55,057 bases of DNA, from contig JAZOWG010000201.1 of assembly GCA_045659105.1 (NCBI GenBank), positions 1 to 55,057 of the forward strand, in the 5' to 3' direction. This document shows positions 1 to 55,057 of the stretch, in pieces. Below the pieces are notes generated by a model. That model saw only the letters and a program-made list of their open reading frames with translations, was not told the DNA's origin and searched no databases. The stretch is from Acutalibacteraceae bacterium. Its GTDB lineage: Bacteria; Bacillota; Clostridia; Oscillospirales; Acutalibacteraceae. Each line of letters starts with the position of its first letter. Position 1 is the first letter of the stretch. A program made the translations under genes and the position numbers.

Positions 1-254
1 TCTGAGGTCATACCGATACCGTTATCGGAAATGATAAGCTGACGGTTTTCCTTGTCGGCAGTTATAAGGATTCTGAAATCGTCTTTAGTGAGGTTTACGG
101 AATTGTCTGTCAGCGATTTGAAGTAGAGCTTGTCAATAGCATCGCTTGCGTTGGAAATTAGCTCTCTTAAAAAGATTTCCTTGTGGGTGTAAATTGAATT
201 AATCATAAGGTCAAGCAGTTTCTTTGACTCTGCTTTGAACTGTTTCTGTCTCAT
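1..254 (-). CDS. htpG: Molecular chaperone HtpG (Hsp90 family), N-terminal fragment; the gene runs off the window start
   Basis: My own minus-strand translation from the ATG (complement of 252-254) reads [48 protein letters not shown]...[10 protein letters not shown]. This is the conserved Hsp90 N-terminal GHKL signature. An AAGGAG RBS lies at the complement of 263-268. Confidence 0.85.
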
Positions 255-259
255 AATGC

Positions 260-303
260 TGTCTCCTTGATATAAAGACAAAAGCTCCGGAAGAATTCCG
301 AAG
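260..303 (-). promoter_or_regulatory. Structured htpG 5' leader with two hairpins, one of which sequesters the SD (candidate thermosensor/attenuator)
   Basis: On the mRNA, CUUCGGAA-uuc-UUCCGGAG (complement of 285-303) is followed by CUUUUGUCUUU. Then UGUCUUU (complement of 274-280) can pair with GGAGACA (complement of 260-266), which contains the SD. Confidence 0.3.
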
Positions 304-406
304 CCTTGTCTGTAATGAATACAATTTGGATTAAGAGAAAGGGGTGACAGGAAGAATCTTCCTATCAGTATTGAGTTTAGCTCTTAACCTTTAAAGACTC
401 TTAAAT

Positions 407-2128
407 TCAGTCTTCTATTGCGGCTTTTCGTGAATTTACGCTATAGAAAAATTCTGCGGGGAATTTTTCTTTTCTGTCATAAGTGTATACACCGTTCTGC
501 TCCTGTTCTACGTCGGTGAGCTGTGTATAGCAGAAGCCGAAGAAGCAGGGGTTGTCAAGGAGCGCATCGGTAAGTCCCTTATAACGAGCTTTGAATTCCT
601 CTTCCGTCTTGGGGGCGTCACCGTATCCCCATGATACGTATCGTGAATTGCCGTCTGTTGCGCTCCATTTGATTCCGCCGTATTCGCTTATAAATACGGG
701 CTGACCTTTCTTGTAGGTCTGTCTGTCGTCGAATCTGTCCCACGGAATTCCCGTTTCAATAATCTTATCGTTGTTTTCCTTGAAGATTTCAACCTTCTGC
801 TCATAGTCGTGAAGGTCGAAAATATCGGTTTCAACGTGGAAATTGCCGCTTGTATCAATGCAGGGTCTTGTTTTATCGGCTGTTTTTGTTGCTCTGTAAA
901 CAAGGCTCAATACGTCGTCATACTGCTTTCGTCCGTCCATATCCCAGGTCTCATTAAATGGGCACCAGCCGATAATTGCGGGATGGTTGAAATCACGGTC
1001 AATTTCTGCGAGCCACTCAGGAAGGAATGAATAAATGCTTTCGGGACGGGTGTGGTCAAGTCCCCAGTTTGCATATTCACCCCATACAAGGTAGCCTTCT
1101 TTGTCACAGTGGTAAAGGAATCTTTCCTCAAATACCTTTTCGTGAAGTCTTGCACCGTTGAAGCCGCAAGCCATTGAACGCTTTATATCAGCAAGGAGCT
1201 CTGCATCCGAGGGGGCTGTATAAATGCCGTCGGGATAGAAGCCCTGATCAAGAATCAGTCTCTGGAATACTGATTTGCCGTTGAGCATAAATTTGTAGCC
1301 GTCAAACCAGATGTTACGAAGACCGAAATAGCTTTTAACCTCGTCCTTGCCGTAAGTAAGGCTTAAGTCGTAAAGTCTGCCGTGTCCTGCCTCCCAGAGA
1401 TGAATCTCAGAAAGCTGAAGCGTCAGAGAGAATGTGCCTGAGCAATTGTCAATTGAAGCAGTACCCACTTCCCTGTCTTCATAGGATGCTTTGAGTGTAA
1501 GGCATTCCGCTCCTGCTACTTCACCTGTGACAGCCAGGGTTCCTGTTCTGTAGTCGGGATAATATTTTACGTGCTTAATATAGCTCTTTTCTGTAAATTC
1601 AAGCCACACTGTCTGCCATATACCGGTTGTTCTTGTGTAGTCGCAGCTGTGGGAATAATATTCCTCACTCTGTTTGCCTCGTGGAATCATAGGACATCTT
1701 GTATCATCCTCACAGAAAACAACAATTGTGTTCTCCCCTGCCGTTACGTAATCTGTAATGTCAAAGCAGAAGGAAACGTAACCTCCCTTATGGCTTCCTA
1801 CATCCTTGCCGTTGATGTAAACGGTAGTCTTATAGTCGGCGGCACCGAAGTGAAGAACTGTTCTCTTTTGGGCATTATCAGCGGAAATTGCAACTGTTCT
1901 CTTGTACCATACTCCGTACATAAAATCCTTGTGTCCGATACCCGAAAGCTCGGATTCGACACAGAAAGGAACGGTAATCTTCTTATCAAAAGCGGAAAAA
2001 TCCTCATAAAACTTTCTGGCAATACCGCTTCTGCCGTTATCAATACAGAAATCCCACTCACCGTTGAGATTTACCCAATTATTTCTCTGAAACTGAGGCT
2101 TGGGGTGTTCACTTCTCGGAATGCTCAT
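407..2128 (-). CDS. Glycoside hydrolase family 2 (beta-galactosidase/beta-glucuronidase-like)
   Basis: The ORF translation shows the GH2 sugar-binding segment NGKDVGSHKGGYVSF and the TIM-barrel motifs NGARLHEK and WCPFNETW. I trimmed the start to the ATG at 2128 (MSIPRSEHPKPQF), which follows an AGGAGAG RBS. The longer track ORF would overlap the upstream gene. Confidence 0.85.
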   Translation of the reverse strand: MSIPRSEHPKPQFQRNNWVNLNGEWDFCIDNGRSGIARKFYEDFSAFDKKITVPFCVESELSGIGHKDFMYGVWYKRTVAISADNAQKRTVLHFGAADYKTTVYINGKDVGSHKGGYVSFCFDITDYVTAGENTIVVFCEDDTRCPMIPRGKQSEEYYSHSCDYTRTTGIWQTVWLEFTEKSYIKHVKYYPDYRTGTLAVTGEVAGAECLTLKASYEDREVGTASIDNCSGTFSLTLQLSEIHLWEAGHGRLYDLSLTYGKDEVKSYFGLRNIWFDGYKFMLNGKSVFQRLILDQGFYPDGIYTAPSDAELLADIKRSMACGFNGARLHEKVFEERFLYHCDKEGYLVWGEYANWGLDHTRPESIYSFLPEWLAEIDRDFNHPAIIGWCPFNETWDMDGRKQYDDVLSLVYRATKTADKTRPCIDTSGNFHVETDIFDLHDYEQKVEIFKENNDKIIETGIPWDRFDDRQTYKKGQPVFISEYGGIKWSATDGNSRYVSWGYGDAPKTEEEFKARYKGLTDALLDNPCFFGFCYTQLTDVEQEQNGVYTYDRKEKFPAEFFYSVNSRKAAIED

Positions 2129-2142
2129 AATTTTCTCTCCTA

Positions 2143-3084
2143 TTAATAAAATGTTGCAACCAATTCTTCGGGTGCTTCGGTTTTTTCCATTTCTATAACA
2201 TTGAATATGGGGCCTTTTTTGCCGTACATTCTTGAAAATCTTACGTCTATTTCTGCGGTTACAATGTACCACTGAGAATTCTCAACGCAAGATAGGTCTT
2301 TTACCTTTGAAACAAGACCGCAAAAAGCTATGTCGTCTGCACAGCAGGTCATAATGTGTCTTCCTATGGCACAGGTGCCTGTGGGGAACTTCGGGTCTGT
2401 TGCCGCCATTGCACGGAATTTCGCAGTTTTGCCCTTATACTTTTTCATTTCCTCCGTAAGGTCTCTGTAGAATAAAGCAAAATCCTTATCAGATACCTCA
2501 ATTACGGGAGCATCTATATCAAAGGGTAAGGGATCTTCTATTTCATCGGGAATGAGAGTGCCGTCCTGATACTCATAAAGAATCTGAGTTCTTCGGGATG
2601 TTGCACGCACGATTTTGTGAAGCTCCATTGTATCGTAGCCCTTGGGAATTCTGTTAAAAACCGCCACGTCGCAGTCGGAAAGCTTGTCCACAATCAGGCT
2701 TCTCATATTGTTGTTGTATGAAATGAAAGTATTGCAGTCAAGGAACAGCATATTCTGATAAGGAACCCAATCTTCGGGCATATTGTCGTAAAAATCCTGT
2801 ATCATCCACATACCGTTATATTCGACAATAACACGCTCAGCCTTGAATGAATCGGCAAGCTTTTTGAGATTGCTTTCATTAAGCTCATCTTTACTGTCTA
2901 TTGTACAGATTTTTACGTTTTTACCGCTGAACTTTTCGGGCTCGTATTCCTCTTCACCTTCTTCGAATGTAAGAAGCAGAGTTCTTTCACCTGAATTGAA
3001 TCTTTTATCCTCAAGGGTATCCTGAATGAATGTAGTTTTTCCTGATTCAAGGAAGCCTGTAAATACATAAACGGGAATTGACAT
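2143..3084 (-). CDS. G3E/CobW-like P-loop GTPase lacking the CxCC motif, fused to a DUF1980/TIGR03943-like C-terminal domain
   Basis: Walker A is GFLESGKTTF and there is no GCxCC motif. The C-terminus AIGRHIMTCCADDIAFCGLV resembles the MTCCAADA signature of DUF1980 proteins. It lies 15 bp downstream of the COG0523 gene and 14 bp upstream of the GH2 gene. Confidence 0.6.
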   Translation of the reverse strand: MSIPVYVFTGFLESGKTTFIQDTLEDKRFNSGERTLLLTFEEGEEEYEPEKFSGKNVKICTIDSKDELNESNLKKLADSFKAERVIVEYNGMWMIQDFYDNMPEDWVPYQNMLFLDCNTFISYNNNMRSLIVDKLSDCDVAVFNRIPKGYDTMELHKIVRATSRRTQILYEYQDGTLIPDEIEDPLPFDIDAPVIEVSDKDFALFYRDLTEEMKKYKGKTAKFRAMAATDPKFPTGTCAIGRHIMTCCADDIAFCGLVSKVKDLSCVENSQWYIVTAEIDVRFSRMYGKKGPIFNVIEMEKTEAPEELVATFY

Positions 3085-3099
3085 ATTGAAATCCTCCGA

Positions 3100-4269
3100 T
3101 TATAAACCGAATACTTCTTCGATTTCTTTTTCGTTGAGCTTGGATCCGATAACGCAGATTCTTCCGATGATTCCGGCACTACCGTGTCTTACGTCTGCCT
3201 CTCCCGGTGTATAGTCAAAGTGAATCCAGCTGTCTTCATCTGAATCAATTATACCCTTGGCACGGAGAACAATTCCGAAGCGCTCCTCGTCGCAAAGCAG
3301 ATCAAGAATGCCGGATATTTCATCTGAACTGAATTTTTTTGATGTTTCACGGCCGATGCTGACAAATACTTCATCTGCGTGATGGTGATGATGGTGATGC
3401 TCATGGTCGTGACATCCGCAATCGCAGTCATCATCGTGGTGGTGATGGTGCTCGTGATGCTCATGGTCGTGACATCCGCAGTCGCAATCCTCATCGTGGT
3501 GGTGATGGTGCTCGTGATGCTCATGGTCGTGACATCCGCAGTCGCAGTTCTCATCGTGGTGATGGTGCTCGTGATGCTCGTGGTCGTGACATCCGCAGTC
3601 ACAGTCATCATCGTGATGGTGATGATGTTCGTGATGGTGCTCCTTGTGCATAGCTTCAATTACTGCTTCAAGGGTATCCTTTCTTTCAATAGCATCAACA
3701 AGAGCTTCATTTGAAAGCTCGGAAATGGGGGTGGTAACAATTACAGCACCGGGATTCTTTTCTCTTACGAGCTCTACTGCAGTTTTAAGCTTATCAGGCT
3801 TTACGCTGTCGGCGTGGCTCATAATGATTGTTCCTGCGTGTTCAATCTGATCATTGAAAAATTCACCGAAGTTCTTCATATACATTTTACATTTACCTGC
3901 ATCTACTACTGTTGTAAATGCATTGAGAGTCACGTTGTCTCCGGCAATACTCTCTACTGCACGGATAACGTCGGAAAGCTTACCGACACCTGAGGGCTCA
4001 ATAAGAATTCTGTCGGGAGCATATTCATCAATTACCTTTGTAAGTGCAGTTCTGAAATCACCGACGAGACTGCAACAGATGCAGCCTGAGTTCATTTCTG
4101 TAATTTCGATACCTGCGTCCTGAAGAAAGCCGCCGTCAATACCTATTTCACCGAATTCATTTTCAATAAGAACAAGCTTTTCGCCTTTGTAGCAATCGGC
4201 AATCAGCTTTTTGATAAGAGTAGTTTTTCCCGCACCGAGAAAGCCTGAATAAATATCAATTTTAGTCAT
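3100..4269 (-). CDS. COG0523-family (CobW/ZigA/YjiA-like) metallochaperone GTPase with a repetitive His/Cys-rich insert
   Basis: Motifs seen are GFLGAGKTTL (Walker A), GCICCSL (CxCC metal motif) and IEPSGVG. A CobW_C-like tail is present. Between the two domains sit four copies of CDCGCHDHEHHEHHHH. Confidence 0.9.
   Translation of the reverse strand: MTKIDIYSGFLGAGKTTLIKKLIADCYKGEKLVLIENEFGEIGIDGGFLQDAGIEITEMNSGCICCSLVGDFRTALTKVIDEYAPDRILIEPSGVGKLSDVIRAVESIAGDNVTLNAFTTVVDAGKCKMYMKNFGEFFNDQIEHAGTIIMSHADSVKPDKLKTAVELVREKNPGAVIVTTPISELSNEALVDAIERKDTLEAVIEAMHKEHHHEHHHHHDDDCDCGCHDHEHHEHHHHDENCDCGCHDHEHHEHHHHHDEDCDCGCHDHEHHEHHHHHDDDCDCGCHDHEHHHHHHHADEVFVSIGRETSKKFSSDEISGILDLLCDEERFGIVLRAKGIIDSDEDSWIHFDYTPGEADVRHGSAGIIGRICVIGSKLNEKEIEEVFGL
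3379..3640. repeat. In-frame tandem repeat with a 60-bp period (3 units plus one 57-bp unit) encoding the His/Cys-rich modules
   Basis: The unit ctcatggtcgtgacatccgca...ctcgtgatg recurs at 3401, 3461 and 3521 (exactly 60 bp apart) and at about 3578. Confidence 0.95.
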
Positions 4270-4340
4270 TCTGCAACATCCTTAAAAATTTTATACTTAT
4301 ATATTTTACCACTTAAAAATTATATTACAAGGCTTTTGAC

Positions 4341-4372
4341 AAAAAAAGTACGGAGCCTTTTAAGACTCCGTA
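4341..4372 (-). terminator. Intrinsic terminator downstream of sdaA
   Basis: The minus strand reads UACGGAG-loop-CUCCGUA followed by U7 (the A-run at 4341-4347 on the plus strand). Confidence 0.8.
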
Positions 4373-4376
4373 AAAA

Positions 4377-5600
4377 TCAGTTGTATAATTTTGCAAGACC
4401 GCCCTCACTTGTTTCGCGGTAATTGTTATGAAGGTCCTTGCCGGTCTCGTACATCGTTTTAATAACAAGGTCGAAGGAAATCTTTCTTGAGCCATAAAGG
4501 AAGTTAGCAAGATTAACAGCGTTTATTGCTCTCATTGCCGCAACGGCATTTCTTTCAATACAGGGAATCTGAACAAGTCCTCTTACAGGGTCGCACGTAA
4601 GCCCCAGATGGTGCTCCATAGCAACCTCTGCTGCATACTCTATCTGTTCGATTTCCATATCGAACAGCTCTGCAAGAGCTGCTGCTGCCATTGAACAGGC
4701 ACTGCCGATTTCTGCCTGACAGCCGGCTTCCGCACCGCTTATGGATGCATTTGTCTTTATGATATTTCCGATAAGGCCGCCTGTAGCAAGAGCTCTTAAA
4801 ATATCTGTATCGGAAAAGCGCTTTTTATCCTGCATATATTTAAGCACAGCGGGAAGTACACCGCTTGCACCGCAGGTTGGAGCTGTTACTATCTTGCCGT
4901 TACAGGATGCATTCTGCTCGCTGACAGCAAAGGCGTAAGCGCAGACAAGGCGGTTTTCTTTAGTCTCTGCAAGCTCATCCATGTGTCTGTAGTTGTAAAG
5001 CTGCTTTGCTTTACGAATAACGCCGAGCCCACCAAATATCTCGCCTTCTGCTGAGATACCCTCCTTTACGGAGTTCTTCATAGTATCCCATATGGTCTGC
5101 AGAAAATCCCATATTTCAAAGCCTTCGACCTCTTCGACGTACTGCCACAGTCTTATATCTTTTTCTTTGCAATAAGCGGCAATTTCGGAAAAGGTTGATA
5201 ATTTGTAAGGTCTTTCGGGGGATTTTACGTCTTCACCCATAAATCTTATTGCACCGCCGCCGACACTCAAAACTGTGAAGTCTGCAATAACAGTATCATT
5301 TTTTATGATTTCAAAACGCATGGTGTTGGGATGAGGTAAATCAGTAACGGTGTTATCAAAAATAATTTCTGTTTTCTGTTCAGATAATGTCTTTTTAATG
5401 ATATAGTCAGTTCTGTGACCTACACCGGTTTTTGAGAGAGAGCCGAAAAGTGTTACGCGGAACTTATCAGCATCCGGATATTTCAGCGAAATAATTTTTG
5501 CTGCACGTTCGGGACCCATTGTGTGTGAGCTTGAAGGTCCTACTCCTATCTTATAAAGCTCTTTTAACGATTCCATTGTTTTTTCGTTTGTATTGCTCAT
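4377..5600 (-). CDS. sdaA: L-serine ammonia-lyase (iron-sulfur-dependent, single-chain form)
   Basis: The N-terminus contains LYKIGVGPSSSHTMGP, the serine dehydratase signature. The beta- and alpha-domain order sits in one polypeptide. The RBS is AGGAGA. Confidence 0.9.
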   Translation of the reverse strand: MSNTNEKTMESLKELYKIGVGPSSSHTMGPERAAKIISLKYPDADKFRVTLFGSLSKTGVGHRTDYIIKKTLSEQKTEIIFDNTVTDLPHPNTMRFEIIKNDTVIADFTVLSVGGGAIRFMGEDVKSPERPYKLSTFSEIAAYCKEKDIRLWQYVEEVEGFEIWDFLQTIWDTMKNSVKEGISAEGEIFGGLGVIRKAKQLYNYRHMDELAETKENRLVCAYAFAVSEQNASCNGKIVTAPTCGASGVLPAVLKYMQDKKRFSDTDILRALATGGLIGNIIKTNASISGAEAGCQAEIGSACSMAAAALAELFDMEIEQIEYAAEVAMEHHLGLTCDPVRGLVQIPCIERNAVAAMRAINAVNLANFLYGSRKISFDLVIKTMYETGKDLHNNYRETSEGGLAKLYN

Positions 5601-5669
5601 TATATTTCTCCTGATATCTGTTCTATACTAATAATATAAACAAATCGGGGAAATAAATCAAGTAAATTA

Positions 5670-7187
5670 TCAGAATGAGGGCAATAAAAGCATTTTGTCT
5701 TCTGTAATTATGTCGCCTGTAAGATTATTTATTTCTTTAAGTGCATCAACTGATGTTCTGTTTTCTTTTGCAACTGACCATATATCTTCATTCTGCTTAG
5801 CAAAATATATTGTAAATTTTGATGAAGCATCATAGTGTGACTCTTCAAGAAGTTTTATGTCTGTAAAGCACAATACTTTACGAGTTGCGCATATATCTGC
5901 CTCAAAAAGAATATCGGAATTAAATCTGATTTTTCCTCCCTGTATCTGTAAAGCATTTATGCTTAACACCTTTTCGGAATGGTTGGTTATTGCAGTTTCT
6001 TCCTGTTCTGCAATCAGCTGTGTTTCAAAGGTGTGTTCTCTTGAAATTATAGACAGTGTACCGTATTCGTTTTTGGTAAGGGCATTAAACAATGCGGTGA
6101 CAAGGAGATTATATTTGTTTCCTCGTTTTTCTGAGGAAATTCTCATATTGCTTATCCAGCTGTCAACAACGGAAAACTTTGCTTCATCATATATGTCAGT
6201 TTCAAAAATTATATTTTCTGTTTTTGTCAGTCTTTTACAGGAAGTTATAAGCTCGACTGTATCTTTGACCGTTGACATTTCGTTTTTTACGGAAAAAAGA
6301 TCGCATACCATATTTGCCGTGACAGTTCTGTTTATTTCTGCCTGAATATTGATGTCAAGTCTTACGTCCAGCGTATTATTATCATTTTCTGTATTTCTTA
6401 TAATTGTTTCGGTAAAAATATCATTGATATATATGTTGCAGATATCATCCTCTTCTGCACCGAAAATATCAATAATTTCTGATATCGGAAGACTTATAAC
6501 AGTAGATGCGATATTGCTTGTTTTGTCGGAATAAAATAAAATTTCAGTCTCCGCAAGACCTTTAATATAAGCCTTGTTATGTATTGTTTTAATTTCGGAT
6601 ATCTTAATTTGGCTGTTCTTTCGGATGATAATATCAGGTATATCATTGAAATCAGTAAGCGGATAGCTCCCGGTAAGCGAAAAGCTTCTTGATACGGTAT
6701 TTATCTGAGAAACATAATCTATGCTCTCGTTTTTAGATATAACTGACTCATCATCAACCGAGGAAATGAGTATCTTATCCGTTGAGCTTTTAATTTTTAC
6801 TCCTATCTGAAGCACTGCTCTGAGTTCAATTCTTTTCGCCGCGATTGCACGGCAGTTAAGGGAAAAAACTGTCTGATTTACTTTAGATGAGAGACAGCTT
6901 TCTGCATATTGTGTCTGAAAAACCTTTGTGTATCTGTATTCATTTTCATAACAGTACATTTTGTTGTTTTCACCGATATAAATCAATGAAAATTTTGATA
7001 TGCCTGCTATACTGATTTTGTCCCCGCTTGTTGTTACGGCTTCAACAACGGGTATTATTTCACTTTTGAGAATTTTTCCGATACTGTCATAATAATCGGG
7101 CAGAATAATATCGGCATCTATATTCTGCTGTGCAGTGAGATTTGCTGCTTCTGTTATGGATTTGATGCAAAGTGTATCTGTGTTCAT
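5670..7187 (-). CDS. DUF3794-type protein with a C-terminal LysM-like domain (sporulation/coat-associated family)
   Basis: The N-terminal ILPDYYDSIGKIL motif is typical of DUF3794 repeats. The C-terminus YFAKQNEDIWSVAKENRTSVDALKEINNL is LysM-like. Confidence 0.55.
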   Translation of the reverse strand: MNTDTLCIKSITEAANLTAQQNIDADIILPDYYDSIGKILKSEIIPVVEAVTTSGDKISIAGISKFSLIYIGENNKMYCYENEYRYTKVFQTQYAESCLSSKVNQTVFSLNCRAIAAKRIELRAVLQIGVKIKSSTDKILISSVDDESVISKNESIDYVSQINTVSRSFSLTGSYPLTDFNDIPDIIIRKNSQIKISEIKTIHNKAYIKGLAETEILFYSDKTSNIASTVISLPISEIIDIFGAEEDDICNIYINDIFTETIIRNTENDNNTLDVRLDINIQAEINRTVTANMVCDLFSVKNEMSTVKDTVELITSCKRLTKTENIIFETDIYDEAKFSVVDSWISNMRISSEKRGNKYNLLVTALFNALTKNEYGTLSIISREHTFETQLIAEQEETAITNHSEKVLSINALQIQGGKIRFNSDILFEADICATRKVLCFTDIKLLEESHYDASSKFTIYFAKQNEDIWSVAKENRTSVDALKEINNLTGDIITEDKMLLLPSF

Positions 7188-7246
7188 ATTTACCGCTCCT
7201 TAATTGTGTTCAATTAATTCTATGATACACCTGTCCTGAATATTAC

Positions 7247-7276
7247 AAAAAAAATACAGGCAGAAAATCTGCCTGT
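7247..7276 (-). terminator. Intrinsic terminator downstream of trmB
   Basis: The minus strand reads ACAGGCAG-auuuu-CUGCCUGU followed by U8. Confidence 0.8.
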
Positions 7277-7308
7277 AAAATATTGCGGATATTATTCCTG
7301 ATTCGGAA

Positions 7309-7974
7309 CTACATATATGCCTCAAGTCTGTAAATGGGCATTCCCATAGAAGAAAACTTTCTTTCATACTCGGTTACGATATTACCTTCAAAATTGCTGT
7401 TGTGAAGGTCAAGTGAAATGTTTTTCAGCTTAAAGCTTGCAAGAGTATATTGCTCAATTGAATATTCAAAGAAATGCATATTGTCTGTTTTTTGATGAAT
7501 TTCAGCGTCAGGTGTGAGAATTTCTTTGTATATTTCAAGGAATTTTATGTTTGTAAGCCTTCTGTTTTCGTTTGCCTTTTTAGGAAGTGGACACGAGAAA
7601 TTGAGATATAATTTGCCGATTGATGCGGGCTTTATGTATTTTGTCAGGATTTCTGCGCCGCATTTCATAAATATTACATTAGTAATTCCTGCTTCCTTTG
7701 CCTTTTTGCAGGCATCGGAAATAACACTTTCGTTGACTTCAACGGCTATGTAGTTGATGTCGGGAGTGCGGGCTGCAAGCTCGAACATAAACTGACCTTT
7801 TCCGCATCCTATTTCCATATGTACGGGGCGGTCATTGCCGAAAAGCTCAGCAAAATCAATATATTCCTTTTGTGCAATTATGGATCTGTGATCGTCCGTG
7901 ACTTTTGGGATAAGGATTATATTATCAAAGGATGCAAGCCTTTCTTCAAGATTCTTTTTTCTTCTCATTCTCAT
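7309..7974 (-). CDS. trmB: tRNA (guanine46-N7)-methyltransferase
   Basis: It has the HMEIGCGKGQF SAM-binding motif and the length and architecture typical of TrmB. Confidence 0.9.
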   Translation of the reverse strand: MRMRRKKNLEERLASFDNIILIPKVTDDHRSIIAQKEYIDFAELFGNDRPVHMEIGCGKGQFMFELAARTPDINYIAVEVNESVISDACKKAKEAGITNVIFMKCGAEILTKYIKPASIGKLYLNFSCPLPKKANENRRLTNIKFLEIYKEILTPDAEIHQKTDNMHFFEYSIEQYTLASFKLKNISLDLHNSNFEGNIVTEYERKFSSMGMPIYRLEAYM

Positions 7975-7978
7975 ATAA

Positions 7979-9139
7979 TCATACCTTCAATTCCTTAAAA
8001 AACTTAATAATTATTTCTTTGTCAGCTTTGACCTTTCCCTGAAGCATACAGCCCCTTCCGCCGCCGCTGCCGTTACAGATGCCGTTAAATTGCTTGACTA
8101 TGGCCGGGAGCTCTGATAAATCCGAGAAAATACAATATGCATACCCTGATTCGTCATTGCCTGAAAGTATAATACAAAGCTTTTTGCATTTATCCTTAGA
8201 AAAATTGCATATTTCGCGTATTTCTTCCATTGACAGCTTATCGTAAAATCTGTATATAACATCGCCGGGCAATATATCTGAAGCGATAATTTCGAGCAGA
8301 TTCTTCTGCTTTAAAGAAAAATCATATTTTATAACGCTGTTTGCAGATATAATCTTTGCGACTGCTTCTGCTGTTTCATCGTGTTTTGCACACAGCTGTG
8401 ATGATATGCTCATTGTTGCGTTATGCTTATTTATATAGTCCTTCATTGCAGTTTTTCCGCAGATGAGTGTTATTCGAATTCCTCCTCTGTGGCTGACAGC
8501 TGAAAGAATCTTAATTATACCAATTTCACCGGTATATTTGACGTGCGGTGCACAGCAGGCACATAAATCTGTGTTCTCTATTTCGACAAGCCGTATGTCA
8601 TCCGTAAGCTCAAGCTTGCTTCTGTACTCATATTTTTGTGCTTGTTCTGCAGTCACAATGAATGTATTAATTTTTTTGTTCTTATAGATACACTCATTAG
8701 CCTTTTCTTCAATAACACAAAGTTGTTCTTTTGTGAAAGGAATATTGAAATCAACCGTCATTAATGTATCGTCCATATGAAAGCCGATGTTGTCGGCTCC
8801 GAAAAGACTGTGTGCAATACCGGAAACGATGTGTTCGCCGGAGTGTGACTGCATACGCATAAAGCGTTTTTCAGCATCAATTTTACATAATGCTGCGGCT
8901 CCGGGTGAAGGTAAATCGGTATTATCAGTAAAATGATAAATTATGCCGTCTTTTTCAATAACATCGTATATGAATATGTTTTCTATATATCCTGTATCTG
9001 CAGGCTGTCCTCCACCCTCAGGAAAGAATGCGGATTTATCGAGAATTATTGCAGTTTTATTATTTACTGCTTCAATACCGATAATTGTAGCATTGAATTC
9101 GGTGATATAGCTGTCAGAGTAATATAATTTTTCTGTCAT
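7979..9139 (-). CDS. alaX: Alanyl-tRNA editing protein (AlaX-L type: editing domain plus DHHA1-like C-terminus)
   Basis: It has FFPEGGGQPADTG, the zinc motifs HSGEH and CCAPH of the AlaRS second additional domain, and a C-terminal GSGGGRGCMLQGK segment. Confidence 0.85.
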   Translation of the reverse strand: MTEKLYYSDSYITEFNATIIGIEAVNNKTAIILDKSAFFPEGGGQPADTGYIENIFIYDVIEKDGIIYHFTDNTDLPSPGAAALCKIDAEKRFMRMQSHSGEHIVSGIAHSLFGADNIGFHMDDTLMTVDFNIPFTKEQLCVIEEKANECIYKNKKINTFIVTAEQAQKYEYRSKLELTDDIRLVEIENTDLCACCAPHVKYTGEIGIIKILSAVSHRGGIRITLICGKTAMKDYINKHNATMSISSQLCAKHDETAEAVAKIISANSVIKYDFSLKQKNLLEIIASDILPGDVIYRFYDKLSMEEIREICNFSKDKCKKLCIILSGNDESGYAYCIFSDLSELPAIVKQFNGICNGSGGGRGCMLQGKVKADKEIIIKFFKELKV

Positions 9140-9147
9140 TTTGCACC

Positions 9148-10341
9148 TCAGACAGTAAATTTATATGTAAGCTTGTCTGATTTTACTATCCAGAAGCCGT
9201 GAGCAGTAATTTCGAGAGTGTACTCGCCTGCTGCAAACGGAAAATCAACGCAAAGGGAAATTGCGGCAGGCATATCATTGAGGTAATATGATGAACATAT
9301 TCTTTTTTGCAGAATTATGTCGTTATCAGAATTTCTGACAGCAATTGTGTATGCATTTACTCTGTAACCGTCAGTTTTTGCCTGTGAAAATTCGATATTG
9401 AGTTTATTTTCTTCGGTTGTAATGACACATACGGTGTCATCGGAAAAATAAGGCTTTGCTTCGGTCAGTGCTCTTTCGGAAGTGTAAATAAAGCTTTCGG
9501 GCTCCCATGGTGTTTCAATCAGGTATTCGTTATCGAAAAATCTTTCTGTAAGAATGTCATAAGAAAGAATTCTTACTGCATTGTCTTCATTTACCTCAAC
9601 AATATAGAACTGTGCACACTGCTTTGCGTCCGGGGGAACCGTGCCTGTCATAAGGTCGAATTCGTCAAGCTCGAAATACGAAAATGAGCCTGTGTTTAAT
9701 GAAGTAACATATTTCTGATGAATGCTTCTGGGGTCATTGATAGGTGCGTGAGAATGTCCGGAAAAATCAATTACCTGAGGATAGTCGGCAAGAATTGAGT
9801 TTATATCGTCCTCACCCCAGTTAATGCTTCCGTAAACAGTATCGGTAAGATGGGGATGCTGGAATACAAAAATAGGGGCCTTTCTTCCGCTTTTTACGGA
9901 AAGTGCAAGCTTTTCCTTAAGCCACTCCTGCTTTTTTTCTTTGATTCTGCATCCGTCTTCGGTAGAAAGACAAATAAAGCTGCAGCCCTTTATGTTGAAA
10001 TAATTGTCAGGCTCCATATCATAAATCTGTTTAAGTTTTTCTTTTGCGGCTTCCTGTCCTTCTGACATAAATTCATGGCTTGCAAGCATAAGAGTTATCT
10101 TTGTTTCGGGGCGAATTACTGTATCAAGAGACTCTTTGAATTTAAGCATTTCGTCTGCCTGACCGCGGTTTGCAAAATCTCCTACAGCAAAGAATGCATC
10201 TATATTCTTGTAAGATTCCTGTTCAGCATATTCGTACGCCTTTTTCATACCCTTTTCAAAGCGTTCCTTTTCAATGTCGGTGTCAACTTTATAGTGTATG
10301 TCACTTGTGACAATAAATCTTAATTTTGCGTTGAATTTCAT
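9148..10341 (-). CDS. Calcineurin-like metallophosphoesterase
   Basis: Metallophosphoesterase motifs are present: TSDIHY, GDFANRG, and SHE...FQHPH...GHSHAP. Confidence 0.8.
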   Translation of the reverse strand: MKFNAKLRFIVTSDIHYKVDTDIEKERFEKGMKKAYEYAEQESYKNIDAFFAVGDFANRGQADEMLKFKESLDTVIRPETKITLMLASHEFMSEGQEAAKEKLKQIYDMEPDNYFNIKGCSFICLSTEDGCRIKEKKQEWLKEKLALSVKSGRKAPIFVFQHPHLTDTVYGSINWGEDDINSILADYPQVIDFSGHSHAPINDPRSIHQKYVTSLNTGSFSYFELDEFDLMTGTVPPDAKQCAQFYIVEVNEDNAVRILSYDILTERFFDNEYLIETPWEPESFIYTSERALTEAKPYFSDDTVCVITTEENKLNIEFSQAKTDGYRVNAYTIAVRNSDNDIILQKRICSSYYLNDMPAAISLCVDFPFAAGEYTLEITAHGFWIVKSDKLTYKFTV

Positions 10342-10406
10342 AAAAAAACTCCTAACATATTTTTAGAAATTATATCATTATTCTTGCTATAAATCAACCT
10401 GAAAAC

Positions 10407-10436
10407 AAAAAAAAGAGGCAATCCGCAGATTGCCTC
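10407..10436 (-). terminator. Intrinsic terminator downstream of the secreted-protein gene
   Basis: The minus strand reads GAGGCAAU-cugcgg-AUUGCCUC followed by U8. Confidence 0.8.
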
Positions 10437-10451
10437 AAAATATTAAATTGA

Positions 10452-12257
10452 TTATTCCTTAATGCCAAAGAGATCTCTGAACCACTGACCGATCTTCTCG
10501 AAGAATTCAACGATCTGATCCCAGATAGATTTAACTTCCTTGTCTGCTATGTCAGTACCTGCATTTACAACGTCCTTAGCTGTGTATTCAGGATACTGTG
10601 AGGGCTGGAATTCATCATTAAATTCAATAACGTTTACACCGGATGCTGTGGAGTAGATGTATGTAGGTGTTTCAGCGTTTTCAATATTGAAAGTAATCTT
10701 TGTCTTAGCATCAACTGCAACGTCAGTAAATGACCAGTCAGCTACTGTGTTATCTGCAAGAAGCTGCTTGTGAATAAGCGTTACATAACCGTTATTTGTA
10801 CCAAGAAGTCTTACCATTTCATCAACGTCTGATTCATAAAGGAACGCGATCTTAAGATAATCATTGTTGTATTCAGAGTGGATAGACTTGAATATACCGT
10901 ACTTGTTATGATCAAGAACAGCTGCACCGTCATTAAGTGTATAGAGCTCGTGCTGCTCTGTGTCTGTGAGAACAAATGAAACGGGGCAATAGATGTAAAT
11001 AGCATCAGTAACCTTCTTGAAGTTTTCGGGGGCGGTATCAAACATAAGGCTTCTCATAATGTCAAGAGCTGCAATTGATACTGCAGTATCTTCATAAAGA
11101 CAACCGTGAAGCTGGTTCTTGATTTTGCCTACAGCACCGCCGTCGTCAGCGATCTTGTATTCAACAAGAGACTGCTCACAAACCTTTCTTGTGGTAAGAA
11201 GAAGATCCATTGTGAAGTATGATTTTTCGGAATCATCTTCTTCATTGTAATAGGAATCAGCTGCCCAGTCAGATGCAAGATCCTGGAACTGATATGCTGT
11301 GTAGAGCTGAGAAAGACGGGGATATGCTTCGTCACAGTTCCAAAGGAAGTCTGCAACTGAGTCAATAACGTCATAAGCCTTCATAGCCCAATTGTAAGCT
11401 GTGGCTGTATAGACATTAGAATTAAGAGCGATGTCAACAAGTGTTTCCGTAACGTTTACAACAGTATCATCAACAAATCTGAGATAGATATCATTCATAG
11501 CCTGATAAACACTTGTTTTCATGTAACCAACAACATTGTTAGCTGCTTTGCGGAGATTTTCGTTTGTTGCAGTTTCTGCAATGTACTTAACGAGATCGAT
11601 GTAATACTGGTTAGCTGCCTGAACGGAGAGAACACGTGCATAATAATCGATAAATTCATTTCTGTAAAGCATAAAGGTGTTTAATATGTTATTTACATCA
11701 CCTATGATTTTCCAGGCAAGACCCCATTCCTCAGACTCAATAACCTTTGAGAATTCATCCCATTTGAGAACATCCTTAACATCCTCAAGGAAACCTGCAG
11801 CATCCTGTGCATAACCGATTGCTTCTTCGATCTTGTCTACATATTCGAAGCAAAGTCTGTTATGTAAGTCTTCTTTATCTGAATTTGTTGCATCGTAGAA
11901 GCCGCCGTAGAAGTCAGCTCTTTCGATAAGTGCAAGAATAAGAAGCTCTGCCTGTTCAATATCGATGTGATGGAAGGTGCCGTTTCTCCATGCTTCATCG
12001 TAAAGAGCAAAAGCTGTCCAATATCCCATTGTATCGGTCATAGCTTTTTCATTAATATTAACGTAATTCCAGCTTGTATAAGCTGTGTCATCAAGAAGCT
12101 GATTGATAAAGAACTGATAATTCTTTTCCCAACCGTCTACATAATGGTCATAATTGACATCTTTTTTTGCGGTGCCTGCAAAAGCTACTACAGAAAGACA
12201 GGAGGCTGTCATAATAACTGCGAGGATAACCGCTACGAGTTTTTTGAAGTTTTTCAT
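10452..12257 (-). CDS. Secreted hypothetical protein (about 600 aa, Sec signal peptide, no domain I recognise)
   Basis: I trimmed the start to MKNFKKLVAVILAVIMTASCLSVVAFAG (ATG at 12257), which follows an AAGGAG RBS. This gives a hydrophobic h-region and an AFA-G cleavage context. Confidence 0.6.
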   Translation of the reverse strand: MKNFKKLVAVILAVIMTASCLSVVAFAGTAKKDVNYDHYVDGWEKNYQFFINQLLDDTAYTSWNYVNINEKAMTDTMGYWTAFALYDEAWRNGTFHHIDIEQAELLILALIERADFYGGFYDATNSDKEDLHNRLCFEYVDKIEEAIGYAQDAAGFLEDVKDVLKWDEFSKVIESEEWGLAWKIIGDVNNILNTFMLYRNEFIDYYARVLSVQAANQYYIDLVKYIAETATNENLRKAANNVVGYMKTSVYQAMNDIYLRFVDDTVVNVTETLVDIALNSNVYTATAYNWAMKAYDVIDSVADFLWNCDEAYPRLSQLYTAYQFQDLASDWAADSYYNEEDDSEKSYFTMDLLLTTRKVCEQSLVEYKIADDGGAVGKIKNQLHGCLYEDTAVSIAALDIMRSLMFDTAPENFKKVTDAIYIYCPVSFVLTDTEQHELYTLNDGAAVLDHNKYGIFKSIHSEYNNDYLKIAFLYESDVDEMVRLLGTNNGYVTLIHKQLLADNTVADWSFTDVAVDAKTKITFNIENAETPTYIYSTASGVNVIEFNDEFQPSQYPEYTAKDVVNAGTDIADKEVKSIWDQIVEFFEKIGQWFRDLFGIKE

Positions 12258-12561
12258 AAAAACACTCCTTAAATAATGTAGATAAATAATATCCTCATAT
12301 ATTTTATTCCGATGTAAAAAAATAGTCAATTATCAGAATTGATTAATTTAAATAAAGTCAATTGTTGAATATGTACAAATTTACCGCGGCAGTTACGTGA
12401 ATAATGTGAGAATTTATTGAAAATATGAACAAAGTGTTAATGAAGCTTGTCTTTTTGCTGAATTTTTACATTAACCGGAATATTAAATAATGTTAATATT
12501 CCAAATTGGAATAATGATATATACAAATAATGATATTATTCGTCATAAAGGAGTTGAGATT

Positions 12562-13350
12562 ATGAAGCAAATTGTTATGGATTATTTCAAGCGAGTATAT
12601 AAGGATGTATCAAAATGGGAGCTTATTTATTGGTGGATATTAAGGCTTCTTATGATTTACGGTATTGTTGAATCTCTCATTTTTGGTGATGAATACCTCG
12701 GAAGCAATCAGCCCTTGCAGATGTTTGCAAATTTTTGCGGAATGTTCGGATATGAAGTATTCCAGATGCTTCCCCGGAACAACAGACTCAGGCTTTTCTC
12801 TCATAAATTCCAGCATATAACGGCACTCGGCTTTTTCCTCGGTTCTTTCGGCGGTGCATATCTTAATTTCTATTATACTCTTCCCGGTTATGACAAGGTG
12901 CTTCATGCACTCGGTACAGCTGAGGCAGTTTATTTCGGATATGAATATATTGCAGCTACGCAGCTCAAATTCAAAAAGACTTGCCCGCATCAGATAGCTA
13001 ATCTTACAGCTCTCGGCTTCGGTTTCATCTTTTCAAGCGCATGGGAGCTTTTTGAGTTCATTTTTGACCAGTTCTTCGGCGGTGATGCACAGCACTGGAG
13101 CTATGAAAATGCTCTTGCTGTTGCAGGCGGCGATCCTGAAAAGATTTTTAACCTCTTCCCTGTTGAGGATCCTATGAGATTTGCTCTTATGGATACTATG
13201 GGTGATATTGTTCTTAACTTTATCGGTGCATTCGTTATGTATTGGGTACTTTGCTTTATTCCTTACAGACATAAGGGAAAGGGCAATGTGAATGCAATAA
13301 TTGAAAAATACAATGCAGAAAACAATATTAAGGAATATTCTGTAAACTGA
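12562..13350 (+). CDS. Polytopic membrane protein, function unknown
   Basis: The ATG at 12562 follows AAAGGAG. There are several hydrophobic spans and an acidic AWELFEFIFDQF segment. The family assignment is uncertain. Confidence 0.55.
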   Translation: MKQIVMDYFKRVYKDVSKWELIYWWILRLLMIYGIVESLIFGDEYLGSNQPLQMFANFCGMFGYEVFQMLPRNNRLRLFSHKFQHITALGFFLGSFGGAYLNFYYTLPGYDKVLHALGTAEAVYFGYEYIAATQLKFKKTCPHQIANLTALGFGFIFSSAWELFEFIFDQFFGGDAQHWSYENALAVAGGDPEKIFNLFPVEDPMRFALMDTMGDIVLNFIGAFVMYWVLCFIPYRHKGKGNVNAIIEKYNAENNIKEYSVN

Positions 13351-13356
13351 ATATAT

Positions 13357-13388
13357 ACGGGATTCGCAAGGCTGCGGGTCCCGTTTTT
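13357..13388 (+). terminator. Intrinsic terminator
   Basis: ACGGGA...UCCCGU stem followed by UUUU. Confidence 0.7.
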
Positions 13389-13478
13389 ATATGCCGGGGC
13401 ATTAATTTTAAAAAACTGCTTGCTTATATCCGATATAATGTATATAATATAGTAAAATTTTTATTTGGAGGACAAGAT

Positions 13479-14324
13479 ATGGACAATAAAGCCCTCTATC
13501 CCGATTGGTCTCTTGAAGTCATTGCGCCTGTTGAAGCAGGACGTGAATTCAGAATTGCAATGTTTGATTTTGACGGAACGTTAAGCCTTATCCGTGAAGG
13601 TTGGCAGGAAATTATGATTCCGTATTTTTGTGAAGAATTCTTTGATTCTGTGCCCGACAGAACGGAAAGTGATGAAGAAGTTCTGAATCTTGTAACTGAT
13701 TTTGTTGACGAGCTTACCGGCAAGCAAACAATTTTCCAGTGTATGCAGCTTAAGACCGAAATTGAAAAACGAGGCGGCAAGGCAAAGGAAGCCATGGACT
13801 ATAAGAATGAGTATTTGCGCCGTCTTTTTCTTAAAATTGAGAGTAAGCGCGAGGGACTTGCAGACGGAAGTATTTCTCCCGAAACACTTCTTGTCAAGGG
13901 ATCAGTTGCTTTTCTTGAAGCACTCAAAGAAAAAGGTATTGAAATTTTCTGTGCAAGCGGAACCGATCAGCCTCAGGTTATTGAAGAAGCCAGGCTTCTC
14001 GGACTTGATAAGTATTTTGGGGATAATATCTTCGGTGCTCTTGATGAGCACGCAAGTCAGTGCTCAAAGGAGCTTGTTATCAACCGCGTGCTCAAGGATA
14101 AGGACGTAAAGGGTGAAAATCTTCTTTCATTCGGTGACGGCTTTGTTGAGATTGAGCTTGTGAAGAATGTAGGCGGATATGCCGTTGCAGTTGCCACAGA
14201 TGAAAAAACACAAAAGGGTGTTAATCAGGACAAGCGGGCGCGACTTCTTTCTGCCGGTGCTCATGCTGTTGTTCCCGATTTTGAAAACTCTGAAGCTCTT
14301 ATAAGCCATCTTTTCAATAACTGA
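13479..14324 (+). CDS. HAD-superfamily hydrolase
   Basis: Motif I is MFDFDGTLS. There is a later SGTD and a GDGFVE (motif IV-like) segment. Confidence 0.8.
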   Translation: MDNKALYPDWSLEVIAPVEAGREFRIAMFDFDGTLSLIREGWQEIMIPYFCEEFFDSVPDRTESDEEVLNLVTDFVDELTGKQTIFQCMQLKTEIEKRGGKAKEAMDYKNEYLRRLFLKIESKREGLADGSISPETLLVKGSVAFLEALKEKGIEIFCASGTDQPQVIEEARLLGLDKYFGDNIFGALDEHASQCSKELVINRVLKDKDVKGENLLSFGDGFVEIELVKNVGGYAVAVATDEKTQKGVNQDKRARLLSAGAHAVVPDFENSEALISHLFNN

Positions 14325-14348
14325 ATAATACAGAACGGAGAATTAATT

Positions 14349-16001
14349 ATGAAAAAGTTTACGATTTCTTATAAATGCGGAAGTCAGATTGTAACCACTA
14401 ATGAAACAGAAAACAGCTTCTATTCTCTTGATATTACGGATACCGCCGAGAGATTTACGGTTGTCCTGAAGCCCAAAAAGACCTTTGAGCTTGTTGATTT
14501 CGATGTAGAAATGCCCTATTCTTTCCTTGACGGCGATAAATTCTTCTGTGCAGGTTATCAGTCATGGACTCTTACTAAGGAAAGAACTAAAAATGACATA
14601 CAGAAGGGCACAATCAGACTTGCAAATATTCACAAAAAGGTTAAGCATATTGCATCAATGACCTGTGATGAAAGAATGGTTGAGTATACATATAAACCCG
14701 GTGAATTTCATTCTCACGGATATACTTATGTCAGAAACGGTGAAAACGTAAAGCTTTGGGGCTCACTTTGTGAAGAGACCGGTTATACTCTTTTTAAGGT
14801 TAAAATGAACGAAAATCAGTTTACCTACCACAAGGATGTTCTCGGAAAATTTGTAACCGAAGCATATAAGGTATTTGATGTTGTTTACTTTGAAGGCGGC
14901 TATGAAGAGGTTTTTGATAATTATTTCAGTCTTTTCAAAATGCCCGAAACAAGAAAAGGTATGATGAGCGGTTATACCTCCTGGTATAATTATTTCCAGA
15001 ATATCAATGAGGAAATTATCCTCAGAGACCTTAACGGTCTTGACCCGGTTAAGGAGGACGTTTCAATTTTTCAGATCGATGACGGCTATGAAACCTTTGT
15101 CGGCGACTGGCTTGATCCCAATCCCTCCAGATTCCCCAACGGTATGGGCTATATTGCAGATAAGATTCACGAAAAGGGCTATAAGGCAGGTATCTGGCTT
15201 GCTCCCTTCAGCTGTCAGAAGGTATCCCGTATTGCCAAGGAGCATCCCGATTGGCTGGTTAAGGATGAAAACGGAAAGCCTTTACAGGGTGTGCTTGCAT
15301 GGGGCGGTGCGTATATTCTTGATATTTATAATGAAGGCGCAAAAAATTACCTGAGAGAGGTATTTGATACTGTTCTTAACGTATGGGGTTACGATATGGT
15401 TATGCTCGACTTCCTTTACAGTCAGTGCATATATCCCCGAAACGGTAAATGCCGCGGAGAAATTATGAGAGATGCAATGCTCTTCCTTCGTGAGCTTGTC
15501 GGGGACAAGCTTCTTCTCGGCTGCGGTGTTCCTATGAGCGCCTGCTTCGGTCTTGTTGATGCCTGCCGCATCAGCTGTGACGTCGACCTTACATACACCG
15601 GAAAGATTTATAACTTCCTTGAAGTGTCTCCTGAAATTCTCAGCGCTCAGAGTGCTATCAATAATTCAATATTCAGAAGACATCTTAACGGCAGAGTGTT
15701 TATGAATGATCCTGACGTTTTCTTCCTCAGAAATAATAACCTTAAATTCACTGAGGAGCAGAAGCTTCTCCTTGCTAAAATCAATAATCTTTGCGGTAAC
15801 GTTCTCTTTGTTTCCGATAATGCAGGTGATTATGACGATAAGCAGATGGAATACTTAAGAAGGTTCTTTAAGAAGACCGAAGAAAAGATTATCAGTGCCG
15901 AATATACGGATAATGAAAATATCACTATTGTTACTGAGCTTGACGGTAAGCAGAAGGAATTCTCCTTTAATATCAAAAAGGGAACGGTAATAAAGCAGTA
16001 A
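14349..16001 (+). CDS. Alpha-galactosidase-like glycoside hydrolase (clan GH-D, GH36-like)
   Basis: Motifs seen are FQIDDGYETFVGDW, GIWLAPF, YDMVMLDF and FMNDPD. They match the melibiase-type TIM-barrel pattern. Confidence 0.6.
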   Translation: MKKFTISYKCGSQIVTTNETENSFYSLDITDTAERFTVVLKPKKTFELVDFDVEMPYSFLDGDKFFCAGYQSWTLTKERTKNDIQKGTIRLANIHKKVKHIASMTCDERMVEYTYKPGEFHSHGYTYVRNGENVKLWGSLCEETGYTLFKVKMNENQFTYHKDVLGKFVTEAYKVFDVVYFEGGYEEVFDNYFSLFKMPETRKGMMSGYTSWYNYFQNINEEIILRDLNGLDPVKEDVSIFQIDDGYETFVGDWLDPNPSRFPNGMGYIADKIHEKGYKAGIWLAPFSCQKVSRIAKEHPDWLVKDENGKPLQGVLAWGGAYILDIYNEGAKNYLREVFDTVLNVWGYDMVMLDFLYSQCIYPRNGKCRGEIMRDAMLFLRELVGDKLLLGCGVPMSACFGLVDACRISCDVDLTYTGKIYNFLEVSPEILSAQSAINNSIFRRHLNGRVFMNDPDVFFLRNNNLKFTEEQKLLLAKINNLCGNVLFVSDNAGDYDDKQMEYLRRFFKKTEEKIISAEYTDNENITIVTELDGKQKEFSFNIKKGTVIKQ

Positions 16002-16008
16002 AACTTAA

Positions 16009-16028
16009 GGCTCTCCTTTCGGAGAGCC
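16009..16028. terminator. Bidirectional hairpin between convergent genes
   Basis: GGCTCTCC-tttc-GGAGAGCC, a perfect 8-bp stem. Confidence 0.7.
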
Positions 16029-16043
16029 CATTTTCTTGCTTGA

Positions 16044-17393
16044 TTATTTGTTTTTCTTTGCATCGTCAAGAATTTTGACGTAAGGCATCAGCATTCCTTC
16101 ATTCATTTTGTTGCCCATTTTTGCTCTGATTTTATCGGAGCCAAGCATTGCACCGACGAGATACATAGCCATGGACATTACCTTATGCTTCTGAGGGAAA
16201 TCATACTGATTATGCTCTTTGTAGAATTTGTGGTCAGCTTTCATCATTCCGCGCATCATATACACAAGGTCACGGAAGATTTTAGCTCCGCCGACGCCAA
16301 GGAAATTTGCCGGCTTGTTGAATTTGTATGTTATAGCGTAGTTGAGGTTTTCTGCCATTTTGTCGATATTGTAATCTGTATCGGCCTCGTCTGTTGCAAT
16401 ACCTGCGATGAAGTTTCCTCCGACCTCTCCCCTGCCTTCAAGTATTATCTGCAGATTTGTTTCATCGGAGTAGTTACCGCTGATTAAATATGCAACGGGT
16501 CTTCCCATTGTAACGCTTCTGTGTCCGTTGCAGAACTGTCTGTCGTCATACATTTTGAAAAGAGAACCCATAGAGTGGTCTTTGATTGTAAAAGCGTATA
16601 CGATTGCATCTGATGACTGAATATTGTTCCTGAGAATTTCGCTGAAGCCATCCTTGTAGACACACTGACTTGTAACGGCGCAATTCATGCAGCCGAGGCA
16701 TCCGCCCTTCATTTTGAAATCGTGAAGATTAAGAACTCGTACGTTGTTTGATGAAACGGCCTTGAATCTTTCAATCATTTTATTGAGGCTGAAATCGCTT
16801 TCGGTGGCATCTGTGACTACAACAACGTCGTCTTCTTTATCATTGTTCTCGGTTCCGGGTACGGTTGCAATTACGGATTCTTTAGCAAAAGCAATTCGGG
16901 TCGGCTTTTCGGAAAAATCCTTTTCACAGCACCAAAGCACATATCCGAGAAAATCTACAGCTTCTGTCTGCCCCTTTTTCTTTGTAAGGTCATCCATATC
17001 TGCAGAGAGTCCTTTTACGTATTTAAGTCCCATGTCATGACAGTTGTCCTCAATATAGTTATGTGCAGTCACGTCATAGAAATGCTTTGATGTAGTAATC
17101 TGCGTTGCCCATTTTCCGGCTACTTCGACACCTGACTTTTTCATAAGTTCAATAAACTTATGAAGCTGAGAAGGTGCAATAAAGGTGTAAACGGGATAAG
17201 AGAAAATTATAAGCTCAGCATCATTGAGAGCAGTCAGAGCAGGAGTAAAATCCTTTTCAAGAGATTTGATTTTTCTTCCGATATGTAAGTAAGAAAAACT
17301 GTGCTCAGGAAACATTATTTCAAGATATTTGCAGGTTTGAAGCGTTATGCTGTATTCAGCCTTGGGACTTCCGTTTATAATCAGAATTTTCAT
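16044..17393 (-). CDS. Tandem flavodoxin-like-fold NAD(P)H-dependent oxidoreductase (second half resembles an iron-sulfur flavoprotein)
   Basis: It begins MKILIINGSPK...FSYPVYT. The second module has a GGCLGCMNCAVTSQC cysteine cluster. The ATG at 17393 with a GAGGA RBS is preferred over the TTG at 17402. Confidence 0.7.
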   Translation of the reverse strand: MKILIINGSPKAEYSITLQTCKYLEIMFPEHSFSYLHIGRKIKSLEKDFTPALTALNDAELIIFSYPVYTFIAPSQLHKFIELMKKSGVEVAGKWATQITTSKHFYDVTAHNYIEDNCHDMGLKYVKGLSADMDDLTKKKGQTEAVDFLGYVLWCCEKDFSEKPTRIAFAKESVIATVPGTENNDKEDDVVVVTDATESDFSLNKMIERFKAVSSNNVRVLNLHDFKMKGGCLGCMNCAVTSQCVYKDGFSEILRNNIQSSDAIVYAFTIKDHSMGSLFKMYDDRQFCNGHRSVTMGRPVAYLISGNYSDETNLQIILEGRGEVGGNFIAGIATDEADTDYNIDKMAENLNYAITYKFNKPANFLGVGGAKIFRDLVYMMRGMMKADHKFYKEHNQYDFPQKHKVMSMAMYLVGAMLGSDKIRAKMGNKMNEGMLMPYVKILDDAKKNK

Positions 17394-17589
17394 ATTATAC
17401 AATCCTCGACATATTTTTATTAAATATTAACACATTATTCATATTTGGTCAACCGAAAATGAATGACAAATAAGGTAAATATTAATTAAAAATGAAAATA
17501 GGTCTTGTACTTTTATTTTATTTATTATATAATATGCTTTGTGTGGTTTTCACGCCCGATATTTTTTTATTACGAAAGGTGCATTTATT

Positions 17590-19440
17590 ATGTCAAAAGT
17601 TGAAAATCAGCAGAACGACTACCGTGCTGAAAGAAAAAAGAGACTGGCAAAAAATGCCAAGAAAAACGGTCAAAAAACCGTAGATTCCGTTAAGGTTGTA
17701 ACCTGGGTTGTAAGAGTTGCAAGCGTTATTCTTGTACTTGCTATAACTGCTTTTGCTCTTTATCAGTTTGGTGTACCCCAGAAGGTGCTTCCTGCTGTTC
17801 AGGTTGGTGACAGAACATATTCTGTTGCAGAATACAGCTACTACTATTCTTCTGTTTTCCAGAATTATGCTCAGCAGTCAAGCTCACTTCAGAGCTCATA
17901 CGGCTATATGACCTTTGATTACACAAAAGACCCCGCTCTTCAGACAACAACTGATGAAGACGGCAATAAGGTAACTTATGATGAGCTTTTCAGAAAGAGT
18001 GTTATTTCTACTCTTGAGGCTACTAATTATTACCTCGGCAAGTGCGAAGCTGAAGACGTTAAGCTTTCTGATGAGCATCAGAAGGAAATCAACGACCTTC
18101 TCACTTCTCTTGAAACAAATGCTACCGCACAGCAGCTTTCCTTATCAAGATACATCAGTATTATCTACGGTAAGGGTCTTAACGAAAAGATGTTCAAGGA
18201 GCTTCTTACTGAGCAGTATCTTGTAGCACAGTATGTTGAGAATGTTGAAAGTGATCTCAGCAGTGATTTTACTGATGAGGAGCTTGAAGATGCATTCAAG
18301 GCTGATCCCTCCGATTTCCAGGCAGTAGATATCCGTCTCTTCGGTTTCGAGGTTCCCGCTGACGAAAAGAAGAAGGAAGAAACAACAACTACAGCTGAGG
18401 AAACAACTGTAGCTGAAGATGCTACTGCTTCTGCGGAAGATACAACTGCTGCTGAAGAAACAACTGTAGCAGAAGAGACAACAGCTGCAGAAGAAGAGAC
18501 AACTGAGGCTGAAAAGAAGGAGCCTACTAAGACTGAGCTTCTTGCAAATGAAATGCTTGACAGAGTAAGAGATGAAGCTTCCTTTATTGAGCTTGCTCGT
18601 GAATACTGTGCTGAAAAGGACAAGGAAACCTTCAAGGATGACACAGCAACACTTGCTAAGAATATCAAGAAGTCTGTTGTTGAAGGTCAGATTGGTGAGG
18701 ACCTTGCTGAATGGCTCTACTCTGCTGACAGAAAGACCGGCGACAAAACAGTTTATACAACTGATGACTACGTTTATGTAATTTATATCATTAAGACAGC
18801 TTACAGAGAAGAACAGCCTCTTGTTGATGCAAGACATATTCTTGTATCTTTTGACAATGTTGCTGCTGAGCTTAAGAAGGATACTGCAAATGTTATTCCT
18901 ACCGATAAGAAGGCAGATGTTGAAGTAAAGACTGAAACAGCTGAGGATGGAACTGTTATCACAAATGAAGGCACAAGCTATGACATTGCTCTTGTTGCTG
19001 AGGCATACAAGCAGACAAAGGCAATTTATGATACTTATATGAGCGGTGAAAAGACCGAAGAATCATTCGGCAAGCTTGCTGAAGAAAAGAGTGCTGATAC
19101 AGGTTCTGTCGGCGAAAACACACTCGGCGGCGGTCTTTATGAAGGTATTGAAAAGGGTAAGATGGTTGCTCCCTTTGAAAACTGGATCTATGATGAAGCA
19201 AGAAAGTCCGGTGATGTTGAAATCATCATGACAAACTACGGCTGGCACATTATGTACTTTGTTAAGCAGCATGAAGAACCCGCATGGAAGGCTGCTGCAA
19301 GAGCAACGCTCGGTGCTAAGGCTTATGAGGATTATGAAGCCGGTATTACTGCTGAGACAGAAGGCACAGCATCTGAAAAGGCATTCCTTGGTTTTGCTGC
19401 AAGTGAAGCATGTAAGAATGCTGCAGGTCTCTATGCATAA
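17590..19440 (+). CDS. Membrane-anchored PpiC/parvulin-type peptidyl-prolyl isomerase (PrsA/SurA-like) with an acidic Thr/Glu-rich linker
   Basis: An N-terminal basic stretch plus TM helix is followed by ARHILV...GGLYEGIEKGKMVAPFENW...YGWHIMYF parvulin motifs. The ATG at 17590 follows AAAGGTG. Confidence 0.8.
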   Translation: MSKVENQQNDYRAERKKRLAKNAKKNGQKTVDSVKVVTWVVRVASVILVLAITAFALYQFGVPQKVLPAVQVGDRTYSVAEYSYYYSSVFQNYAQQSSSLQSSYGYMTFDYTKDPALQTTTDEDGNKVTYDELFRKSVISTLEATNYYLGKCEAEDVKLSDEHQKEINDLLTSLETNATAQQLSLSRYISIIYGKGLNEKMFKELLTEQYLVAQYVENVESDLSSDFTDEELEDAFKADPSDFQAVDIRLFGFEVPADEKKKEETTTTAEETTVAEDATASAEDTTAAEETTVAEETTAAEEETTEAEKKEPTKTELLANEMLDRVRDEASFIELAREYCAEKDKETFKDDTATLAKNIKKSVVEGQIGEDLAEWLYSADRKTGDKTVYTTDDYVYVIYIIKTAYREEQPLVDARHILVSFDNVAAELKKDTANVIPTDKKADVEVKTETAEDGTVITNEGTSYDIALVAEAYKQTKAIYDTYMSGEKTEESFGKLAEEKSADTGSVGENTLGGGLYEGIEKGKMVAPFENWIYDEARKSGDVEIIMTNYGWHIMYFVKQHEEPAWKAAARATLGAKAYEDYEAGITAETEGTASEKAFLGFAASEACKNAAGLYA

Positions 19441-19465
19441 TTGATTATTTTTGATACATAAGTAA

Positions 19466-19505
19466 AATCCAACACGGAGCTTTTCGTGTTGGATTTTCTT
19501 TATTT
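19466..19505 (+). terminator. Intrinsic terminator of the PpiC gene
   Basis: AATCCAACACG-loop-CGTGTTGGATT followed by a T-rich tract. Confidence 0.85.
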
Positions 19506-19524
19506 ATGATTACTTTTGTATAGT

Positions 19525-19554
19525 AAAAAAATCCCGATTCACAAGGAATCGGGA
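19525..19554 (-). terminator. Intrinsic terminator of pck
   Basis: The minus strand reads UCCCGAUUC-cuugu-GAAUCGGGA followed by U7. Confidence 0.85.
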
Positions 19555-19561
19555 AATATTA

Positions 19562-21340
19562 TCAGTTAAGGCTGTTTCTGAGGTTTTCAAGCTCGTTCTT
19601 GAGAGTTTCGGGAAGCTTGTCACCGAATCTGCCATAGAACTCTTCGATACCGGGAATTTCGCCCTTCCAGAGGTCGTTATCAACAACAAGGATTGATTCA
19701 AGAGTTTCCTTGGAAACCTCGTCTTCAATACCTGTAAGGTCAATATCATCAGCAAAGGGAACGTAACCGATAGCGGTTTCTCTTGCGTCAACCTTGCCTT
19801 CGCAACGGTCAAGAATCCAGTTAAGAACTCTGAGGTTGTCACCGAAGCCGGGCCATAAGAAGTTACCTTCGTCGTCTTTTCTGAACCAGTTTACGTTGAA
19901 GATCTTGGGAGCCTTTTCGGGATCAAGAGTCTTACCAACATTAATCCAGTGCTGCCAGTAGTCACCCATATTGTAGCCGCAGAAAGGAAGCATAGCCATG
20001 GGGTCACGACGAACAACACCTACTGCACCGGCAGCTGCTGCTGTTGTTTCGGAAGCCATGATTGAACCTACGAATACACCGTTGTTCCAGTCCTTTGACT
20101 GATATACGAGGGGAGCAAGCTTTGCACGTCTGCCACCGAATACGAATGCGGAAATCGGAACACCCTGAGGATTCTCGAATTCGGAGCTGAGGCAGGGACA
20201 ATTTACAGCGGGAGCTGTGAATCTTGAGTTGGGATGAGCACCCTTGATTTCGCTGGTCTTGCCGTTCCAGGGATTGCCGTTCCAATCCTTTGCATTTTCG
20301 GGAGGATTCTTGTCGAGACCTTCCCACCAAACAGTGTTGTCATCAAGGTTGTGAGCAACGTTTGTGAAGATTGTACCCTTCTTTGTGGAGAGAAGAGCGT
20401 TGGGGTTGGACTTCATATTTGTACCGGGAGCAACACCAAAGAAGCCGTTTTCGGGGTTGATAGCATAAAGTCTGCCGTCTTCGCCCTTACGGATCCAGGA
20501 GATATCGTCACCTACGCACCATACCTTGTAGCCTGCCTTCTGATATCCTTCGGGAGGAATAAGCATAGCAAGGTTGGTCTTACCGCAAGCTGAGGGGAAT
20601 GCAGCACAGATGTACTTTGTTTCACCCTGGGGATTTTCAACACCGAGGATGAGCATGTGCTCTGCCTGCCAGCCTTCCTTCCAGCCCTGGTAAGAGGCTA
20701 TACGGAGTGCGAAGCACTTTTTGCCGAGAAGAACGTTTCCGCCGTAACCGGAGTTAACGGAGATAATTGTGTTGTCCTGAGGGAACTGACAGATCCATCT
20801 CTTTTCGGGGTCGATATCACACTTGCAGTGGAGACCGCGAACCCAGTCCTCGGAATCGCCGAGAACATCGAGAACGGACTTGCCTACTCTTGTCATGATA
20901 GCCATGTTAAGAACAACGTAGATAGAGTCGGTAAGCTCGATACCGGCCTTGGAGAACTTGGAGCCTACGGGGCCCATGGAGTAAGGAATTACATACATGG
21001 TTCTGCCCTTGTAAGAGTCCTTTGCGATGCTGTAAAGCATTTCGTAGCATTCGCCGGGCTCCATCCAATGGTTTGTGGGGCCTGCCTCTTCCTTTGTGGG
21101 GGTACAGATAAGAGTTCTGTCCTCAACACGGGCAACGTCTGTGGGATGTGTTCTGTGAAGATAGCATTCGGGAAGAAGTTCTTCATTGAGCTTCTCCATT
21201 TCACCTGTTGAGCATGCTTCTGCTCTTAAAGCATCAATCTGCTCCTTGGAACCGTCAATCCAGACGATTCTGTCAGGCTTTACGAGTTCAACTTTTTCTT
21301 CAATCCAAGAAAGAATTGACTTGTTTGTTGTAAGTGACAT
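19562..21340 (-). CDS. pck: Phosphoenolpyruvate carboxykinase (GTP)
   Basis: 592 aa with typical GTP-PEPCK blocks: AAFPSACGKTN (kinase-1a P-loop), WCVGDDISW and FNVNWFRKD. Confidence 0.95.
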   Translation of the reverse strand: MSLTTNKSILSWIEEKVELVKPDRIVWIDGSKEQIDALRAEACSTGEMEKLNEELLPECYLHRTHPTDVARVEDRTLICTPTKEEAGPTNHWMEPGECYEMLYSIAKDSYKGRTMYVIPYSMGPVGSKFSKAGIELTDSIYVVLNMAIMTRVGKSVLDVLGDSEDWVRGLHCKCDIDPEKRWICQFPQDNTIISVNSGYGGNVLLGKKCFALRIASYQGWKEGWQAEHMLILGVENPQGETKYICAAFPSACGKTNLAMLIPPEGYQKAGYKVWCVGDDISWIRKGEDGRLYAINPENGFFGVAPGTNMKSNPNALLSTKKGTIFTNVAHNLDDNTVWWEGLDKNPPENAKDWNGNPWNGKTSEIKGAHPNSRFTAPAVNCPCLSSEFENPQGVPISAFVFGGRRAKLAPLVYQSKDWNNGVFVGSIMASETTAAAAGAVGVVRRDPMAMLPFCGYNMGDYWQHWINVGKTLDPEKAPKIFNVNWFRKDDEGNFLWPGFGDNLRVLNWILDRCEGKVDARETAIGYVPFADDIDLTGIEDEVSKETLESILVVDNDLWKGEIPGIEEFYGRFGDKLPETLKNELENLRNSLN

Positions 21341-21388
21341 TTGATTCTCTCCTTATATTAGAAAAATTTTCAAATCAAAAATATTATA

Positions 21389-22408
21389 TTATATTGTTAC
21401 ATTTTTGTCAATATCTAATGCCGCAGTTGCATTAAGTTTTAAAGAAGCAATTTTACCGTTGAGATATTCGTAATACGCCTGTGAGCCGACCATTGCAGCG
21501 TTGTCTCCGCAGTACTTTAGTTCCGGAACAAATAGCTCGATGCCGTTTTTATCAGCAAGCTTCTTCATTTCCCGTCGTAAAACAGAATTAGCAGAAACTC
21601 CGCCTGCAAGTACAAGTCTTTCAGGGTGTATAATATCAATAGCCTTCTGTGTTCTGTCACAGAGAATACTGACAACACAGGAAATATATGAGGCTCCGAT
21701 ATTTTTTACATCGATCTCCTCGCCTTTTTGTGTCAGATTGTGAACAAGATTGATTACTGCAGTCTTAAGTCCTGAGAAGCTGAAATCAAGCTCTGAGCCC
21801 TGAATTTTCGGTGACGGGAACTTATAAGATGTCGGGTCGCCGTCTGCTGAAACCCTGTCCATATTGAGTCCTCCCGGATACGGAAGTCCCATAGTCCTTG
21901 CGGCTTTATCCATAGCTTCGCCTGCAGCATCATCACGTGTTCTTCCGATAATTTCATAATCGGTATAAGATTTTACGTTAATGAGGTGTGTATGTCCGCC
22001 TGAAACTACAAGAGCAAGAAAAGGCGGCTTCAGCTCAGGATGTGTTATGTAATTGGATGCGATGTGGCTCCTTAAATGATGTACGGGAATAAGAGGCTTT
22101 CCCGTGCTGTAAGAAAGTCCCTTTGCAAAATTTACGCCTACAAGAAGTGCACCGATAAGTCCGGGTGCATAAGTGCAGGCAACGGCATCTATATCATCAA
22201 TAGTAAGCCCTGCTGAATTCAGAGCCTCACGGCATACCCCGGAAATTGATTCGCAGTGTCTGCGGGAGGCGATTTCGGGTACTACACCGCCGTACAAAAT
22301 ATGCTCGGGAACCTGAGATGCTATAATTGAGGAGAGCACTTCCCTGCCGTCTCGGACAACTGCAGCTGCTGTATCATCGCAGGAGGATTCTATAGCGAGA
22401 ATATTCAA
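21389..22408 (-). CDS. tsaD: tRNA N6-adenosine threonylcarbamoyltransferase
   Basis: It has MNILAIESSCDDTAAAV, VSGGHTHL and AGGVSAN motifs. Confidence 0.95.
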   Translation of the reverse strand: MNILAIESSCDDTAAAVVRDGREVLSSIIASQVPEHILYGGVVPEIASRRHCESISGVCREALNSAGLTIDDIDAVACTYAPGLIGALLVGVNFAKGLSYSTGKPLIPVHHLRSHIASNYITHPELKPPFLALVVSGGHTHLINVKSYTDYEIIGRTRDDAAGEAMDKAARTMGLPYPGGLNMDRVSADGDPTSYKFPSPKIQGSELDFSFSGLKTAVINLVHNLTQKGEEIDVKNIGASYISCVVSILCDRTQKAIDIIHPERLVLAGGVSANSVLRREMKKLADKNGIELFVPELKYCGDNAAMVGSQAYYEYLNGKIASLKLNATAALDIDKNVTI

Positions 22409-22878
22409 TTTTCACACTCACTTTCGTTAAAATATAAGGTGTAAATACAAGCATTTTCATTGGGATGGGAATAGAAATCTTTTCGTATTCCGAGATTTAT
22501 AAATCCGAATTTTTCATAAAGCTTACGGGCATTGACATTTGATTCTCTGACTTCGAGTGTAGCGAGAGCGCAGACGGCATTTTTAAGCTTTATAATAAGC
22601 TCATTTATAAGCGATGAAGCTATGCCCTTATTTCTGTGTTTTTCTGTTACGGCAACGTTGTTAATGTAGAATTCATCGAGAATAAGCTGTCCGCTTATAT
22701 ATCCGCATAAACTACCTTCATACTTTGCCGTTAGAAAAATAACGTTTTCCTTTGAAATCTCGTTCTTTATCTGATTTTCCGACCAGGGAGAGGAAAAGCA
22801 TTCCTCCTCTATCAGATGAATTGAGTATGCATCCGCTGTGGCGGCAGGCTCTACCGTAAAATTAATCTTTTGCGTCAT
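22405..22878 (-). CDS. rimI: Ribosomal-protein-alanine N-acetyltransferase (GNAT)
   Basis: A GNAT core (VAVTEKHRNKGIASSLI) is present. It overlaps tsaD by 4 nt, in the classic rimI-tsaD arrangement. Confidence 0.85.
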   Translation of the reverse strand: MTQKINFTVEPAATADAYSIHLIEEECFSSPWSENQIKNEISKENVIFLTAKYEGSLCGYISGQLILDEFYINNVAVTEKHRNKGIASSLINELIIKLKNAVCALATLEVRESNVNARKLYEKFGFINLGIRKDFYSHPNENACIYTLYFNESECEN

Positions 22879-25483
22879 ACCAGGATTTACCGACAGCTGT
22901 ATCTGCAGAGAATAATACTCCGAGATTTACTGTGTTTTCCATTTCTTCTTTTATGATTTTTGCTACCGTTTCAGCATCATTTTCGGGCGCTTCAGCCATA
23001 AGCTCATCGTGCACCTGCATTATAAGACGAGCATCGGGACATTCTTTTTTAAGCCGTTCATAAACGTTAATCATTGCAATTTTGATTATGTCTGCAGCTG
23101 TACCCTGAATTGGCATATTTCTGGCTACTCTTTCACCGAATGCACGAAGCATTCCGTTTGAAGAAGAAAGCTCGGGAAGATATCTTCTTCTCTTGAAATG
23201 AGTTACGGAATATCCTGTTTCTTTTGCATCGGCAATGCACTTGTTGAGATAGTCATTGACCGAGGAATAAAGGGCAAGATAGGATTTAATGAATGAATCT
23301 GCTTCAGCACGGGTGGATTTGATATCCTTGGCAAGAGAGAATGCTCCGATACCGTAAACAATGCCGAAATTGACGGCTTTTGCCTTGCTTCTGAGCTCGC
23401 TTGTTACGTCTTCGGGAGCTATTCCGAAAACCTTTGAAGCAGTTACAGTATGAATATCAACACCGCTGTTGAAGGCTTCAATCATATTCTTGTCTCCCGA
23501 GAGAGCGGCAAGAACACGAAGCTCAATCTGTGAGTAGTCGGCATCTATTATAACATAACCGTCACGGGCAACGAAGAATTTTCGCATTTCTCTGCCGAGA
23601 GCGGTTCTTACGGGAATGTTCTGAAGATTGGGTTCTGTTGATGAAAGGCGCCCTGTTCTTGTTTCAGTCTGATTGAATGTGCATCTTACACGGCTGTCAG
23701 AATCTACAGCTTTAAGAAGACCCTCACAATAGGTTGAGCGGAGCTTTGACAGAGTTCTGTATTCCAGTATTTTTGATACAATAGGATATTCCTCTGCAAG
23801 GGATTCGAGTACCTCTGCATTGGTTGAATATCCCGTTTTTGTCTTCTTCTTTGCGGGAAGACCTAACTTTTCAAAGAGAATAACTCCTAACTGCTTTGGT
23901 GAATTTATATTGAATTCCTCACCTGCAAGGGTGTAGATTTCTTTTTCAAGAATTGCAATATCTGATGACAGCTTTTCGGAAAAATTTCTGATACCGTCTG
24001 TGTCAACCTGCATTCCCTCACGCTCCATTGCAACGAGAACACGTGAAAGGGGTATTTCGATATCTTTAAGAAGCTCAGTCTGCTCTCTTTCCGTTATAAT
24101 AGAATTCAGCCTGTCCGCAAGAACCTTTGTAAGAAAAACATTTTCAAAATACGACTTATTTTCTTCACAGAATTCTTTTGAAGAATTGTCTGTGAAATCG
24201 GGTGTAACTGCCTTTACGTTATATGAAAGGGCAAGAGACGGCAGAGAATAGTCAGATGAATTGACGTCGAGAAGATAGGATGCAAGCGTTATGTCAAAGA
24301 CAACGTTTTTCGGCTCTATGCCGTTATCGAAGCAGAAATAATATAACTGCTTGCAGTCAGTTGTAAATTTTTCACAGTCTGATTCAAGCGCTTTTTTTAG
24401 AAACGCAGAAAATGTAAGAGAGTTGTTTTCAACAGTAATTATTTCATCGTTTGTGATAAAAGATACTGCACTTATGAAATCACCGTCAATTAATGGATAA
24501 ATATACATTCTGTCGGTATTTTCTAATGTCGCGAAGGCTTCATCACAGGCTGCAACAGAAAATCTGACCGTTGAAACTTCAGCATTGCTGTTATCGGCTA
24601 AGGCTTTTGATTTTTCCTCTGAAAGTCCGAGTCGCGAAATTATCTTGAACATTTCGTGACGGGCAAGCTCCTTAAGCAGCAAGGAGTTGTCACGGGTATC
24701 GGTAAGATAATTTACCATAGCTGTGTCAACGGGAGCTTCAAGGCAGATTGTGCCGAGCTTTCTTGAGAAAAATGCACTGTCTTTTCCTGCTTGAAGCTTT
24801 GCTTTTACGCCTGCCGTCGCTTCAATGGCGTCTACATCGGCATATATAGCATCAATAGTTTTGTATCTTTTTATAAGCTCCCCTGCTGTTTTCGGACCGA
24901 TTCCTGCTACACCGGGGATGTTATCGGAGGTATCCCCTTGTAAGGCTTTTAATTCAATCATACCGGAGGGCTCTACACCGTATTCTTCGAATAACAGAGA
25001 CTTATCGTATTCAACGGTCTGAGTTTTTCCCATTCTCGTTGTAGTAAGAAGGACAGAAACATTGTCCTTTATAAGCTGCAACGAATCACGGTCGCCTGTG
25101 GCGATATAGCAGTGATCATTTTTTTCGATTGAAACTGAAAGTGTTCCGAGAATGTCATCTGCTTCGAACCCGGGACATTCGATAATTTTACAGCCGTAAG
25201 CAGTAAGAAGTGTTTTTAGAGGTTCAAATTGCTCTAAAAGCTCGGGAGGAGGACTTTTTCTTCCTGCCTTATATTCGTCATACATTTCGTGTCGGAAGGT
25301 AGGCTTGTGAACATCAAAAGCCGCAATAATGCTATCTGGATGATATTTTTCATCAAGTCCTAAAAGAATATTGAAAAAGCCGTAAATCGCATTAGTAAAA
25401 TGACCGTCCTTTGCATTCAGAAGCTTTATCCCGTAAAAAGCACGGTTAATTATACTGTTGCCGTCTATAATAAGATATTTCAT
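22862..25483 (-). CDS. polA: DNA polymerase I
   Basis: 873 aa with a 5'-nuclease domain (LIIDGNSIINRAFY), motif A (DYSQIELR) and motif B (RSKAKAVNFGIVYG), plus QVHDEL. Confidence 0.97.
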   Translation of the reverse strand: MKYLIIDGNSIINRAFYGIKLLNAKDGHFTNAIYGFFNILLGLDEKYHPDSIIAAFDVHKPTFRHEMYDEYKAGRKSPPPELLEQFEPLKTLLTAYGCKIIECPGFEADDILGTLSVSIEKNDHCYIATGDRDSLQLIKDNVSVLLTTTRMGKTQTVEYDKSLLFEEYGVEPSGMIELKALQGDTSDNIPGVAGIGPKTAGELIKRYKTIDAIYADVDAIEATAGVKAKLQAGKDSAFFSRKLGTICLEAPVDTAMVNYLTDTRDNSLLLKELARHEMFKIISRLGLSEEKSKALADNSNAEVSTVRFSVAACDEAFATLENTDRMYIYPLIDGDFISAVSFITNDEIITVENNSLTFSAFLKKALESDCEKFTTDCKQLYYFCFDNGIEPKNVVFDITLASYLLDVNSSDYSLPSLALSYNVKAVTPDFTDNSSKEFCEENKSYFENVFLTKVLADRLNSIITEREQTELLKDIEIPLSRVLVAMEREGMQVDTDGIRNFSEKLSSDIAILEKEIYTLAGEEFNINSPKQLGVILFEKLGLPAKKKTKTGYSTNAEVLESLAEEYPIVSKILEYRTLSKLRSTYCEGLLKAVDSDSRVRCTFNQTETRTGRLSSTEPNLQNIPVRTALGREMRKFFVARDGYVIIDADYSQIELRVLAALSGDKNMIEAFNSGVDIHTVTASKVFGIAPEDVTSELRSKAKAVNFGIVYGIGAFSLAKDIKSTRAEADSFIKSYLALYSSVNDYLNKCIADAKETGYSVTHFKRRRYLPELSSSNGMLRAFGERVARNMPIQGTAADIIKIAMINVYERLKKECPDARLIMQVHDELMAEAPENDAETVAKIIKEEMENTVNLGVLFSADTAVGKSWYDAKD

Positions 25484-25589
25484 AGGCTACATCCTTACAT
25501 ACATATTCCATAATACTATAACACAAAAAATATAAAAAGGCTACTTTATTTTTGTAAAATTTTATGTTATTATTCGTATTGGTGATAAA

Positions 25590-26555
25590 ATGATAATTGG
25601 TAATGTAAAAATTGAAGGCTTTGCGGCCCTCGCCCCTATGGCAGGAGTTGCTGATCTGTCCTTTCGTGTGATTTGTAAGGAATTCGGTGCTGCTTATACT
25701 GTCGGAGAAATGGTAAGCGCAAAGGGTGTAAGTATGAACGACAAAAAGTCGCAGGTGTTAATGAAAATTGACGAGAAAGAGCATCCTTCGGCAATACAGA
25801 TTTTCGGCAATGAGCCTCAAATTATGGCGGAAGCAGCAAAATACGCACTTTCCTACTCTCCTGATATAATTGATATAAATATGGGATGTCCTGCGCCTAA
25901 AATCATAAAGAACAAGTCGGGAAGTTTTCTTATGAAGGACCCCGTGCTTGCAGGTAAAATTACAAGGGCAGTTGTTGACGCAGTAAATATTCCCGTTTCC
26001 GTTAAATTCAGAACGGGCTGGGATGAAAAGAGTATTAACTGTGTGGAGTTTGCAAAGATAATCGAAGCAAACGGTGCCTCTTTCATAACGATTCACGGCA
26101 GAACAAAGGAGCAGATGTATGCACCTCCCGTTGATATAAACTCCATTAAAGCGGTAAAGGATGCGGTTTCCGTTCCGGTTATCGGAAACGGTGACATTTT
26201 TACTCCCGAAGATGCAAAGAATATGTATGAGCAAACGGGTGTGGACCTTGTTATGATCGGAAGAGGCTCACTCGGACGTCCCTGGCTGTTTTCACAGATA
26301 AATGATTATATGACAACCGGAAGCTACAGCCCTGAACCCTCCCCCTATGAAAGAATGGAAATAATGCTTCAGCACGCAGATGCCATATGTCAGCTCAGAG
26401 GTGTTCAGAACGGTATGTGCGAAATACGAAAACACGCTTTGTGGTATACAAAGGGGCTCAGAGGCTCTGCAAAGCTCCGAAGTGAATTCAGCGTTGTGAA
26501 GACTTATGAGGAACTGAAGCTCCTTGCAGAGAAGGTTACGGAAATTAAAGACTGA
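25590..26555 (+). CDS. dusB: tRNA-dihydrouridine synthase
   Basis: It has LAPMAGVADLSFR, INMGCPAPK and ITIHGRT motifs. Confidence 0.92.
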   Translation: MIIGNVKIEGFAALAPMAGVADLSFRVICKEFGAAYTVGEMVSAKGVSMNDKKSQVLMKIDEKEHPSAIQIFGNEPQIMAEAAKYALSYSPDIIDINMGCPAPKIIKNKSGSFLMKDPVLAGKITRAVVDAVNIPVSVKFRTGWDEKSINCVEFAKIIEANGASFITIHGRTKEQMYAPPVDINSIKAVKDAVSVPVIGNGDIFTPEDAKNMYEQTGVDLVMIGRGSLGRPWLFSQINDYMTTGSYSPEPSPYERMEIMLQHADAICQLRGVQNGMCEIRKHALWYTKGLRGSAKLRSEFSVVKTYEELKLLAEKVTEIKD

Positions 26556-26583
26556 ATATATTTAAAAATAATTAAAAAAGTAC

Positions 26584-26612
26584 TTGATTTTTTCATTTTG
26601 TTCGGTTATAAT
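26584..26612 (+). promoter_or_regulatory. Sigma-A-type promoter of tRNA-Ser(GGA)
   Basis: TTGATT (26584-26589), a 17-nt spacer, then TATAAT (26607-26612). It lies about 14 nt upstream of the tRNA 5' end. Confidence 0.7.
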
Positions 26613-26626
26613 AGCATTCGTCCTTT

Positions 26627-26718
26627 GGAGAGTTGTCCGAGTTGGTCGAAGGAGCACGATTGGAAATCGTGTATACGTCATAAGCGTATCAAGGGTTCGA
26701 ATCCCTTACTCTCCGCCA
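26627..26718 (+). tRNA. tRNA-Ser (anticodon GGA), with encoded CCA
   Basis: It folds as a cloverleaf with a GGAGAGT acceptor stem and anticodon loop TTGGAAA flanked by a CACGA/TCGTG stem. It has a long variable arm, a GGTTCGAATCC T-arm and a terminal GCCA. Confidence 0.92.
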
Positions 26719-26722
26719 CATA

Positions 26723-26750
26723 ACCGTTCACATAAGTGGACGGTTTTTTT
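26723..26750 (+). terminator. Intrinsic terminator after tRNA-Ser(GGA)
   Basis: ACCGTTCAC-ataa-GTGGACGGT followed by T7. Confidence 0.8.
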
Positions 26751-26821
26751 GTTTGATAATTTTATTGCGATGAATCTCTTTGCATAAGCGGAAATTATAA
26801 AATAATTCAGGAGGAAACATA

Positions 26822-27541
26822 ATGAATACAATAAATTTCGATTCTAAAAACACAAAGGTTGTAGCTCACAGGGGGCTTAGCGGTATTGAAAAGGAAAATA
26901 CAAATGCCGCATTTATTGCTGCCGGTAACAGAAGCTATTTCGGTATTGAAACAGACGTCCACAGAACGCTTGACGGTAAGTTTGTTTGTTTTCACGATGA
27001 TACAACGGGCAGAGTTGCTATTGACAATATGACAATTGAAGAGACTACCTTTGATACCTTAAGAAAGCTTCTTCTTACAGACAGAGACGGTGTTAAAGGC
27101 AGAGAAGACCTTAAAATACCTACTCTTAAGGAATACATTGCTACCTGCAAAAGATACGAAAAAATTGCAGTATTAGAGCTTAAAAACGAATTTGAAAAAG
27201 AAGATATTGCAAAAATCTGCGATGAAATTAAAGAACTCGGTTATCTTGAAAGTGTAATCTTTATTTCTTTCGCATTTAATAACCTTGTAAAACTTCGCGA
27301 AATTTACCCCGAACAGAAGGTACAGTTTTTAACGAGTGTTTATTTTGATGAGCTTCCTGCTCTTCTTAAAAAGCACAAATTTGATCTTGATATTCTCTAT
27401 ACTGAGCTTTCGGAAGAAAGAATTAAGCTTCTTCACGAAAACGGAATCGAGGTTAACTGCTGGACCTGTGACGACAAGGAATGGGGCGAAAGTCTCGCAA
27501 AGTGGGAAATTGACTACATTACTTCTAACATTCTTGAATAA
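26822..27541 (+). CDS. Glycerophosphodiester phosphodiesterase
   Basis: It has the GDPD motifs VVAHRGLSGIEKENT and GIETDVHRTLDG. The RBS is AGGAGGA. Confidence 0.88.
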   Translation: MNTINFDSKNTKVVAHRGLSGIEKENTNAAFIAAGNRSYFGIETDVHRTLDGKFVCFHDDTTGRVAIDNMTIEETTFDTLRKLLLTDRDGVKGREDLKIPTLKEYIATCKRYEKIAVLELKNEFEKEDIAKICDEIKELGYLESVIFISFAFNNLVKLREIYPEQKVQFLTSVYFDELPALLKKHKFDLDILYTELSEERIKLLHENGIEVNCWTCDDKEWGESLAKWEIDYITSNILE

Positions 27542-27559
27542 TTGAATATATAAAAAATC

Positions 27560-27581
27560 GGGGAGTCCTTTGGGACTCCCC
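27560..27581. terminator. Bidirectional terminator between the GDPD and ATPase genes
   Basis: GGGGAGTCC-tttg-GGACTCCCC, flanked by A6 upstream and a T-rich tract downstream. Confidence 0.85.
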
Positions 27582-27592
27582 TTCTTGTTTAA

Positions 27593-30289
27593 TTAAGCTT
27601 CTTTGTTTTTGGAGATTGCTCTCTGAATTGCCTTCATTATTTCAACTGCGGGAATAATGAGAACTGAGAGACCGAGAGAAATGAGGTAAGCCTTCATATC
27701 AAGGTGAGCAAAGCCGAAGAGATTTGAAAGGAAATCAATTTCGACTACAGCCGTTGTAAGAAGGAATGAACCAATCATAGCAGCGTAAAGAGCTACGTTG
27801 TGGTGTCCCTTGAATATCATAGCGATAGAAGAGCCTCTCTGTGAGCGCATATTGAAGGAATGGAAGATTTCACACATAGCCATTGTGAAGAATGCCATTG
27901 TCATACCTTCAGAGCTATCGGGAATGTTTCTGAAAACAAGGTGACCGGTTTCAAGGAATTCACCGATGTAGAAAGCGGCAATTGTAAGAATACTTACGAG
28001 AACACCCTGGTATGCACAGTCAAAGCCGAGACCGCCTGCGAAGATTCCGTCATTCTTGCTTCTGGGTTTTCTTCTCATAATGTTATTTTCGGGCTTTTCA
28101 AGACCGAGTGCAAGTGCGGGAATACTGTCTGTAACAAGGTTAATGAAAAGAAGGTGGGGAGCTTCAAGAATTGTAAAGCTCATTATTGTTGCAAAGAAGA
28201 TTGAGATAACCTCGGAAAGGTTTGAGCCGAGAAGGAACTGAATAGCCTTACGGATATTGTCGTAAATTCTTCTGCCCTCGCCTACTGCGGAAACAATTGT
28301 TGCAAAGTTGTCGTCTGTAAGAACCATGTCTGCAACGTTCTTTGTAACGTCAGTACCTGTAATACCCATACCGACACCGATATCGGCACTCTTGATAGAG
28401 GGAGCATCGTTAACACCGTCACCGGTCATAGCGGTAACATAGCCCTTGCTTCTCCATGCATTAACGATTCTTGTCTTGTGCTCAGGCTGAACACGAGCGT
28501 AAACAAAGATGTTTTCTACAAGCTTTTCGAACTCTTCGTCTGTATACTTATCGATATCAGCGCCCATCATAGCCTGGCTGTCATCAGTAAGAATACCGAG
28601 TTCCCTTGCGATTGCCTTTGCTGTATTGATGTGGTCGCCCGTAATCATAATGGGAGTGATACCAGCACCGCGGCATTCTACGATAGCATCCTTAACCTCG
28701 GGACGGACAGGGTCAATCATACCGGTAAGACCGATGAAAATCATATCGTATTCGAGAGCTTCGGATTCATATACTGTGGGTTCTGTGCTGTATTCCTTGA
28801 ATGCAACTGCAAATACACGAAGAGCCTTGTTACCCATTCTTGTATTTTCTTCTGCAGCCTTTGCTCGGATTTCGTCATTGATTTCAACAACCTTACCGCC
28901 GACGAGTGCACGGTTACACTTTTTGAGGATTTCGTCGGGAGCGCCCTTGGTATACTGAACGTACAAGCCGTTTGCGGAGTGTACGGTACTCATCATCTTT
29001 CTGCCTGAATCGAAGGGAACTTCGCCGACTCTGGGCTGTGCAGAGGTAAGATCAGCCTTAGTAAGACCGATTGATTTAGCATAGTTGATAAGAGCAACCT
29101 CATCGGGTTCGCCTGTGCCCTTGCCGTTTTCGTCAACCTCTGCATTTGTGCAGAGAGCCATAGCTGTAGCAAGAACCTTTTCGTCCTCTGCATAGTGGTC
29201 AACAACGGTCATTACGTTCTGAGTAAGTGTACCTGTTTTATCAGAGCATATAATCTGAGTACAGCCGAGAGTTTCAACTGCATTCATTTTACGGATAATT
29301 GCGTTCTTTTTCGACATATTTGTAACACCGATAGAAAGAACGATGGTCATAACCGCAACAAGTCCCTCGGGAATAGCGGCAACTGCAAGAGCGATAGCTG
29401 TGATGAAGGAGTTAAGAGCTACCTGATAGAATTCCTGTGTGCTTCCTGTAATGAAGTACATTGCGATATTGTAACCGAAGATAATTACACAAACTGCAAG
29501 TACAAGCTTTGTAAGAATCTTGGAAAGCTGTTCAAGCTTGATTTCAAGAGGAGTCTTGCCCTGCTCTGCAAGTGCGATAGCATTGGCAATTTTACCCATT
29601 TCTGTGTTCATACCGGTTGCTGTAACAACTGCCTTACCGCGTCCGTAAACAAGAGTTGAGCCCATATAAGCCATATTCTTACGGTCGCCGAGGGGTACCT
29701 CGTCGGAATTGTTCTTGCCCATAAGAGCATTTACAAGCTTTGTAACGGGAACGGATTCACCGGTCAGGGCTGCCTCTTCAATCTTCATGCTTGCACATTC
29801 GAAGATACGGCAGTCAGCGGGAATTGCGTCACCTGCATCAAGCAGAATAACGTCACCGACAACGAGGTCTTCGCTCTTTATGGTTTCTACCTTACCGTCA
29901 CGTAATGTTTTGGTTGTTGCCGCAGACATCTTCTGAAGAGCTTCAACTGCCTTTTCTGCCTTATTCTCCTGAATAACACCGAGAAGTGCGTTAATGAGAA
30001 CAACTGCAAGAATAATGCATGTATCTGTGGGGAAGAAGCTGTGACCGGCATTGGTTGCTTCAATGTATTCTGTAACTGCGGAAATTGCAGCAGCGATTAT
30101 AAGAATGATAATCATAGGGTCCTTCATCTGATCGAAGAACTTTTTAATCATAGAATCCTTCTTAGCTTCTGCGAGCTTGTTTTTGCCGTTCTTCTGTAAG
30201 CGGCTTTCTGCTTCAGCTGTGCTTAAACCCTGAGGGGATGACTGAACGTCAGTAAATACAGCCTCAACGTTTTCCAGATAGTGCTTCAT
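27593..30289 (-). CDS. P-type (type IIA-like) cation-transporting ATPase, Ca2+/Mn2+-type
   Basis: 898 aa with the TGES actuator, the CSDKTGTLT phosphorylation site, PEGL in M4, and the TGDHINTA and TGDGVNDAP hinge. Confidence 0.92.
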   Translation of the reverse strand: MKHYLENVEAVFTDVQSSPQGLSTAEAESRLQKNGKNKLAEAKKDSMIKKFFDQMKDPMIIILIIAAAISAVTEYIEATNAGHSFFPTDTCIILAVVLINALLGVIQENKAEKAVEALQKMSAATTKTLRDGKVETIKSEDLVVGDVILLDAGDAIPADCRIFECASMKIEEAALTGESVPVTKLVNALMGKNNSDEVPLGDRKNMAYMGSTLVYGRGKAVVTATGMNTEMGKIANAIALAEQGKTPLEIKLEQLSKILTKLVLAVCVIIFGYNIAMYFITGSTQEFYQVALNSFITAIALAVAAIPEGLVAVMTIVLSIGVTNMSKKNAIIRKMNAVETLGCTQIICSDKTGTLTQNVMTVVDHYAEDEKVLATAMALCTNAEVDENGKGTGEPDEVALINYAKSIGLTKADLTSAQPRVGEVPFDSGRKMMSTVHSANGLYVQYTKGAPDEILKKCNRALVGGKVVEINDEIRAKAAEENTRMGNKALRVFAVAFKEYSTEPTVYESEALEYDMIFIGLTGMIDPVRPEVKDAIVECRGAGITPIMITGDHINTAKAIARELGILTDDSQAMMGADIDKYTDEEFEKLVENIFVYARVQPEHKTRIVNAWRSKGYVTAMTGDGVNDAPSIKSADIGVGMGITGTDVTKNVADMVLTDDNFATIVSAVGEGRRIYDNIRKAIQFLLGSNLSEVISIFFATIMSFTILEAPHLLFINLVTDSIPALALGLEKPENNIMRRKPRSKNDGIFAGGLGFDCAYQGVLVSILTIAAFYIGEFLETGHLVFRNIPDSSEGMTMAFFTMAMCEIFHSFNMRSQRGSSIAMIFKGHHNVALYAAMIGSFLLTTAVVEIDFLSNLFGFAHLDMKAYLISLGLSVLIIPAVEIMKAIQRAISKNKEA

Positions 30290-30329
30290 TGGGGTGACTC
30301 CTTTACAAATTTCTATTTTTCAGAGCAAG

Positions 30330-30458
30330 AAAAAAAGACTTCAGCACATTTTTAGTGTACCAAAGTCTCGTCATTTAAGATATGCCAGACTGAAAACAGC
30401 CATGCATGTTGACATATCACACCAAAAATAGGTGCTAACTACTCCCTCAAGCTCTGTT
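30330..30458 (-). promoter_or_regulatory. Candidate yybP-ykoY (Mn2+) riboswitch with a terminator expression platform
   Basis: The minus-strand RNA reads GAGGGAGUAG...CACC-uauuuuu-GGUG...GUCAACAUGCAUGGCUG-uuuu-CAGUCUGGCAU...UUAAAUGACGAGACUUUGG. An AGACUU...AAGUCU hairpin plus U7 follows and overlaps the 3' closing strand. The call rests on resemblance to remembered consensus blocks (GGGGAGUAG and ..AGCAAGAC..). Confidence 0.55.
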
Positions 30459-30467
30459 ATTAAATAA

Positions 30468-30496
30468 ATAATAACAAAATATGAAAAAGTTGTCAA
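30468..30496 (-). promoter_or_regulatory. Sigma-A-type promoter driving the riboswitch-ATPase transcript
   Basis: On the minus strand, TTGACA (complement of 30491-30496), a 17-nt spacer, then TATTAT (complement of 30468-30473). Confidence 0.55.
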
Positions 30497-30502
30497 GAGA
30501 TT

Positions 30503-31045
30503 TTATTCCTCTGTCTGCTTTCCTAAAAACTGAGATGCTACCTCAGCAAGCTTTATTTCTGCCTGAGAGGGATATTCGTTTTTGTCATTGAAAAGTACTA
30601 TCACACAGCCTGATACGTCACCGTTTCCGAGGATGGGTACAGCTATACAGGCATTCTTTTCAAGTCCTTCAACGGGCGTAAGTGCTGTTTTGTCCATAGC
30701 TGAAGCAATAAATGAGCTTCTGTTTTCCATAACCTTTTCAAGACCAGCTGAAATTCTCTTTTCGAGTGCATCTTTTTTAGGAATACCCATACAGCATACA
30801 ACGTGGTCACGGTCTGTAATCAGTACCGGCATACCCATTGCCTTATAAAGTACCTCACAGTACTGAGATGTGAATTCCTGTAATTCACCCATGGGCGAAT
30901 ATTTCTTGAAAATTACCTCTCCGTCAATGTCGGTATAAATTTCCAGAGGGTCACCCTCACGGATTCGCATTGTTCTTCGTATTTCCTTCGGAATGACTAC
31001 CCTTCCCAGGTCGTCAATCCGTCGGACAATTCCTGTTGCTTTCAT
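30503..31045 (-). CDS. spoVT: Stage V sporulation protein T (AbrB/SpoVT swapped-hairpin N-domain plus GAF-like C-domain)
   Basis: It begins MKATGIVRRIDDLGRVVIPKEIRRTMRIREGDPLEIY and is 180 aa long, typical of SpoVT. Confidence 0.92.
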   Translation of the reverse strand: MKATGIVRRIDDLGRVVIPKEIRRTMRIREGDPLEIYTDIDGEVIFKKYSPMGELQEFTSQYCEVLYKAMGMPVLITDRDHVVCCMGIPKKDALEKRISAGLEKVMENRSSFIASAMDKTALTPVEGLEKNACIAVPILGNGDVSGCVIVLFNDKNEYPSQAEIKLAEVASQFLGKQTEE

Positions 31046-31084
31046 ATATCTTTCTCCTTAAATTACAAATTGTGATGTTAGTAT
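31014..31084. repeat. Direct repeat copy 1 (71 bp): spoVT leader, RBS, ATG and first about 10 codons
   Basis: My hand alignment to 32110-32180 gives 66/71 identical positions, with mismatches at repeat positions 3, 11, 34, 44 and 53. Confidence 0.95.
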
Positions 31085-31115
31085 CTGTATTTTGAGGAGA
31101 TTTATACTGCTTGAA

Positions 31116-31144
31116 TTTACTTTTTATCTCGGTTGTGATATAAT
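31116..31144 (+). promoter_or_regulatory. Sigma-A-type promoter (extended -10) of the TIR gene
   Basis: TTTACT (31116-31121), a 17-nt spacer ending in TGa, then TATAAT (31139-31144). A GGAGGA RBS lies 8 nt before the ATG. Confidence 0.55.
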
Positions 31145-31172
31145 AGATTAAAAAGCTTGGAGGATATAAATA

Positions 31173-31937
31173 ATGGGTTTTTTTGACAAATTAAAAAAAT
31201 CAAAGGGTGGCTATATTTTTCTTTCCCATTCGCACGATGATATTGAAAAAGTAAGAGAAATAAGAAACAGCCTTGAAAAGGACGGCTTTGAGCCGCTTTG
31301 TTTTTATTTAAAATGTCTTGATGATGATAGTGAAATCGAAGATTTAATTAAAAGAGAAATTGATTCACGTGAATGGTTTATCTTCGTTAATAGCGAAAAT
31401 TCCAGAAAGTCTAAATGGGTAACGCTTGAACGTGAGTACATAACGAAAACAAATAATAAAAAAATCATAACAGTTGATATTGATGATGATAACGATGTTT
31501 CTAAAACCATACAAAAGATAACACACAATTTGCGTGTATTTATATCTTATTCATCCGCAGACAGCAAGATCGCAAGAAGAATTAAAGATAAATTAGAAGC
31601 AAAGGACTATCTTGTATTTTTTGCACCTGATAGTATTCCTACTGGCGCTTCCTATGCCAGTGTTATCGTGAATGCGATTACTGAAGCATCGCAAGATGGA
31701 TGTGTTTTGATTTTAATAACCCCGAATTCCGTCAATAGTTCACATATTCTCAATGAAATAGATGTTGCTTTTTCTAAAAAAGGAAATATCATACCCGTGA
31801 TAATAGGTGATGTAAAATTAACCGACATAATGATGTTCTATTTATCCCGACATCAATTTTACAAATTACCTGAAACACCAACAGATGATGAAATCGACAA
31901 AATGATTGAACAGATTGGGCAGGCTATCATTAAATAG
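31173..31937 (+). CDS. Tandem TIR-domain protein (two TIR-like halves, 254 aa, no other domain)
   Basis: Half 1 reads GYIFLSHSHDDIEKVREIRNSLEKDGF...FVNSENSRKSKWVTLEREY. Half 2 reads RVFISYSSADSKIARRIKDKLEAKDY...ITPNSVNSSHILNEIDVAF. Both show the beta-A [FI][LS]S[HY]S motif, a helix alpha-A and a conserved Glu region as in bacterial TIR_2/ThsB-like domains. Confidence 0.8.
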   Translation: MGFFDKLKKSKGGYIFLSHSHDDIEKVREIRNSLEKDGFEPLCFYLKCLDDDSEIEDLIKREIDSREWFIFVNSENSRKSKWVTLEREYITKTNNKKIITVDIDDDNDVSKTIQKITHNLRVFISYSSADSKIARRIKDKLEAKDYLVFFAPDSIPTGASYASVIVNAITEASQDGCVLILITPNSVNSSHILNEIDVAFSKKGNIIPVIIGDVKLTDIMMFYLSRHQFYKLPETPTDDEIDKMIEQIGQAIIK

Positions 31938-31963
31938 AGCAAGAAATTAGTTGCAACACAAAA

Positions 31964-31990
31964 AGCGAGGGAAATTTTTCCCCCGCTTTT
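31964..31990 (+). terminator. Intrinsic terminator of the TIR gene
   Basis: AGCGAGGGAA...TTCCCCCGCT stem (one mismatch) followed by TTTT. Confidence 0.7.
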
Positions 31991-32030
31991 GATATTTATG
32001 AAAAATAGTCAAAACTCCGTTTTTAACCCC

Positions 32031-32107
32031 AATGCGTTCAGTAGGGCAAACCGGCGAAAACCCTGGTGTTTATGCGGTTTTAAGCGGTTTTCCCTATTAT
32101 AACGCAT
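32031..32107. repeat. 77-nt extended imperfect hairpin/inverted repeat abutting the right direct repeat
   Basis: Arm segments ATGCGTT/AACGCAT, TAGGG/CCCTA, AAACCG/CGGTTT and AAAACC/GGTTTT pair in nested order around the loop ctggtgtttatgc. Confidence 0.8.
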
Positions 32108-32141
32108 GCTCGATCCGTCTGACAATTCCTGTTGCTTTCAT
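32097..32141 (-). pseudogene. spoVT 5' remnant (14-codon stump, MKATGIVRRIEHAL*)
   Basis: It lies inside repeat copy 2. The first 10 codons match intact spoVT, then the frame runs into unrelated sequence and a stop. The RBS is degraded (AAGGAG -> AATGAG). Confidence 0.8.
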
Positions 32142-32180
32142 AAATCTTTCTCATTAAATTATAAATTGTGATGTTAGTAT
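32110..32180. repeat. Direct repeat copy 2 (71 bp)
   Basis: See copy 1. The offset between copies is 1096 bp. Confidence 0.95.
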
Positions 32181-32204
32181 TAGCAGGAATTGTTGAAAAA
32201 TTCA
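32175..32204 (-). promoter_or_regulatory. Forespore sigma-G/F-like promoter (probably the ancestral spoVT promoter), now driving only the stump
   Basis: On the minus strand, TGAATT (complement of 32199-32204), a 17-nt spacer, then AATACTA (complement of 32175-32181). The remembered sigma-G consensus is TGAATA-N17/18-CATACTA. Confidence 0.45.
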
Positions 32205-32214
32205 GAAAATATAC

Positions 32215-32246
32215 AAAAAAATGACTGTACCAAAATGATACAGTCA
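32215..32246 (-). terminator. Intrinsic terminator of the 32252-33349 gene
   Basis: The minus strand reads UGACUGUA-loop-UACAGUCA followed by U7. Confidence 0.8.
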
Positions 32247-32251
32247 GAAAT

Positions 32252-33349
32252 TTACATAAGCTTTAAGCCTTTGGCGACGAGGGTTATGAAGTCCTGGACA
32301 TTTGCAACTACGGTTGTTGCGCTGAGGCTTCCTCTGTCGAGGAGCTTATTTACTACGAATTCGTCAATGTCAACAGTGTAGATATACACTGGACGGACGG
32401 TACCGTCTTCCGTAACTCTGAAAGAGGGCGTCATATTGCCTGTTGCAATTGTATGAAGCATTGTAGCCATACAGATAACTGTTGTGGATTTTTTTACAAG
32501 CTTTCGCATCTCATCGGCAGCCTTATATACATCACCGATTACCTCGGGAAGAGGGCCGTCATCACGGATTGAGCCTGCAAGAACAAAAGGAACGTTATTT
32601 TTTACACAGCTGCACATTATGCCGTCATCAAGATTGTAGTCCTTAATAAACTGAGGGATAGAACCGCTTCTGCGTACCTTGTTGCAGATATCAAGGTGAT
32701 TATAATGACCGTTAGGCTGACATTTCTGTGTGTATATATCCTGACCGAGTGCGGTATGAAGCAAAGCACCTTCAAGGTCATGGGTTGCAAGGGCATTTCC
32801 TGCAAGAACACCGTGAGCATAACCGTTATCAATCAGAAGTGACATTGCTTTTCTTGCATCTGCATCAAAGGAGAATGCAGGTCCCATAACCCATATGATA
32901 TTTCCGTGCTCTTTTTCGTATTTAAGAAGCTCGAAAAGATTGTCGTAATCTCTTGAATATGATGTTTCACGGCTTCTGCCCTGACGGAATGTGAACTGAT
33001 CGTGCATTATTTCATCATCGGTTACAAAGCCGTTAGCGTGAAGAAAAATACCTTCCTCGCAGTTTTCGGTTCTTCCGAGAATTACCTTATCACCTCTTCT
33101 GAGATTGCGGGCTTCAACAACCTTTAATTCTCCGTCGGAAGCGATGATGACACAGGAATCCATACGGCTTTCTTTGGCAAGAAGCCACTTCCCTGCAATC
33201 TTGAAATACTCGGGAAACATTGACGTGCTGTGAAAATTTTCGGGAGCAACACCGTCAGTATCCGTTACAGCATATTCGCAGTCGGGTGAATTTATAAATT
33301 TATCCTGAGAAAAATCAGGCGCAATATAGCGGGGCATTGTAAATGACAT
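32252..33349 (-). CDS. LOR/SDH-like TIGR00300-family protein (archaeal-type ornithine cyclodeaminase-like); assignment tentative
   Basis: 365 aa. The motifs GVLAGNALATHDLE and LAGSIRDDGPLPEVI recall the deoxyhypusine-synthase-like fold of this family. This comes from memory only. Confidence 0.45.
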   Translation of the reverse strand: MSFTMPRYIAPDFSQDKFINSPDCEYAVTDTDGVAPENFHSTSMFPEYFKIAGKWLLAKESRMDSCVIIASDGELKVVEARNLRRGDKVILGRTENCEEGIFLHANGFVTDDEIMHDQFTFRQGRSRETSYSRDYDNLFELLKYEKEHGNIIWVMGPAFSFDADARKAMSLLIDNGYAHGVLAGNALATHDLEGALLHTALGQDIYTQKCQPNGHYNHLDICNKVRRSGSIPQFIKDYNLDDGIMCSCVKNNVPFVLAGSIRDDGPLPEVIGDVYKAADEMRKLVKKSTTVICMATMLHTIATGNMTPSFRVTEDGTVRPVYIYTVDIDEFVVNKLLDRGSLSATTVVANVQDFITLVAKGLKLM

Positions 33350-33449
33350 ATTATACTCTCCGTATGCATTTTTATATATTATACTACATGTAACGATTAT
33401 TTCAACATCAAAATATTTATAATTATTATTTCAAATGTTTATATATTTC

Positions 33450-33478
33450 TTGACATTGTTTTTTATTTTTGCTAAAAT
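33450..33478 (+). promoter_or_regulatory. Sigma-A-type promoter of tRNA-Ser(CGA)
   Basis: TTGACA (33450-33455), a 17-nt spacer, then TAAAAT (33473-33478). Confidence 0.7.
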
Positions 33479-33500
33479 AATTAGGTCGTAAGAGATAAGT

Positions 33501-33588
33501 GGAGAGTTGTCCGAGTGGTCGAAGGTGCAGCACTCGAAATGCTGTGTGGGGAAACTCACCCAGGGTTCGAATCCCTGACTCTCCGCCA
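33501..33588 (+). tRNA. tRNA-Ser (anticodon CGA), with encoded CCA
   Basis: It has a GGAGAGT acceptor stem, anticodon loop CTCGAAA between CAGCA/TGCTG, a long variable arm, a GGTTCGAATCC T-arm and a terminal GCCA. Confidence 0.92.
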
Positions 33589-33591
33589 TAT

Positions 33592-33626
33592 AAATCCCGT
33601 TCGGTTATGACGGGATTTTATTTTTA
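33592..33626 (+). terminator. Intrinsic terminator after tRNA-Ser(CGA)
   Basis: AAATCCCGT-loop-ACGGGATTT followed by a T-rich run. Confidence 0.8.
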
Positions 33627-33644
33627 ATTCAGAAAAAGGAAGTG

Positions 33645-33790
33645 AGTTTATGGATACATGCGATAGTAGCACGAATGCGGGCGGCCGAAGTATGTGCTTA
33701 CATTACGATGAATTTATTCACTTAAACTCACCGATGGGCAATTAAGCTTAAGCTTACTTCCCCCGTTCGTTTTTGTGTTGCTCCTGTAAA
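33645..33790 (+). promoter_or_regulatory. Structured mgtE leader; M-box-like ends but a much shorter core (candidate Mg2+ riboswitch variant)
   Basis: GTGAGTTTA (33650-33658) pairs with TAAACTCAC (33723-33731). Alternatively GGAAGTGAG (33647-33655) pairs with CTTACTTCC (33752-33760). The segments AAGUGAGUUUAUGGAUAC... and ...CACUUAAACUCACCGAUGG resemble the 5' and 3' closing segments of the B. subtilis M-box as I remember it. Confidence 0.35.
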
Positions 33791-33826
33791 AAAGGCTTCA
33801 GCCAATACTATTAAGGAGGAATACAG

Positions 33827-35221
33827 ATGGACGAAATAATTGATATTGAAATTGTTGATATCAAGCTGATTGAGAAGGCGCTTGACCTTCTTGAAAATAA
33901 AAATTTTTCCGAGCTTCGTTCTCTGCTTGAAGAACAGAATCCTGCTGATATCAATGACGTTATTGATGAGCTTTCCGATGAAAAATCGGTGCTTATTTAC
34001 AGACTTTTGCCTAAAGAGCTTGCTGCTGAGGTTTTTGTTGAAATGGACAGCGACAAGCAGGAATATTTAATTAATATCTTCAGCGACTCTCAGCTGAAGG
34101 ACGTGCTTGATGAACTTTATTATGATGATACTGCCGATATTATCGAAGAAATGCCTGCAAACGTTGTCAAGCGTATTCTGAAGGTTGCTTCACCCGACGT
34201 GAGAAAAGCGGTTAATGAACTGCTTAAATACCCCGAGGACAGCGCAGGCAGTATTATGACAACAGAGTTCGTAAGACTCAGAAAATCTTATACTGTTGAA
34301 GAATCTCTTGAAATTATAAGAAGCGTCGGTGTTAACAAGGAGACTATTTACACCTGTTATGTAACTGATGACAAGAATCATCTTATCGGTATTGTAACGG
34401 CAAAGGATCTTCTTCTTTCCGAAAGAAGTGAAATTATTGCTGAAATTATGGAGGATAACGTAATTTCCGTTAATACCCTTGCTGATACAGAGAATATTGC
34501 TCTGATGTTCAGTAAATACGACTTCCTTGCTATTCCCGTTGTTGATAACGAGGATCGTCTTGTCGGTATTATCACCGTCGACGATGCTATTGACGTTATG
34601 CAGGAGGAAACGGAAGAGGACTTCTCAAAGATTTCGGCTATTACCCCTAATGATACCGAATATCTTAAGACATCGGTATTCAAGTTATGGGCTTCGCGTA
34701 TTCCCTGGCTTATGATTCTTATGATTTCCGCAACCTTTACGGGAATGATTATATCCAAGTTTGAAAGCGCACTTGCTGTGCTTCCAATTCTTACTGCATT
34801 TATTCCTATGCTTATGGGTACGGGCGGTAATGCCGGCAGTCAGGCTTCGGTTACGGTAATCCGCGGAATTTCACTCGGTCAGGTTGAATTCAGGGACTTT
34901 TTTAAGGTTTTGTGGAAAGAATGCAGGGTTTCACTGCTTTGCGGTATAGTTCTGGGTGTGGCTGCTGTCGGTAAGGTAATGCTCGTTGATAATTTGCTTA
35001 TGAAGAATCCTGAGGTTACTATTTTTGTTGCATTGGTTGTCGGTATTACCTTGTTTGCAACAATAGTTTCCGCAAAAATTATCGGATGTGCACTTCCTCT
35101 GCTTGCAAAAAAGATTGGGCTTGACCCTGCTGTTATGGCAAGTCCCCTGATTACCACTCTTATTGATACGGTGTCACTTCTCGTATATTTCTATTTTGCA
35201 ACAATTATTCTCAATATATAA
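33827..35221 (+). CDS. mgtE: Magnesium transporter MgtE
   Basis: It has an acidic N-domain, tandem CBS domains (HLIGIVTAKDLL and RLVGIITVDDAIDV) and a C-terminal 5-TM domain with the GTGGNAGSQ motif. Confidence 0.95.
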   Translation: MDEIIDIEIVDIKLIEKALDLLENKNFSELRSLLEEQNPADINDVIDELSDEKSVLIYRLLPKELAAEVFVEMDSDKQEYLINIFSDSQLKDVLDELYYDDTADIIEEMPANVVKRILKVASPDVRKAVNELLKYPEDSAGSIMTTEFVRLRKSYTVEESLEIIRSVGVNKETIYTCYVTDDKNHLIGIVTAKDLLLSERSEIIAEIMEDNVISVNTLADTENIALMFSKYDFLAIPVVDNEDRLVGIITVDDAIDVMQEETEEDFSKISAITPNDTEYLKTSVFKLWASRIPWLMILMISATFTGMIISKFESALAVLPILTAFIPMLMGTGGNAGSQASVTVIRGISLGQVEFRDFFKVLWKECRVSLLCGIVLGVAAVGKVMLVDNLLMKNPEVTIFVALVVGITLFATIVSAKIIGCALPLLAKKIGLDPAVMASPLITTLIDTVSLLVYFYFATIILNI

Positions 35222-35228
35222 AAGATTA

Positions 35229-35257
35229 AGGTCTGCTGATGTTAAATCAACAGACCT
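35229..35257. terminator. Hairpin terminator between mgtE and the convergent MIF-like gene
   Basis: AGGTCTGCTGAT-gttaa-ATCAACAGACCT (imperfect) followed by CTTTTTT. Confidence 0.75.
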
Positions 35258-35265
35258 CTTTTTTA

Positions 35266-35610
35266 TCAGAAATTCGAGCCGTTCCAGCCCCAGTCGGTGC
35301 CGCCTTCAAAACGCACGTAAGTTCTTAAAGAAGGTATTCTGAGGGTGTTTTCAAGGTAACTACACAGCAGTCCCGTGAATTTATCCGCAGCTTCTGAGCT
35401 TACCGAACCGAAAAGCTTAACCTCAACAAATGCGCTGTCCTCGGAATTGTCACCCTTGAACCAAATTTTCCTTTTGTCTTCAATATTGCACATAAGCCAG
35501 CTTTCGTTTTTGCCGGGAAAAACCTCAATCATTTTTCCGAGCTCAGACTTTAATGCAGTAGCTTCTGCGTCACTGATGCTTTTAGATAATTTTACGTCAA
35601 TATAGGGCAT
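35266..35610 (-). CDS. MIF/phenylpyruvate-tautomerase-family protein (tautomerase superfamily, Pro-1)
   Basis: 114 aa starting MP-. The C-terminus GLLCSYLENTLRIPSLRTYVRFEGGTDWGWNGSNF parallels the human MIF C-terminus [37 protein letters not shown] (recalled from memory). Confidence 0.75.
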   Translation of the reverse strand: MPYIDVKLSKSISDAEATALKSELGKMIEVFPGKNESWLMCNIEDKRKIWFKGDNSEDSAFVEVKLFGSVSSEAADKFTGLLCSYLENTLRIPSLRTYVRFEGGTDWGWNGSNF

Positions 35611-35662
35611 AATAACTCTCCTTTTAAGAATTTCGGGACTGTATTAACAGTCCCGATTAATA

Positions 35663-38600
35663 TTATTTAACAACTTCTACGCTTATAACAGCCTTTTCGC
35701 CGTTAATATCCCATTCCTTGGAAATTGCGAATGATTCATTTACGCCAACGCTGTCAGCAAGAACGTCTCCTGCAATTTCGTCAGCATTTGCACTTACGAT
35801 TGCATTCAGCTTTTCACTTGCTGAAATACCGACTCTGATATGGTCAGTAACGTTGAAATCAGAATCCTTTCTCATTGTCTGAATCTTAGAAATAAGCTCT
35901 CTTACATATCCTTCAGCAATAAGCTCTTCTGTAAGCTTTGTATCAAGAGAAACGGTAAATCCGTTATCGGAAAGTGAGAAAGAATCGTCCATCTGTGTAG
36001 CTGTGATAAGAAGGTCGTCAGCTGTAAGCTCGATATCACCGATTGATATTGAAAGAGTAATGAAGCCCTTTGTATCAAGCTCCTTTTTAGCTGCAGAGCC
36101 GTCAAGCTTTTCGAGAAGACCTCTGATTTCACCTAACTGCTTACCGTACTTGGGTCCGAGAGTTTTAAGCTGAGGCTTGAAGGTGTATGAAACGAGTCCG
36201 TCTGCATTGTCTGCAAAGTCAACTGCTTTGACATTGAGCTCATCACGAATGATTTCAGCATAAGTTTCACCGAGCTTGTTCTCGGAAACAACTGTAATTG
36301 TACTTAAGGGCTGACGGTTTTTGATGTTAGCTCCGTTTCGTGCTGCACGTCCGAGAACAACGATATTGAGAACCTGATCCATATTCTTTTCAAGCTCTTT
36401 ATCTATAAGCTTTTCGTTAACCTCGGGATAATCGCAGAGATGCACACTTTCGGGCGCATTCTTGTCAAGTGAGCATACAAGGTTTCTGTAAATATCCTCT
36501 GCCATAAAGGGAATAAGAGGAGCGGAAGCCTTAGCAATTGTCACAAGTGCAGTATAAAGGGTCATATAAGCATTGATTTTATCCTCGGGAAGCCCCTGTA
36601 CCCAGTAACGCTCTCTGCCTCTTCTTACATACCAGTTGGAAAGCTCGTCGACAAAACTCTCAAGTGCCTTTGCAGATTCAGGAATTCTGTAGTTTGCGAG
36701 GTGATCGTCAACTTCCTTGACGGTAGAATTAAGACGGGAAAGAAGCCACTTGTCCATTACGGGAAGCTTATCGTAGTCAAGCTCATACTTTGTTGCATCA
36801 AACTTATCGATATTAGCGTAAAGCACGAAGAATGCATAGGTGTTCCAGAGTGTACCCATAAACTTTCTCTGTCCCTCCTGAACAGCCTTTCCGTAGAAAC
36901 GGTTAGGAAGCCAGGGAGCGGAGTTTGTGTAGAAATACCAACGGATAGCGTCTGCACCGTATGTTTCCAGAGCATCGAAGGGATCAACTGCATTACCCTT
37001 GGATTTTGACATCTTCTGACCGTTTTCGTCCTGCACGTGACCGAGAACGATTACGTTCTTATAGGGAGCCTTATCGAAAATCAGTGTTGAAATAGCAAGA
37101 AGCGAGTAGAACCAACCTCTTGTCTGGTCAACAGCCTCGGAAATAAAGTCTGCGGGGAACTGTGCATCGAAGAGCTCCTTGTTTTCAAAGGGATAGTGAT
37201 GCTGTGCGAAGGGCATTGAGCCTGAGTCGAACCAGCAGTCAATAACCTCGGGTACTCTCTTCATTTCCTTTCCGCATTCGGGACACTTAAGTGTTACGGC
37301 GTCGATATAGGGACGGTGAAGCTCAATGTTATCGGGACAGTTGTCGGACATAGACTTTAATTCTTCAATGCTTCCGATGCAGTGTCTGTGACCGCATTCA
37401 CATTCCCAGATGTTAAGAGGTGTACCCCAGTAACGGTTACGGGAAAGTCCCCAGTCCTGAACGTTTTCAATGAAGTTTCCGAATCTGCCCTTACCGATGC
37501 TTTCAGGCATCCAGTTGATTGTATTATTATTCTTAACAAGATCATCCTTAACGGCTGTCATTTTGATAAACCAGGATTCTCTTGCGTAATAAATGAGAGG
37601 TGTGTCGCATCTCCAGCAATGAGGATAATCGTGCTCAAACTTAGGTGCATCAAAGAGGAGACCGTTCTTTTCAAGGTCAACAAGAATGGGCTTATCTGCA
37701 TCCTTTACAAAAAGACCTGCATAAGGAGTTTCTTCAGTCATTTCACCCTTTGAGTCAACAAACTGAACGAAGGGAAGGCCGTACTTTCTGCCGACATTTG
37801 CGTCGTCCTCACCGAACGCAGGAGCAATATGAACAATACCTGTACCGTCTGAAAGTGTAACGTAATTGTCGCAGGTTACGTAATGCCCCTTGATTTTCTG
37901 TTTTTCAACAGCTTTTCCCGTGCATTCGAAGAGGGGCTCGTACTCTTTCCTTTCAAGAGCTGTTCCGGGGAAGGTTTCGAGAATTTCATAAGCCTTCTCC
38001 CCTTCTTCTCTCTTAAGTCCGCCGAGTACCTTGTCAAGAAGAGCTGTTGCCATATAGTAGGTATAGCCGTCGCAAGCCTTAACCTTACAATATTCGTTTT
38101 CGGGGTTTACACAGAGCGCAACGTTTGAAGGAAGAGTCCAGGGAGTTGTTGTCCATGCAAGGAAATATGCATCCTCTCCTTTTACCTTAAAGCGGACAAC
38201 TGCGGAGCGTTCTTTTACACACTTGTAGCCCTGAGCAACCTCGTGGGATGAAAGAGGTGTTCCGCAGCGGGGGCAATAAGGTACAATCTTGAAGCCCTTA
38301 TAAAGAAGGTCCTTTTCCCAGATTGTTTTAAGAGCCCACCATTCTGACTCAATAAAGTTATTGTCATAGGTAACATAAGGATCGTCCATATCTGCCCAGA
38401 AACCGACTGTACCTGAGAAATCCTCCCACATACCCTTATATTTCCATACACTTTCCTTACATTTGTCAATGAAGGGTGCAAGACCGTATTCTTCAATCTG
38501 CTCCTTGCCGTCAAGACCAAGAAGCTTTTCAACCTCGATTTCAACGGGAAGACCGTGTGTGTCCCAACCTGCTTTTCGGGGAACCATTTTACCCTTCATA

Positions 38601-38818
38601 GTGTGATAACGGGGAATCATATCCTTGATAACACGTGTAAGAACGTGACCTATGTGAGGCTTTCCGTTAGCCGTGGGAGGGCCGTCGTAAAATACGTAGG
38701 ACTCACCGTCAGCACGGGAAGCCATACTTTTTCTGAAAATATCGTTGTCCTTCCAGAATTGTTCAACCTTTTTTTCGCGTTCAACGAAATTAAGGTTGGT
38801 AGAAACCTTTTCGTACAT
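35663..38818 (-). CDS. ileS: Isoleucine--tRNA ligase (type 2)
   Basis: It has PPTANGKPHIGH (HIGH) and KMSKSKGN (KMSKS) motifs plus zinc-knuckle CPRCGT and CPECGK segments. The start is set at MYEKVSTNLNF (ATG at 38818), 8 nt after AGGAGG. Confidence 0.95.
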   Translation of the reverse strand: MYEKVSTNLNFVEREKKVEQFWKDNDIFRKSMASRADGESYVFYDGPPTANGKPHIGHVLTRVIKDMIPRYHTMKGKMVPRKAGWDTHGLPVEIEVEKLLGLDGKEQIEEYGLAPFIDKCKESVWKYKGMWEDFSGTVGFWADMDDPYVTYDNNFIESEWWALKTIWEKDLLYKGFKIVPYCPRCGTPLSSHEVAQGYKCVKERSAVVRFKVKGEDAYFLAWTTTPWTLPSNVALCVNPENEYCKVKACDGYTYYMATALLDKVLGGLKREEGEKAYEILETFPGTALERKEYEPLFECTGKAVEKQKIKGHYVTCDNYVTLSDGTGIVHIAPAFGEDDANVGRKYGLPFVQFVDSKGEMTEETPYAGLFVKDADKPILVDLEKNGLLFDAPKFEHDYPHCWRCDTPLIYYARESWFIKMTAVKDDLVKNNNTINWMPESIGKGRFGNFIENVQDWGLSRNRYWGTPLNIWECECGHRHCIGSIEELKSMSDNCPDNIELHRPYIDAVTLKCPECGKEMKRVPEVIDCWFDSGSMPFAQHHYPFENKELFDAQFPADFISEAVDQTRGWFYSLLAISTLIFDKAPYKNVIVLGHVQDENGQKMSKSKGNAVDPFDALETYGADAIRWYFYTNSAPWLPNRFYGKAVQEGQRKFMGTLWNTYAFFVLYANIDKFDATKYELDYDKLPVMDKWLLSRLNSTVKEVDDHLANYRIPESAKALESFVDELSNWYVRRGRERYWVQGLPEDKINAYMTLYTALVTIAKASAPLIPFMAEDIYRNLVCSLDKNAPESVHLCDYPEVNEKLIDKELEKNMDQVLNIVVLGRAARNGANIKNRQPLSTITVVSENKLGETYAEIIRDELNVKAVDFADNADGLVSYTFKPQLKTLGPKYGKQLGEIRGLLEKLDGSAAKKELDTKGFITLSISIGDIELTADDLLITATQMDDSFSLSDNGFTVSLDTKLTEELIAEGYVRELISKIQTMRKDSDFNVTDHIRVGISASEKLNAIVSANADEIAGDVLADSVGVNESFAISKEWDINGEKAVISVEVVK

Positions 38819-38825
38819 CTTCATT

Positions 38826-39070
38826 TCCTCCTGAAAAAAATAATCCCCTGACCGTAACAGGACAAGGGAGCTTGTTTTTATACCACCTATTAACATACAA
38901 TCATATGTCGTTCCTTTAACGGAGAACTGCCGACTGTCCATACTAATTTCCGGACAGTTGCTCGGAAGTGATTTTCAGTAAAGGCTAATGACACAGGGCT
39001 CACACCCTCCCCTGCTCGCTTGAGTTTTCGCTCAGTACCTACTCTCTTCGTCATTACATTTATTTATATA
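38826..39070 (-). promoter_or_regulatory. T-box riboswitch, Ile specifier (AUC)
   Basis: The minus-strand leader has an AGAGAG/AGUA stem I base. The specifier-loop context is GAAAAUCAC, with AUC at the complement of 38970-38972. The T-box core AAUAGGUGGUA lies at the complement of about 38880-38890, followed by a terminator hairpin and U7. Confidence 0.8.
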
Positions 39071-39077
39071 CGCATAT

Positions 39078-39106
39078 ATATTAAATTAATAGGAAACGTT
39101 TGTCAA
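39078..39106 (-). promoter_or_regulatory. Sigma-A-type promoter of the ileS T-box leader
   Basis: On the minus strand, TTGACA (complement of 39101-39106), a 17-nt spacer, then TAATAT (complement of 39078-39083). Confidence 0.65.
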
Positions 39107-39126
39107 GTATTTTTTCCTTTTATGTC

Positions 39127-39153
39127 ACTGAGAGAAGTTACTGACATAGAATA
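39127..39153 (+). promoter_or_regulatory. Candidate sigma-K-type promoter of dpaAB
   Basis: AC (39127-39128), a 16-nt spacer, then CATAGAATA (39145-39153). The remembered consensus is AC-N16/17-CATAnnnTA. In B. subtilis the spoVF operon is sigma-K dependent. Confidence 0.45.
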
Positions 39154-39171
39154 AAGCGAGGAGGAAAAACT

Positions 39172-40035
39172 ATGAACAGAACAATTACTGTAACAGGAGG
39201 AGATTCAAGACAGATATATATGTCAGGATATCTTAAAGAAAAAGGCTATGATGTGAAAATATTTGCCTGTGAGCACGTAAAATATCCTGAGGGTGTAAAA
39301 GGCTGCGACAGTATTGAGGAAGCCGTATTATCGGAAGTATTGATACTTCCACTGCCTGTAAGTAAAAACGGAAGTATGCTTAATACGCCGCTTTCATCAA
39401 AAGAAATAAGGCTAAGGGATATTGCTGAAAGAATAAATGACAGACATATTGTTTTTTACGGAATGGGCTCGCCGCCTTTTTCTAAAAACGTACAAGCAAG
39501 GGCATTGTATTCATGTGATTACTTCAATATCGAAAGTCTGATTTATAAAAATGCCATGCTGACATCTGAAGGTATACTGTCAATTGTACTTGAAAAACTT
39601 CCTGTTACCGTGTTCGGATTGAAAGCAGCAATTACGGGATACGGCAGAATCGGAGCCTTTACGGCTGAAAAGCTTATGAGCCTCGGCGCCGAGGTTACTG
39701 TATTTGCACGGGATGAAATGCAGCAGATTAAGGCTTCACTTAAGGGGATAAGGGCTTACGGAATTTCAGAAATATGCGATTTTGTCAATGATTTTGATGT
39801 AATAATCAATACAGTTCCTGCAATAGTTATTGAGAGAAATGCTGTTTCGCTCAGCAATCCGGGCTGTATTTTTATTGAGGCGGCAAGTGCGCCGTACGGA
39901 ATAGATTCTGATGCCTGTGCGTTATATGGAAGAACACTTATAAAGGCCTTTTCTTTGCCCGGAAAAACAGCACCGAAAAGTGCCGGAATTATCATAGGCG
40001 AAACTATAGATAAACGGCTCCGGGAGGTGAAATAA
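39172..40035 (+). CDS. dpaA: Dipicolinate synthase subunit A
   Basis: It begins TVTGGDSRQIYMSGYLKEKGYDV and has a later Rossmann GYGRIG motif. It overlaps dpaB in a TAATG junction. Confidence 0.9.
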   Translation: MNRTITVTGGDSRQIYMSGYLKEKGYDVKIFACEHVKYPEGVKGCDSIEEAVLSEVLILPLPVSKNGSMLNTPLSSKEIRLRDIAERINDRHIVFYGMGSPPFSKNVQARALYSCDYFNIESLIYKNAMLTSEGILSIVLEKLPVTVFGLKAAITGYGRIGAFTAEKLMSLGAEVTVFARDEMQQIKASLKGIRAYGISEICDFVNDFDVIINTVPAIVIERNAVSLSNPGCIFIEAASAPYGIDSDACALYGRTLIKAFSLPGKTAPKSAGIIIGETIDKRLREVK

Positions 40036-40607
40036 TGGAGAAAATCAATATAGGCTTTGCGATGACAGGCTCTTTTTGCACATTTAAAAAGGCCATAAAA
40101 ACTATGGAGGAGCTGAAAGAAGCAGGAAACAATATTATTCCGATTATGAGCTACAATGCATATTCTACTGATACGCGTTTCGGCAAGGCTTATGAATTCA
40201 GAGATTCAATTGAAAATATCTGTGAACATCATATAATTTCATCAATTTCCGAGGCTGAACCCATTGGTCCTAAAAAGCTTCTCGACATACTGATTATTGA
40301 ACCGTGTACGGGAAATACTCTTGCAAAGCTTGCAAATTCCATTGCAGACACGCCCGTTACTCTTGCTGCAAAATCTCATCTCAGAAACGGAAGACCGGTG
40401 CTTATTGCAATATCTACAAATGATGCGCTGGCGGGGGCAGCAAAGAATATCGGTTCGCTTCTGAATTATAAAAACATATTTTTTGTTCCCTATACACAAG
40501 ACGATGCTGAAAATAAGCCTACATCAATTGTTGCAGATTTTTCACTTACGGAAAAGGCTATGCTTTCAGCTCTGCAGGGAAAGCAGATTCAGCCTGTGAT
40601 AATATAA
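40035..40607 (+). CDS. dpaB: Dipicolinate synthase subunit B (flavoprotein-like)
   Basis: 190 aa beginning IGFAMTGSFCTF, with EPCTGNTLAKLANSIADTPV. The order and size are typical of SpoVFB. Confidence 0.9.
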   Translation: MEKINIGFAMTGSFCTFKKAIKTMEELKEAGNNIIPIMSYNAYSTDTRFGKAYEFRDSIENICEHHIISSISEAEPIGPKKLLDILIIEPCTGNTLAKLANSIADTPVTLAAKSHLRNGRPVLIAISTNDALAGAAKNIGSLLNYKNIFFVPYTQDDAENKPTSIVADFSLTEKAMLSALQGKQIQPVII

Positions 40608-40725
40608 GAAAAAACTTACGATTTGTCCCCCACCTGCCTGACCTGAGACTGTAGGAGTTTCTTGTTATAGGCAAATTGCTCACAGACGCGAGTAATTTCC
40701 TAAATAATTAATATGCAGCCTTCGT

Positions 40726-42330
40726 TTATTGCGAAGGCTGTAATTTAAGTTCAGTAATTCTTTCTGCTATTTCCTTGAATACGGGAGCGCAGTCCTGCGA
40801 AGCAGATGTGCCGTTTTCATTGAAAACCACAACTGTATACTGAGGATTTTCAAAGGGAAAATAACCGCAGAACCAGGTGCAAAGTATCTCTTCACCGTTA
40901 TCGTTATATCTTCCGGTCTGCGCAGTTGCGGTTTTTCCAGCTGATGATACATTTTCCGGCTTGCCGTTTACTCCTGTTCCGTTCAGCATATTGTTATAAA
41001 GGCAATTGTTTACTGTTTCAATAATATCCTTATCTGTAACAAAATGTGTATCTTCCGATTTATAATATGCATATCCCTTACCGTCAGTATCAATAAGCTC
41101 TTTAAGAATATACGGTTCTATATAAATGCCTTTATTTGCAAATACGTTATATGCTGCAGCTAACTGCAGAGGTGTAGCAAGAAGACTTCCCTGCCCGAAA
41201 CAAAGATTTGCAAGTGCAGAATCTGACGTGATTTCATTTTCATCGGGAAGTTTACCTGTCTCTGAAATCAATGTTGAGCATAACTCGATTCTTTTTCCGA
41301 AACCGAAAAGTTTTGCAGTTTCGCTGATATTTTTATATCCTGTATTAATTCCCATATCTATGAAAAATGTATTACAGGATTTTTCTGTTGCAAGATTAAG
41401 GTCGATTTTGCCGTGTGCGGTATTGTTGAAACAGGAAAACGTATTATCACCGAGTTTTATACTTCCCTTGCATTCGTAAGATTCTGAAACATCAAAGGTG
41501 CTTGTCAGTGCAGAAACGGCAATTATCGGCTTGAATACGGAACCAACCGGATAAGAACTCAGTGCTCTGTTCAGAAACGGAAGATTTTTATCGGACAATG
41601 ATGCTTCAATACTATTTAAATCATAACACGGAATGCTCGAAATTGCCCGTATTTCAGCGGTTGCACAGTCAAGAATTACAACAGCACCGCAGCTTATAGA
41701 AGAGCTTTTTATGGCAGTTTCTGCAATATTTTGCACATCCTTATCAATAGTCAGCTTAATTCCAGCGAGAGAATTATAGTTATAATCGTGAAGTTCTATG
41801 CCGTCACCCTTTATTGCATTATCCGATGCGTCTGCATTAAAAGAAACTGTAAGCCTTCCTGAGGCGTCGGTCAGTATTTTATCAAATGCTTTTTCTATTC
41901 CTGCCACACCTGCACCTTCCGAATTTGTATAGCCGATTATGTGAGGGCACAACAGCTCATCTGCGTATCGTATTACAGTAGAATATTCTTTGATAAATTT
42001 TGATTCTTCAATTGCTTTATCGCTTTCAAGCTTAATGAATAAGCCCTTCTTTATTTCACTAAGCTTGTTTTGTGATATTATATTTTCCGTTGAATCATCC
42101 GCCATAACGATGTAATGACGCTTATATATTTCATTGACCAACGGCTTCATATTCATATCATAAATGTATCCTCGTGTTTCACCGAGCGTAATTTCCCTTG
42201 AAAATTGTACATCAGCAACTGAGCTGTACTTACTTTTCTGGATGGCATATATTCTGGCTGACAGTCCGCCGAAAATGATCAGAAACGCAAAAAACAGAGC
42301 ATATGCCCGCCTGTAAAATGTGTTTTTCAT
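40726..42330 (-). CDS. Class B penicillin-binding protein (SpoVD/FtsI-type transpeptidase, no PASTA domain)
   Basis: I trimmed the start to MKNTFYRRAYALFFAFLIIFGG (TM anchor). It has a PBP dimerisation domain, the GSVFKP (SxxK) motif and a later KTATAQ segment resembling KTG. Confidence 0.85.
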   Translation of the reverse strand: MKNTFYRRAYALFFAFLIIFGGLSARIYAIQKSKYSSVADVQFSREITLGETRGYIYDMNMKPLVNEIYKRHYIVMADDSTENIISQNKLSEIKKGLFIKLESDKAIEESKFIKEYSTVIRYADELLCPHIIGYTNSEGAGVAGIEKAFDKILTDASGRLTVSFNADASDNAIKGDGIELHDYNYNSLAGIKLTIDKDVQNIAETAIKSSSISCGAVVILDCATAEIRAISSIPCYDLNSIEASLSDKNLPFLNRALSSYPVGSVFKPIIAVSALTSTFDVSESYECKGSIKLGDNTFSCFNNTAHGKIDLNLATEKSCNTFFIDMGINTGYKNISETAKLFGFGKRIELCSTLISETGKLPDENEITSDSALANLCFGQGSLLATPLQLAAAYNVFANKGIYIEPYILKELIDTDGKGYAYYKSEDTHFVTDKDIIETVNNCLYNNMLNGTGVNGKPENVSSAGKTATAQTGRYNDNGEEILCTWFCGYFPFENPQYTVVVFNENGTSASQDCAPVFKEIAERITELKLQPSQ

Positions 42331-42457
42331 AATATCACCCCGAAATATTTTTTGTTTTTCGGATGTAATTATTACAAATAAGTAAAAAAAATCACTATAT
42401 GTTGAATTAAAATAAATTTTATAGTATAATGATAAAAAAACTATAAGGAAGATTATA

Positions 42458-43090
42458 ATGCCACTAAAAGATATGCCGGCATTTATAAAATCAAACGTAA
42501 ATGTTAAGAACTCATTGATATTCTGTATTCTCAGCTGCACTTGTCTTGTTATACAGCTTATTCTGATGGATAAAAACGTTATCAATATTGTGTTTGATAT
42601 TATAATTCCGTTTACGGCCGCTGTTTGCTTTGCCGCTTATTCAATTACTATGGCTATGGACAGGCCGATAATTCTTATTTGTCCCCCAACGGTTTATTTC
42701 GTTTCCCTGCTTCTTAACAAGCTGATTCTTGTAGAGGTCGGTGTTAAGGATACCTATCCTTTTATTACTATGATAGAGATGATTCCTTACGCCTTTTTCT
42801 GTGTTTGTGTGGCTACATGTAAATTTAAGAAAATTACTGATATAGTCTTACATATTTTCAGTATAGCTCTTATGTGTGCGAGTGTTGTGCTTGCTGTTCT
42901 TGCTGTGTTTTTCAGAATAATAATTTTTATTAACCGTACACATTATCTTATGAACACCTTTGCAATGATTGCAGGCTTCTTTGCTATAATCTTTATATAT
43001 TTTTCAATGATAGAGCTTGTTAAAATTGCAGGAATTAAGAAACGGCACCGCAGAAAAAGCGAAGCCGTTACAGAAGCTGTCAATCATTAA
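42458..43090 (+). CDS. Hypothetical multi-pass membrane protein
   Basis: It has five or six hydrophobic segments and a basic C-terminal tail (KKRHRRK). The RBS is AAGGAAG. I recognise no motif. Confidence 0.5.
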   Translation: MPLKDMPAFIKSNVNVKNSLIFCILSCTCLVIQLILMDKNVINIVFDIIIPFTAAVCFAAYSITMAMDRPIILICPPTVYFVSLLLNKLILVEVGVKDTYPFITMIEMIPYAFFCVCVATCKFKKITDIVLHIFSIALMCASVVLAVLAVFFRIIIFINRTHYLMNTFAMIAGFFAIIFIYFSMIELVKIAGIKKRHRRKSEAVTEAVNH

Positions 43091-43110
43091 TCATATACTT
43101 AATTAAAAAT

Positions 43111-43137
43111 ACGCTGTCAGCATTTAACTGACAGCGT
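43111..43137. terminator. Bidirectional terminator between the membrane gene and hydA
   Basis: ACGCTGTCAG-catttaa-CTGACAGCGT, a perfect 10-bp stem with A/T-rich flanks. Confidence 0.85.
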
Positions 43138-43148
43138 TATTCTTTTGA

Positions 43149-44894
43149 TTAATACTTGGGACGTGCTGTGTAGCCTGTGTGAAGGATTTCGTGAGCCTTG
43201 TGTGAGTTGGGTTCACCGAAATACTCGGCATAAATAGCCTTTACGTCGGGATTGAGATGAGACTTTCTTAAGGGAAGGTTCTTATCATCATTGTAAAGAC
43301 CTGCAGCACGCTTAGCGCGGATGTCAACGTTATTGTGAACAGAAGCGGGCTGAATGGGCTGACCGCCGCCGTTTACACAACCGCCGGGACAAGCCATAAC
43401 CTCGATGAAGTCATATGTCTTTTCGCCGGACTTGATCATTTCAAGAAGCTTCTTAGCGTTTGCTGTACCGGAGGTAACTGCAACTCTGATTTCGTTGCCT
43501 GCAATTGTGTAGGTTGCTTCCTTGATGCCTTCAACACCTCTTACCTCATTGAACTCAAGATTCTCGAGCTCTTCACCTGTAAGAGTCTCGTATGCTGTTC
43601 TGAGGGCTGCTTCCATAACACCGCCTGTTGCACCGAAGATTGTACCTGCACCTGTGCCGAGACCGAAGGGTGCATCATATTCGTCATCGGGAAGCTGATT
43701 GAAGAGTATACCAGCCTTCTTAATCATTCTTGCAAGCTCACGTACTGTGATAACAGCGTCAATATCAGCAAGGCCTTCAACTGCTGTGTGGTCGAGTCTT
43801 TCAGCCTCGAACTTCTTAGCTGTGCAGGGCATTACGCTGACAACGTAGATATCTCTGGGGTCAATGCCCATCTTCTCTGCATAGTATGTCTTAGCAACTG
43901 CACCGAACATGCCCTGAGGAGACTTACAGGATGAAAGGTTGGGGATAAATTCGGGATAATATGTTTCACAGAACTTGATCCAACCGGGTGAGCAGGATGT
44001 GATAAGAGGAAGGTTTTCCTTCTTTGTATATCTGCCGAGGAACTCTGTTGCTTCTTCCATAATGGTAAGGTCAGCAGAGAAATTGGTATCAAATACCTTA
44101 TCAAAGCCGAGAGCTCTGAGAGCAGCAACGAGCTTACCTGTAACAACAGTTCCCATTTCATAGCCGAATTCTTCGCCGAGACCAACTCTTACAGCGGGAG
44201 CAGTCTGAACGATAACGTGCTTTGAGGGATCATTGATAGCATCAAGTACCTTCTGAGTATCGTCTCTTTCAGCAATAGCGCCTGTGGGACAAACTGTGAT
44301 ACACTGACCGCAGGAAATACAGGAAACATCACCGAGAGGCATTTCAAATGCACAGCCGATATGTGTATCGAAGCCACGAGCATTTGCGCCGATAACGCCG
44401 ACACCCTGATTCTTTTCACATACAGCTACGCAACGACGGCAAAGTATGCACTTTTCGTTGTCTCTGTACATGTGAGAAGCTGAAGCGTCGATATCATAGC
44501 TTGTCTTTGCACCTGCAAAAGCAGTTTCTGTATCGATGCCGTAATCATGGCAGAGCTTCTGAAGCTCACAGGAGCCTGAGCGTACGCAGGAAAGACATTC
44601 CTTCTTGTGGTTTGAAAGTATAAGCTTGAGAGTAGTTCTTCTTGCTTCGATAACATCGGGAGTATTTGTGAAAATCTCCATACCTTCGTTTACGGGGAAT
44701 ACGCAAGCAGCAACAAGGCTTCTTGCACCCTTAACTTTTACAACACAGATACGGCAAGCGCCGATTTCGTTGATTTCCTTAAGGAAGCAGAGAGTAGGAA
44801 TTTCGATTCCTGCAAGACGTGCAGCCTCAAGAATTGTGCTGCCGGCGGGAACTGCAAAATCTCTGCCGTTGATTTTAATATTTACATCAGCCAT
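43149..44894 (-). CDS. hydA: [FeFe]-hydrogenase catalytic subunit (HydA of a HydABC-type complex)
   Basis: The N-terminus has a 2Fe-2S ferredoxin fold plus His-ligated and 2x[4Fe-4S] motifs. H-cluster motifs are TSCSPGW, MPCTAKKFE and EVMACPGGCVNGGGQP. Confidence 0.95.
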   Translation of the reverse strand: MADVNIKINGRDFAVPAGSTILEAARLAGIEIPTLCFLKEINEIGACRICVVKVKGARSLVAACVFPVNEGMEIFTNTPDVIEARRTTLKLILSNHKKECLSCVRSGSCELQKLCHDYGIDTETAFAGAKTSYDIDASASHMYRDNEKCILCRRCVAVCEKNQGVGVIGANARGFDTHIGCAFEMPLGDVSCISCGQCITVCPTGAIAERDDTQKVLDAINDPSKHVIVQTAPAVRVGLGEEFGYEMGTVVTGKLVAALRALGFDKVFDTNFSADLTIMEEATEFLGRYTKKENLPLITSCSPGWIKFCETYYPEFIPNLSSCKSPQGMFGAVAKTYYAEKMGIDPRDIYVVSVMPCTAKKFEAERLDHTAVEGLADIDAVITVRELARMIKKAGILFNQLPDDEYDAPFGLGTGAGTIFGATGGVMEAALRTAYETLTGEELENLEFNEVRGVEGIKEATYTIAGNEIRVAVTSGTANAKKLLEMIKSGEKTYDFIEVMACPGGCVNGGGQPIQPASVHNNVDIRAKRAAGLYNDDKNLPLRKSHLNPDVKAIYAEYFGEPNSHKAHEILHTGYTARPKY

Positions 44895-44908
44895 TTTTCC
44901 GTACCTCC

Positions 44909-46708
44909 TTATTTCTTGATGATAGCGCCGAACTTACATTTTTCAATACAAGCACCGCACTTGATACACTTGGACTGGTCGATAACGTGAGGATTCTTAA
45001 CTGTACCGGAGATAGCACCAACGGGACAAACTCTGGAGCAAAGAGTACAGCCCTTACACTTATCTTCTACGATTGTGATAGAAAGAAGATCCTTACATAC
45101 GCCTGCAGGACACTTCTTGTCAACTACGTGAGCAATGTATTCATCCTTGAAGCGCTTGTATGTAGAAAGAACGGGGTTGGGAGCTGTCTGACCGAGACCG
45201 CAAAGGGAGTTGTCCTTGATGTAATTGCAAAGAGTTTCCATTTCGTCGAGGTCTTCAAGGGTTCCCTGACCCTTTGTGATCTTCTCAAGAATTTCATAAA
45301 GTCTCTTTGTACCGATACGGCAGGGAGTACACTTACCGCAGGACTCATCAACTGTGAATTCAAGGAAGAACTTAGCAATATCAACCATACAGGTGTCTTC
45401 GTCCATAACGATAAGACCGCCTGAACCCATCATAGCACCCTGTGCTACAAGGTTATCGTAGTCGATTTCAATATCAAGCATAGATGCAGGAAGACATCCG
45501 CCGGAGGGACCGCCTGTCTGAGCAGCCTTGAAGGTCTTGCCGTTGGGGATACCGCCGCCGATTTCTTCGATAACTTCACGAAGAGTTGTTCCCATGGGGA
45601 TTTCAACAAGGCCGGTACGGTTGATCTTACCGCCGAGAGCAAATACCTTTGTGCCCTTGGACTTTTCTGTACCCATTGTGTTGAAGAATTCAGCACCGTT
45701 GAGAATAATCTGGGGAACGTTTGCAAAGGTTTCTACGTTATTTTCTGTTGTGGGCTTGCCGAAAAGACCCTTGACTGCAGGATAAGGAGGTCTGGGACGG
45801 GGCACTCCACGGTTACCTTCAATTGAGGTCATAAGAGCTGTTTCTTCACCGCAAACGAATGCACCTGCACCGAGACGGATGAAGAGGTCGAAGTCAAAGC
45901 CTGAACCGAAGATATCCTTACCTAAGAGACCGTAAGCTCTTGCATCATCAATAGCCTTCTGAAGACGTGCAACAGCTATAGGATACTCAGCACGAACGTA
46001 AACATAACCTTCTGAAGCACCTGTAGCATAGCCGCAGATGGTCATAGCTTCAACGATACAGTGGGGGTCGCCTTCAAGAACGGAACGGTCCATAAATGCA
46101 CCGGGGTCGCCTTCGTCAGCATTACAAACAACGTATTTCTGGTCAGCCTGATTCTTTGCTGTGAAGCTCCACTTAAGACCTGTGGGGAAACCGCCGCCGC
46201 CGCGTCCGCGGAGACCTGAATCCATAATAACCTTAATTACGTCCTCGGGCTTCATTTCGGTAAGGCACTTACCGAGTGCAGCATAACCGTCCATTGCAAT
46301 GTATTCATCAATGCTTTCGGGGTTGATAACACCGCAGTTACGAAGAGCAACTCTCTTCTGCTTTGCATAGAAGGTTGTGTCGTTAAGAGAAACGTTGCCG
46401 TGCTCAATTTCAGCACCCTCAGCAACCTCATTGTAAACGAGGCGTTCAACAATACGGCCCTTGAGAAGGTGCTCTTCAACGATTTCCTTAACGTCCTTTT
46501 CTTCTACCTGGCTGTAGAATGTTCCGTCGGGATAAACGATAACAACGGGGCCGAGTGCACAAAGACCGAAGCAACCGGTTCTTACAACCTTGACTTCATC
46601 AACAAGACCGTTTTTCTCGATCTGTGATTCAAATTCGGCAATAAGCTTGTTACTGCCTGAAGATGTACAGCCTGTACCGCCGCAGATTAATACCTGTGCG
46701 CGAATCAT
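44909..46708 (-). CDS. hydB: NuoF-like flavoprotein subunit (HydB)
   Basis: It has an N-terminal thioredoxin-like 2Fe-2S domain, GRGGGGFPTG (FMN/NADH site), the ESCGKCTPCR N3-type cluster and a C-terminal 2x CxxCxxCxxxCP motif. Confidence 0.95.
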   Translation of the reverse strand: MIRAQVLICGGTGCTSSGSNKLIAEFESQIEKNGLVDEVKVVRTGCFGLCALGPVVIVYPDGTFYSQVEEKDVKEIVEEHLLKGRIVERLVYNEVAEGAEIEHGNVSLNDTTFYAKQKRVALRNCGVINPESIDEYIAMDGYAALGKCLTEMKPEDVIKVIMDSGLRGRGGGGFPTGLKWSFTAKNQADQKYVVCNADEGDPGAFMDRSVLEGDPHCIVEAMTICGYATGASEGYVYVRAEYPIAVARLQKAIDDARAYGLLGKDIFGSGFDFDLFIRLGAGAFVCGEETALMTSIEGNRGVPRPRPPYPAVKGLFGKPTTENNVETFANVPQIILNGAEFFNTMGTEKSKGTKVFALGGKINRTGLVEIPMGTTLREVIEEIGGGIPNGKTFKAAQTGGPSGGCLPASMLDIEIDYDNLVAQGAMMGSGGLIVMDEDTCMVDIAKFFLEFTVDESCGKCTPCRIGTKRLYEILEKITKGQGTLEDLDEMETLCNYIKDNSLCGLGQTAPNPVLSTYKRFKDEYIAHVVDKKCPAGVCKDLLSITIVEDKCKGCTLCSRVCPVGAISGTVKNPHVIDQSKCIKCGACIEKCKFGAIIKK

Positions 46709-46753
46709 AATTTATACCTCCAATATTTTTCTGTGAGTTTATAACCTTTTAAA

Positions 46754-47119
46754 TCAAACATTGCTGATAGTATATTCAGCAACTACCTTGCCGCCCTTAA
46801 GATGCTTTTCTGCAACTTCCTTTACCTTTTCGGGAGTCATCTTAACGTAAGTAACCTTGTCTTTGCCTGCTTCGAAGATTTCAACAACGGGCTCGAACTG
46901 ACAGATACCGATACAGCCTGTCTGTGTTACGGTTACCTTGTCGCTGAGTTCAAGGTTGTTAACTTCTTCAACGAAAGAATTGAGAACAGGTCTTGCGCCT
47001 GCTGCAATACCGCAGGTAGCCATACCGACAACAACTCTTACGTCGGAGGAACCTTCACGAAGTACAACTTTGTTCTGCATTTTTTCTTTGATTGCTGCAA
47101 GTTCTGCTAAAGACTTCAT
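46754..47119 (-). CDS. Thioredoxin-like [2Fe-2S] ferredoxin (HndB-like)
   Basis: 121 aa with GMATCGIAAGA...TGCIGICQFEP cysteines. Confidence 0.85.
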   Translation of the reverse strand: MKSLAELAAIKEKMQNKVVLREGSSDVRVVVGMATCGIAAGARPVLNSFVEEVNNLELSDKVTVTQTGCIGICQFEPVVEIFEAGKDKVTYVKMTPEKVKEVAEKHLKGGKVVAEYTISNV

Positions 47120-47158
47120 AAAAATTTTCCTTTCAATTTCTTTATTTATTACTAATAA

Positions 47159-47713
47159 TTAATAACCGATGTTATTATACTGCTCTTTAAGATAGTCTCC
47201 TATCCAGACGATTACCTCGAAGGTATCGAGAGGTATATCACCGAGAACCTCTTTAAGTTCATCGGTATCAAGATTTATCTGTCCCTTATCGGTAGTGTGA
47301 CGGAATATCCATCTTATCTGAGGCTGACCCTGAATCAGAACCGTAATTGTCGAAATTACGTCTCCGAGAGGTGTGAAATCAAGATGGTCGGTGAAGAACA
47401 TTGCTTCAATTTCCGTGCCGTGATTATCAGGATATTCGTCCTCATGCCGTGAAGAGAGCTTCACATCTCCCCCGGTCTGCTGAGCAGCAAGCTTGAAAAG
47501 CGGAATACCTAGTCCGACTTTTCTTGTTGTTCTCGTGGTGGTAAACGGATCCTGAACGTTTCTCAGGAACTCCTCCTTCATACCGCAGCCGTTATCGGAA
47601 ATAAGAACAGTAAGCTTATTTCCATCTTCCGTCAGAATGATGCTGATTGTGTCTGCACCTGCCTTAACAGAGTTCTGTGCAATATCAAGAATATTCAGAG
47701 AAAGCTCTTTCAT
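47159..47713 (-). CDS. Stand-alone GHKL (histidine-kinase-like) ATPase without a HisKA/DHp domain
   Basis: It has an N-box-like NILDIAQNSVKAG and the G-boxes DNGCGM and GLGIP. It overlaps the PHP gene by 4 nt (ATGA). Confidence 0.8.
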   Translation of the reverse strand: MKELSLNILDIAQNSVKAGADTISIILTEDGNKLTVLISDNGCGMKEEFLRNVQDPFTTTRTTRKVGLGIPLFKLAAQQTGGDVKLSSRHEDEYPDNHGTEIEAMFFTDHLDFTPLGDVISTITVLIQGQPQIRWIFRHTTDKGQINLDTDELKEVLGDIPLDTFEVIVWIGDYLKEQYNNIGY

Positions 47714-48450
47714 ACGTATTTACCTCTGAGAAGCTTAAATAATTCCCGCCTTACCTTGTCACCTGAATAAGGCTCATCATCCAGCTCGAGATAATGCTCT
47801 TTATCGCGCATATCCCATAGGTAGTGAGCATCAGAGGAAACAAGAGGTCTTCTTGATTTAAGAAGGGGGAATCTTTCGTTGTATTCTTCGATTTTTTCTC
47901 CGTTGTGAAAGCCTGCATTCAGGAAATTCACATCATCGGGAAAAATACCGAGTGTTGCGATTATGCCGTTGGCTTCACGGTCTACGTGAGCGGGATAGCA
48001 TATACCGCCGAAGGACATCACAATTTCAGCCGCATTGTCAACGGAAATATCTGTTGCGTTTGAAAGAAGGTATTCGTCGGTGCCGATAAGCTCATCCTCT
48101 TCGTTAAGTATTTTCTGTTCATCGAAAATATCAACACGATTCGGAATGAGAATACGGTGCGATTGAATATATTCATCAAAGCTGAGAGCATCGGAGAGCT
48201 CCTCAAAGAGACAAACAAGATGAATGTCTTCCGAGGTCGTAAGCTCCATTCCTGCAACGGGAATTATTCCGTTACGTTTTGCCGCCTTGAAAAATGCCGG
48301 ACAGTTTTTTGCCGAATTGTGGTCGGTTAGAGCAACGATATTAAGACCGTTAAGGGAAGCCATACCTGCAATGTTATTAGGAGTCATATCATCGTCTCCG
48401 CAGGGAGAAAGACAGGAATGAATATGAAGGTCATAATAATACTTATTCAT
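47710..48450 (-). CDS. PHP-domain phosphoesterase
   Basis: It has the YYDLHIHSCLSPCGDD, LTDHNS and SDAHY metal-ligand motifs. Confidence 0.85.
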   Translation of the reverse strand: MNKYYYDLHIHSCLSPCGDDDMTPNNIAGMASLNGLNIVALTDHNSAKNCPAFFKAAKRNGIIPVAGMELTTSEDIHLVCLFEELSDALSFDEYIQSHRILIPNRVDIFDEQKILNEEDELIGTDEYLLSNATDISVDNAAEIVMSFGGICYPAHVDREANGIIATLGIFPDDVNFLNAGFHNGEKIEEYNERFPLLKSRRPLVSSDAHYLWDMRDKEHYLELDDEPYSGDKVRRELFKLLRGKYV

Positions 48451-48773
48451 ATATCACTGCTGATTCTTACGGCTGTGTTGTAAGCCGTATCGGCTGTAAG
48501 AAGAATATTGACACCTTTTTCATTTGCGGTTGAAATGACGGCTTCGTCGGGTCTTGCGCCCTCGCATATAAGGACAGCAGAAACATCTGACAGCTGAGCT
48601 ACTGCGGCAATATTAATGTTTGTCATAATGGTAAGCCATAAGCTTGAAGCCTCTGCCCTGCCCATTACCCAGCTGAGAAGGTCACCTATATATCCGCCTT
48701 CAACAGCCTTGTCGGGATCCGGCATTGAGAGAACCTCAAATGAATACTTTTCAGCTAATTCCTTAACTGTCAT
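48447..48773 (-). CDS. DRTGG-domain protein (copy 2)
   Basis: I trimmed the start to MTVKELAEKYSFEVL (ATG at 48773). It is about 108 aa with the same fold pattern as 50485-50832. It overlaps both neighbours. Confidence 0.65.
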   Translation of the reverse strand: MTVKELAEKYSFEVLSMPDPDKAVEGGYIGDLLSWVMGRAEASSLWLTIMTNINIAAVAQLSDVSAVLICEGARPDEAVISTANEKGVNILLTADTAYNTAVRISSDI

Positions 48774-50049
48774 TTCCGGTTGCTCCTCCGTCAGTTTCAT
48801 CTTGCCTGATGTGCTCAAGCACAACACATTTTCGGTCGTTCGCCACTCCCCTGACGATATCCTCTGCAAAGGCTCTGCAGGTAGGGGCACCGCAGGCGCC
48901 ACAGTCAATTCCGGGAAGAGTTTTCCTGATTTCCTGCATTTTTGCCATCATTCTCATAGATTCAGCCATACTGTCACTGAGTCTTGAGATAGGAGTATAA
49001 TCGGGCAGTGATTCGGTAATGAAGCTGTCGGGAACGAAATTAACATCTGAGCCGATGAAATTCTTTGAAACCGGCATATATCTTCTTACCGTTTGTAATC
49101 GAGTTTTTGCAATAAAGGGATTTTCAATTGTCATAACTCCGCCGACGCATCCGCCGATGCAGGCATTAAGCTCAACGAACTCAATCTGAGGAATATTGCC
49201 GTTCTCAATAGATTCAAGGACCTGAATGCAGTTTTCGATACCGTCTGCGAACAGGTAGCTGTCATTGAGAATGGCGGAGGATTCACCGCCTGAGCTTGCC
49301 CAGCCGATACCTATCATTCCGGCTTCGGAGGTTATTGTGGGAGTTACGTTTTTCTTCATAGCTCCGAGAAGCATAAAATAAATATCGCTTAAGGAGACTA
49401 CTACATCAACATTGCTTTTATATTCTCCGTATCCGTTTCTTATGTAGCTTACCTTTGCGGCACAGGGAGAGATAAAGAATACGCCGATATCGTCGTCAGA
49501 CAGCTCGGGGTGCTCTGCCTTTGCCTTTTTGCGTGCTTCCGCTGCCGCAATCTCCATCGGGGGAAGCATCGGAAGTATGTTGTCCTTAAGATACGGAAAA
49601 CGAAGTGATATAAGTCTTGAAATTACGGGGCAGGCTGAACTGATAACGGGCTTTTTTATGCCTTCCGATTTCAGGAAGATACGAGTGTAGTTTGAAACTA
49701 TTTCGGCTGCCTTAGCAACCTCGTACACATCATCAAAGCCGATATCCTTCAGTCCCTGTAATACGGAATCAACATCATCAAGTCCGTCAAACTGACCGTA
49801 AAGTGCAGGTGCGGGAAGAGCAATTTTCCATTTGTAATGTAAATAATGCTCAAACTTGCTGCACATAGCCTTCTTTGCGTTGTTCGGACAGACTCTTATG
49901 CATTCACCGCAGTCAATACATCTGTCTGTATTGATTTCTGCGTGACCGCCGTTGATTCTTATTGCTTCCGTGGGACATCGTCTTATACAGGATGTACATC
50001 CCGTACACTTGTCCACGTCAAGCACAACAGAGTGTCTGTAAGAATTCAA
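48763..50049 (-). CDS. [FeFe]-hydrogenase-like protein (HydS-like putative sensor, no PAS domain)
   Basis: It uses a TTG start 5 nt after AGGTGA. It has 2x CxxCxxCxxxCP motifs. The H-domain motifs are degenerate: SSACP, SPCAAK and NACIGGCVGG. The C-terminus carries a CGACGAPTCRAF four-Cys motif. Confidence 0.8.
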   Translation of the reverse strand: MNSYRHSVVLDVDKCTGCTSCIRRCPTEAIRINGGHAEINTDRCIDCGECIRVCPNNAKKAMCSKFEHYLHYKWKIALPAPALYGQFDGLDDVDSVLQGLKDIGFDDVYEVAKAAEIVSNYTRIFLKSEGIKKPVISSACPVISRLISLRFPYLKDNILPMLPPMEIAAAEARKKAKAEHPELSDDDIGVFFISPCAAKVSYIRNGYGEYKSNVDVVVSLSDIYFMLLGAMKKNVTPTITSEAGMIGIGWASSGGESSAILNDSYLFADGIENCIQVLESIENGNIPQIEFVELNACIGGCVGGVMTIENPFIAKTRLQTVRRYMPVSKNFIGSDVNFVPDSFITESLPDYTPISRLSDSMAESMRMMAKMQEIRKTLPGIDCGACGAPTCRAFAEDIVRGVANDRKCVVLEHIRQDETDGGATGNDS

Positions 50050-50062
50050 ATCATCACCTTAT

Positions 50063-50488
50063 TTACCTGAGGTAAACACACATCGTGATAGTTGTTCCGA
50101 CGCCTACTTCCGATTCAATTTTCATTTCATCGGTATAACGCTTCATATTGGGAAGACCCATACCTGCTCCGAAGCCCAATGATCGGACGTTTTCGGTTGC
50201 TGTCGAATAACCCTCCTGCATTGCGAGATTTATATCTGCAATACCGGGACCCTTGTCGGCAAGAATTATTTCGATTTTATCTTCTGAAACGTTTACGTCG
50301 GCTGTGCCGCCGTGTGCGTGAATTACCATATTGATTTCGCCCTCATAAAGAGCGATTGAAACCTGGCGGATAATTTCAGGGGGAAGGCCGAGTCTTCTCA
50401 GATTCTTTTTAACCTGAACGGAAGCCTGTCCTGCCGATACAAAATTATCACCGTCGACATCAAAGTGGAAGTTTAACGATTCACTCAT
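50063..50488 (-). CDS. RsbW/SpoIIAB-like serine-protein kinase (anti-sigma-factor-type GHKL ATPase)
   Basis: 141 aa with ALYEGEINMVIH, DKGPGI, GFGAGMGLPNM and VGVGTTI boxes. Confidence 0.75.
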   Translation of the reverse strand: MSESLNFHFDVDGDNFVSAGQASVQVKKNLRRLGLPPEIIRQVSIALYEGEINMVIHAHGGTADVNVSEDKIEIILADKGPGIADINLAMQEGYSTATENVRSLGFGAGMGLPNMKRYTDEMKIESEVGVGTTITMCVYLR

Positions 50489-50832
50489 ATTTTCGTACCC
50501 GTCAATCCGTTAGAATAGAGAGTTCCGCAGGCATCATACATACGCTTACTTGTGGCAAGAAGTGTAATGCCGCACTCATTCGCTGCCTCCACCATTTCGG
50601 GAGTGGGTCGCTTTGAACGGACAAAAACGATACATACCATATCCATCATCTCTGCGGTTCTGATTACCTGTAAATTCACAAGGCCCGTAAGAAGTACAGC
50701 CTGATCCTTTACAAACGCGAGAACGTCACTCATCATATCGCTTCCGCAGGCAGAATGAACGTCCTTGTCGAGAAATTCTTCACCGCAAAGAATTTCAGCA
50801 TCAAGTAATTCTTTTAAGGTACTGATTTTCAT
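50485..50832 (-). CDS. DRTGG-domain protein (copy 1)
   Basis: 115 aa with AVLLTGL...VIRTAEM...IVFVRSKRP, the pattern of the DRTGG family. An ATGA overlap joins it to the kinase gene. Confidence 0.65.
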   Translation of the reverse strand: MKISTLKELLDAEILCGEEFLDKDVHSACGSDMMSDVLAFVKDQAVLLTGLVNLQVIRTAEMMDMVCIVFVRSKRPTPEMVEAANECGITLLATSKRMYDACGTLYSNGLTGTKI

Positions 50833-50855
50833 AAGAATATTTCCTTTGGTGTAAC

Positions 50856-51350
50856 TTATTCGTATTTTGCAAGGATGCCGGGAACCATATCAGCTGTAAG
50901 TCTGCCGTATACGTCTTCGTTAACAGTCATAACGGGAGCAAGTCCGCAAGCGCCGATGCAACGGCATGCTTCAATTGAGAACTTTCCGTCTTCAGAGCAC
51001 TCACCTGCTTCAACACCGAGAACCTCGCAGATCTTGTCAAGAACCTGCTGTGCACCCTTAACATAGCAAGCAGTACCTAAGCATACTGAAATGTTGTACT
51101 TGCCTTTGGGTGAAAGAGCAAACTGTGCATAGAAGGTAGCAACGCCGTAAACCTTTTCTACGGGAACGTCAAGTCCTTCAGCTATCTTGCACTGAACCTC
51201 GTAAGGAAGGTATCCGTAGATTGCCTGAGCATCCTGCATTACTGCCATAAGACGGCTCTTGTCACCGTTAGCTGCAGCAATTACTTCCTCGAGTTTCTTT
51301 GCCTGTTCGGGAGTATCAATAAAGGGAAGTTTACTGATCTTTTTCTCCAT
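50856..51350 (-). CDS. hydC: NuoE-like [2Fe-2S] subunit (HydC)
   Basis: The cysteine pattern is VCLGTACYVKG...ACRCIGACGLAP. The start is set at MEKKISKL, 9 nt after GGAGGA. Confidence 0.9.
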   Translation of the reverse strand: MEKKISKLPFIDTPEQAKKLEEVIAAANGDKSRLMAVMQDAQAIYGYLPYEVQCKIAEGLDVPVEKVYGVATFYAQFALSPKGKYNISVCLGTACYVKGAQQVLDKICEVLGVEAGECSEDGKFSIEACRCIGACGLAPVMTVNEDVYGRLTADMVPGILAKYE

Positions 51351-51409
51351 TTGTGTATTTCCTCCATTCAATTAATATACAAAATAGTGTAAAGGCACAT
51401 AGCCATACA

Positions 51410-51444
51410 TCGTGTATTATATCACAATGTTTTTTTTAAGTCTA
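51410..51444 (-). promoter_or_regulatory. Candidate promoter of the hyd operon, overlapped by a weaker Rex-like site
   Basis: On the minus strand, TAGACT, a 17-nt spacer, then TGaTATAAT (the -10 at the complement of 51416-51421). TTGTGATATAATACACGA (complement of 51410-51427) resembles the Rex consensus TTGTGAAnnnnTTCACAA. Confidence 0.4.
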
Positions 51445-51471
51445 TAGAAAATAAAAAGAAAAAACAGAAAA

Positions 51472-51489
51472 TTGTTATATTATTAACAA
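51472..51489. promoter_or_regulatory. Rex (redox-sensing repressor) operator
   Basis: TTGTTATATTATTAACAA is a near-perfect match to the clostridial Rex box TTGTTAAnnnnTTAACAA. It lies in the divergent hydC/pduL intergenic region. Confidence 0.55.
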
Positions 51490-51526
51490 GATTTTCATTA
51501 AAAGCAGAAAAATATACTTTTTTCTC

Positions 51527-51555
51527 TTGTAAATACCAATAATAATATGTATAAT
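51527..51555 (+). promoter_or_regulatory. Sigma-A-type promoter of pduL
   Basis: TTGTAA (51527-51532), a 17-nt spacer, then TATAAT (51550-51555). Confidence 0.6.
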
Positions 51556-51586
51556 ATATGAGAAATACATTATGGAGGAAACAAAA

Positions 51587-52162
51587 ATGGATAAAAAAGT
51601 TCTCGTAGAAACATCTGCAAGACACGTTCACGTATCTAAGGCAGATCTTGAGGTTCTTTTCGGTGAAGGCTATGAGCTTACAAAGAAAAAGGATCTTTCT
51701 CAGCCCGGTCAGTATGCTTGTGAAGAAAGAGTTCAGGTAATCGGTCCCAAGGCTTCTTTCCCCGGCGTATCAATTCTCGGTCCCGTTAGAAATGCAACTC
51801 AGGTTGAAATTTCTGCTTCCGATGCACGCTCAATCGGTGTTACCGCTCCCGTAAGAGAGTCCGGTGATATCAAGGAATCAGGTGCATGTAAGCTTGTAGG
51901 TCCTAAGGGTGAGGTTGAAATCAGCGAAGGTGTTATTGTTGCAAAGAGACACATTCACATGACAACTGCCGATGCTGCTGAGTTCGGTCTTACAGATAAG
52001 CAGGTTGTAAGCGTTAAGGTTGACTCCCCTGAGCGTTCTCTTGTTTTCGGTGATGTTGTAGTTCGTGTAAACGACAGCTTTGCGCTTGCTATGCACATTG
52101 ATACAGACGAAGCCAATGCAGTTCTTGCAGGCGGCAATGCAATGGGCGAAATTATCAAATAA
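51587..52162 (+). CDS. pduL: Phosphate propanoyl/acetyl-transferase PduL
   Basis: It has two PduL repeats (ETSARHVHVS... and VAKRHIHMTT...). The ATG at 51587 follows GGAGGAA. Confidence 0.9.
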   Translation: MDKKVLVETSARHVHVSKADLEVLFGEGYELTKKKDLSQPGQYACEERVQVIGPKASFPGVSILGPVRNATQVEISASDARSIGVTAPVRESGDIKESGACKLVGPKGEVEISEGVIVAKRHIHMTTADAAEFGLTDKQVVSVKVDSPERSLVFGDVVVRVNDSFALAMHIDTDEANAVLAGGNAMGEIIK

Positions 52163-52181
52163 TCAGATATTTTGCAGAATT

Positions 52182-52218
52182 ACGGTATCCGTTTTTTTCG
52201 GGTACCGTTATTTTTTTT
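52182..52218 (+). terminator. Intrinsic terminator of pduL
   Basis: ACGGTATCC-loop-GGGTACCGT followed by T8. Confidence 0.85.
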
Positions 52219-52317
52219 CATAAATATAACATTAGCAAATTAAGCAGTTAATTGCTGAGATTGACTATAATATTTTTCTTTCATCCGACCAAAATTCAAT
52301 TGAACGGAGGTGAAGGA

Positions 52318-53499
52318 TTGAAAAAAATCATTAGATTATCAACTTCTGTTATTACTGCTGTGTCAATTTTTTTGCTGTCTTTTTTGTTATCTCTGAATTT
52401 AAGCTTTCTCGGTGAAGCATATAAAAGCGATGGCGTAATATATTTGTCGGGACTTATTTCAGAGAAAGGCATCAAAGATAATAAGCCTGCATCTTCAGGT
52501 GCTGTTTCCTTTAATAAAAACCTGTTTATGCCGGTAGCGGACATTATTAATCATAATAAAGAATTTTCGTATGAGCAGAACAGAAAATATCTTATTCCCG
52601 GGGGAAATCTTATCGGAATAAGATTAAAGACTGACGGAGTCCTTGTTGTAGGCGTTGAGAGCTTCGACAGTGTAAACGGCAGCATTTCGCCGGCTGAAAA
52701 TGCAGGAATTAAGATTGGTGATACCTTAAAAACTGTTGATGATATTAAAATTTCCGATAATTCGCAATTGTCTGAAATTATAGTATCCTCAGACGGAAAT
52801 CCGCTTGATGTTGAAATCATAAGAGACGGTCAGATAATTGCGCTTACTATGACACCAGAGATTTGTGCCGCAACAGGTGAATACAAATGCGGACTATGGA
52901 TAAGAGACTCAACTGGCGGTATCGGTACACTCACCTACTGTGATACTGAAAACGGCACTTTCGGCTCTTTAGGACACGGAATATACGATACCGATACAGG
53001 CAGAATTATCCCTACTGAAAAAGGCATTATTTGCGATGCAACCTTAAACGGTGTAACCAAGGGCATAAACGGTACAGCAGGTGAGCTTAAAGGTACTATT
53101 AGCGGCGAAGCATACGGTAGTATTTTTACCAATAATGAAAACGGAATTTACGGAAATATTGATATAATTTCGAATTCCCTTGACATTCTGCCTGTTGCTT
53201 TTGAAAATGAGGTGACAACGGGAAAGGCAGAGATAATTTCAACTGTCAGAGATAATAAAACGGAAAAATTTGAGATTGAAATTGAAAGAATAAGTAAATC
53301 TGCCGAAAATAAGAACTTTGTTATAAAGGTGACCGATGAGGAGCTTCTTGAGATTACGGGTGGCATTGTTCAGGGAATGAGCGGCTCCCCTATTATCCAG
53401 AACGGCAGAATCGTCGGTGCCGTAACACATGTTTTTGTGAACGACCCGACAAAGGGTTACGGGATCTATATTGATAATATGCTGAATGCAGCATCGTAA
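52318..53499 (+). CDS. spoIVB: SpoIVB peptidase (S55), sporulation signalling protease
   Basis: It uses a TTG start 5 nt after GGAGGTG. It has a TM anchor, a PDZ domain (GIKIGDTLKTVDD) and the catalytic block VQGMSGSPIIQNGRIVGAVTHV. Confidence 0.9.
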   Translation: MKKIIRLSTSVITAVSIFLLSFLLSLNLSFLGEAYKSDGVIYLSGLISEKGIKDNKPASSGAVSFNKNLFMPVADIINHNKEFSYEQNRKYLIPGGNLIGIRLKTDGVLVVGVESFDSVNGSISPAENAGIKIGDTLKTVDDIKISDNSQLSEIIVSSDGNPLDVEIIRDGQIIALTMTPEICAATGEYKCGLWIRDSTGGIGTLTYCDTENGTFGSLGHGIYDTDTGRIIPTEKGIICDATLNGVTKGINGTAGELKGTISGEAYGSIFTNNENGIYGNIDIISNSLDILPVAFENEVTTGKAEIISTVRDNKTEKFEIEIERISKSAENKNFVIKVTDEELLEITGGIVQGMSGSPIIQNGRIVGAVTHVFVNDPTKGYGIYIDNMLNAAS

Positions 53500-53514
53500 A
53501 CATCATAATTACCG

Positions 53515-53540
53515 GGCGGAGGCTTTCTTCCGCCTTTTTT
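53515..53540 (+). terminator. Intrinsic terminator of spoIVB
   Basis: GGCGGAGG-cttt-CTTCCGCC followed by T6. Confidence 0.85.
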
Positions 53541-53593
53541 CTTGTTTTCTAGCTTTTTTGTGCTATAATATATTAGAAACGGAGGGATTTTCT

Positions 53594-54883
53594 ATGCAAA
53601 CAAGTGTTGATCCAAAAACTATACCAAGCAGTATTCGAGAAAAGCTGGAACAGTATCGTGTCAAACTCTTGAGCTTCGGTATGCAAGAACCAAGTAAAAG
53701 AGAAGCCTCTGATTGTCATTGGTATTTCTTTAAGCCAATGACTGATTTAACAGCATTCATTGTCAATCTGATCGGGAAGGATGAATATATCGAAGTAGTA
53801 TATGGTTATGCTTCAATTGCATTTACTCGATTTGCAGGATGTGAAAATACATTGATTGAATCGGGTGTTAGGGATGAAAATATTACTATTCGCGAGAAAT
53901 ATATCATTCGTAATAATGAAGATGAAGAAACTATAAAACCATTGATTGCGGATATGTACAGTCGATATTCACAAACCCGGAAAGACGATTTACTGATATT
54001 TGCAAAAGAAAAGAGGAAATCGTTTATTCAGCAGATTGCAATAAAGCTGAAATCGTTAGGTTTCAAGAAGAATGCCAATTCCTGGACACGTTCATTGATT
54101 GGCGAGTATTACCTGATGTTCAATGCACAGAAATCATCGTTTTCAGACGAATATTACTTTAATGTGTACATAGGAAAAAATGGCACAAATGAGTACGGGG
54201 ATTGTTATTATGCGAGAATAGCTCCGCAAGGAATGTGTCCGCTGGATTGGCAGACATTGACTAAAGAAGAATTTGATTTTTTCTTGGAGCAAACTGTTCT
54301 TCCTGAACTTAGCAAAATAATCAATACTCCGCTAAATGACTTGGGAAAAATTTCTTCTTATTGGTTAGGATGTTACTGTAAACGTAATAAATGTGAATCT
54401 TGCTGGATTGAAAAAAATCAATGGGATCTTATAGTAGAAAAAACATATCATCTTCCTATTGAAACAAATGATGGAGTGATAGCTTTAGAGGTTGAACATA
54501 AAACCATTCCGCAGTATGACGGGCATGTGAGAATTACTCTTTCTGCAATGGTGCAGGGTATTTTACATTCGTATGAATCTGACTCAACTGAAAAGGTTTT
54601 GCTTGCTTTTGCAAAAAATTTACCTAAAGGCTGGAAAATCAAATCTTGTATTTCCTGCAGATACGGTCATTTCTGTCCCGTAGGCGATAATGATAATGAA
54701 CTGTTTTGCATAACAGAATTTGAGGCGAGAAATCCCCGTGACTTATGGAATATCACAGAAGATGAGAATGAAAGAAGCAAACGAAGACGCACATTGCTTG
54801 ATAGCTGTGAAAAGTATAAAGAACAATCTGATGAATATTATACTTATAGTGATTATAGTGACAAAATAAAACAATACAGATAG
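53594..54883 (+). CDS. Hypothetical Cys-rich protein; the middle region is DUF4304-like; the codon usage looks foreign
   Basis: The ATG at 53594 follows GGAGGGA. The segment SWTRSLIGEYYLMFNAQKSSFSDEYYFNVYIG recalls DUF4304. Cysteine pairs are CYCKRNKCESC and CISCRYGHFCP. Confidence 0.6.
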   Translation: MQTSVDPKTIPSSIREKLEQYRVKLLSFGMQEPSKREASDCHWYFFKPMTDLTAFIVNLIGKDEYIEVVYGYASIAFTRFAGCENTLIESGVRDENITIREKYIIRNNEDEETIKPLIADMYSRYSQTRKDDLLIFAKEKRKSFIQQIAIKLKSLGFKKNANSWTRSLIGEYYLMFNAQKSSFSDEYYFNVYIGKNGTNEYGDCYYARIAPQGMCPLDWQTLTKEEFDFFLEQTVLPELSKIINTPLNDLGKISSYWLGCYCKRNKCESCWIEKNQWDLIVEKTYHLPIETNDGVIALEVEHKTIPQYDGHVRITLSAMVQGILHSYESDSTEKVLLAFAKNLPKGWKIKSCISCRYGHFCPVGDNDNELFCITEFEARNPRDLWNITEDENERSKRRRTLLDSCEKYKEQSDEYYTYSDYSDKIKQYR

Positions 54884-54919
54884 CAACTAAAATAATAATA
54901 AAAGCACTCCAAAGAACTT

Positions 54920-54945
54920 CCCCGCTGCCCATAAAGGCAACGGGG
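54920..54945. terminator. Hairpin between convergent genes
   Basis: CCCCGCTGCC-cataaa-GGCAACGGGG (one mismatch). Confidence 0.6.
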
Positions 54946-54960
54946 ATGATTTTATGTAAA

Positions 54961-55057
54961 TTATTTGATTTCGGAAAGCTGAACGGGTCTGTGCTCTGCA
55001 ACAGACTTCTTAGCAGCAAGACCGATTTTAACGGACTGCATACCTGCGTGGATACCA
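54961..55057 (-). CDS. C-terminal end of an unidentified protein; the gene continues beyond the window end
   Basis: My own minus-strand translation ends ...GIHAGMQSVKIGLAAKKSVAEHRPVQLSEIK* with the stop at the complement of 54961-54963. Host-like codon usage is the only support. Confidence 0.4.
   Translation of the reverse strand, partial: GIHAGMQSVKIGLAAKKSVAEHRPVQLSEIK

Follow-up and report, generated by a model that had tools for sequence, protein, structure and literature searches.

In a 55,057-nt stretch of DNA from an Acutalibacteraceae bacterium, which we refer to as the window, a gene for a protein with two TIR-like halves lies between the sporulation regulator gene spoVT and an ornithine-cyclodeaminase-like (ODC-like) gene, and a copy of the spoVT start is found on either side of it. 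The locus raises two questions: how the gene came to occupy this position, and what its product would do. An initial annotation, made from the sequence alone, had proposed the single acquisition of an orphan tandem-TIR gene that might act in defence.

Domains and fold of the tandem-TIR protein

The tandem-TIR gene (31173..31937, plus strand, with a ribosome binding site at 31159-31164) encodes 254 amino acids. The division of the protein into two TIR-like halves was borne out by profile HMM searches. Pfam TIR_2 matched the protein with an E-value of 1.8e-33 overall, and each half exceeded the curated cut-off of 28 bits separately, the N half with 53.7 bits (3.6e-14) and the C half with 66.9 bits (3e-18). 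The ThsB_TIR profile, with a cut-off of 21.2 bits, gave 28.8 bits for the N half and 24.0 bits for the C half. Both the N-terminal domain (N-TIR, about residues 13-105, plus strand) and the C-terminal domain (C-TIR, about residues 121-235, plus strand) keep the beta-A motif. The glutamate that had been assigned to each half was also found: Glu86 (codon 31428-31430), in the motif W82-x3-E, is invariant in the 45 family members aligned, and Glu195 (codon 31755-31757) is kept in 44 of the 45. As the criterion for the catalytic position we used the equivalent of SARM1 E642. In profile alignments, which compare sequence only, E195 falls on the catalytic Lys-Glu of SARM1/TIR-1, and E86 falls on the W-x-x-W-E of PDB 8btn_B. 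In the family alignment, the N-TIR is the more conserved domain, with a column identity of 0.87 as against 0.60 in the C-TIR. We considered internal duplication as the source of the two domains and rejected it, because BLASTP detected no similarity between the halves.

An AlphaFold2 model of the protein was confident (pLDDT 86.8, pTM 0.84) and has a flavodoxin-like TIR fold. The best Foldseek matches of the model were TIR NADases, namely TIR-STING, SPARTA TIR-APAZ, SARM1, SpbK and AbTir, the last of which had been suggested beforehand for comparison, and the probability was 1.0 to entries 6wt7, 8qlp, 6o0u, 9phb and 7uxu. The protein resembles SARM1 and the TIR NADase defence proteins (ThsB, SpbK, AbTir, TIR-STING and SPARTA TIR-APAZ) in its fold, beta-A motif and catalytic glutamate. 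Unlike them, it consists of two different TIR domains fused within 254 residues with no other domain, and it has no ThsA, STING, Ago or SAVED partner.

The neighbours called in the window are spoVT and genes for a P-type ATPase, a GDPD, the ODC-like protein, MgtE and IleRS, and we confirmed that no sensor, effector or cyclase gene is adjacent among them. The absence of known layouts, which the initial annotation had stated, also held. There is no Thoeris layout, as no ThsA-type effector (SIR2, Macro/SLOG or TM) is adjacent and NCBIfam ThcB4 scored 36 bits against a cut-off of 220. CBASS, Pycsar, retron-TIR and STING-TIR layouts are likewise absent: no cyclase or reverse transcriptase is adjacent, there is no STING fusion, and the retron-TIR model scored 40 bits on the protein against a cut-off of 600. 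With regard to SPARTA, we found no Argonaute neighbour and no fused APAZ or SAVED domain. In our literature search, whose coverage was incomplete, we found no description of a bacterial tandem-TIR system.

From its sequence and model, we consider it most likely that the protein consumes NAD+ and acts in defence on its own. We infer that it would be expressed in vegetative cells, that the nearly invariant, ThsB-like N-TIR would supply catalysis and that the variable C-TIR, of the SARM1/STING type, would supply regulation or sensing. Upon phage infection, the protein would then deplete NAD+ or make an ADPR-derived product. The arrangement of the two domains in the model could be that of an active pair or of an auto-inhibited one. 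A coupling to sporulation had also been considered; the position of the gene is the one point in its favour, and the promoter of the gene is of the sigma-A type.

Anatomy of the spoVT locus

The intact spoVT gene (30503..31045, minus strand), which encodes 180 amino acids and anchors the array described below, was identified by Pfam SpoVT_C (6e-37), the MazE/AbrB N-domain (2.4e-11) and NCBIfam spore_V_T (2.3e-65). The left copy of the repeat (31014..31084, minus strand) contains spoVT codons 1-11, the ribosome binding site at 31053-31059 and most of the -10 element. The promoter of spoVT, GTATA-N17-GATACTA (31079..31107, minus strand), is of a forespore type that we take, from its consensus, to be sigma-G/F-like. 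The motif precedes full and partial spoVT copies in about 40 loci. In the window, the -35 element of this functional promoter sits in cassette-borne DNA.

The initial annotation had credited the tandem-TIR gene with its own promoter, ribosome binding site and terminator, and all three could be located. The promoter, TTTACT-17-TATAAT with a TGTG extended -10 (31116..31144, plus strand; 10/12 with TG in a promoter scan), is divergent to spoVT and part of a conserved module, and it also precedes unrelated cargo in other loci. A G+C-rich hairpin (31960..31990, assigned to neither strand) was found in a terminator scan and is a putative bidirectional terminator, common to the tandem-TIR gene and a convergent transcript from the adjoining DNA. 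In the counterpart hairpins of other cassettes, changes in one arm are compensated in the other (GGAG/CTCC versus GAGG/CCTC). The adjoining DNA is a conserved non-coding tail that we call type B (31991..32109, minus strand), a candidate small structured RNA with nested stems at 32085-32094 and 32044-53. At the junction of spoVT codons 6-7 with tail B arises a sigma-A-type promoter, TTGTCA-18-TATAAT (32096..32125, minus strand), which was the best in the region in the promoter scan (11/12) and would drive the tail-B RNA.

The right copy of the repeat (32110..32180, minus strand) has an ATG at 32141 and 11 codons, and its ribosome binding site is mutated to AATGAGA. In our reading, it is the displaced ancestral spoVT 5' end. 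The ancestral intergenic DNA that follows (32181..32251, minus strand) contains what is left of a decayed spoVT promoter, along with the ODC-like gene's terminator (32222-32246). On its outer side, the hotspot is bounded by the ODC-like gene itself (32252..33349, minus strand), an NPN-dependent core gene identified by NCBIfam ODC_var (7.9e-186) and by synteny with loci L175-L177. The direct repeats are as first described: the target-end repeats that bracket the insert measure 71 nt in the window, are identical at 66 of the 71 positions (93%) and lie 1096 nt apart, and each contains the spoVT ribosome binding site, an ATG (31045 and 32141, minus strand) and 11 codons. The right repeat is not the bare footprint that it had been taken for. 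It is the first part of a conserved module of 11 spoVT codons and tail B, spanning 31991-32180. For recombination of the RecA type, a repeat of 71 nt with 93% identity is short.

The tandem-TIR gene was also said to be AT-richer than its neighbours, and it is, with a GC content of 0.325 and a GC3 of 0.275 as compared with 0.43-0.45 and 0.38-0.44 in the reference genes (spoVT and the genes for the ODC-like protein, the ATPase and IleRS). Its acquisition at the 5' end of spoVT was corroborated by three syntenic relatives (L175, L176 and L177), whose ODC-like protein is 90-95% identical. In all three, the interval from the ODC-like gene to spoVT is occupied by unrelated genes, and the tandem-TIR gene is missing. 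The displaced spoVT 5' copy lies 110 nt from the ODC-like stop codon in the window and 115 nt from it in L177. A strictly empty site, with the ODC-like gene adjoining spoVT and a single repeat, was not found, and the three closest relatives carry other cassettes. There is no exact match on record to the SpoVT protein of the window in other assemblies.

Cassette arrays upstream of spoVT

Contrary to what had been supposed, the insertion is not an isolated one. In about 90 metagenomic loci, arrays of cassettes of about 1 kb precede spoVT, and the cassette in the window is one case of an array at the spoVT start that recurs in dozens of loci with varied cargo. Our cassette set consisted of 80 loci from a metagenome scan with the tail alone, together with loci fetched earlier. 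The 40 cassettes that could be delimited have a median length of 1.1 kb, and 29 of them hold a single ORF. They are set apart by a conserved separator module, which comprises the spoVT promoter with the first 34 or 11 codons, a divergent sigma-A-type promoter for the cargo, a non-coding tail of either type A or type B and a terminator hairpin. At least 120 protein clusters contain the unit formed by SpoVT residues 1-34 and the tail. Cargo genes encode TIR, Fic, RES, Abi_2, OLD, HTH-ADP-ribosylglycohydrolase, PHP, acyltransferase and LRR proteins.

Cassettes of this anatomy recur in many genomes with varied cargo, and they turn over between near-identical strains. Loci L120 and L130 share 99.2% identity over a 3.3-kb stretch that takes in spoVT, yet their spoVT-proximal cassettes differ. 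Similarly, the spoVT regions of L095 and L150 are 96% identical and their arrays are entirely different. A Fic cassette is 95% identical over 1.18 kb between L098 and L120, and elsewhere these two loci share only short module fragments at 75-81%. The mean identity of module copies is 0.90 within one array versus 0.78 across loci, and some copies in the same array differ as much as those of separate genomes do (0.76-0.85). The position of the inner junction is fixed, at codon 34 in type A and codon 11 in type B. The outer limit of the duplication varies (71, 117, 182 and 298 nt), with values of 117-298 nt in L005, L006 and L002.

We detected no recombinase gene in or beside the arrays, either among the called neighbours of 12 long loci or in the cargo scans. 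The sole transposase seen was that of an IS3 element at L012, a copy of the tandem-TIR gene away from spoVT. Carriage by phages or plasmids was rejected, since the tail motif is essentially absent from 79 viral-contig loci with SpoVT/AbrB starts. A literature search, again of incomplete coverage, returned nothing on spoVT-linked cassettes. The array system is apparently undescribed and widespread in gut Clostridia.

The two tails differ in what they may be. Type A was considered as a decayed continuation of the spoVT coding sequence and rejected, as its alignment against 14 spoVT genes scored like shuffles (z -1.3 to 1.8). It was also rejected as a structured RNA or an attC-like site, as RNAalifold on 18 tail-A units found only the terminator hairpin conserved. 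Tail B is kept in the window and in L099, L109, L115, L125, L141 and L150 (two copies), with diverged forms in L001, L002, L098, L151 and L153. Its fold has a z-score of -2.9, and TATAAT is nearly invariant in its alignment. Among 12 tail-B sequences, 77% of cells pair, 10 of 500 shuffles reached the covariation score, and the eight close copies contain no compensatory pairs. Neither tail matched Rfam at gathering thresholds, and matches with E<1 in the window region were at chance level only. With weak covariation, these results are suggestive of a small structured RNA gene, and we regard tail B as a candidate.

The tandem-TIR protein is not unique either. It belongs to a large family of the same length (about 255 amino acids; 177 clusters at 50% identity) with homologues in the hundreds, so the word orphan is right in that no partner genes lie nearby and wrong for the protein itself. 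A single tandem-TIR protein used as query against the genome collection returned three loci. The gene lies at or near the spoVT 5' end in eight of ten independent long contexts whose other flanks differ, and away from spoVT in L010 and L012. In the window, L002 and L006, a module lies on each side of the gene, and in L002 the repeats around the cassette are 298 nt long and 98% identical. The family is absent from IMG/VR, and phage and plasmid collections gave just distant single-TIR matches.

Origin of the cassette and rival explanations

The best explanation, which we consider probable, is that 31085-32180 is one mobile cassette at a spoVT hotspot that entered via a portable copy of the spoVT 5' end, and that its cargo is likely a self-contained NADase. 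The cassette carries a copy of the spoVT 5' end together with a forespore-type promoter, a sigma-A-type promoter that is divergent to it, a single cargo ORF, a hairpin terminator and a conserved non-coding tail, here of type B. A crossover between its spoVT 5' copy and the chromosomal spoVT would have placed it, in a direction that we infer. The intact spoVT would now be served by the cassette-borne 5' end and promoter, and the old 5' end would have been pushed outward to 32110-32180, beside the ODC-like gene. Repeated insertions would build arrays, and recombination between modules would remove or swap cassettes.

As to the mechanism, we slightly favour homologous (RecA-type) recombination through portable homology over a dedicated recombinase acting in trans. 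The varied duplication limits, the likeness of copies within an array and the lack of a linked recombinase count for it. Possible, but in our view doubtful, is a dedicated site-specific recombinase whose gene lies at another place in the genome or on a helper element. The tail or its junction with codon 34 would be its attC- or att-like site, and the arrays would be comparable to integron cassettes or to the accretion, at a gene end, of cis-mobilisable elements that lack an integrase. The type-A junction is constant (GAGGGnGACCC|) and coincides with a 6-1-6 palindrome in the intact spoVT gene. Within the tails, codon periodicity is low and certain blocks, ACATTGACA and TACATAG among them, do not vary, and the identity of L098 to L120 jumps from 75% to 95% exactly at the junction. 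The fixed junction, invariant blocks and abrupt switch fit a site-specific mechanism better than random crossovers. A GC-rich element of about 62 nt at the same junction in L011 and L120, and the uniform orientation of the cassettes (26 of the 29 with a single ORF face away from spoVT), point the same way. Against it stand the lack of any array-linked integrase, resolvase or transposase, the IS3 transposase at L012 being at a non-spoVT copy, the tail's want of a conserved attC-like structure apart from the terminator hairpin, the widely varying outer limits and the existence of two junction types, at codons 34 and 11. Conservation of the tail would also be accounted for if the ORF of SpoVT residues 1-34 plus tail A encoded a real small AbrB-like protein, which might regulate the cargo as an antitoxin would or act as a dominant-negative fragment of SpoVT. 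The ORF has a constant 57-60 amino acids and conservative substitutions across its clusters, its frame is open in 35 of 44 DNA copies, and annotation sources call it AbrB/MazE/SpoVT-family. We judge this quite improbable, however, because entropy by codon position is nearly flat in the tail (0.58/0.46/0.69), whereas the spoVT part varies strongly at the third position (0.37/0.13/1.38), and because synonymous sites in ACATTGACA and TACATAG are invariant. In addition, type-B modules, including that of the window, encode just 14 codons, and residues 1-34 presumably lack half of the swapped-hairpin AbrB fold, which counts against a functional protein.

Two further alternatives concern the cargo. 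That the tandem-TIR protein is not self-contained, and makes a ThsB-like signal nucleotide for an effector encoded elsewhere or works with a large TIR/DUF4062-TPR protein, is unlikely. The N half does match Pfam ThsB_TIR (1.7e-06) and PADLOC ThsB (down to 6.1e-11), and large TIR/DUF4062-TPR proteins neighbour tandem-TIR-related cassettes in L005, L007 and L143, with a DUF4062 protein in L001. However, the 55-kb window contains neither a SIR2, SLOG or Macro gene nor a TPR protein of this kind, and in the window, L001, L002 and L006 the cassette consists of a single gene. It is hardly credible that the gene has long been passed on vertically next to spoVT and plays a part in sporulation, and that the repeats stem from later insertions of other genes. 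In the window, L001, L006 and L011, the gene and a spoVT copy are direct neighbours that diverge from start codons about 128 nt apart, and the N-TIR is unusually conserved. Yet it is missing from the closest syntenic relatives, its GC3 of 0.275 marks a foreign composition, modules flank it on both sides in three loci, its sigma-A-type promoter is common to unrelated cargo and it also occurs off spoVT (L010 and L012). Identity between tandem-TIR proteins (72-78%) exceeds that between SpoVT proteins (55-62%) in three of four genome pairs (L001, L002 and L007), and is 75 versus 74% in the L006 pair. Though long association could be read into this, a tandem-TIR protein more conserved than SpoVT argues for horizontal spread.

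The recurrent cassette that we favour invites comparison with known systems. Like sedentary chromosomal integrons, the arrays have a fixed chromosomal site, cassettes of about 1 kb that mostly hold a single ORF, uniform orientation and a conserved repeat in between, and they share with integrons a cargo rich in toxin- and defence-type functions and rapid turnover between close strains. Unlike integrons, they have no IntI (among the called neighbours of 12 long loci and in the cargo scans), no attI or attC hairpin and, by inspection, no RYYYAAC or GTTRRRY cores. Their repeat is a module of about 190-300 nt with a host gene 5' end and promoter, and each cassette brings its own promoter, whereas integrons use a common Pc. 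The hosts are Clostridia, in which integrons are, to our knowledge, essentially unknown. In ICE/CIME accretion and in islands at tRNA genes, too, the old gene end is left as a direct repeat and repeated events give tandem arrays; the inserted DNA brings a replacement for the interrupted gene end, so the target gene stays intact. The spoVT cassettes differ in being about 1 kb long with one cargo gene and no integrase, excisionase or transfer genes, and in targeting the 5' end of a protein-coding gene, promoter included, with a duplication of 71-298 nt. The window cassette encodes no integrase, its sole ORF being the tandem-TIR gene. As in defence islands and hotspots, a variable block of defence type lies between core genes (ODC-like and spoVT) and differs among close relatives. 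Unlike them, the spoVT hotspot has its own repeated cis module of promoters, tail and terminator, which travels with spoVT even when the other flank differs.

A bolder reading, which we put forward tentatively, is that the arrays form a dedicated gene-capture platform, a functional analogue of the integron with its own cis machinery, in which the tandem-TIR protein would be a self-sufficient abortive-infection NADase carried as cargo. The cis machinery would be the portable spoVT 5' end and promoter, the built-in cargo promoter and the conserved non-coding tail, the last as a DNA motif in type A or as a small structured RNA with a junction-formed promoter in type B. The platform might be serviced by a trans-acting recombinase or an RNA-assisted mechanism.

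If these interpretations are true, gene callers that label displaced spoVT fragments as AbrB/SpoVT-family proteins probably do so wrongly, and the spoVT 5' copy with its tail would be a handle to harvest hundreds of candidate defence genes from metagenomes. The arrays would be a test case for cassette arrays that form without a linked integrase, and the tandem-TIR protein, a minimal fusion of two TIRs, would allow one to study how a conserved and a variable TIR domain share the work. The sporulating Clostridia of the gut and rumen would hold a compact, integron-like store of single-gene accessory functions, many of which look to be of phage-defence or toxin type (TIR, Fic, RES, Abi_2, OLD and ADP-ribosylglycohydrolase), wired to the start of a conserved sporulation regulator.

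The tandem-TIR gene at the spoVT start

Two direct repeats of 71 nt (31014-31084 and 32110-32180; 66/71 identical), each containing the spoVT RBS, ATG and 11 codons, enclose the tandem-TIR (TIR-TIR) CDS (31173-31937) next to spoVT (30503-31045, minus strand; Pfam SpoVT_C 6e-37, NCBIfam spore_V_T 2.3e-65). Each half of the product alone matches Pfam TIR_2 (3.6e-14 and 3e-18). The gene is preceded by a TTTACT-17-TATAAT promoter with a TG-extended -10 and by an RBS, and is followed by a hairpin terminator; its GC is 0.325 with a GC3 of 0.275, compared with a GC3 of 0.38-0.44 in its neighbours. These recomputed features, including composition, match the repeat, two TIR halves, expression signals and AT-richness described in the initial annotation. 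We found no recombinase or defence partner gene among the genes of the 55-kb window, the rest of which are housekeeping. Rfam identified two tRNA genes (26627-26715 and 33501-33585); one lies between the ODC-like gene (32252-33349, minus strand) and mgtE, near the hotspot, and neither is part of the repeats.

The gene had also been called an orphan. In the sense of having no relatives this is incorrect, as a word-indexed search returned 378 homologues, the best 120 of which are 55-83% identical and 248-277 aa long, two truncated entries excepted. When 50%-identity representatives were searched exhaustively, 177 clusters were obtained at E<=1e-30, most of them 245-275 aa with both domains covered. 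The family was absent from phage, plasmid and viral-contig collections. Of 10 independent long contexts, eight place the gene directly at a spoVT 5' end or no more than a few kb away, with differing other flanks (the window, L001, L002, L005/L008, L006, L007, L009 and L011, L-numbers denoting loci of other genomes or metagenomes); in L010 and L012 it is not near spoVT. Partial spoVT copies near the gene number two in L002, two in L006, where they enclose a 188-aa ORF and the TIR-TIR gene, one in L005 after a PHP gene, and one in L011 after a 1049-aa LRR gene. Separately, a 58% identical homologue away from spoVT (L012:8001-9671, also L013-L015) directly adjoins an IS3-family (rve) transposase, a second travel route of the gene.

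The two TIR halves show no similarity to each other by BLASTP and are unlike in conservation and type. Across 45 aligned members, column identity is 0.87 in the nearly invariant N-terminal TIR and 0.60 in the variable C-terminal TIR; the N half is similar to ThsB models and the C half to SAVED-TIR and Argonaute-associated TIR models. A Glu at the catalytic position of each half had been claimed, and it is borne out: Glu86 (W82-x3-E) is present in all 45 members and Glu195 in 44, and in profile alignments to solved structures E195 aligns to the catalytic Lys-Glu of C. elegans TIR-1/SARM1 and E86 to the equivalent W-x-x-W-E of 8btn_B. The structure prediction that the annotation had proposed gave a confident AlphaFold2 model (pLDDT 86.8, pTM 0.84), with TIR-STING, SPARTA TIR-APAZ, SARM1, SpbK and AbTir among its matches.

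The protein is probably a self-contained TIR NADase made in vegetative cells, in which the conserved N-TIR would be the catalytic part and the variable C-TIR a regulatory part or phage sensor. As the annotation had stated, the gene does not fit the multi-gene layouts considered: for every named multi-gene system the partner genes are absent beside the window gene, and a literature search of incomplete coverage found no published bacterial tandem-TIR system. The protein might instead signal to a distant effector in a ThsB-like manner, or cooperate with the large TIR/DUF4062-TPR proteins of L005, L007 and L143. Large proteins that combine TPR repeats with a TIR-like or DUF4062 N-terminus are encoded near the TIR-TIR gene in several loci (L005:3364-5772, L007:4689-6674, L143 cassette 0 (953 aa) and L001:9589-10623); those of L007 and L143 share 42% identity across 457 aa. 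The window has none, and they could be partners or merely frequent co-cargo.

Modules and cassette arrays

Most partial spoVT copies end at codon 34 (...GAGGGnGACCC) and run into a conserved element of ~75 nt, tail A (...ACATTGACA-N25-TACATAG...GATATAAAG), followed by a hairpin with compensatory changes in its stem (L002:6754-6882, L005:3004-3117, L006:9642-9782 and 10762-10888, L177:8304-8423, and about 80 metagenome loci). SpoVT 1-34 plus tail A forms a 57-60-aa ORF with at least 120 protein-search matches at 81-93% identity, named an AbrB/SpoVT-family protein in public annotation. Across 44 unique copies, the spoVT part has codon-position entropies of 0.37/0.13/1.38 and tail A has 0.58/0.46/0.69. 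The blocks ACATTGACA and TACATAG are invariant, synonymous sites included. This low periodicity and synonymous-site invariance indicate that constraint on tail A is mainly at the nucleotide level; the frame is open in 35/44 copies, so translation may also occur. We rejected the reading of tail A as a decayed spoVT continuation.

Two unrelated loci (L011:~7720-7782, minus strand, and L120:~9937-10000) carry a ~62-nt GC-rich, hairpin-containing element (GGTCTCGGC...GGTGTCCACAGGACACC...) placed precisely between spoVT codon 34 and the tail; L126 (~950-1005) has a different element, and further GC-rich palindromic inserts occur within module promoters in L002 and L120. The GC-rich inserts may be small MITE-like elements targeting the junction. 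A Fic cassette lies between two tail A copies (L098:11060-11181, L120:11060-11187, L154:~650-760), the second of which begins at CATTGACA without a preceding spoVT copy, so that two tails suffice to enclose a cassette.

Tail A is missing from the window. Its ~120 nt between terminator and right repeat (31991-32109, minus strand) is a second conserved element, tail B, which starts after spoVT codon 11 and recurs in L099, L109, L115, L125, L141 and L150 (two copies), with diverged forms in L001, L002, L098, L151 and L153. The right repeat, described earlier as an insertion footprint, is confirmed as a repeat but belongs to a second module type. Beside TIR-TIR cargo, modules are of this type B in the window and L001, and of type A in L002, L006, L132 and L143. 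The best promoter-like site of the region (11/12 match) spans the tail B junction, TTGTCA-18-TATAAT, with the -35 from spoVT codons 6-7 and TATAAT from the tail. The sequence downstream of this site forms nested stems (GGGAAAACCG/CGGTTTGCCC and AAAACC/GGTTTT) and stops at the shared hairpin, an intrinsic terminator; its fold z-score is -2.9, covariation gives weak support, and no Rfam family matches. We consider it (31958-32125, minus strand) a candidate small RNA gene belonging to the cassette.

The TIR-TIR gene is not an isolated insertion, as had been supposed, but one of many cassettes. A metagenome scan with tail A alone gave 80 loci, and parsing these with the earlier loci delimited 40 cassettes bounded by consecutive modules (median unit 1.1 kb). 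A single main ORF is present in 29 of the 40, pointing away from spoVT in 26 of those 29. A conserved block of two back-to-back promoters precedes every spoVT copy: GTATA-N17-GATACTA plus an RBS, which we read from the consensus as a forespore-type promoter, serves the spoVT copy, and TTTACT-N17-TATAAT with TGTG is directed into the cargo. Each cassette is thus an expression unit of cargo promoter, ORF, hairpin, tail and spoVT 5' copy. The cargo is varied, and defence or toxin domains are frequent in it. Cargo of defence or toxin type comprises TIR-TIR, other TIR proteins, Fic, RES, Abi_2, an OLD-family ATPase-nuclease and an HTH-ADP-ribosylglycohydrolase; PHP, polysaccharide deacetylase, acyltransferases, LRR and WG-repeat proteins, DUF4177 and many unknowns make up the other cargo.

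Acquisition, turnover and mechanism

Acquisition at the spoVT 5' end, as first proposed, is upheld by three syntenic relatives that hold other genes in place of TIR-TIR. L175, L176 and L177 keep the order IleRS-MIF-MgtE-ODC ... spoVT-ATPase-GDPD, with ODC-like proteins 90-95% identical to that of the window, and carry at the TIR-TIR position a 379-aa ORF and a DMP19 gene, four ORFs all pointing away from spoVT, and a DUF7575 gene, respectively. In L177 a canonical remnant of spoVT codons 1-34 plus tail A lies 115 nt after the ODC-like gene. The window remnant lies 110 nt after it, and these matching distances argue that the right repeat is the displaced ancestral spoVT start. Upstream of this start (32181-32221, minus strand), GTATA and AATACTA are 28 nt apart, not 17, and AATGAGA stands in place of an intact RBS, so this ancestral copy of the promoter seems to be dead.

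Comparisons between arrays show that individual cassettes move. Between L098 and L120, the Fic cassette matches at 95% identity across 1.18 kb, starting exactly at the codon-34 | tail junction, and elsewhere these loci share only short module fragments of 75-81% identity. L120 and L130 match at 99.2% identity across a 3.3-kb stretch with spoVT in it but have different spoVT-proximal cassettes, and L095 and L150 have entirely different arrays beside a 96% identical spoVT region. The 298-nt repeats bracketing the L002 TIR cassette are 98% identical, which points to a recent event.

The anatomy fits a crossover between the spoVT 5' copy brought in by a cassette and chromosomal spoVT, which would restore spoVT and displace the old start outward. 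We consider general homologous recombination somewhat more likely as the route. A site-specific enzyme acting in trans, which we consider somewhat less likely, would account for the fixed inner junctions, the invariant blocks of the tails, the identity switch placed exactly at the junction, and the ~62-nt GC-rich element inserted at that junction in both L011 and L120. Three points favour homologous recombination: we saw no recombinase among the array cargo or in linkage to the arrays, the duplication extends outward to differing lengths (71, 117, 182 and 298 nt), and spoVT 5' copies are more alike within one array (0.90) than between loci (0.78).

Our literature search, incomplete in coverage, found no description of cassette arrays at spoVT. 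The known systems nearest to it are elements without an integrase that accrete in tandem at gene ends, and chromosomal integrons, whose defining integrase and attC features the spoVT arrays lack. The spoVT arrays could represent a distinct platform.

Follow-up and report, generated by a model that had tools for sequence, protein, structure and literature searches.

A putative signalling cassette with a sensor-type [FeFe]-hydrogenase in the hyd operon of an Acutalibacteraceae bacterium

What does a set of kinase-like, phosphoesterase and DRTGG proteins, together with a second hydrogenase, do in the operon of a HydABC hydrogenase? The question is raised by contig JAZOWG010000201.1 of an Acutalibacteraceae bacterium, of which a 55,057-nt stretch (the window) was analysed. 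The minus strand carries a ten-gene hyd operon in the order hydC, DRTGG1, kinase, HydS, DRTGG2, PHP, GHKL, 2Fe-2S ferredoxin, hydB and hydA (Table 1). An earlier note, made from the sequence alone, read the six genes from DRTGG1 to GHKL as a partner-switch module embedded in the operon and acting directly on the hydrogenase complex or its maturation. Its gene order and domain calls match the minus-strand open reading frames and Pfam domains, and its four overlapping junctions are all read directly in the sequence, three as ATGA (50485-50488, 48447-48450 and 47710-47713) and the fourth as an 11-nt overlap between the HydS stop and the DRTGG-2 start (48763-48773). To judge from its sequence context, the likely true start of hydC is the ATG at 51350, preceded by GGAGG.

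Table 1. Features of the hyd operon and its flanks
Feature	Position	Strand	Basis
Rex-type operator-like palindrome TTGTTATATTATTAACAA	51472..51489	.	One mismatch to TTGTTAANNNNTTAACAA
Operon promoter-like site	51416..51444	-	-35 TAGACT, 17-nt spacer, extended -10 TG-n-TATAAT; consensus match only
hydC, NuoE-like [2Fe-2S] subunit	50856..51371	-	Pfam 2Fe-2S_thioredx, E=5.9e-50
DRTGG-1, single-domain, 115 aa	50485..50832	-	Pfam DRTGG 23.0 bits (gathering score 25.2)
SpoIIAB/RsbW-type serine-kinase-like GHKL protein, 141 aa	50063..50488	-	Pfam HATPase_c_2
HydS, 428 aa, TTG start	48763..50049	-	Pfam 2x Fer4, Fe_hyd_lg_C, FeS PF04060
DRTGG-2, 108 aa	48447..48773	-	Pfam DRTGG 30.8 bits
PHP-family metal-dependent phosphoesterase, 246 aa	47710..48450	-	Pfam PHP
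Tte0891-like orphan GHKL protein, 184 aa	47159..47713	-	Pfam HATPase_c
Small thioredoxin-like [2Fe-2S] ferredoxin	46754..47119	-	Pfam 2Fe-2S_thioredx
hydB, NuoF-like FMN/NADH subunit	44909..46708	-	Pfam Complex1_51K, NADH_4Fe-4S, Fer4
hydA, catalytic group A [FeFe]-hydrogenase subunit	43149..44894	-	Pfam Fe_hyd_lg_C E=1.7e-102, Fe_hyd_SSU, Fer2_4, NADH-G_4Fe-4S_3
Intrinsic-terminator-like hairpin, operon end	43111..43137	-	11-bp stem, 6 GC pairs, then T-run

HydS and its companion proteins

By its sequence HydS is a putative sensory [FeFe]-hydrogenase of group D (M2e). Aligned over its full length to TamHydS of Thermoanaerobacter mathranii, a low-activity, H2-affine putative sensor, it is about 44% identical, with the same domain order (two [4Fe-4S] clusters, H-domain, C-terminal Cx2Cx4Cx16C, no PAS) and the same active-site motifs, ISSACP and ISPC, the latter within an identical FFISPCAAKV (L1/L2 motifs). 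Every ligand for the H-cluster and three [4Fe-4S] clusters is present, and eight N-terminal Cys, the H-cluster residues C140/C196/C297/C301 and C383x2C386x4C391x16C408 are invariant among homologues. Ala139 stands at the position of C299 in CpI and Ser194 at that of M353, and the proton-relay cysteine is thus absent, as it is from the slow TamHydS; at the M497 position HydS has Asn, whereas TamHydS has Leu. The genomic contexts differ as well, since no AraC-type regulator is adjacent here and hydC precedes the sensor genes, which places the sensor set inside the structural operon.

A D-x-[LM]-S motif is common to the two DRTGG proteins, as is a Thr. In DRTGG1, residues D32, S35, D36, T49 and K74 are at least 97% conserved in 45 distant homologues; in DRTGG2 the conserved residues are D31, L33, S34 and T48. 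The DRTGG1-homologous N-terminal domain of a natural DRTGG-kinase fusion matches the DRTGG structures 3L31 and 2IOJ and the N-domain of HPrK. The kinase matches the NCBIfam anti-sigma F factor family (E=5.7e-17, under the family cut-off) and, by profile, SpoIIAB structures at 1e-11; a model of a fused homologue superposes on SpoIIAB 1TIL (TM 0.85, 1.9 A) and also on RsbW. Its conserved motifs are an N-box (E49/N53), G1 (D78xGxG) and G2 (GFGAGMG). The PHP protein possesses a conserved metal-ligand set (H9, H11, D43/H44, E69, H77, H155, D207 and H209) and a likewise conserved SPC motif with C17; its nearest relatives are nucleotide phosphoesterases of the pAp phosphatase and RNase AM type, not the CpsB/YwqE protein phosphatases. 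The GHKL protein combines a histidine-kinase-type ATP-binding domain, with profile matches to histidine-kinase CA domains (KinB 3D36, 7e-12) and MutL, with a unique C-terminal domain; D10/N14, D40xGxG, the DPFxTT..GLG lid and H110-x-D112-x-x-P115-L-G117 are conserved in 81 sequences. The catalytic residues of the kinase, PHP and GHKL proteins are retained across 45-81 distant homologues.

A domain search of the six inserted proteins (E<=0.01) gave no match to DNA-binding, receiver, HisKA, PAS, STAS or PP2C domains. The absence of the first four had been noted before, and the conclusion drawn from it, which rejects both a canonical two-component system and a PAS-HydS arrangement, is supported. 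The window holds no output domain, and neither Rex nor a sigma factor is encoded close by.

Gene order, fusions and a five-protein core

A comparison of gene neighbourhoods, as the earlier note had proposed, reveals identical gene order without internal gap in 80 of 80 related species-level gut Clostridia genomes. All six inserted genes are present in 69 of them and all ten in 47, the incomplete sets being loci interrupted by contig ends. The overlaps recur: -4 or -8 between DRTGG1 and kinase (65/76 relatives), -4, -11 or -14 between HydS and DRTGG2 (49/79), -4 between DRTGG2 and PHP (49/74) and -4 between PHP and GHKL (42/72). The translational coupling suggested earlier is accordingly a conserved property of a signalling-type protein set around a sensor-type hydrogenase.

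The structural genes are those of the Caldanaerobacter hyd operon, hydC-tte0891-hydD-hydB-hydA. The ferredoxin, which matches an NCBIfam 2Fe-2S ferredoxin family under its cut-off, sits between GHKL and hydB and corresponds in position and size, rather than by sequence comparison, to HydD; the GHKL protein corresponds by position to Tte0891. The ferredoxin holds the place of an enzyme subunit (Caldanaerobacter HydA-D co-purify) and the "orphan" GHKL protein that of Tte0891. In Caldanaerobacter-type operons hydC is preceded by the sensor genes and followed by GHKL, whereas here hydC comes first and GHKL follows PHP, as it directly does in 71 of 80 environmental loci. Elsewhere hydC is found after PHP or after GHKL. 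The embedded look of the module is due only to the position of hydC, a clade-specific shift.

The order DRTGG1, kinase, HydS (where present), DRTGG2, PHP, GHKL is kept from gut Clostridia to Desulfobacterota. Distant Firmicutes also have the five-gene core, in some cases next to hydABC and in others not. Cassettes lacking any HydS stand upstream of NuoE/HydD/NuoF genes and a formate dehydrogenase or hydrogenase. The six genes are thus not one unit, as had been supposed: HydS is an optional, plug-in sensor added to a five-protein cassette (DRTGG1, SpoIIAB-like kinase, DRTGG2, PHP and GHKL). In many organisms the cassette does without HydS, and H2 is accordingly not its sole or original input. 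Recognition of this cassette is among what is new here; the arrangement itself is not, the gene set having been noted in other Clostridia. Since 2012 the literature has placed group D HydS genes beside kinases and bifurcating hydrogenases, and a table of that year lists group D/M2e genes adjoining kinases, five genes upstream of trimeric hydrogenases.

Natural fusions join several of these proteins. DRTGG1-kinase fusions make up at least 120 protein clusters, including those of the cultured Thermosediminibacter, Caldanaerovirga and Thermovenabulum. In six independent 50%-identity clusters HydS carries a fused DRTGG2 at its C-terminus, the place of PAS in group C enzymes, and its N-terminus carries DRTGG1 in two clusters and the kinase in one (seven members, contigs up to 347 kb); receiver-HydC fusions are seen in related loci. 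The AlphaFold model of a DRTGG-kinase fusion (pLDDT 90, pTM 0.83), despite a disordered linker, implies a defined interface between the two domains. Taken together the fusions point to one physical complex, with the enzyme itself as a target. The earlier note had called the function of the block not established, and the 2026 TamHydS paper states that signalling and interaction partners are still to be identified; the fusions and gene sets now name the likely interacting partners of sensory HydS. The regulatory neighbours in related loci are single receivers, a sigma-54 regulator together with a PAS histidine kinase and, upstream and translationally coupled, Rex. At one locus a riboflavin operon lies inside the cassette, and in a single case a GGDEF/EAL protein follows the module.

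Readings of the cassette

On balance we favour, with moderate confidence, a signalling cassette of several proteins into which a hydrogen sensor can be plugged. It adjoins the NADH/ferredoxin-dependent HydABC(D), and this hydrogenase is most likely under its control. DRTGG1, kinase, HydS and DRTGG2 would form a four-protein complex in which DRTGG2 acts as transmitter, in the role of PAS in group C HydS. Binding or turnover of H2 at HydS may alter how active the kinase is or which partner it chooses; the kinase would phosphorylate a Ser/Thr, the best candidates being S35/T49 of DRTGG1 and S34/T48 of DRTGG2; since the conserved T-G belongs to the general signature of the DRTGG family, these residues need not be phospho-acceptors. 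PHP would reset the system, and the GHKL protein could provide a second ATP-dependent step toward output. Against this reading, the nearest relatives of PHP hydrolyse nucleotides, not phosphoproteins, and the window lacks an output domain. The output, presumably not direct DNA binding, might be control at the protein level, exerted on the NuoE/NuoF module (HydC/HydB) or on a regulator, for example Rex, whose gene lies elsewhere. The direct action on the hydrogenase complex proposed earlier gains some support from the receiver-HydC fusions. Against the favoured reading, too, the proteins identified in a purification through His-tagged HydC were HydA, B, C and D, and Tte0891 was not among them.

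Known sensor-type hydrogenases offer partial parallels. Group C HydS/HfsB (Thermotoga maritima HydS, Ruminococcus albus HydS, Thermoanaerobacterium hfsABCD) are likewise sensor-type [FeFe]-hydrogenases whose C-terminus bears an FeS domain; they are associated with genes for Ser/Thr kinases and phosphatases and with the control of fermentation, and for hfs the genetic evidence, from deletion phenotypes, indicates a regulatory role. Their PAS is fused, whereas the DRTGG protein that takes this position here is separate, though fused in other loci; their phosphoesterase is PP2C rather than PHP, and they lack the two DRTGG proteins and second GHKL protein. In Cupriavidus necator the [NiFe] HoxBC is also a low-activity hydrogenase serving as H2 sensor, and the kinase to which it is physically coupled governs the expression of hydrogenase, but HoxBC belongs to an unrelated hydrogenase class, and its partner HoxJ is a PAS histidine kinase acting on a DNA-binding response regulator (HoxA), both absent here.

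A strict partner switch, as first suggested, is possible but unlikely. The SpoIIAB-like kinase would switch back and forth between two partners, one a DRTGG antagonist and the other its target, which might be a sigma factor, Rex or HydABC, with PHP reversing phosphorylation of the DRTGG Ser. SpoIIAB/RsbW are the closest relatives of the kinase in sequence and structure, with the same ATP-lid layout; as in SpoIIAB-SpoIIAA-SpoIIE and RsbW-RsbV-RsbU the kinase is coupled to a small alpha/beta protein, a phosphoesterase is always encoded alongside, and both DRTGG paralogues retain the shared Ser and Thr. However, a canonical partner switch would have a STAS antagonist and a PP2C phosphatase, and both are absent here; the DRTGG fold resembles DRTGG and HPrK-N structures, unlike STAS, and PHP resembles nucleotide phosphoesterases. 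Covalent fusion of DRTGG to the kinase is ill-suited to the required partner exchange, the second GHKL protein is left without a role, and the operons and immediate flanks examined contain no sigma factor gene.

It is improbable that the proteins are non-signalling factors for assembly, cofactor handling or repair of the NuoE/HydD/NuoF flavin-iron-sulfur module, with ATP-driven, chaperone-like GHKL proteins and a phosphoesterase for a nucleotide or flavin cofactor. The cassette does track these genes whether the catalytic subunit is a hydrogenase or a formate dehydrogenase, and the tight translational coupling typical of complexes, the affinities of PHP, the riboflavin operon mentioned above and the lack of an output domain would fit. 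Yet active Caldanaerobacter HydABCD has been purified from E. coli carrying a synthetic operon without the upstream five genes, the kinase family is known solely for regulatory Ser phosphorylation, the regulatory neighbours are recurrent, and a sensor-type hydrogenase has no obvious assembly role.

Highly improbable, too, is HydS as a working hydrogenase with the small proteins as its subunits, a low-rate H2-oxidising or -evolving enzyme exchanging electrons with HydABC or ferredoxin: TamHydS catalyses reversible H+/H2 conversion, HydS retains its N-terminal electron-transfer clusters and it is predicted to be co-transcribed with HydABC, but rates are low, the proton pathway is missing (A139), the partners are kinases and phosphoesterases instead of redox proteins, and the cassette exists without HydS. 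The chance is very slight that PHP degrades a nucleotide which DRTGG domains bind and to which the GHKL proteins respond, as the PHP matches, the GGDEF/EAL neighbour and the DRTGG domains of nucleotide-regulated CBS pyrophosphatases might suggest, for in those pyrophosphatases the CBS pair and not DRTGG binds the nucleotide, the conserved set contains no cyclase or synthase gene, and a GGDEF neighbour was seen only once.

Transcription of the operon

Under the favoured reading, it is probably Rex, responding to NADH/NAD+, that separately governs how the whole operon is transcribed. The Rex-type palindrome lies between hydC and a divergent pduL-like gene, and its function here is putative. Boxes of this type, with no more than two mismatches, precede hydC by up to 300 nt in 29 of 74 related loci, and these are 29 of all 44 matches in 1.19 Mb of loci. 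Rex sites lie upstream of the orthologous hyd unit in C. thermocellum and C. bescii, and in C. thermocellum Rex binds upstream of this hydC..hydA unit. All ten genes are bracketed by one strong predicted promoter, the best promoter-like site of the region (10/12 matches plus the TG extension), and one terminator, whose hairpin is terminator-like when read on either strand.

Gene content of the operon and identity of its proteins

The operon comprises ten tightly packed genes, the domains and conserved residues of which are collected in the table. Pfam analysis bears out the gene list and domains of the earlier note, and its three ATGA overlaps and single 11-nt overlap lie at exactly the positions it gave; as it also held, none of the six inserted proteins possesses a DNA-binding, receiver, HisKA or PAS domain (E ≤ 0.01). 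The bifurcating HydABC(D) gene set is present: Pfam reveals a NuoE-like HydC, a NuoF-like HydB with FMN/NADH and FeS domains, and a HydA composed of an H-domain and a NuoG-like N-terminus. The small ferredoxin is presumably HydD, judging by its position, size and domain type, and the enzyme is predicted to be a bifurcating one of the HydABC(D) type.

Features of the hydrogenase operon, its surroundings and selected related loci (coordinates refer to the window unless a locus is named)
Feature	Coordinates	Strand	Length	Domains, conserved residues or remarks
hydC		minus		Pfam 2Fe-2S_thioredx
DRTGG1		minus	115 aa	Pfam PF07085, 23.0 bits (slightly below gathering); D32 and S35 (D-x-[LM]-S), T49
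Kinase		minus	141 aa	Pfam HATPase_c_2; E49, N53, D78xGxG, AMxxGYSTA, GFGAGMG
HydS		minus	428 aa	Two Fer4, Fe_hyd_lg_C, C-terminal FeS (PF04060)
DRTGG2		minus	108 aa	Pfam PF07085, 30.8 bits (exceeds gathering); D31 and S34 (D-x-[LM]-S), T48
PHP protein		minus	246 aa	Pfam PHP
PHP cysteine motif	48426-48400	minus		PHP residues 9-17; C-x3-C/SPC (C13, C17)
GHKL protein		minus	184 aa	Pfam HATPase_c; D10, N14, D40xGxG, DPFxTT..GLG
GHKL C-terminal motif	47384-47362	minus		GHKL residues 110-117; H110-x-D112-x-x-P115-L-G117
Ferredoxin		minus	121 aa	Thioredoxin-like [2Fe-2S]
hydB and hydA		minus		Last two operon genes
Ten-gene operon	51371-43149	minus
Promoter	51444-51416			Strong
Terminator	43137-43111
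Rex-type palindrome	51472-51489			28 nt 5′ of the -35
PduL-type gene	51572-52162	plus		PF06130, E=3.6e-82
SpoIVB peptidase gene	52252-53499			Overlap with DUF4304 gene at 53486-53499
TIR protein gene	31173-31937	plus	254 aa	TIR_2 and ThsB_TIR matches
Receiver-HydC fusion	L133:4565-5440
Rex genes	L082:7548-8180; L087:7372-8004
Riboflavin operon	L084:10606-14115			ribD, ribE, ribBA, ribH

The H-cluster cysteines of HydS (C140, C196, C297 and C301; motifs L1, L2 and L3) do not vary among 44 diverse homologues with identities as low as 29%, and neither do eight N-terminal cysteines (two [4Fe-4S] motifs) or C383x2C386x4C391x16C408. Alanine (A139, in ISSACP) is found at the position of the proton-relay cysteine (C299 of CpI), and S194 (ISPC) stands in place of M353. 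The protein ends 20 residues after its last cysteine and contains no PAS domain (Pfam, E ≤ 0.01), an absence which sets group D (M2e) apart from group C/M2f. The M2e/group D features listed by Land et al. 2020 are this same cysteine set, loss of the proton-relay cysteine and Ser or Thr at M353; by all sequence criteria, HydS is a group D (M2e) [FeFe]-hydrogenase. It aligns end to end with TamHydS, the group D enzyme of Thermoanaerobacter mathranii, at an identity of at least ~44%, a lower bound because the TamHydS sequence was taken from an OCR-damaged supplementary table with frameshifts. The motifs ISSACP, FFISPCAAKV and LPG.DCG.CG.PTCRA.AEDIV are identical in the two.

The kinase matches TIGR01925 (E=5.7e-17, below the equivalog cut-off) and, by profile, SpoIIAB structures in the PDB (1e-11). 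The kinase half of a fused homologue's model superposes on SpoIIAB 1TIL (TM 0.85, 1.9 Å) and on RsbW (Foldseek); profiles and model thus point to a GHKL serine kinase of the SpoIIAB/RsbW family. The DRTGG half of the model matches 3L31, 2IOJ (TM 0.77) and the HPr kinase N-domain 1KO7; no STAS structure is among its matches, nor does Pfam find a STAS domain in any operon protein. Residue conservation was assessed in 45-81 homologues that are 30-45% identical to the window proteins. The conserved DRTGG threonine is part of the family's T-G signature, so the Ser/Thr residues are candidates rather than proven phosphorylation sites; this includes the serine of D-x-x-S, a motif which the profile-to-PDB alignments are too weak to span.

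The metal-ligand set of the PHP family (HxH, DH, E, H, H, DxH) is found as H9, H11, D43/H44, E69, H77, H155, D207 and H209, at least 97% conserved in 62 sequences. After the HxH comes a conserved cysteine motif, where related PHP enzymes have SDG; C13 and C17 could represent a variant metal ligand or redox-sensitive cysteines. The N-domain of the GHKL protein resembles histidine-kinase CA domains and MutL. Its C-terminal H-x-D-x-x-P-L-G motif is at least 97% conserved in 81 homologues, with Ser for His in three members of the window's own clade; the P-L spacing recalls the histidine-kinase H-box, by eye alone. The single-sequence structure model of this protein has a pLDDT of 35, too low to be informative about the C-terminal domain.

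Natural fusions indicate which of these proteins may associate. HydS carries a C-terminal DRTGG domain, at the place of the PAS domain of group C enzymes, in six 50%-identity representatives; an N-terminal DRTGG domain aligning to DRTGG1 in two; and an N-terminal HATPase_c_2 domain in one. The DRTGG1-kinase fusion occurs in at least 120 protein clusters, three cultured genera among them. Assembly artefacts are rejected as the source of the fusions, several of which have identical-length members from independent assemblies, isolates included; among the HydS fusions, too, several clusters contain more than one protein of a given length, found in separately assembled genomes, one of which is that of an isolate. 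The AlphaFold model of the DRTGG1-kinase fusion (pLDDT 90, pTM 0.83) suggests a defined interface between the two halves despite a disordered linker, a reading taken from pTM and fold matches.

Occurrence of the cassette in related and distant genomes

A genome scan with the HydS-like protein yielded 80 species-level genomes (62-95% identity), mostly Acutalibacteraceae and Oscillospiraceae MAGs from the guts of ruminants and other animals. Synteny is conserved throughout: the order is the same, with no internal gap, in 80/80, all ten genes being present in 47 and all six inserted genes in 69, with contig ends accounting for the remainder. The same four junctions overlap in the relatives, whereas the other five are positive gaps of 12-65 nt, a pattern which defines two coupled strings, DRTGG1-kinase and HydS-DRTGG2-PHP-GHKL. 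Five loci with the same ten-gene order and 62-65% identical HydS (L051, L060, L068, L072 and L077) are labelled Atopobiaceae, Coriobacteriales or Erysipelotrichaceae, reflecting either horizontal transfer or mis-binned contigs.

In distant Firmicutes DRTGG1-kinase-HydS-DRTGG2-PHP is followed by hydC-GHKL-HydD-hydB-hydA, and at one distant locus by GHKL-hydC; at two loci the five genes from DRTGG1 to PHP occur with no adjoining hydrogenase. A metagenome scan added 80 environmental loci; its seed was a four-sequence GHKL alignment from HydS-less loci, a broader alignment having no stretch conserved enough. On every contig long enough to show it, the genes run DRTGG1, kinase, optional HydS, DRTGG2, PHP, GHKL. 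PHP lies directly 5′ of GHKL in 71/80 (the other nine are contig-edge cases), on which ground the idea of GHKL as a structural part of hydC-hydD was rejected. Among the 45 loci with the full upstream part, HydS lies between kinase and DRTGG2 in 14 and is absent from 31, a ratio biased by the HydS-less seed; in those 31 the gap from kinase to DRTGG2 is 20-50 nt. The one gene whose position varies is hydC, which may follow GHKL, precede it or, as in the window's clade, stand ahead of DRTGG1.

The genes that usually follow downstream are hydC, HydD and a NuoF-GltD fusion. As catalytic subunit, six HydS-less loci have a molybdopterin formate-dehydrogenase-like protein and three a full [FeFe] HydA. 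Many HydS-less cassettes (L088, L090, L091, L092-L128) were seen, often 5′ of NuoE/HydD/NuoF-GltD and a formate-dehydrogenase-like subunit. The cassette conserved across these loci consists of five proteins and goes with the NuoE/NuoF module; HydS is an optional insert. One genome has a full riboflavin operon between HydS and DRTGG2-PHP.

The M2e genes had been recorded by Carere et al. 2012 five genes 5′ of trimeric bifurcating hydrogenases in C. thermocellum, Caldicellulosiruptor, Caldanaerobacter, Thermoanaerobacter and C. phytofermentans, and were called sensory for their proximity to protein kinases. In the Caldanaerobacter operon (hydC-tte0891-hydD-hydB-hydA), of which HydA-D co-purify, Tte0891 is by position and size the putative counterpart of the window GHKL protein. 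The locus adds a further member, its hydC displaced, to an arrangement known already from model Clostridia. What is new is the definition of the cassette, the optional nature of HydS and the fusion-based partner predictions; no mention of DRTGG or PHP genes in a hydrogenase-sensor context was found in the open-access literature.

Proposed mode of action

The earlier note proposed a putative H2/redox-sensing partner-switch module; the observation is correct and the interpretation partly so. As it stated, this is neither a canonical two-component system (Pfam detects neither HisKA/DHp nor receiver in the window) nor a PAS-HydS arrangement, HydS having no PAS domain. The reading with most support is a phospho-signalling cassette, responsive to H2, around a SpoIIAB-type kinase, in which the DRTGG domains would act as adaptors to HydS and the output would be exerted at the protein level, on the NuoE/NuoF module or on a regulator encoded elsewhere. 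The cassette would work like a partner switch or HoxJ-type sensor while belonging to neither family. We tentatively suggest, as one possibility, that DRTGG1, kinase, DRTGG2, PHP and the Tte0891-like GHKL protein constitute a widespread signalling system, not described before, that serves NuoE/NuoF-type (HydABC/Bfu-family) redox enzymes specifically, with interchangeable inputs, group D HydS being that for H2, and acting directly on the enzyme, for example through receivers fused to HydC, not on DNA. In that event DRTGG domains would pass on the signal of group D HydS, and the domain would gain its first assigned function.

Pfam finds no output domain encoded in the window, and no candidate for a sequestered output protein (sigma factor or other) is encoded in the operon or ~16 kb downstream of hydA. 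Relatives offer hints. Some possess single-domain receivers 3′ of the GHKL gene, and in L124, L133 and L169 the NuoE-like HydC bears a fused receiver (Pfam-confirmed for L133). There the fusion lies directly 3′ of a HydS-less cassette and a protein with receiver and GCV_H-like domains. A divergent PAS histidine kinase and a sigma-54 regulator adjoin HydS cassettes, and at two distant, Thermosediminibacter-type loci a Rex gene is translationally coupled 5′ of the cassette.

A strict partner switch, in which the kinase would hold an output protein in check, is unlikely: the SpoIIAB/RsbW-type kinase is there, but STAS antagonist and PP2C (SpoIIE/RsbU-type) phosphatase are both missing from the six inserted proteins (Pfam, E ≤ 0.01), the sole phosphoesterase being of the PHP family. 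That the proteins are assembly factors is improbable. A catalytic role for HydS seems more doubtful still: TamHydS is slow, H2-affine and CO-tolerant and was proposed to be a sensor (Land et al. 2020), H2 sensing and low turnover being known for TamHydS alone, in vitro, and by analogy the window HydS is a putative H2 sensor. Nucleotide signalling is the most remote of the readings; in its favour, the nearest relatives of the PHP protein are nucleotide phosphoesterases.

For the phospho-signalling cassette the comparison yields specific testable pairs, HydS-DRTGG2, HydS-kinase plus DRTGG1, PHP-GHKL and receiver-HydC, which sharpen the statement that such genes lie near a kinase. On the relay of the H2 signal by [FeFe] sensory hydrogenases, a 2026 study of TamHydS reports that H2 does not reduce the C-terminal cluster of this enzyme and that interaction partners remain to be identified. 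The distribution suggests that formate dehydrogenases belonging to this enzyme family are regulated by the cassette as well. In Clostridia of the gut, the rumen and biofuel production, the balance of fermentation is steered by H2 partial pressure.

Transcription of the operon and neighbouring genes

The ten genes are bracketed by one strong promoter and one terminator, with no convincing signals of either kind inside the operon; a search of 42000-53000 for a leader RNA gave no Rfam match at E ≤ 0.1. Between hydC and a divergent pduL-type gene lies a palindrome resembling a Rex-type operator. Relatives show a strong enrichment of Rex-type boxes 5′ of hydC, where 22 kb of sequence account for 29 of the 44 matches in 1.19 Mb, and Rex of C. 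thermocellum binds the orthologous site. Rex probably controls transcription of the operon. Neither the window nor L001-L080, the loci of related genomes, contains a Rex gene. In Thermosediminibacter/Tepidanaerobacter-type genomes (L082 and L087) the DRTGG-kinase fusion gene shares 4 nt at its start with a Rex gene, which would be co-translated with the cassette.

The divergent gene encodes a PduL-type phosphate propanoyl/acetyltransferase; a single regulatory region under redox control may serve both the acetate branch and H2 production. The flanks hold housekeeping and sporulation genes. The reading frame of a 465-aa DUF4304 protein opens 14 nt ahead of the SpoIVB peptidase stop codon, and a protein with two TIR-type domains, alone among housekeeping genes, may be a defence-related orphan.
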